DNA of 25,144 nucleotides, taken from positions 1 to 25,144 of IMG/VR virus record IMGVR_UViG_3300034993_000144; one strand, given 5' to 3'. The stretch comes from a virus (lineage: Duplodnaviria; Caudoviricetes). The notes below the pieces were generated by a model. The model saw only the letters and a list, made by a program, of their open reading frames with translations. It ran no database searches and had not been told where the DNA came from. This document shows positions 1-25,144 of the stretch, in pieces (position 1 is the first letter of the stretch; every line of letters starts with the position of its first letter). A program made the position numbers and the translations under genes.

Positions 1-77
1 CCGGTCAGCTTGAACGCGTAGCGTTTGCGACCGGCTTACTCTATGCACTCGGGCTGACCGTCTCAGTCTGAGGCGTG

Positions 78-239
78 ATGGACCGACTGATCTTCCTGAT
101 TGTGGCATTGGTCATTCTGGCCTTACTCGGCTGGATTCTGACGCTCATCCCCATGCAACAAATACTGCGCAATGTGATCATGGTGATTGCCATCGTGATA
201 GTCATTCTGATCCTCTTGCAACGGCTGGGGTACTTATGA
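78..239 (+). CDS. Small two-TM membrane protein (holin candidate), 53 aa
   Basis: Not in ORF track. Manual translation MDRLIFLIVALVILALLGWILTLIPMQQILRNVIMVIAIVIVILILLQRLGYL; two hydrophobic segments; GAGG upstream; ATGA overlap with next ORF. Confidence 0.7.
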   Translation: MDRLIFLIVALVILALLGWILTLIPMQQILRNVIMVIAIVIVILILLQRLGYL

Positions 240-409
240 TAGCGACCGTCGAGCTTCATACCGGACGCTGGTGTCTGATGATTGCGGGACTTGTGATTGC
301 GATGGAGACGGATCGGATTCGCGAGTTCAAAATCATTGGTAGTCACTGGGAGAAAGAATCACTAGACCAGGCCGCAGCGCTGATTAACGCGGCGATGGTG
401 CCGGTATGA
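236..409 (+). CDS. Hypothetical protein, 57 aa
   Basis: Manual translation MIATVELHTGRWCLMIAGLVIAMETDRIREF...; ATGA overlaps at both ends. Confidence 0.6.
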   Translation: MIATVELHTGRWCLMIAGLVIAMETDRIREFKIIGSHWEKESLDQAAALINAAMVPV

Positions 410-540
410 GCGAGCTTGACGCAAAGCTCACGGTGATGGTCCATCTCCTGATCCGGCTGCTGCTGTCCGCGCTTGTGATCCTGTTCATCACCGTGCTTGT
501 AGCGGTGCTTGTGGCCGTGCGCCAGGTCGGGCTGTTATGA
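406..540 (+). CDS. Small single-TM membrane protein (holin/antiholin candidate), 44 aa
   Basis: MSELDAKLTVMVHLLIRLLLSALVILFITVLVAVLVAVRQVGLL; ATGA-coupled to the endolysin. Confidence 0.65.
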   Translation: MSELDAKLTVMVHLLIRLLLSALVILFITVLVAVLVAVRQVGLL

Positions 541-1271
541 CTGAGCTTGACCAGCGATACCGCAAAGACTTACGCCACCCAAGTGGATTTGGCTATGGTC
601 GTGTCTCATCCTCGAGCGGTGACTGGACCGGATGGCGACCAGGCAAAGCAACCTCAATCGTCATCCACTCGACCAACGGCAACAAAGGGTCAACGCTGGC
701 AGGCGAGGCCGCATTTCTGCGTGACAGCAAGAACGTCAGTTGTAGTGACCTCATCGGCAAGGATGGCACCATCGTTGAGATCCTGCCGGCTGGCATGGTT
801 CCGTGGCACGCTGGTTCCTGCAAGCCGGCCTGGGCCAACCACCTCAGCATCGGGATAGAGTTGCATCATGCGGTCGGGGAGGCCTACACCTCGAAGCAGA
901 TGGACGCATTGACCCAGCGGGTGCTTGAGTTTATCGCGGTCTACCACATACCCGATACCCTGATTGAGACGCATCGGTTTATTGCACTGCCGGCAGGCCG
1001 CAAGGTTGACCCAAGCGATTGGTCAGATGACGAGTTCTATAGCTGGCGCGCGAGCCTGTATAAAACTGACCAACCGCTGGGCACCGTTGCGGTTGACCCA
1101 CGGCTCAAAACGTATTGGGAGAAGTCAGGCGGTGTCTGGCAGAAGGACCGTTTTGCATTAGGGTATGGGACCACACCGCTAACCAACGGCGTGCAACTCT
1201 TTGAGCGTGGGGCGTTGCGATTGCATCCGGACGGCGTCATCGAAGGCTTATTGCTGAGTGAGTTGGTCTGA
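537..1271 (+). CDS. Endolysin, N-acetylmuramoyl-L-alanine amidase (Amidase_2 type) with C-terminal putative cell-envelope-binding repeat
   Basis: Motifs IVIHST, WHAG, SIGIEL, ETHR, RKVDP; C-terminal YWEKSGG...LGYG...VQLFERG. Confidence 0.9.
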   Translation: MTELDQRYRKDLRHPSGFGYGRVSSSSGDWTGWRPGKATSIVIHSTNGNKGSTLAGEAAFLRDSKNVSCSDLIGKDGTIVEILPAGMVPWHAGSCKPAWANHLSIGIELHHAVGEAYTSKQMDALTQRVLEFIAVYHIPDTLIETHRFIALPAGRKVDPSDWSDDEFYSWRASLYKTDQPLGTVAVDPRLKTYWEKSGGVWQKDRFALGYGTTPLTNGVQLFERGALRLHPDGVIEGLLLSELV

Positions 1272-1462
1272 TGACGCCCATGACGTTCTGGCAACGGCTG
1301 CATGTGCGCTGGTGGGACTTCAAGTGGGCCTGGGGCGCGCGCATCTGTGCCCGGCGCAATCACTTGTGGCGCGTCATGCCGCCGAGTGATGACTACGACA
1401 ACCGCACCTTCGAGGTATGCCGTCGATGCAATGCGATCTGGCAGCATGAGGTGTCCGAATGA
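1271..1462 (+). CDS. Hypothetical protein with possible Zn-binding Cys/His
   Basis: TGATG and ATGA coupling to neighbours; C..H...CRRC. Confidence 0.6.
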   Translation: MTPMTFWQRLHVRWWDFKWAWGARICARRNHLWRVMPPSDDYDNRTFEVCRRCNAIWQHEVSE

Positions 1463-1887
1463 GGCGTTTCAGCTACATCCTTGCCGCCATCATCTGGCTA
1501 CCGCTGATCATGTCGAGCGTACCAGTGCCGCCGGCGGCGCCGACTGAGCCAATCGTGATTGACGTCCCACCGTTCGGCACTGGACTCAATTTTACAAACC
1601 CACAGTTAATCCGTGACCGGGCCGGCGTGATATGGGCCGCAACCCGCGCCGATAGCTCGATTGGCGGGCTGGTGTGGCGCGTGGATGGCTATCAGGGGAC
1701 TGCACCCGGTCAACGCGGCACACCGACGCAAGTCAACCCGACCAATCCGAGCCAGTTTTTCGCCAATGGCGAATTGATCGTGTGGCCTGACGGCTACCTG
1801 TATTACGTGACCGTGGAGATTGATAACCTCCGCGACCGCAACCCGCTGGCGCAGACCGCGTGGCCAGTACCTGGATGGACACCGTGA
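1459..1887 (+). CDS. Secreted or membrane-anchored hypothetical protein
   Basis: N-terminal signal/TM MRRFSYILAAIIWLPLIM, Pro-rich linker, beta-rich remainder. Confidence 0.7.
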   Translation: MRRFSYILAAIIWLPLIMSSVPVPPAAPTEPIVIDVPPFGTGLNFTNPQLIRDRAGVIWAATRADSSIGGLVWRVDGYQGTAPGQRGTPTQVNPTNPSQFFANGELIVWPDGYLYYVTVEIDNLRDRNPLAQTAWPVPGWTP

Positions 1888-1888
1888 C

Positions 1889-2389
1889 GTGGCAGGCTTG
1901 ACCGTGAGACAACGATTGTTCATCGCTCACTATTGCGACTGTTGGAACGGGGCCGAGGCCGCGCGGCGGGCTGGCTATGCTGAGAAGTCGGCAAACGTCG
2001 AAGGTGCCCGATTGCTAGCAAACGCTAGCATTTCAGCCGCTATCAAAGAGCACATTGACCAGATCATGCCAGCCGGTGAAGTGCTCACGCGATTAGCCGA
2101 TCATGCGCGGGCCACGATGGACGATTTTACCGATGCTGAGACAGCAACGCTCAATCTTGGGAAGGCGAAACGGGCCGGGAAGATGCACCTGATCAAGAAG
2201 TTCAGCAGAACCGAGACAGACAAGAGTACGCATGTTGGCATCGAATTGCACGACGCGCAATCGGCACTCGAAAAGCTCGGCACGTATCACGGTCTGTTCA
2301 AACAACGAATCGAGCATGGCGGCAGCATCGGAACGTATGACGTGGACATAGGCGGGGAACGTGACAGCAGCACCGATACAACCGACTAA
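1889..2389 (+). CDS. terS: Terminase small subunit
   Basis: LTVRQRLFIAHY...NGAEAARRAGY...GARLL HTH motif; C-terminal ALEKLGTYHGLF; GTG at 1889 preferred over 1820. Confidence 0.9.
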   Translation: MAGLTVRQRLFIAHYCDCWNGAEAARRAGYAEKSANVEGARLLANASISAAIKEHIDQIMPAGEVLTRLADHARATMDDFTDAETATLNLGKAKRAGKMHLIKKFSRTETDKSTHVGIELHDAQSALEKLGTYHGLFKQRIEHGGSIGTYDVDIGGERDSSTDTTD

Positions 2390-3551
2390 TTCGCGCGTTC
2401 TGCGACATCGCACGCGGACCGGACCGCAATATGCGTTCTGGACATCGCCGGCACGTTTCAGATTCCTGATCGGTGGCATCGGATCGGGAAAAACGCGGGC
2501 CGGATGCGTGGAAGTGTTACGCCAGCCGGCTGAGACGATTGGCATGGTGATCGCACCGACCTATCCGATGCTCAGGGATGCCACGCTCAGGACGTTTCTC
2601 GATCTGGCGCGGCGTGGCGAGATTCTCAAACACTGGAACAAAACCGACCTGATTGCAACACTCACGGATGGCAAGGTCATTCTGTTTCGCAGTGCAGATG
2701 ACCCTGATCGGTTGCGTGGTCCGAACCTCGGCTGGTTCTACCTGGACGAGGCCGCGATGATGAGCGCCGATGCCTGGATGGTGATGATTGGCCGGCTGCG
2801 GCTGGCACCGGGCCGGGCCTGGGCTACCTCCACACCGCGCGGGATGAACTGGCTTGCCAAGCTTGTCCAGAGTGGACCGGACTACCAGCTCATCACCTCG
2901 TCAACCCGCGAGAATCGCTACCTTCCATCTGAGTTCGTGGCAACACTGGAACGGACCTATACCGCACGCATGGCACGGCAGGAAATAGAAGGCCAGTTCC
3001 TTGACGATGTACCGGGGGCGCTGTGGACACGCGCCAACCTCGATGAGACGCGCGTGAGTAGCGTGCCCGATCTGGTGCGTATCGTTGTCGGCGTTGACCC
3101 GTCTGCGACCTCTGGCGGCGATATGTGCGGCATTGTGGTAGCGGGCAAAGGGTCGGATGGTCACGGCTATATCCTCGATGACCGGACCATTCAGGGCAGC
3201 CCGTCAGCCTGGGCGCATGAGGCCGTATCGGCGTTTCATAAGTTCAAATGTGATCGCCTCGTCGCGGAGTCGAATAATGGCGGGGAGATGGTGTCCTTGA
3301 CGATCCGCACGGTCAAGGATGCGCCGGTCGTGAAACTCGTCCATGCCAGCCGGGGCAAGATGACCCGCGCAGAGCCGATAGCCGCGCTCTATGAGCAGCA
3401 CAAGGTTCATCACGTTGGGGTGTACGCACCACTCGAAGATGAGCTGTGCAGCTATGACGGCAGCGGGCAATCACCAAACCGCTTAGATGCGCTCGTGTGG
3501 GCGCTGACTGAACTCAAGATCGGGACAACCGGAATAGGGTTTTACCCATGA
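2361..3551 (+). CDS. terL: Terminase large subunit
   Basis: Walker A GGIGSGKT, Walker B FYLDEAA, TSTP coupling motif, nuclease VGVDP...SPNRLDALVWA. Confidence 0.95.
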   Translation: MTAAPIQPTNSRVLRHRTRTGPQYAFWTSPARFRFLIGGIGSGKTRAGCVEVLRQPAETIGMVIAPTYPMLRDATLRTFLDLARRGEILKHWNKTDLIATLTDGKVILFRSADDPDRLRGPNLGWFYLDEAAMMSADAWMVMIGRLRLAPGRAWATSTPRGMNWLAKLVQSGPDYQLITSSTRENRYLPSEFVATLERTYTARMARQEIEGQFLDDVPGALWTRANLDETRVSSVPDLVRIVVGVDPSATSGGDMCGIVVAGKGSDGHGYILDDRTIQGSPSAWAHEAVSAFHKFKCDRLVAESNNGGEMVSLTIRTVKDAPVVKLVHASRGKMTRAEPIAALYEQHKVHHVGVYAPLEDELCSYDGSGQSPNRLDALVWALTELKIGTTGIGFYP

Positions 3552-5659
3552 TGCAACTGCTCACCAAGGCCGCAACCAGCATCCGGCGCCGGACACGCGC
3601 GGGTGATTCTGTGACCGATCAGGTAGCGGCAGACCTGGCAGCACGGCAGTCCGGCAGAGCGTGGGGTGAGTTGCCGGTAGTCAAGCTCGGCGATCCGCAT
3701 GGGCCGATTGTCAATATCCCGATGAACAAGCTTGACCCGCTGGACTACACCCGCGCGCATTTGCTGCACATCGCACGAACACACGAGCTGGTGAATGCCT
3801 GTCTACGAATCAGGGCTGATCGGTTGATCAAGCCGCGCGTGACCGTCGAGCGCGCCACCGGGCCGGACGAGTGGCAACGCATCGAGCAACACCCCTTGCT
3901 TGACCTGATACGCGTTCCTGATGAACACCTGGATACTGCCGCGTTCTGGCGCTTTGTCAGCATGTCATGGGATGCGGTGGGCTATGTTTACCTGGAACCA
4001 ATCACCATCAGCGGGTTCCTGGTTGGTGTCAACCCGCTTGACCCGCAATACGTCAAAGAGTTCTATACCTCGGCTGGCAAGCTGGACTATTACGAGTGGT
4101 ATCCCGGCTACGGCGACCGTGTGATCTTCCAACCGGATCAACTCATCGTGAGACGCCGGCTGAATGACATTGACCCGGCTCCACTGATCTCGGCACTGTC
4201 TGCGGTTGAATCCGATCTGGCCTACACCGAGCATATCCGATCGTTCTTTGCGAACTCAGGCATACCACCGGGCATCGTGATTATCAAGGGCTCAGTCTCA
4301 CCGGAAGATTCGGATGCCATCAAAGAGAAGTGGCTGCTGGAACGCGGGCGAGGTGGCAAGTATCAGAACGCGCCAGTTGTGATGGGCAGTGACGATGCCA
4401 GCTATCAGGAGATTGGCTCAAAGCTGCAATCACTCGACAATGAGATTCTGCGCGAACTGATTGAGTCACGCATATTAATGCCATTCGGCGTCCCGCCAAT
4501 CGTGATCTACTCGTTTTTCGGACTGCGGCACGGCACCTACAGCAACGTTGACGAGGCCTGGAATAGCTTCTGGGAAAGCACAGTCGAAACTTTGCTCAGT
4601 GAGTGGGCCGATTTCCTGACGCGCGCCTTCCTGCCGTTCTATGAGAATCCCAATGATGTGCGGGCCGGCCTGGTCCGTGTGGCCTTCGATGTGTCCGGTA
4701 TCCCGGCCATGCAAGAGGACCGGACGGCAAGCGTGGCAATGGAGAAGGATGCCTACGACCAGGGCATTATCTCAATCAACGAGCGGCGTCAGGGTATGGG
4801 CATGGACCGCTTGAAAGAACCTGCCGCAGATAAGATTGAAGCACTGGTTGAGCCTGCATCAATCCCACCGCAACTGGCCGCCTTCACCGGGACCACACCA
4901 CCCACACCACCCACACCACCCCCTCCTGTTGAGCCAGTCGAGCCGGATGCGGCAAAGAGTCTGCGTATCGTGCATAACGTCAAAGCCAAGCCGAAACCGA
5001 CGCCACGGTTGGATGCAGATGTTGCCAAGTACCTCAAGGACGAGTACGCCAAAGCGCGGCGATTGGTCATCTCGGAAGGGCCAGCCGGCGCGCAAGTCGC
5101 ACTCGAAGATGTGCTTGATAACGGCACTGCGTTATTCGGCACGCTCGGACCAGCCGAGCGACGAGAATATGCTGACTCATGGCGTCAGGCCGCACTCAAA
5201 CTTAATTGGGATGTAACGCTTGATACTGCCGATATAGATAACGCGGTCGGCATTCTGGCCGAGCGGTGCGTGGGTATGGCTGGCACCACAAAGCAAGAAG
5301 TCAGTGATGTTATCAAGCAGGGCCACAAGGAACAATGGTCTGACGCGCAGATAGCCGAGAAGATCAGCCAGCTTGGGTTTGAGCGGTCAAAAGCACGCGC
5401 GCCACTGATCACCCGCACAGAGCTAGCAATCGCAAGCACGACAGCCGCGCGGGATGCGTACCAGGCCAGTGGCATTGTCTCCGAGCTTGAGTGGTTGACC
5501 GGACCTGATCCGTGTCCAGAGTGCCAGGAGCGTGACGGCAAACGGTACGCACTCGACAGCGCACCGGAGTTGCCAGCGCATCCCGCATGTAGGTGCGATT
5601 GGGCACCTATCGTCAGTGAATCACTTGTTATGTCGGAAGTTCCTGTAATGCAGACGTGA
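3548..5659 (+). CDS. Portal protein fused to a MuF-type (SPP1 gp7-like) minor head domain
   Basis: HK97-like portal motifs (HPLLDL, FFANSGIPPG, FGVPP, YSN, SINERR); Pro-rich linker; C-terminal ITRTE...W...CPEC...PAHPACRC. Confidence 0.88.
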   Translation: MMQLLTKAATSIRRRTRAGDSVTDQVAADLAARQSGRAWGELPVVKLGDPHGPIVNIPMNKLDPLDYTRAHLLHIARTHELVNACLRIRADRLIKPRVTVERATGPDEWQRIEQHPLLDLIRVPDEHLDTAAFWRFVSMSWDAVGYVYLEPITISGFLVGVNPLDPQYVKEFYTSAGKLDYYEWYPGYGDRVIFQPDQLIVRRRLNDIDPAPLISALSAVESDLAYTEHIRSFFANSGIPPGIVIIKGSVSPEDSDAIKEKWLLERGRGGKYQNAPVVMGSDDASYQEIGSKLQSLDNEILRELIESRILMPFGVPPIVIYSFFGLRHGTYSNVDEAWNSFWESTVETLLSEWADFLTRAFLPFYENPNDVRAGLVRVAFDVSGIPAMQEDRTASVAMEKDAYDQGIISINERRQGMGMDRLKEPAADKIEALVEPASIPPQLAAFTGTTPPTPPTPPPPVEPVEPDAAKSLRIVHNVKAKPKPTPRLDADVAKYLKDEYAKARRLVISEGPAGAQVALEDVLDNGTALFGTLGPAERREYADSWRQAALKLNWDVTLDTADIDNAVGILAERCVGMAGTTKQEVSDVIKQGHKEQWSDAQIAEKISQLGFERSKARAPLITRTELAIASTTAARDAYQASGIVSELEWLTGPDPCPECQERDGKRYALDSAPELPAHPACRCDWAPIVSESLVMSEVPVMQT

Positions 5660-6359
5660 TGATAGCAATACAGGCATCAATATCAAGGTTAATTTCATGA
5701 TCGGTGAAGCGAAAAACTCGAAAGCCACAGGCGCGCAGATAGGCATCTTTGCTGCTATCACGCCGCTGCTGCTTGACCGAGCTATGCCAGTAGGTGCCGT
5801 CACATTCGATGATGATCATGGCACCGACAATCGCAAAGTCGCAGAGGAACTTGCCACCGACAAGGTATTGCCCTTCTGCGGTGATGCCAGCCGCCTCAAG
5901 TGCGGATGCCATGCGACGTTCAATGCTGGTTGGTTGGCGCTGCTGCAAGATCAGGTTGGCATCAATGGACCGCTGGCGCGTGAGTTCAGGGTTGGCACGC
6001 TGCCACGCCGCAAACGTCGCGCTCGTCTGCTCACGTCGCGCATCGTTATCAACCCATTGGAGCGCGACGGCTTCGCTATATGTTCGCTTCTCAACACCGG
6101 CATCGGCAAAGAGTTTGATCGTCTGTTGCGGCTGGATGCCGAGCGAAAGCCCGATGGCTTTCTGAGACTCACCCGCCGCATAGCGTCGGCGAATGTGATC
6201 AAGCACATCCTCCCCAAGACGCGCCGACAGGGTTGCTCGATAGTTGAGACGGATCAGCCGTTTACCACAGATGGGCGAACAGGCAACAAGCGGGGCATCG
6301 TGGGACGGTTTGCGGCGAACAGGCGCACCACAGATCGCACAGGGCTTTATAATCGGCAT
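5628..6359 (-). CDS. Putative free-standing homing endonuclease: Zn finger + HTH + Vsr/DUF559 (EDxHD-like) nuclease
   Basis: CAIC...CSPIC, HTH-like middle, TSIE...CDF...IIECDGTYWH...RDSSKDAYL...VFRF; GGAGG RBS before ATG 6359. Confidence 0.85.
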   Translation of the reverse strand: MPIIKPCAICGAPVRRKPSHDAPLVACSPICGKRLIRLNYRATLSARLGEDVLDHIRRRYAAGESQKAIGLSLGIQPQQTIKLFADAGVEKRTYSEAVALQWVDNDARREQTSATFAAWQRANPELTRQRSIDANLILQQRQPTSIERRMASALEAAGITAEGQYLVGGKFLCDFAIVGAMIIIECDGTYWHSSVKQQRRDSSKDAYLRACGFRVFRFTDHEINLDIDACIAIITSALQELPT

Positions 6360-6429
6360 ACTGGCCTCCATCATAGGTCAGTCGTGCCACGGTCCGTTAC
6401 AGCGGATGCGTGGCTTTCTGATGCCATGA

Positions 6430-6438
6430 ATTATAACA
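6430..6438 (-). promoter_or_regulatory. Extended -10 promoter for the endonuclease cassette
   Basis: Minus strand TGtTATAAT, about 70 nt upstream of ATG 6359; no good -35. Confidence 0.7.
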
Positions 6439-6440
6439 CA

Positions 6441-6524
6441 CCGGCCTGTGTTTGTGATTACGCCCCAATCGTGTCCAGTGTGCTGGAAGTACCAGCGAAT
6501 GTACCAGCGGAGGTGGCAGCATGA
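6441..6524 (+). pseudogene. Displaced original 3' end of the portal-MuF gene
   Basis: Encodes PACVCDYAPIVSSVLEVPANVPAEVAA*, paralogous to PACRCDWAPIVS at 5582; ends in ATGA overlap with the protease start and carries its RBS (GGAGGT). Confidence 0.8.
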
Positions 6525-7408
6525 ATGATGACTACCGCGCGGCTGAGGCCGTAGCCGCGCTGCAATCCATAGACGCCGGGCGCATCGAGTACAAGGCCAA
6601 TGTGGATATCCCGGCGTTGTCTGTGGATGGCCGCGAGGTCACGACGCTGTGGAGTGTTGACTGCCTGGACGATGTTGGGGATATTACGCCGGTATCTGCC
6701 TTCTCTAGCGTTCTGACAGCAAAGCCGGAGAGCATACCGCATCTGTTCATGCACGAGATAACGCAACCAGCGATTGCCGTGGTTCGCAAAGTCGAGCCGG
6801 TCACGCGCGCCGATCTGCCGTCTGATGTGCAAGCCGCCTATCCGGAGGCCACTGGCGGTATGTCGAGCGTGTCAACGTTCCTGTCAACGCCGCGCGCCGA
6901 TGAAATCTTTCAAGGTATCAAGGCTGGCATCCCCTACCAGGCATCATTCGGCTACCGTGTCTTGCAGTCCACACCACACCGGCAGATCAAGCGCGCGGAT
7001 GGCAAGCCGGCGCGGGTGCTGAACCAACTGTACCTCTATGAGATTTCCACGACCCACAGCAACCATGCTGCACAGCCTGCGACCCGCGTCCGGCTCGGCA
7101 AGGCACTCGCACTGCTCGAAGAGTACAAAGCCGCGCTGGAAGGAATCAAGGCTGGCCGCAGACACTCAGAAACAGACATGGCGTGGATACGCCAGGGCGT
7201 GGAACTCGCCCGCCAGATTATGAATATGTTCGACGCATTGGGCGCCGACAACCTCCAACCGATTGTAGTTGCTGGTCCACCTGCCACGGTGGAAAGGACT
7301 CCAACGGTGGAACTGATAGCGGACATCAGGTCCATCCTAGGAGTCAGCAATGAGCAAGTCAGCGTACATGCTGCATCTGGAAAGCCAGATGCGGCCATTG
7401 GTGGATGA
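6521..7408 (+). CDS. HK97-type prohead maturation protease
   Basis: DDVGDI..SAF, LFMH, ASFGY, LYEIS motifs; lies between portal and capsid genes. Confidence 0.85.
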   Translation: MNDDYRAAEAVAALQSIDAGRIEYKANVDIPALSVDGREVTTLWSVDCLDDVGDITPVSAFSSVLTAKPESIPHLFMHEITQPAIAVVRKVEPVTRADLPSDVQAAYPEATGGMSSVSTFLSTPRADEIFQGIKAGIPYQASFGYRVLQSTPHRQIKRADGKPARVLNQLYLYEISTTHSNHAAQPATRVRLGKALALLEEYKAALEGIKAGRRHSETDMAWIRQGVELARQIMNMFDALGADNLQPIVVAGPPATVERTPTVELIADIRSILGVSNEQVSVHAASGKPDAAIGG

Positions 7409-8651
7409 GCTAGAAGAGCTCGAACAACTCGCACAGCCGTCCGATGGCGAGAAGTCACGCCAGGACGAGATCACAATCCAGCTCAAGGGGATGAAGGGCG
7501 AGTATGCCCGCGCGGACGAGCGGACGAAAGAATCCGAATCCGCGAAGGGCATCTATCTGGCAACGCAGGTAGAAGCCGAGCCGGCACGCGCGCGCACCGA
7601 CCGCCAGCAGATCGGGACCAGCCTTGCACTGGACACGAGCAAGGGCTGGTTCGATACCGTTGTCGAGTCCAAGTCCTTCAAACGCGGCATTGACGACATT
7701 ATGAATGTCCGTGAGTCCATGCCGCTGTCCAAGCTCTTTCCGGGCTTCTCTGAGCGCAAGGCCGTATTCATCCCGGGCAACCTGGATCGCTCTGGCGGCC
7801 TCGTCGATGTGTTCAATGAGGCAACGCAGCCACGCCGGCGCCATTCCGTGCTGGAGTTGATTCGCACGGTGCCAACCAACCAATACAACATCAACTATCT
7901 GCCGCTGACGTTCACCAACAATGCAGCGTCGGTTGCGCTCGGCCAGCCCAAACCAGAGAGCACCAACACCGGGCAGATCGAAACACTCACCCAAACGACC
8001 ATCGCACATTGGAAGGAAACCGTGCGGCAGGTGTTGAAATACATCCCGCAACTGCGCGGTGAGATTGAGACGGAGCTGAGTCAAGGTGTGCTTGACCGGC
8101 TAGAGAATCGTGTGATCCACGGCACGGGCATCGCACCGCAGATGAAGGGCGTGCTGGCACAGGTCACCAACACCGCAGCCGGCGCTGATCTGTTGGCACA
8201 GTTGTTCAATGCGGTATCTGCCGTTGAGTGGGCCGGTGGCGTGGTGGATGCCATTGTGGTCAACCCGCTCGATTGGGGCGAACTGCAACAGTACGAGTAC
8301 CTCAACAACGCAGTCAACCCGGTCATCACCGCCACAAGCTTCAACGGCTATCCGGTCGTCAAGTCGCGTTCACTGGCAGCCGGTCAGGCCATCGTCGGCG
8401 ACTGGTCAATGGCGGTCGTGCTGTATGTCGGCGATGCGCTGCGGGTCGATGTGACGGAAGCGTTGGGATTCAAGAGCAACATCGTCACCTTCCGGGCCGA
8501 GATGGACGCGGTTGTGCTGGTGAGCCGTCCGTGGCTGATGTACGTCTGCGACGGCCCGTTGCCGGCACCACCAGGAGGCGGGGCGCTCATGGCACGCTCG
8601 GCACAGACACGAGCAACCGATGAGCCAGCGGCGAAAAAGGGCAAGGAGTAG
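7350..8651 (+). CDS. Major capsid protein (HK97 fold) with N-terminal coiled-coil delta domain
   Basis: AGGAG RBS; KPES, TIAHW, IHGTG..QMKGVL, VVNPLDW, NGYPVV, AIVGDW, FKSNIVTFRAE motifs. Confidence 0.93.
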   Translation: MSKSAYMLHLESQMRPLVDELEELEQLAQPSDGEKSRQDEITIQLKGMKGEYARADERTKESESAKGIYLATQVEAEPARARTDRQQIGTSLALDTSKGWFDTVVESKSFKRGIDDIMNVRESMPLSKLFPGFSERKAVFIPGNLDRSGGLVDVFNEATQPRRRHSVLELIRTVPTNQYNINYLPLTFTNNAASVALGQPKPESTNTGQIETLTQTTIAHWKETVRQVLKYIPQLRGEIETELSQGVLDRLENRVIHGTGIAPQMKGVLAQVTNTAAGADLLAQLFNAVSAVEWAGGVVDAIVVNPLDWGELQQYEYLNNAVNPVITATSFNGYPVVKSRSLAAGQAIVGDWSMAVVLYVGDALRVDVTEALGFKSNIVTFRAEMDAVVLVSRPWLMYVCDGPLPAPPGGGALMARSAQTRATDEPAAKKGKE

Positions 8652-8654
8652 GCA

Positions 8655-8996
8655 ATGAGCACGATCTGCACAGTGTCAGAGTTGCGGCAATACCTGGATC
8701 AGATCGGCGTGAGTGCCGAGAAGGATGCGCTGTTGCAGGTGGTGCTTGACCGTGCGGAGGCGACGGTGACGCGCTACCTGACCGGCGTGACCATCGAAGC
8801 ACCCGCGCCGGAAGATATCAAGCAGATCGTGCTTGAGGTTGCGACCGGCTACCACCAGACACGCGGGGTAGTAGCCGGCACGCAATCTATGGGGCCGGAT
8901 GGTGTCGTGACGCTGGTGCCATCTGGTGGCCTCACAGGACCACAGAAGGCCGCACTCAGGCAGTACCGGATCGAGCAAGGCGCGATAGCTTTTTAG
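8655..8996 (+). CDS. Head-tail connector (gp6/gp15-like adaptor)
   Basis: CTVSELRQYL...DALLQ..LDRAE...PEDIKQIVLE; immediately after capsid gene. Confidence 0.8.
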   Translation: MSTICTVSELRQYLDQIGVSAEKDALLQVVLDRAEATVTRYLTGVTIEAPAPEDIKQIVLEVATGYHQTRGVVAGTQSMGPDGVVTLVPSGGLTGPQKAALRQYRIEQGAIAF

Positions 8997-9235
8997 CTTT
9001 GGGGCATAAGTCGGAGTTGTATACCCATGTGCTCGGATGAAACATCGACAGGAATACCAAAGAGGCTGACGTTGCCAATCGCGGAGAACACGATGGCTGT
9101 AGGTCGCAGCTCGTCAGTAATGTCCATCCAGATCGCTGGACTGATCTGCCAGAGGACCGGCGTATACCCGTCTGCCCGCAGGCTGTCTACCAGGTATCTG
9201 CATACGTCACGATGGCTCAAGTCACGCTCACCCAT
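8993..9235 (-). CDS. 80-aa protein resembling an isolated HK97 capsid A-domain
   Basis: Pattern DSLRADGYTPVLWQISPAIWMDI...SLFGIPVDVS parallels the MCP segment AVEWAGGVVDAIVVNPLDWGEL...SFNGYPVVKS; has its own predicted promoter. Confidence 0.65.
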   Translation of the reverse strand: MGERDLSHRDVCRYLVDSLRADGYTPVLWQISPAIWMDITDELRPTAIVFSAIGNVSLFGIPVDVSSEHMGIQLRLMPQS

Positions 9236-9241
9236 GAGGCA

Positions 9242-9250
9242 ATTCTAGCA
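9242..9250 (-). promoter_or_regulatory. Extended -10 promoter, leaderless transcript
   Basis: Minus strand TGcTAGAAT followed 6 nt later by ATG 9235; no SD. Confidence 0.7.
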
Positions 9251-9269
9251 TGTGCGGGATAGCGTTCTG

Positions 9270-9485
9270 ATGCGAACTGAGGACGAGCTACGCGCCGAGC
9301 TTGCAAGGGCAAAGAGCCTCCTGCGCGACGTGCTAGCGCAGTATCCAGATACGCATTGGCTGCCGTCTCAGTGGCACGGATACATCATGGCGCTCGAATG
9401 GATGATACCTGTCGGCAAGTTCAAGATGATGGAAACCAGACGTAGGCAACGGGCCGAAAAGGAACGCGCCGATGGCAGCAGATGA
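9270..9485 (+). CDS. Hypothetical protein
   Basis: MRTEDELRAELARAK...; ATG 9270 in a TGATG junction; overlaps next gene. Confidence 0.6.
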   Translation: MRTEDELRAELARAKSLLRDVLAQYPDTHWLPSQWHGYIMALEWMIPVGKFKMMETRRRQRAEKERADGSR

Positions 9486-9897
9486 CTTCACCCGCGTTGC
9501 CGGCCAGCTTGAACGCCTGGTCCCAAAGACGTTGCCGGATGCAATGCATGCAGTCGTTTTGCAGGGTGTCGCCATTATGAAACGTGAGACGCCACGCAAG
9601 ACAGGCCGTCTGTCGAGGTCGATCAATGGCCGGGTTGAAGCGCAAGGCAAACGTGGCATCGTGGATACCAACGTGGCCTACGCGACTGCCGTTGACGAGG
9701 GGTCACCACGGCGCGACATCGTACCTCGACGAGCAAAGGCGCTGTTCTGGAAGGGTGCGCGGCATCCGGTCCGCAAGGTCACGATACCAGCGCGGAAGGG
9801 GCGGCACTTCAAACAGCACACGGTAGAACGACTGCGACCAATCGCCGAGAAGGAACTGAGTCAGGTGTTCGGGCAAGCTTTGGGGCGTATCTCGTGA
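9472..9897 (+). CDS. HK97 gp10-like neck/tail-completion protein
   Basis: TPRKTGRLSRSI, TNVAYATAVDEG, KALFW, HPVRKV motifs. Confidence 0.85.
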   Translation: MAADDFTRVAGQLERLVPKTLPDAMHAVVLQGVAIMKRETPRKTGRLSRSINGRVEAQGKRGIVDTNVAYATAVDEGSPRRDIVPRRAKALFWKGARHPVRKVTIPARKGRHFKQHTVERLRPIAEKELSQVFGQALGRIS

Positions 9898-10304
9898 GTG
9901 CGGTAGCGGCACGGCAAGGGCTGATTGACTGCATCAGCACGATCACGAGCCTCCATGTACTCGACGCTGAACCCTTCTCACTGCAAGAGCGACCAGCCGC
10001 CATTATCTCGCTCATCGGCGGCACGTTCAATCCAACGGCCAAAGTGAACGCGCGTGTGTGGCGCTTTGCTGTGCGGGTCTGTGTTGCCCTGCAGGATCCG
10101 GTTGAAGCTGAGGCAGAGTTGGTGCCATACGCCGACCTTGTTGGTGAAGCGATCCGGGCCGATATGAGACTCGGCGAACGGGCCTCAGTGTTGCGCGGTT
10201 GGGAAGTCAGCAGTGAAGGTGGCGACGGCTACTACACGGTCAACGATACGACCTATCGCTCACTGGTATTCCGGCTCGATGTGACAGACAAACTTGACTC
10301 ATAA
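9894..10304 (+). CDS. Putative tail terminator/completion protein
   Basis: Size, position before tail tube, alpha/beta pattern with AIRADMRLG. Confidence 0.65.
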   Translation: MSAVAARQGLIDCISTITSLHVLDAEPFSLQERPAAIISLIGGTFNPTAKVNARVWRFAVRVCVALQDPVEAEAELVPYADLVGEAIRADMRLGERASVLRGWEVSSEGGDGYYTVNDTTYRSLVFRLDVTDKLDS

Positions 10305-10318
10305 GGGGGAGGGGAGCT

Positions 10319-10549
10319 ATGCCAATCTACCGTTACTTTGACGAATCCAAACTAGGGCCGGGTGACGGGCTACCGCTCGGTGTGCCCGCGCGTGACCTGA
10401 CGGAGGACGAGTACAACGAGTTTCCTGAACACGTTCGTACGAGCATTGACGCGTGGGCAGCGTTCCGTAAGACGAAACCCAAAGCAACCAAAGAGGCGGC
10501 AGAGCCCGAACCCGAACCCGAACCGACTGATGAGGTCGCGCCGGTCTAG
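10319..10549 (+). CDS. Small virion-associated hypothetical protein
   Basis: Strong GGAGG RBS; GVPARDLTEDEY; EP repeats. Confidence 0.75.
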   Translation: MPIYRYFDESKLGPGDGLPLGVPARDLTEDEYNEFPEHVRTSIDAWAAFRKTKPKATKEAAEPEPEPEPTDEVAPV

Positions 10550-10580
10550 TCCACCTCTGGTGGGAATAGGTTGACATAAA

Positions 10581-11579
10581 GTGGAGATTGCCTTCGAGGA
10601 ATTTTTGGGTGCACTTGAGGTCACGCGCGGGACGGTGATCCCGGTCCCAACACATAGCTTCTATCTGGGCGGGACCATCCAACAGGCGATGGACGTGTAC
10701 CGCAAGACCATCACGGACGGCACCCTGGAGCTGTACGCATCGGAGACGATCACCCGCAAGTGGTCGGAGTGGCAAGTCAGCGGCGCGATTGACACCTACA
10801 ATGCGCCGTTCTGGTTCAATATGCTGGTCAAGCCAGTAACCACTGGTGTGGCACCACCAGGTGGCACCACCTCGCGGCTATGGACCTTCACGCCGATAGT
10901 AACCTCTGATGTGCAGAAATCGGCAACGCTGTTCTTTGGCGATCCGAACGTGCAAATCTGGCAAGCCGCGTATTCGATGGCCGATGCGTTCACCATCACG
11001 AGCGATGCTACTGGCACGGATCCGGTGATGATTGAAATAAACGGGATGGGGCAACCCATGACCAAAGTCTCCGATCCGGTTGTGCCGACGCGGGCCGTGG
11101 GCGATGCGTTGCTGCCGACCTATATGCAATGCTGGATTGATACCGGGGCAGGCGTCATCGGGACAACCGAGGTTGTCTCACGGCTGGTATCGGCAACGCT
11201 CTCGGCAGACCTGACACGGACACGCAAGTTTCTCCCAGGTGGGCCGACGAGCGGTCTGAGCTTCAACCGGACGGGCGTCGGCAAACGCGCCGCGACGAGT
11301 ACGCTGCGGTTCGAGGTTCCCGATACAGCCGAGTGGGATCTGATGGACGCCGGGACACCGTGCAAAGTCAGGGTCCGCATCAGCGGGGCACCAATCGCAG
11401 CTGATCCGGGCCAATATCACTATATCCAATGGGACATTTTTGGTATCCTCGCGGAACCCGCGTGGGGTGAGTTTGAAACAACCAACCGGACCTTAGACGT
11501 GACCATCACCAGCACCAAAGATGCGACGGTTGGCTATAGCTGGGCATTGTATGTTCAGTCGAATCGGACGACGCTATGA
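10581..11579 (+). CDS. Major tail (tube) protein
   Basis: 332 aa, Thr/Gly-rich beta protein preceding chaperones and tape measure. Confidence 0.8.
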   Translation: MEIAFEEFLGALEVTRGTVIPVPTHSFYLGGTIQQAMDVYRKTITDGTLELYASETITRKWSEWQVSGAIDTYNAPFWFNMLVKPVTTGVAPPGGTTSRLWTFTPIVTSDVQKSATLFFGDPNVQIWQAAYSMADAFTITSDATGTDPVMIEINGMGQPMTKVSDPVVPTRAVGDALLPTYMQCWIDTGAGVIGTTEVVSRLVSATLSADLTRTRKFLPGGPTSGLSFNRTGVGKRAATSTLRFEVPDTAEWDLMDAGTPCKVRVRISGAPIAADPGQYHYIQWDIFGILAEPAWGEFETTNRTLDVTITSTKDATVGYSWALYVQSNRTTL

Positions 11580-12010
11580 CCATCTCGGCATTTGTAGACA
11601 CAACCCGGCTGGCCGTCACTGATGGCGACGATACGATCTATATCAAGCCGCGGATGGATTATGGAACGTGGTGCAGAGTGCGCGACACGCTGGCACGCAT
11701 GGCGATTGCCAACGGCCAGGTCGGTGAGTTGCACGTCACCACCGGCAGTCAGGAGCTCGCACTGGCGATACACAATATAGTCGGTTGGGATGGACCCGCG
11801 TTCGTGGACCCGATGACCAAACGAGCAGTGCCATGTACGCCGGAGAACATCGAGCGATTGGAACGGATGCTTCCGGTGTTTATCAAGGCGCGCGAGAAGA
11901 TCAACGAGGTTAACACGGATGCAATGCCTGACCCAAACGCATCGACCGCTGGCTCTCAGTCCTCGATGGTAAGGCTGGTGAGACCGGCGGAAGCTATGAC
12001 CTCTACGTGA
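11576..12010 (+). CDS. Tail assembly chaperone (gpG-like)
   Basis: IVGWDG...PCTPENIERL motif; between tube and tape measure; contains slippery site. Confidence 0.85.
   Translation: MTISAFVDTTRLAVTDGDDTIYIKPRMDYGTWCRVRDTLARMAIANGQVGELHVTTGSQELALAIHNIVGWDGPAFVDPMTKRAVPCTPENIERLERMLPVFIKAREKINEVNTDAMPDPNASTAGSQSSMVRLVRPAEAMTST
11932..11938 (+). other. Programmed -1 frameshift heptamer C CCA AAC
   Basis: X XXY YYZ in the correct phase; the -1 frame is open from 11932 to 12228. Confidence 0.85.
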
Positions 12011-12228
12011 TCTTTGCGGACGCGTATCACTGGACACCGGACCAGGTTGACCGGATGCCGGCGCAGTTTGTCGCTGAGCTGCTGGCGTACCGCACGGCTC
12101 AGGGCGACCATGCTGTGCAGGAGGCCGACCTCGACAGCAATGCCCGTGAGCGCAGACAGAAAGCACTCATCACAAAGCGAAAGATCGCAATTATGAAACG
12201 CAGGAACGGTGATGGCAAGCACCGCTGA
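11932..12228 (+). CDS. Tail chaperone frameshift extension (gpT-like)
   Basis: -1 frame RIDRWLSVLDG...YHWTPDQVDRMP, a typical gpT motif. Confidence 0.8.
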   Translation, partial: PKRIDRWLSVLDGKAGETGGSYDLYVIFADAYHWTPDQVDRMPAQFVAELLAYRTAQGDHAVQEADLDSNARERRQKALITKRKIAIMKRRNGDGKHR

Positions 12229-14425
12229 ACTGAACCTGGTCATTGGCGTTGTCGATAAGGCCTCCGCTGGTCTGAGTAAGATCGGCGGGAGTTTAGGCAC
12301 CATCGGGAAAGCGGTGGGCGGCCTGGCGTTCGGTGGTGCAATCGTGGGGGCGGGTGCGCTGGGTGCCGCGCTCGCGTCCGGCATCGGGGATGCCAGAGAA
12401 GCCAACCTGGTCATGGCACAAACGCAAGCGGTTATCGAAAGTACAGGTGGCGCGGCGGGATTCTCGGCAGAACAGATCGCGGATATGGCGGGGTCATTGT
12501 CGGCAGCATCGGGCAAGAGTTTATTTGGCGACGACGACATCCAACGTGGTCAAAATATGCTTCTTACTTTTACGAACATCACCGCCAAACTCCCCGATAC
12601 CACGCAGGTCATGCTCGACATGGCGCAGGCGCTCGGCACGGATGCGGGCGGCGCTGCTGTCCAGCTCGGCAAGGCGCTCAACAATCCGATTGAGGGCGTG
12701 AGTGCGCTTACGAAGGTCGGCGTGACCTTCACCAAGGAACAGAAGGAACAGATCAAGGCCATGCAACTGGCCGGGGATATGGCCGGAGCGCAGGCGGTCA
12801 TCCTTGCAGAACTCAATAAAGAGTTTGGCGGGTCTGCTGCTGCTGCTGCTAAGGCCGATGGTGGCATGGCGCAGTTTACCGACAGCATGGGGGAACTCGC
12901 GGAGAGCGTCGGCGCGCAGGTGTTGCCGGCCTTAAACGGCATGATGGCCTGGTTGAACAGTCCAGAGATACAGGCCGGGATCGAGTCGCTCGTCGATGGT
13001 CTGGTCAACGGGCTGGGTGCCGCGTTCACCTGGCTGTCCGACACAGCGATCCCGGCAATCGTGACACCGATCATGAATGCCGCACACGCCTTCAATCTCT
13101 GGAGCAACTTCACCGGCATCGCGGGCGGTATCCAGGCGGCGCTCCAATCAATCGGTGAGTCTGTTCCGTTCCTTGAGCCGCTGACGACCTGGCTGAGCGA
13201 TGTGCTCCCCGGCGCTATCAGTCTCGCCGTGACCGCCTTCAATCTTGTACGAGATAGTGTGCTGACCTTTATCGCCGCCTATAACGGCGAGTGGCAGAAC
13301 AGCGACAAGATCCTGCTGATCAACCAGGCGTTTGGAGTGCTTGGGCAAGTGCTCGGCGGGGTCGTCGTGCCTGCGATCCAGAGCGTGATCACCGCCTTCG
13401 GGGAGTGGGTAACAGCCATGGGGGGGGTCTCAGGTATTCTTACGACCGTCTCTGCGTTCGTCAGCGACAATCTAGCGGCGATCCTGTCATCCCTCGCCGC
13501 TATGCTGATCACCGTGGTTGTCCCGGCGTTTGTGGCCTGGTCCGTTGCGGCTGCAACGGCGGCTGTGGCAACCATTACCGCACTCGCGCCGGTCCTGCTG
13601 CCAATCGCGGCCATCGGCGCGGCGGTCGGTCTGCTCGTCACCATCTGGGATCGTGATTGGGGCGGGATGCGTACCACCATCACAACCTGGTGGAATACTG
13701 ATGTCGCACCGATCCTTTTGGCGGTCAAAGCGTGGCTCGACGAGAAGATACCAGCCGCCAATCTCGCTATGAAAACAGCCTGGGAAACAGCATGGACCGC
13801 GATCAAGACTGCGATTGATACCGCCTGGTCATGGATGCAAACCAACGTCTTTCCGCTCCTGATAGCTGCGATGAAGCTGGTTGGCACGACCATCGACACG
13901 CTCAAATCAGATTGGGATACAGCATGGACGGCGATCAAGAACGCGATAAGCACGGCATGGACATTCATGCAAACCGATGTCTTTCCGCTGATCAACACCG
14001 CGATTGACCTGGTTGGAACGACCATCTCAACGCTTCAATCAGCCTGGGGTACAGCGTGGAGCGCGATTACTGGCGCGGTATCTGCCGCATCGTCAACCAT
14101 TTCCGGCATCATCGAAGGGATTATGAATGCGATCCGGACTGCGATTGACGCTATCAACGAACTCATTCGTCTGATCAGCCTCATACCGGGCGTCGAGCTA
14201 CCGCCTATACCGGGCGGCTCGGAGAGCAAGAGTCTACCAGGGGCGACGGGAGAGCAACCGCTCACGAGCCAGTCATTAACCCCTATACCGCTTGGGGCAG
14301 GCGGCGGGAGTCTCACCACGAATAACATTGTGATCTACCAGCTACCAGGCGAGGATACGCGGGTGTTGGCGGGCCGCGTGGCAGATGAAATCGACCGGCG
14401 TAACCGGCTGGCGAGGACGAGATAA
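12212..14425 (+). CDS. Tape measure protein
   Basis: LVIGVVDKAS N-terminus, Ala/Gly-rich helices, LGKALNNP, Trp-periodic ~40-aa repeats at about 13780-14070. Confidence 0.92.
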   Translation: MASTAELNLVIGVVDKASAGLSKIGGSLGTIGKAVGGLAFGGAIVGAGALGAALASGIGDAREANLVMAQTQAVIESTGGAAGFSAEQIADMAGSLSAASGKSLFGDDDIQRGQNMLLTFTNITAKLPDTTQVMLDMAQALGTDAGGAAVQLGKALNNPIEGVSALTKVGVTFTKEQKEQIKAMQLAGDMAGAQAVILAELNKEFGGSAAAAAKADGGMAQFTDSMGELAESVGAQVLPALNGMMAWLNSPEIQAGIESLVDGLVNGLGAAFTWLSDTAIPAIVTPIMNAAHAFNLWSNFTGIAGGIQAALQSIGESVPFLEPLTTWLSDVLPGAISLAVTAFNLVRDSVLTFIAAYNGEWQNSDKILLINQAFGVLGQVLGGVVVPAIQSVITAFGEWVTAMGGVSGILTTVSAFVSDNLAAILSSLAAMLITVVVPAFVAWSVAAATAAVATITALAPVLLPIAAIGAAVGLLVTIWDRDWGGMRTTITTWWNTDVAPILLAVKAWLDEKIPAANLAMKTAWETAWTAIKTAIDTAWSWMQTNVFPLLIAAMKLVGTTIDTLKSDWDTAWTAIKNAISTAWTFMQTDVFPLINTAIDLVGTTISTLQSAWGTAWSAITGAVSAASSTISGIIEGIMNAIRTAIDAINELIRLISLIPGVELPPIPGGSESKSLPGATGEQPLTSQSLTPIPLGAGGGSLTTNNIVIYQLPGEDTRVLAGRVADEIDRRNRLARTR

Positions 14426-15903
14426 TGTCTCATGTTCTGAGCTTAAGCGATGGCACAACGACGCTTGACCTGGCGATGACCACGGTAGCCGGCTACCATT
14501 TCGTCTCATATGGCGCACCTCGTCCGAATCGCAAGCTGGCGCGCGTGTCCGGCTTCCCGTTCGCGGATGGCAGTCGGACAGTAGCGTCCAGCCTGGACGA
14601 TGTGGCGGCTGAGTTCGTGGTCAACATTGTTGGGACAACCGCAGACAACCTCGACGCGCGCTTTCAGACGCTCATCCTGATGCTCGAGCAGGCGCAGCGG
14701 TGGGAGGAGCAGCGTATCGGCTCTCCCGTCCGGTTGAAGTTCGCGCGCCAGGGCGTCACGCAGCCGAGCTACCGCGTGGTGACGGGTGTGCCACTGATGC
14801 CGGAGCCGATTGATACCGATATCAACTGGCTGGATATGTCGAGCATCGCAACCGAGTTGACCGTACAGTTTACGCTCACGCTTGCCCCAGTGCCGCACAC
14901 CGGAGCGATGAGCAGTATTGCAAGTGCAATAAGTGTCATAAATAGCCCAGGCAATAACGCAATCAATACCTCGGTTGTGCCCGGTGACATGCCCGCGCCG
15001 CTTGCGCTGATTGTCACGAATACCAGCGGCGTTACCTGGTCGGAAGTGTGGGTTGCCGAGCTGGGCGATGCGCCAATCGTCCATGAGTTTGATACCATCG
15101 TGGATGCAACGGCCAGTGGCGCGGGGTCTGACGAGTTCGTGGTCACGAGCGGGACGAGCCTTGCGACGGTCACGACCTGGGCGCCGACCACGAATGACCC
15201 GGTGCGGGCAATGGCGCGTATCAAGGTGACGGCTGGCACACCGGGTCTGCTGGAGCTGCGCTTCGCACTCATCGGCGGGACTGCTGGCACGATCTTCCAG
15301 GTAGCGACGTGGGTGGCGTTTCCGGGTGTGGTCAACGAGTGGGCATTGGTTGACCTCGGACCGCTGCTGATTCCAGCGACCTTTACCAATCGTGCCAATC
15401 AGGACAACTCCTCCAAGATACTGCTCAGCGTCGAGGCGCGCAGTCGTGACGGCTCATCCGTGACGATCCGTGCTGACTATATCGAGTTCATTCCGATCCG
15501 GTCATTCGTGAAACTCAAAGCGGCCATCGCCGATACGCAGAAGCTCATCTACGAATCGGTAGCGCGTGATGATACGTTCGTGTTTCCGCTGGTGAGTCCA
15601 GACCAGTACGTGACGTCGACAACGGCAGTCCTGGTCCGTAACGCCGAACGATTCGGGGTGCTGCATCCACTGACGCCAGGCGATACGCCGCCGTTCTGGA
15701 TCGCCATGCACGAAGCAACCCGCCATACAGCCGCATCAGGCGGGACGTTGAGCGTGCAAGTGTTGCCTTCGTACTCAATTGGATTAAGAGGCGCTGTCTG
15801 GTGCAGGTGCGCGTGCTGGACAAAGAAGGCAACCATCCGACCGGACTCCCCACCACGAATCTCAAAGCCGATCTCAGCGGGCGTATCTCCGACCTGTCAA
15901 TGA
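14425..15903 (+). CDS. Distal tail (Dit-like) protein with inserted beta-sandwich domain
   Basis: TAATG-coupled to tape measure; PGDMPAPL motif; last ~34 aa likely a read-through extension (see findings). Confidence 0.7.
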   Translation: MSHVLSLSDGTTTLDLAMTTVAGYHFVSYGAPRPNRKLARVSGFPFADGSRTVASSLDDVAAEFVVNIVGTTADNLDARFQTLILMLEQAQRWEEQRIGSPVRLKFARQGVTQPSYRVVTGVPLMPEPIDTDINWLDMSSIATELTVQFTLTLAPVPHTGAMSSIASAISVINSPGNNAINTSVVPGDMPAPLALIVTNTSGVTWSEVWVAELGDAPIVHEFDTIVDATASGAGSDEFVVTSGTSLATVTTWAPTTNDPVRAMARIKVTAGTPGLLELRFALIGGTAGTIFQVATWVAFPGVVNEWALVDLGPLLIPATFTNRANQDNSSKILLSVEARSRDGSSVTIRADYIEFIPIRSFVKLKAAIADTQKLIYESVARDDTFVFPLVSPDQYVTSTTAVLVRNAERFGVLHPLTPGDTPPFWIAMHEATRHTAASGGTLSVQVLPSYSIGLRGAVWCRCACWTKKATIRPDSPPRISKPISAGVSPTCQ

Positions 15904-16952
15904 CTCATGCGGCCATGTGGGGGCCGCTGGAGGCACGCATTGCACTAGCAGGCACGTTCGATGAAGGCTATGCGATTGCCGACCGCTGGTTGGGTTGTCC
16001 GGTCGAAATCTGGTCAGACAACGGGGAGTGGTTGTGGGAAGGGTTCATCTGGAGTGTCCGGTTTGGGACGGGACGCCGCCGGCGCACCCGCAGCCTGGAA
16101 GGATACGCGGAGTGGGGCCGCATCTTTTACAACTACGTGCCGCTGGCCGGCCTGCCACCGGATGAGCCGCCGCGCACGCTGGTGGTTGGTCCGGATGCCT
16201 ATGATGGCAGGTATCCAAGCTTTGCCTACACGCTGAGCGGTCTGTGGCCGACTGAGTACGCTACACGCAAGGCTGAGTCATTGCTGGCATCCCGGCGTCG
16301 TCTGTTGTGGTTGCCTGAGTCAAGCGGAGGCGCACCCGACAGCGGAGGTGAGCCGCTTATTGAGATTGAGTGTCTGGGCTGGTACCGGACGCTGTGGTAC
16401 TCGCAGTATTACTACTCGGCCACCAACCCGTACGAACTGGAGTGGGTGCTGGATATCATCCGGACGATTCTCCACGATACGCATCTTGGATCGGCGCCGT
16501 ATCTCATCGATGACCAGTCCCACATCATCGGGGATAACCTCGATGCGATTGTGCATATCTTCGACAAGTTCGAGCCACCGGGCGAGATTATCAAGCGGTT
16601 GACGCGCCAGGCGGCTGGTCCGCTCACCGGCACCAAAGAGTTTGTGTTTGGCGTCGGACAGGGCCGGATTCCGTACCTCCACGAATCGAAGCGGTATAGC
16701 AGCGCGGTTGACTACCTGGAGCAGCTCGACGGCACGATCACGGACACAAGCGGGGCGCCGATTCCGCTGTATCTGGTGCGACCGGATAGTGTCCTCCGTC
16801 AAGTAGACTTTGTGCCGTCATCGGTTGCTCCTGGCGTGTCGATTGAGAGCATCGAGAACATCTATATGTCTGAGACTATATGGTCATCTCCCGGCGAACT
16901 GTCCTACAAGAGCGGAGTTCAAGGTGTGTTAGGGGAGATCGAAGATTCATGA
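15801..16952 (+). CDS. Tail tip/hub protein
   Basis: WLGCPVEIW...LWEGFI, IECLGWYRTL; position after Dit. Confidence 0.7.
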   Translation: MQVRVLDKEGNHPTGLPTTNLKADLSGRISDLSMTHAAMWGPLEARIALAGTFDEGYAIADRWLGCPVEIWSDNGEWLWEGFIWSVRFGTGRRRRTRSLEGYAEWGRIFYNYVPLAGLPPDEPPRTLVVGPDAYDGRYPSFAYTLSGLWPTEYATRKAESLLASRRRLLWLPESSGGAPDSGGEPLIEIECLGWYRTLWYSQYYYSATNPYELEWVLDIIRTILHDTHLGSAPYLIDDQSHIIGDNLDAIVHIFDKFEPPGEIIKRLTRQAAGPLTGTKEFVFGVGQGRIPYLHESKRYSSAVDYLEQLDGTITDTSGAPIPLYLVRPDSVLRQVDFVPSSVAPGVSIESIENIYMSETIWSSPGELSYKSGVQGVLGEIEDS

Positions 16953-17818
16953 GATTTACGCAGACCGACATTGCCACTCTTGCAACGTGGTTCGTGCAAA
17001 AGGGTGTGACCGCACTGGCAACGACGTTCACTAATGCCGTGGACATCATGTGGGGCGGCGTGACCCTGATGCTCGGCGCGGATAACGGGCTGGCAACGCG
17101 CACCGATGCAACAAGCAAGTTCGCGCGTGTTGCCTCGGCGCATTACACCAACGCCGAGGAATCAGTCGCCATGATGCTTGCCACCAACGCCGCGACGGCC
17201 AACACGCTGTTCATTGGCGGCGGGACAGCGATACACAATAGCGCGACCACGATCCTGCTGTACACCGGCGCCACCTCGACGACCAACACCGGGTCACGCC
17301 GCATGACGATTGACGAGGTGGGGAATGTCGGTATCGGCGGCTCTCCTCCGGTTGGCAGACTCGACGTGAATGATACGATTGGCGGGGTGCTGACGCTACG
17401 CCGCCAGGATGCATCGGTCACGCTCGACGATACGATCGGCGTGCTGCAATTCTGGGCGGCTGACACCTCGACAAGCACCAACTTCGTGGTAGCCAACATC
17501 GAAGCTCAGGCGGCCGCAACGGTCACGACCGATATCAACCCTGGCAGATTGATATTCCGGACCACTCCGGCCACCGTAGGGGCCTTACCGACCGAACGGA
17601 TGCGGATAGCAGCGACGGGGAATATAGGCATTGGCGCTGTGACCACGCCGACCGCACGCGTGCATATCGCAGCCGGCAGTGCGACGGCCAATACCGCACC
17701 GATCAAGCTCACGGCTGGACCGGTGATGACGACCGCCGAGAATGGCGCGCTAGAATATGACGGTACCGACCTCTGGTTCACGGTTGGCACGACCCGGAAG
17801 AAAGTGACGCTCGTATAG
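16949..17818 (+). CDS. Tail fibre / receptor-binding protein
   Basis: ATGA overlap at 16949; repeats RRMTIDEVGNVGIG and ERMRIAATGNIGIG..TP..RVHI; C-terminal GALEYDGTDLWFT. Confidence 0.85.
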   Translation: MRFTQTDIATLATWFVQKGVTALATTFTNAVDIMWGGVTLMLGADNGLATRTDATSKFARVASAHYTNAEESVAMMLATNAATANTLFIGGGTAIHNSATTILLYTGATSTTNTGSRRMTIDEVGNVGIGGSPPVGRLDVNDTIGGVLTLRRQDASVTLDDTIGVLQFWAADTSTSTNFVVANIEAQAAATVTTDINPGRLIFRTTPATVGALPTERMRIAATGNIGIGAVTTPTARVHIAAGSATANTAPIKLTAGPVMTTAENGALEYDGTDLWFTVGTTRKKVTLV

Positions 17819-17826
17819 GGGGAACG

Positions 17827-18027
17827 ATGTTTGATACCTGGCAACCGGACGAGATCACACGGCTTGAGCGCACAATCCTCTGGATACAGGACGCCGTTGG
17901 ATCTCACTTCCCCTGGTGCGATGCGCTGATTGCAGGCCAGCATCAGCCGTGCACATGCGGGATGGATTCAATGCGTGCAAACCGCGTCTTTCTTCTGAAT
18001 CTGCGTGCGTTCGGCACAGTGGAATAA
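17827..18027 (+). CDS. Hypothetical protein
   Basis: GGGGGA RBS; H..WC...PCTCG motif. Confidence 0.6.
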   Translation: MFDTWQPDEITRLERTILWIQDAVGSHFPWCDALIAGQHQPCTCGMDSMRANRVFLLNLRAFGTVE

Positions 18028-18057
18028 TTCTTTAGCAAACAGGAAGGAAGGCGTACC

Positions 18058-18285
18058 ATCGCAAACATAACAATCACGATACCGGATGCCATCGCGCCAC
18101 GCGTGCTCGATGCCCTGGCCGACCGCCACGGCTACTCCGGCAAGGACGAGGCCGGCAAGGACCAGACGAAAGCCCAGTTCGCAAAGGTCCAGATAACCGA
18201 CTGGCTCAAATCCGAAGTGCTGATGCACGAGCACGAGCAGACCATGCGCGACGCACGAGCTGCACTCCCGCCGCTAGAGTTCTAA
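18058..18285 (+). CDS. Hypothetical late protein, apparent ATC start
   Basis: AGGAAGGAAGG then ATC-GCA-AAC-ATA..., in frame with ORF 18103..18285. Confidence 0.55.
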   Translation: MANITITIPDAIAPRVLDALADRHGYSGKDEAGKDQTKAQFAKVQITDWLKSEVLMHEHEQTMRDARAALPPLEF

Positions 18286-18503
18286 TCCCTTTTTTCAGGC
18301 GACGCCGCCTGGTTGTGTGCTTCCATAACTTTGACTTTCAGACCAAACACAAGATGACCGAGCTGATGCTGGCCGCGATCATCACACGCATCCTGTATGT
18401 CGCTGAGTGCTTTCCCAACATACAGCAGTGCAGTTCTCAGCCGTTCAACTTCTGTGACAAGGAAGTCATGGTCAAGAATAAACTGTCGGAGTTCGGGTGT
18501 CAT
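18282..18503 (-). CDS. Hypothetical protein
   Basis: GAGGAG RBS; last gene of leftward operon, stop overlaps the late-operon stop. Confidence 0.7.
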   Translation of the reverse strand: MTPELRQFILDHDFLVTEVERLRTALLYVGKALSDIQDACDDRGQHQLGHLVFGLKVKVMEAHNQAASPEKRD

Positions 18504-18658
18504 CGTGGTTTCTCCTCATCAGGCGGCTTGACCTGGGTCCAGTGGCGGTCAACGGGCCTGTCGAGATAGCGCTCGTCACGCGTGCGCCACCGTTCGATGG
18601 CGATACCAACCACCAGCACCACCAGCAAGCCGATGAACAGATAGTCAAACGGTATCAT
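18500..18658 (-). CDS. Small single-TM membrane protein, 52 aa
   Basis: Manual translation MIPFDYLFIGLLVVLVVGIAIERWRTRDE...KPR; ATGA overlaps both sides. Confidence 0.7.
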   Translation of the reverse strand: MIPFDYLFIGLLVVLVVGIAIERWRTRDERYLDRPVDRHWTQVKPPDEEKPR

Positions 18659-18846
18659 TCCTTCCGGGCCTCCCGAATCTCTCTCCGGACCTCTCGCAGC
18701 GGTTTGCGTGGCCCGTAGAACTGTGGCGCGCGTTTCGGTTGCGTGCGCGGGTCAGGGATGATCGTTGCTGGGATAACCCGTTCCCCCGGCTTTGCGTTTC
18801 TCAACACATCCTCGTACCGCCCCATCTCTCCGGTGTCCGTATTCAT
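18655..18846 (-). CDS. Hypothetical basic protein
   Basis: AGGAGG RBS before MNTDTGEMG. Confidence 0.7.
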   Translation of the reverse strand: MNTDTGEMGRYEDVLRNAKPGERVIPATIIPDPRTQPKRAPQFYGPRKPLREVRREIREARKE

Positions 18847-18854
18847 GGTGCCTC

Positions 18855-19205
18855 CTATGCGCTCGGTGTCTTTTGTTTGTCCCACCGCTCACGACGCCAG
18901 GCCGCAAAGCGTGGGATGATCTGCGCGGCCTGGTCAAAGTCAAGGCCAATATCGTCCATCATAAAGGAGATTAAAAACGCGTCCTGATCGGCGGCTTCGG
19001 CAGCTTCGGCGATCATGCGGGCAATCAGCCGCGCTTCGTCAGGGTCAAGCTGGATTGAGCCGCTATCGGTGGGCCAGTTGACCTCAACGTATGGCTCGTG
19101 CGTGTTCGCGCCAAAGCCATTACTTACTTCGACCTTGCCGAGTGTCTTGCCTTGCCGTGTGCGGCCTGACTGTGATTTCCGGTCGGGCTCACGTCCCTTG
19201 GTCAT
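18855..19205 (-). CDS. Hypothetical phage protein
   Basis: GAGGAGG RBS; operon fit. Confidence 0.75.
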   Translation of the reverse strand: MTKGREPDRKSQSGRTRQGKTLGKVEVSNGFGANTHEPYVEVNWPTDSGSIQLDPDEARLIARMIAEAAEAADQDAFLISFMMDDIGLDFDQAAQIIPRFAAWRRERWDKQKTPSA

Positions 19206-19485
19206 ACTGATCCTCCTCGATTCCGAGTTCCGTGCCGACGATCATCAGGTGTATCAACGCAGTCTCACACCACACCTTTGCACTCTCCACATCGGGCAGC
19301 CTCCGCTTGTTCGCGTTGAAATACTCGAACGGGTTAACGTAGTATGTGATGAGGCCAACCCAGGAGCCGGATTCAAATTGAACCACTCGTAGCCGATACG
19401 ATTCATAGCGCACCTCGTCGAGCAGGGCATACGCGCTATACTCACCATCGGCGTGCGGGCCTTCTATCCATTCCGGTTTCAGCAT
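19189..19485 (-). CDS. Hypothetical protein
   Basis: AAGGA RBS; operon fit. Confidence 0.7.
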   Translation of the reverse strand: MLKPEWIEGPHADGEYSAYALLDEVRYESYRLRVVQFESGSWVGLITYYVNPFEYFNANKRRLPDVESAKVWCETALIHLMIVGTELGIEEDQYDQGT

Positions 19486-19535
19486 TGGTCTATCCTTCTA
19501 TGCAATCGCGCAATGCTTTTTGCGCTCTGTTGCGC

Positions 19536-19898
19536 TCAACGTGTTTTTGCTTTCAATCCGACCAACATACCGGGCGGGCGGGGTATCTCAACGCCGACAG
19601 GCCGCCAAAGGTGAAGACAGTACGGATGATTGTTAATCCATTCCGATTCGGGCGGGTGGAGCTGCATCACCGTATCCTCGGCATCCCAAAAGATCGCCTT
19701 GAGCTTGCACATCTCACCCCATGTGGGGCAACGATCAGGAAAGCTCACGCTGATGTGTTCCCATCCTTCACCGTCTGAGCAAATGATGGTTGCGTACTTT
19801 GTCCCAATCGGCACGCGGAAATGTCCGCTATTACCGTACTCGTCAGGTGAGGCATACGCTCCTGTTCGGACGCGGTATTTATTTGGTGCGTGAAACAT
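19536..19898 (-). CDS. Conserved phage protein (DUF7694-like)
   Basis: GWEHISVS..RCPTWGEMC..K..FW...QLHP...NHPYCLHLWRP signature. Confidence 0.8.
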   Translation of the reverse strand: MFHAPNKYRVRTGAYASPDEYGNSGHFRVPIGTKYATIICSDGEGWEHISVSFPDRCPTWGEMCKLKAIFWDAEDTVMQLHPPESEWINNHPYCLHLWRPVGVEIPRPPGMLVGLKAKTR

Positions 19899-19900
19899 CG

Positions 19901-20098
19901 TTATCCTTGCCTATCCTTCCGATCATCGATGAACCACAGCGGGCGGTTGATGTCACCACGGTGTTTGTACGGCGCGCGTGGCTGCCGTCCTTGTCTCGCG
20001 AGCTGCTGCTGACGATGCGCGCGGGCCAGCCGCAACCGGCGCTCATCGGTACGCTCAATCCAGAAGTCCGAGATGCGCGGCTGGGTCGGTGTGGTCAT
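19901..20098 (-). CDS. Hypothetical basic protein
   Basis: ORF fits operon. Confidence 0.55.
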   Translation of the reverse strand: MTTPTQPRISDFWIERTDERRLRLARAHRQQQLARQGRQPRAPYKHRGDINRPLWFIDDRKDRQG

Positions 20099-20270
20099 AG
20101 GTCACGACCTTTCCCCTGGCAATCCCGATCCAGATGTCGAGTTGCTCGGCGAGTTTAGTATTCTCGGCGTTCAGCCGGCGAACTTCGCACATCAGCCACC
20201 ATGACGCGGCGATGAACAGCAGCAGCAGCACGACCAGCCCGCCAATGATGAGCAGGACCAGCGCGCTCAC
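20055..20270 (-). CDS. Single-TM protein with coiled coil
   Basis: GTG 20270 in a GTGA overlap; hydrophobic N-terminus. Confidence 0.65.
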   Translation of the reverse strand: MSALVLLIIGGLVVLLLLFIAASWWLMCEVRRLNAENTKLAEQLDIWIGIARGKVVTYDHTDPAAHLGLLD

Positions 20271-20368
20271 CGGAGCCGCCCTAACTGCCGCCAGGCCCAC
20301 CATCTGCGTACCGGACCTGGCAGGTACACCGCCAGATCCTCAATCTGCCAGAGCATCCACCTTAGCAT
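20267..20368 (-). CDS. Small Trp/Arg-rich peptide, 33 aa
   Basis: GGAG RBS; MLRWMLWQIEDLAVYLPGPVRRWWAWRQLGRLR; stop coupled to the next start. Confidence 0.5.
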   Translation of the reverse strand: MLRWMLWQIEDLAVYLPGPVRRWWAWRQLGRLR

Positions 20369-20380
20369 CGTCGTCTCCAA

Positions 20381-20668
20381 TCACTCAAGGATTTGCCAAC
20401 CGTTTGCCTCAAGCAGCGCGCGTGCTTCATTCCACCTGTCGATACCGCCCTTCTGCGCGGCCAGCATTGCCTTGCGAAACACCAACCAATCGACCGGCGA
20501 TATATCGGGATGCACACCCCATCCGACCTGGCCCGCGGCATAGGTCGCGGTTTTCGATAGCCAGCCCCCTGTGCGGCGTTGTGGCGCCAGGACAGTAAGA
20601 GTATGGAGTTGTGGCCTTTCGTCGCGCTCCGGCCTTCTCATGGTCCTGTACGACCTTCTAGCGCTCAT
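20381..20668 (-). CDS. Hypothetical protein downstream of the replication initiator
   Basis: ATGA overlap with initiator stop. Confidence 0.7.
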   Translation of the reverse strand: MSARRSYRTMRRPERDERPQLHTLTVLAPQRRTGGWLSKTATYAAGQVGWGVHPDISPVDWLVFRKAMLAAQKGGIDRWNEARALLEANGWQILE

Positions 20669-21666
20669 GGCTGCACCCATTCAAACGCTGGCTTCTTTGC
20701 CGGCATCGGTTTGAGCACCCCACGGGCCTGACGAGCTTTGAGCGCATCGAGTGCGCGCTGGTCAATCATCGGCCCGCCAGCCTGGTCACGTTGCCTGTCG
20801 AGGTCTGCGCTCAGCCGGCGCGCGGCATCTATCACGCCGGGATCGGTAGGGGTCATCTGCGGCATGGGCGGCAGCTCGTCGAGCTTCAAGTATTTTGACC
20901 AGAGGACGGCGCCGGGGTTGTCCGCGCCGGACGCGTCCAGGTATCGCTTGCAGATGACCACATCACGATCACTCTTGACCGTTCCGGCGTTGACCGTTTT
21001 CTGCGCTTCCTCTCGCCGGACGCCCGCGCGGACGAGTGCGTCAACCAGATCTGCCTTGAGATGCACGATGTCAGCCTCGACTTCATGGCTATCCTCTGGC
21101 AAGTTCTCATCGTCGTCACTCTCCATTCTTTCGTCACCACCACCACCACGTACCACTACCCCTGGTGGTGGTGTTGTTAATTGAGTCTTATTAACGTAAG
21201 TATTGTTAATATGGGGGTAAACCTGTGACACCCCCCCAGTGTCAGTGGTTAACCCCGGTAGTGACTCTGTGACACCCCGGTCGGTATCGGGGTGACTCTG
21301 TGACACCCCGGTTGGTGGACCGGGGTAAATCTGTGATACCCCGGTTTTATCAATCTGGCAGAGCGTAAACACGTTGGTCGTCTGACCTCGTAGCTTAAGA
21401 CGCCGTGCTTCAATGTGGATCAGCTCGTAGCGTTCAAGGGTCTGGATTGCCCGTATCACGGTCCGGCGGCTAGTGCCCAGCCCATCGGCAATAGTCTGGT
21501 ATGAGGGGTAGCACGTTCCGTCGTTATCCGCGTAGCGCGTGAGTGCCATATAGACGGCAAACGCACTGACACCCACGGTGCGGGCGTAGCGGTCATAGAC
21601 TTCATTGTCAGCCCAGAAGTGACCAGGCCGGCGCGCATCTCGCGCGGTCCATTGTTCAGTACTCAT
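20665..21666 (-). CDS. Phage replication initiator (N-terminal winged HTH, HTH_36-like; lambda O-like layout)
   Basis: AFAVYMAL.RYAD..GTCYPSYQTIA..LGTSRRTVIRAI..LE; internal iterons; GGAGG RBS before ATG 21666. Confidence 0.85.
   Translation of the reverse strand: MSTEQWTARDARRPGHFWADNEVYDRYARTVGVSAFAVYMALTRYADNDGTCYPSYQTIADGLGTSRRTVIRAIQTLERYELIHIEARRLKLRGQTTNVFTLCQIDKTGVSQIYPGPPTGVSQSHPDTDRGVTESLPGLTTDTGGVSQVYPHINNTYVNKTQLTTPPPGVVVRGGGGDERMESDDDENLPEDSHEVEADIVHLKADLVDALVRAGVRREEAQKTVNAGTVKSDRDVVICKRYLDASGADNPGAVLWSKYLKLDELPPMPQMTPTDPGVIDAARRLSADLDRQRDQAGGPMIDQRALDALKARQARGVLKPMPAKKPAFEWVQP
21173..21344. repeat. Putative replication origin: four iterons plus AT-rich tract
   Basis: Consensus GGGGT(a/g)A(a/c)(c/t)CTGTGA(c/t)ACCCC at 21214, 21258 (GTAGT variant), 21289 and 21322; AT-rich 21173-21212. 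Confidence 0.85.
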
Positions 21667-21875
21667 GGTGTGTCCTCCCGTGGGGGTTGCTGGCACGCGG
21701 CCAGGCGCATTTCACGACGAAGCCGTTTCAGGAATCGCGGGCCGAGATTGGCCGCGATATCGGCATCGCTTTTGGATGCCAGGAAGTCGGCGCTCTCAAC
21801 GCGCCAGCCGTGGGCAATCAATTGGTCCCGAAATGCTACATTGACCGGGCGGTCAATCGTGGTACTATCGTCCAT
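21663..21875 (-). CDS. Hypothetical protein translationally coupled to the initiator
   Basis: AAGGAA RBS before MDDSTT; ATGA overlap with rep start. Confidence 0.7.
   Translation of the reverse strand: MDDSTTIDRPVNVAFRDQLIAHGWRVESADFLASKSDADIAANLGPRFLKRLRREMRLAACQQPPREDTP
21841..21868 (+). promoter_or_regulatory. Sigma70-type antisense promoter
   Basis: TTGACC-16 nt-TACTAT with extended TG; -35 lies in palindrome ATTGACCG-gg-CGGTCAAT. Confidence 0.7.
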
Positions 21876-21937
21876 AGAGACAGATTTCCTTGTGTTGGTC
21901 CGGCCTGCGTTGTGAGCGCGTGGCCGGCTTTTTTTTT
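21875..21937 (+). ncRNA. Predicted ~63-nt antisense RNA to the replication-operon leader
   Basis: Bounded by the promoter above and an intrinsic terminator. Confidence 0.6.
21900..21937 (+). terminator. Intrinsic terminator
   Basis: CCGGCCTGCGTT-gtg-AGCGCGTGGCCGG stem followed by 9 T. Confidence 0.85.
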
Positions 21938-22024
21938 GCTCATCATCCAACCTTACTCCCCGACAGCCCTGAGTCAATAGGCCGGGGGGGGTAGGACGTA
22001 CTGGCCAAAGGTCGAGGATCAGCG

Positions 22025-22459
22025 TTACAAATCCATCGCCTGCTTCCCTGCGTTACATTCGGCGCATAGGGTCCAAAGGTTATCGTCTGTGTTCAGGCCA
22101 CCTTTTGCCACGGGGATTCGATGATCGACTTCGAGTGTCATATCATCGCTTGCCCTGGCGCCACAAATCTGGCACCGATAGCTATCGCGTTTCAAGATCA
22201 GAAATCGCGTCTTTGGTGAGACGGGATCTCGACGTCGCGGCCCCTTCTGGCGCCGGAAGCGTACGTGTTGAGAACGGCATTGGCAGCACACGGCACCGAT
22301 ACTGTACTGGCCTTTGCGGATCGCAACGACGAAATGACCGATCTCAACTGCTCTCCTGCAGGTCAGACACGCCCGCACATATTGGTGATCGAGCAACCTG
22401 TTACGAACTCGGGGTGGCAGAGCGTCAACAGGATAGTCACAAAATCGGCAAGTGTCCAT
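22025..22459 (-). CDS. HNH endonuclease with N-terminal Cys pairs
   Basis: RDSYRCQICG...LEVDHRIPVAKGG...NLWTLCAECNAGK; AGGAG RBS. Confidence 0.9.
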   Translation of the reverse strand: MDTCRFCDYPVDALPPRVRNRLLDHQYVRACLTCRRAVEIGHFVVAIRKGQYSIGAVCCQCRSQHVRFRRQKGPRRRDPVSPKTRFLILKRDSYRCQICGARASDDMTLEVDHRIPVAKGGLNTDDNLWTLCAECNAGKQAMDL

Positions 22460-22486
22460 GCTACAATTCTCCTGTCATTCTGATCT

Positions 22487-22538
22487 GCCCGTACTGCAAG
22501 CGTCAATCACACTGCTTGTAGTGCGGGCGTTCGGTTTT
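22487..22538 (+). terminator. 15-bp stem-loop with T-rich tail
   Basis: GCCCGTACTGCAAGC / GCTTGTAGTGCGGGC; the two mismatches are G-U pairs only on the + strand; tail GTTCGGTTTT. Confidence 0.65.
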
Positions 22539-22553
22539 CCGTCATCTAGAAGT

Positions 22554-22763
22554 CTAGGCCGGCTGCACTCCGATCTTCCGGCGTCCATCCTTAGGGCGGG
22601 GTATCTGCCGGTATCGCTCGAGCTCCGAACGGGTGAATACCCAATACCGTCCGGCAACCCGCTTTCCGATGTGGCCTTGATTGGCGAGCTGGTTAATCCG
22701 CTGCCGGTTGACACCAAGAATCTCTGCGGCCTCTGTTGAGAAGATGATCTTTTCCTGCTTCAT
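22554..22763 (-). CDS. HTH_17/excisionase-like DNA-binding protein
   Basis: STEAAEILGVNRQRINQL...G.RVAGRYWVFTRSELE. Confidence 0.85.
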   Translation of the reverse strand: MKQEKIIFSTEAAEILGVNRQRINQLANQGHIGKRVAGRYWVFTRSELERYRQIPRPKDGRRKIGVQPA

Positions 22764-22788
22764 GGTTTGCCCCCTATCTGATGCCTTT

Positions 22789-22848
22789 ATCATAGCACAT
22801 CTACTAGACAATGGATAGAATGTATGGTATTATACCGTGTATAGTATT
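22789..22848. promoter_or_regulatory. Divergent promoter region
   Basis: + strand TAGACA(22805)-17 nt-TATTAT(22828) with extended TG; - strand TGcTATGAT (22797-22789); repeats TGTAT(g/a)GTATT at 22821 and 22838. Confidence 0.75.
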
Positions 22849-22860
22849 TGGAGGTTGGTT

Positions 22861-23052
22861 ATGGGATATCAGGCAGCGGCGGCAACAATCACACTCACGA
22901 CTGACGGTAGGAAAGTTCTTTGGCTCATCGACTACACCGCAAAGACCTTCACAGCGGTCGCGGGCGGTGAGACACTCGGAACATGGGCAACCATGCGGGC
23001 AGGGATTCAGGCGTTGAACCTGATTGAAGTACCGGCAAAGCGCCGGGCGTAA
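22861..23052 (+). CDS. Hypothetical protein
   Basis: GGAGGT RBS before ATG 22861. Confidence 0.7.
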   Translation: MGYQAAAATITLTTDGRKVLWLIDYTAKTFTAVAGGETLGTWATMRAGIQALNLIEVPAKRRA

Positions 23053-23114
23053 CAAGCGGCCCGTTCGAGTGTCAAAGGACTCGACCGGGCCTTACCACGG
23101 GGAGTACGCTACCC

Positions 23115-23600
23115 ATGATGGACACAATGGTACGGCAGACGGTCACAACTCCGCAACTCATCAGCGCGGCCTCACTGCTGGTCCGGCTGGCGCATCCGGG
23201 CGCGTCGTCACTGCACCGGGCGCTGGAGAAAGCCGAGGGCCGGCTGATGTCGCAGCCCTGGCGCGTCGACGAGGGCGTGCTGCATATCGTCAGCGCCAGC
23301 CGCCAGAACGAAGTGCAGCTCACGGACGGCGATGATTGTAGCTGCCCGTGTACGCGCGGTTGCTGCTGGCACAAAGCGGCCTGGTCGATTGTCTCAACCC
23401 TGGCGGCTGCCGGCCTGTATCCCGTCGCCGACTTACCGCTGCCGTCCGTGCTGGACGATGATGATCTACCGGCCTCATTCCTGGATGGCGATTTCAGTGC
23501 GTTCGCTGATGAGAGCCTGACGCTCGAGCTCGAGCGCGTGTACTTCGATGAGGTCGACGTGCTGCCGGTGCTGGCCCGGCGCGATAGGCGGGCAGCATGA
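23115..23600 (+). CDS. SWIM-type Zn-finger protein
   Basis: VSAS...DCSCPCTRGCCWHKAA (CxC-x-CxH); GGGAG RBS; acidic tail. Confidence 0.75.
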   Translation: MMDTMVRQTVTTPQLISAASLLVRLAHPGASSLHRALEKAEGRLMSQPWRVDEGVLHIVSASRQNEVQLTDGDDCSCPCTRGCCWHKAAWSIVSTLAAAGLYPVADLPLPSVLDDDDLPASFLDGDFSAFADESLTLELERVYFDEVDVLPVLARRDRRAA

Positions 23601-23806
23601 TCACGCTGAACACCTATGCAGACTTCGAGGAGCTGCTTGACCTCATCCATGAGATGACGACTGAGCACGGACTGACTGATGACCAGGCGTTTGTGGCGGC
23701 CTGCGCTGAGTTGCCGGTGCTGCTCGAACTGGACCTTGATTCGCGCTATATGGCGAGTCGCATTATTTTGTTTGATGAGGCCGGATACCCGGCAAGGAGT
23801 CTCTGA
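23597..23806 (+). CDS. Small acidic hypothetical protein
   Basis: ATGA and TGATG coupling. Confidence 0.7.
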   Translation: MITLNTYADFEELLDLIHEMTTEHGLTDDQAFVAACAELPVLLELDLDSRYMASRIILFDEAGYPARSL

Positions 23807-24024
23807 TGACCACGATGGAACAGATCGAGAAGGCGGCCCCGAACATGACCGTGCGGGTGATGATCGAGAATCGGGATTGGGACGGCATCGCGGGGATGTG
23901 GCACGCGACAGACAGTTCCCACGGCCTTCCCACGATCAAAGGCGAGTGGCGACAAACGCTTGTGGATGAGGCGGCCAAAGACGGCGTTGACTTGCTGGCG
24001 CTGGCTGAGGACGAAGCGCTCTAG
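23806..24024 (+). CDS. Hypothetical protein
   Basis: AAGGAG RBS; coupled start. Confidence 0.7.
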   Translation: MTTMEQIEKAAPNMTVRVMIENRDWDGIAGMWHATDSSHGLPTIKGEWRQTLVDEAAKDGVDLLALAEDEAL

Positions 24025-24160
24025 CCTGGTAGGTTCTCAGCTTCCCCTCAGCATACTCTTATCGGTTCCCAAGACCGCCAGCACACGAGTCGGTAGACTC
24101 CAGGCGCGATCAACGAGTAGGCATACGAATCTTTCGTAACGATAGTAAGGAATGAATCAG

Positions 24161-24370
24161 ATGGCACCGAAGACAACAATGGTTCGCGAATATGACGATC
24201 GGAAGGCATTCGAGAAGGATGCAAACAAACTTGCCCGTGATGGGTGGTCGGTGGTCACGCAGTCTGAGCGCACGCAACGATCCGGCTGTGCGCGGCTCTT
24301 GATGCTCGGAATCTTTACTCCTTTGTTTCCACCGAAGCCGGTGCTGGTTGTGAGTTATACTCGCGTTTGA
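24161..24370 (+). CDS. Small membrane-associated protein (moron-like)
   Basis: AAGGA RBS fits ATG 24161 (MAPKTT); KLARDGWSVV then hydrophobic LLMLGIFTPLF. Confidence 0.7.
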   Translation: MAPKTTMVREYDDRKAFEKDANKLARDGWSVVTQSERTQRSGCARLLMLGIFTPLFPPKPVLVVSYTRV

Positions 24371-24395
24371 TTCGGTAGCCACGCCCCCATCATAA

Positions 24396-24427
24396 CGAAC
24401 GCCTGGTCAATGACGACCAGGCGTTCG
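24396..24427. terminator. Perfect 13-bp inverted repeat between convergent genes
   Basis: CGAACGCCTGGTC-aatgac-GACCAGGCGTTCG. Confidence 0.7.
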
Positions 24428-24544
24428 GCATTTAACGGTGCTCCCGTTCAGGCGATTCTAGCACGGGGTTCGTACTGGCCGAGATAGTCAATCACACACG
24501 TCTCGCACCAGGGGCGCGCGTACATATCAAGAATATACGGCTCG

Positions 24545-24781
24545 TCATTGGCGATCCGTTCCTTGCACATAAGACACGTCAGAATCGGTGTTGCTTTTGC
24601 TGGCATCGGGCGATTCTAGCACAACTTGCTCTTGCTCTTCTGCCATCTTCTTGAGCTCGACAAGGACGGCATGCAGCAACCGCGCCGCTACATCCTGCGT
24701 TCGCATCCTCGGACCCTCAGAGCGGGCCATCTCCATGAGTTGGTCGAGGTCGTCCATTGAAAGCGGAACATAGAGCTTCAT
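24545..24781 (-). CDS. Putative ribbon-helix-helix DNA-binding protein
   Basis: MKLYVPLS (strand), DDLDQLMEMARSE (helix), TQDVAARLLHAVL (helix); GAGGTGA RBS. Confidence 0.6.
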   Translation of the reverse strand: MKLYVPLSMDDLDQLMEMARSEGPRMRTQDVAARLLHAVLVELKKMAEEQEQVVLESPDASKSNTDSDVSYVQGTDRQ

Positions 24782-24880
24782 TGGGTCACCTCAAGTGGGG
24801 GCAGGGTGCGACCTTGACCATCACCCCCCAGCTTAAGCCAGAGGTCGCTGCCCTGATGCTGAGAGTGTATCATGTGCTCG

Positions 24881-25003
24881 ATGCTGTACCGTTGGCTCGA
24901 CGACCTGTCCTGGCGCTATGACGAGCGCTTTCCATTTCTCGCAAGCCGGATCGTCCGGTTGCTGATCTGGGTTGGCTATGACTTTCCCGATCATTCGTAT
25001 TGA
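24881..25003 (+). CDS. Small hypothetical protein, 40 aa, possibly leaderless
   Basis: MLYRWLDDLSWRYDERFPFLASRIVRLLIWVGYDFPDHSY; TATCAT 7 nt upstream. Confidence 0.35.
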   Translation: MLYRWLDDLSWRYDERFPFLASRIVRLLIWVGYDFPDHSY

Positions 25004-25144
25004 TAACGCGGCTTTTCATACGCAAATAACCACCGGTGGTTACTGGGTGGTTTTACTCCTGTGACTGAACAGACACGAGAGTGACAGGGAGTGTCACAGA
25101 CCTCTTGAAGTCTCCACAGTTTAGGTCTATACTCTGACACGAGC

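What the first reader, a model, noticed from the sequence alone, without database searches (positions are those of the whole stretch)
8993..9250. Stand-alone capsid A-domain-like protein expressed antisense from its own leaderless promoter
Seen: DLSHRDVCRYLVDSLRADGYTPVLWQISPAIWMDI-x14-VSLFGIPVDVSSEH aligns by eye with this phage's capsid segment DLLAQLFNAVSAVEWAGGVVDAIVVNPLDWGEL-x16-TSFNGYPVVKSRSL (about 8187-8375). Established: the helix, hydrophobic-(N/S)P..W, and LxGxPV pattern is the HK97-fold A-domain, and A-domain-only proteins exist as family 4 encapsulins. TGcTAGAAT 6 nt before the ATG implies expression independent of late transcription. Inference: a capsid mimic acting as a decoy against capsid-sensing defence systems, a dominant-negative blocker of competing phages' head assembly, or a capsid-size modulator.
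Basis: partly seen in the sequence, partly recalled or inferred. Interest (0 to 1): 0.8.

Follow-up and report, generated by a model that had tools for sequence, protein, structure and literature searches.

The report
Inserted stand-alone capsid A-domain phage gene
An uncultured sediment phage carries, inserted backwards among its head-tail genes and missing from close relatives, an 80-residue gene predicted to fold like just the central (A) domain of a phage coat protein; it likely works as a coat-protein mimic, most plausibly a decoy for host sensors of coat protein, but no function has been tested.

Summary
The ORF (8993-9235, minus strand, 80 aa) is real. It lies in a 476-478-bp insertion at the head-tail adaptor/neck junction that two close relatives lack. 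It has two full-length stand-alone homologs. The by-eye match to the phage's own capsid is not significant alone. The ESM Atlas model superposes on an HK97 capsid cluster (TM 0.75, 75 residues) and on unnamed 73-85-aa clusters from phages and bacteria. My own AlphaFold models were too poor to test the fold. TGCTAGAAT lies 6 nt before the ATG, with no SD or -35; no transcript data exist. It is not a family 4 encapsulin and not a copy of its own capsid. Best reading: decoy for A-domain-binding sensors such as Avs7/8/10 (0.4). Main rival: Tab-like blocker of competitors' head assembly, with the plus-strand neighbour as antidote (0.27). No paper found in 10 searches; this scan noted similar genes on other DNA.

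The parts
8993..9235 (-). 80-aa stand-alone protein predicted to be an HK97-fold A-domain (helix-strand-helix-loop-strands); P0001
   Evidence: Own frame has the best codon score of six (0.08 vs -0.02 to -0.40) and gene-like GC123 0.59/0.42/0.62; two full-length homologs of 77 and 82 aa, 41-43% identical; hhalign and Atlas matches to HK97 capsids
9236..9250 (-). Predicted extended -10 promoter TGCTAGAAT plus 6 nt to the ATG (leaderless arrangement)
   Evidence: Sequence; TGCTAGAATYGCC occurs 3 times in the window, 0.06 expected (pattern defined after seeing the sites); a sister site is kept in relatives as TGGTACAAT/TGGTAGAAT, and motif-6 nt-ATG recurs in G001, G002, G003
9259..9272 (+). Stranded copy of the ancestral 3' end of the head-tail adaptor gene (ATAGCGTTCTGATG); lies in a 6-codon ORF MCGIAF* (9250-9270) whose stop overlaps the next ATG
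   Evidence: Exact 14-base match to the adaptor ends of L004 and L005; chance about 1e-6 in 475 bases (alignment)
9270..9485 (+). 71-aa orphan gene in the late operon, second part of the insertion; candidate antidote or unrelated earlier insertion (P0007)
   Evidence: No homolog besides itself; no PHROG, NCBIfam or PADLOC family; absent from G001 and G003
8655..8996 (+). Head-tail adaptor (Ad1), left flank; its stop overlaps the small gene's stop by 4 bases
   Evidence: PF05135, phrog_137
9472..9897 (+). Tail completion/Neck1 protein, right flank
   Evidence: PF04883, phrog_5
7350..8651 (+). HK97-fold major capsid protein; the matching A-domain stretch is 8187-8375
   Evidence: PF05065, phrog_10

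Best explanation
This is an intact accessory gene, inserted antisense into the phage's late operon, whose product is predicted to be a free HK97 capsid A-domain that likely acts as a decoy for host immune sensors of unassembled capsid protein. Shown: the ORF, the insertion, the stand-alone homologs, the profile match. Predicted: the fold (about 0.85) and transcription from a host-polymerase extended -10 promoter as a leaderless mRNA (about 0.7), which would make the protein before the late capsid protein appears. Inferred: it keeps the two A-domain helices that form the capsomer interface, would occupy the sensor's binding site, and lacking P-domain and E-loop would fail to drive activation or to build a shell.
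For: Insertion absent from G001 and G003 and from contigs in runs X7 and X12 that join 8995 to 9472: dispensable, variable gene at a junction where L005 and L011 carry other small genes. Fold; unbiased weak hit of homolog P0004 to phrog_10 major head protein (E 0.43, one of its 2 hits among 38,880 families). The family profile scores 11 of 12 foreign capsids at 4.4-11.8 bits (the twelfth -1.2) and the three own-lineage capsids at -0.9 to 0.0, so it is not a copy tuned to its own shell. [quoted passage not shown] This record has no integrase match, which favours a role during infection over defence of a lysogen. Look-alike 73-85-aa clusters of 58-146 members from phages and bacteria exist in the Atlas.
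Against: No function was tested. In the same paper isolated core segments were sufficient to activate Avs18 and Avs19, so a free A-domain might trigger rather than block a sensor, and Avs7 also contacts the P-domain and E-loop. The host and its defence systems are unknown. The gene layout resembles tab/anti-tab, a defence against other phages. Both AlphaFold models had pLDDT about 50; the Atlas model is middling (pLDDT 0.69, pTM 0.57) and its capsid row is under the tool's bar for naming a family. Bit scores are small and rest on 3 sequences.
Confidence: 0.4

Rival explanations
1. Tab-like defence against competing phages: the free A-domain, made constitutively in a lysogen or carrier cell, joins an invader's capsomers through the A-domain helices and poisons head assembly; the 71-aa plus-strand neighbour, made with the late genes, would neutralise it during the phage's own lytic cycle.
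For: Same layout as tab/anti-tab: minus-strand gene with own promoter plus a plus-strand small gene inside the late operon, both dispensable (PMC10884400). 3 of 4 relatives encode a tyrosine integrase. The family resembles foreign capsids more than its own. The two main A-domain helices form the subunit interface in facets (PMC8346489).
Against: This record has no PF00589 or PF00239 match; an HNH gene sits where G003 has its integrase. The neighbour starts at the ancestral adaptor stop/start overlap, which suggests it arrived separately and first, and other relatives hold unrelated genes in that slot without the A-domain gene. Co-occurrence of the two genes elsewhere could not be checked.
Confidence: 0.27
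2. Modulator or minor component of the phage's own capsid (size or vertex control, like Ccm).
For: Location 340 bases downstream of the capsid gene; A-domain homology; capsid homologs can redirect assembly (PMC8569155 abstract).
Against: Antisense to the late operon; relatives with 74-87% capsid identity lack it, one with a similar record length (25.9 vs 25.1 kb); lowest scores are to own-lineage capsids; no P-domain or E-loop.
Confidence: 0.06
3. A capsid-derived domain re-used for an unrelated job (scaffold or chaperone for a host enzyme, as proposed for family 4 encapsulins), or a different fold with a convergent motif.
For: Family 4 A-domain proteins sit with enzymes (PMC8346489); the Atlas model also matches cyanobacterial DUF2396 at TM 0.74; single-sequence evidence is weak.
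Against: No enzyme gene in the cassette; profile register reproduces the capsid's NPxDW and lwGlPV motifs beyond both shuffle controls; phage accessory context.
Confidence: 0.22
4. Not a working gene: a chance antisense ORF or decaying debris.
For: Codon score is low (0.08); no variation in the gene among runs, so selection could not be measured.
Against: It fills an insertion with no competing long ORF, is intact, and has same-length homologs at 41-43% identity with shared start and end.
Confidence: 0.05

Closest known systems
A-domain of HK97-fold major capsid proteins (PF05065, phrog_10)
   Same: Helix, hydrophobic strand, (N/S)PxxW helix, then L(F/W)G(I/L)PV strand in the same register; predicted-model TM 0.75 over 75 residues.
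   Different: 80 aa only: no N-arm, E-loop, spine helix or P-domain; 19% identity to the phage's own capsid; opposite strand and own promoter motif.
Family 4 (A-domain) encapsulins, PF08967 / PDB 2PK8 (PMC8346489)
   Same: A-domain-only protein: two helices around a small sheet.
   Different: No PF08967 match; those are about 100 aa, chromosomal, in thermophilic archaea and Bacteroidetes, the archaeal ones downstream of an enzyme; this is a phage insertion with no enzyme.
Tab / anti-Tab of Pseudomonas phage JBD26 (PMC10884400)
   Same: Dispensable minus-strand gene with own promoter plus a plus-strand small gene inside the late operon.
   Different: Tab lies between the terminase genes and targets the tape measure protein; here the site is the adaptor/neck junction and the protein is capsid-derived. 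Sequence likeness to Tab was not tested directly.
Ccm of SaPIbov5 (PMC8569155)
   Same: Capsid homolog used to interfere with phage head assembly.
   Different: Ccm is a satellite-encoded capsid homolog that occupies pentamers of a shell; this is one domain encoded by the phage itself.
Capsid-sensing Avs7, Avs8, Avs10 (10.64898/2026.01.04.697583)
   Same: They bind the A-domain surface that this protein is predicted to keep; the proposed target class.
   Different: They are the sensors; a term search of the main text for decoy, inhibitor, mimic showed no phage decoy.

Membership tests
HK97-fold A-domain | Profile similarity to the A-domain segment of capsid proteins | tested here: met
   hhalign score 32.4, E 8.2e-5; 0 of 303 and 0 of 303 shuffles reach it; single sequence alone E 0.052
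HK97-fold A-domain | Structure superposes on a capsid A-domain (predicted models) | tested here: met
   Atlas model vs HK97 capsid cluster TM 0.75 over 75 residues; 4 of 8 listed rows are clusters with capsid Pfam families; scores under the tool's naming bar
HK97-fold A-domain | Structure superposes on a solved capsid structure | tested here: inconclusive
   Own models pLDDT 49-51; searches with them uninformative
HK97-fold A-domain | Forms pentamer/hexamer contacts | not tested
Family 4 encapsulins | A-domain only, other HK97 domains lost | tested here: met
   80 aa; match covers only the A-domain stretch
Family 4 encapsulins | PF08967 (DUF1884/ENCP4) match | tested here: not met
   No match at E<=1
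Family 4 encapsulins | Chromosomal gene of thermophilic archaea/Bacteroidetes, in archaea downstream of an enzyme | tested here: not met
   Virus record, between adaptor and neck genes, no enzyme
Tab/anti-Tab | Minus-strand gene with own promoter and plus-strand partner in the late operon | tested here: met
   Layout only; promoter activity and partnership untested
Tab/anti-Tab | Located between small and large terminase genes | tested here: not met
   Adaptor/neck junction
Tab/anti-Tab | Blocks virion assembly of invaders; partner binds and neutralises it | not testable with these tools
   Needs phage challenge and binding assays
Ccm-type capsid redirectors | Satellite-encoded capsid homolog incorporated into shells | tested here: not met
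   Encoded by a phage with its own full head and tail genes; single domain; incorporation untested

The most novel reading that the evidence does not exclude
The gene belongs to a widespread, undescribed class of phage 'mini-capsid' conflict proteins: free A-domains that present the one surface of the capsid fold on which several immune sensors converge, and so silence capsid-sensing immunity or poison rival head assembly, here possibly with a late-expressed antidote next door.
Probability: 0.45. Interest if true: 0.85.

Novelty: new variant of a known kind. Interest (0 to 1): 0.6.

Why it matters
Several bacterial immune sensors recognise the capsid A-domain because phages cannot easily change it. 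A free A-domain made ahead of the capsid would be a general counter-measure by fold mimicry, and the 80-aa gene makes this directly testable against published sensor panels. If it instead blocks rival head assembly, it would be a head-directed counterpart of Tab. Either way it gives a fold assignment and a hypothesis for unnamed small-protein clusters with hundreds of members.

Full report
Setting. The window is a 25,144-base virus record with a siphovirus-like gene order: terminase, portal, protease, HK97-fold capsid (7350-8651), head-tail adaptor Ad1 (8655-8996), neck protein (9472-9897) and tail genes on the plus strand. Near-identical DNA occurs in sediment and groundwater metagenomes. The host was not identified.

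The ORF is real. It spans 8993-9235 on the minus strand (80 aa). Its frame has the best codon score of the six and a gene-like GC pattern, although the score is low (0.08). An exhaustive search of 1.84 billion representatives gave 5 hits at E<=0.001: itself, two repeat proteins that I dropped, and two proteins of 77 and 82 aa that align end to end at 41-43% identity. These share WQ(I/F)SPA(M/I)W and L(F/W)G(I/L)PV. They come from short contigs (1.4 and 1.9 kb) whose context I could not fetch.

It is an insertion. In two relatives with 74-87% capsid identity (G001, G003) the adaptor stop overlaps the neck gene start, and blastn shows a clean gap at 8993-9470. Contigs in 2 of 8 runs laid join 8995 to 9472 directly. 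Two other relatives carry different small genes at this junction, and none of 5 related records, three of them fragments, has the gene. Inside the insertion, 9259-9272 is an exact 14-base copy of the relatives' adaptor end (chance about 1e-6). I infer two steps: first the 71-aa gene 9270-9485 entered at the stop/start overlap, then the antisense gene with about 23 upstream bases entered just before the adaptor's last codons. A 6-codon ORF (MCGIAF*) keeps the stop/start overlap for the 71-aa gene.

Promoter. TGCTAGAAT (9250-9242) lies 6 nt before the ATG, with no Shine-Dalgarno and no -35. The loose motif TGnTAnnnT occurs 33 times in the window, so one falling 5-7 nt before a given ATG has a chance of about 0.2% (my arithmetic). 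The longer TGCTAGAATYGCC occurs three times against 0.06 expected, but I defined it after seeing the sites, and the other two copies lie within ORFs. One sister site is kept at the same position in G001, G002 and G003 as TGGTACAAT or TGGTAGAAT, and motif-6 nt-ATG recurs in those records. Extended -10 promoters without a -35 are established in Mycobacterium (PMC3898074, passages). The short upstream piece fits a promoter that needs no -35. No terminator-like site follows the gene, so a transcript would run antisense into the adaptor gene. None of this shows transcription.

Fold. Pairwise it is not significant. I aligned 15 capsids (own, 2 relatives, and 12 picked from the 30 listed of 356 GenBank hits). 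The three-member family matches them at exactly that register (score 32.4, E 8.2e-5); 0 of 303 column shuffles and 0 of 303 block shuffles reach it, while the single sequence gives only E 0.052. This was a directed test, not a library search. Independently, the Atlas model of the protein (pLDDT 0.69) matches an HK97 capsid cluster at TM 0.75 over 75 residues; 4 of the 8 rows are clusters with capsid Pfam families, 3 are unnamed 73-85-aa clusters (146, 58, 112 members; TM 0.69-0.78) and 1 is DUF2396; all are under the tool's naming bar. Homolog P0004 hits phrog_10 weakly (E 0.43); P0005 finds similar small unnamed clusters by features. My AlphaFold models (pLDDT 49-51) show helix-strand-helix-strands, as expected, but cannot support a fold search. 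I put the A-domain assignment at about 0.85.

Not a copy of its own capsid. The family HMM scores 11 of 12 foreign capsids at 4.4-11.8 bits and the three own-lineage capsids at -0.9 to 0.0. The scores are small, but they fit the motif: L(F/W)G(I/L)PV as in most HK97-type capsids, not FNGYPV as in this phage.

Mechanism. A free A-domain lacks the parts that close a shell but keeps the two helices that form the capsomer interface (PMC8346489, passages and section 10 part 1). Avs7, Avs8 and Avs10 bind that interface on capsid monomers (bioRxiv 10.64898/2026.01.04.697583, passages and section 11). A host-type promoter would supply the protein before the capsid protein. I therefore favour a decoy (0.4). 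Against it, isolated core segments activate Avs18 and Avs19 in the same paper. The main rival (0.27) is a Tab-like blocker: tab is a minus-strand gene with its own promoter beside a late-expressed antidote (PMC10884400, passages), and the 71-aa orphan is placed like an antidote. The lineage is temperate (integrase in 3 of 4 relatives), but this record has an HNH gene where G003 has its integrase and no integrase or resolvase match; the record is linear and may be incomplete. A modulator of the own capsid like Ccm (PMC8569155, abstract) is unlikely (0.06).

Known and new. It fails the family 4 encapsulin tests for Pfam match and context and is not a Tab homolog by position. Ten literature searches found no description of phage-encoded stand-alone A-domains (calls listed under Tried and rejected; search listings seen, five papers read in part as stated). 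This scan's notes record similar genes on other DNA, including one antisense in a head block; these are unchecked leads, and no look-alike sequence was on record. Verdict: new variant of a known kind; fold well supported, function inferred; interest 0.6.

Noticed in passing
window 5628-6374 (-), motif at 6438: A second antisense gene in the head block: DUF559/Vsr-like endonuclease between portal and protease, preceded by TGTTATAAT; blastn to G002 shows a gap at 5584-6445, so it looks like another insertion.
   Followed up: partly
window 22025-22459 (-); L033 11220-12125: An HNH endonuclease gene sits where relative G003 has a tyrosine integrase; this record has no integrase or resolvase match.
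   Followed up: partly
window 24451-24463 and 24609-24621 (-): Two more TGCTAGAATCGCC sites 158 bases apart; the upper one is 6 nt before a 52-aa Cys-rich ORF (24448-24606) that is conserved in G003 in position.
   Followed up: partly
window 8996/9472 junction; L005 7637-7665; L011 4828-5004: The adaptor/neck junction holds different small genes in different relatives: a hotspot for accessory genes.
   Followed up: partly
Atlas row 5: Cyanobacterial DUF2396 (TIGR02652, PF09654) matches the model at TM 0.74 over 75 residues and may hold a domesticated capsid A-domain.
   Followed up: no
window 12937-14302: The middle of the tape measure gene has no blastn match to G003 while both flanks are 84-87% identical.
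   Followed up: no
window 11576-12228: Tail assembly chaperone-like ORF followed by a short overlapping ORF before the tape measure gene, the usual layout for a programmed frameshift (recalled pattern; not tested).
   Followed up: no
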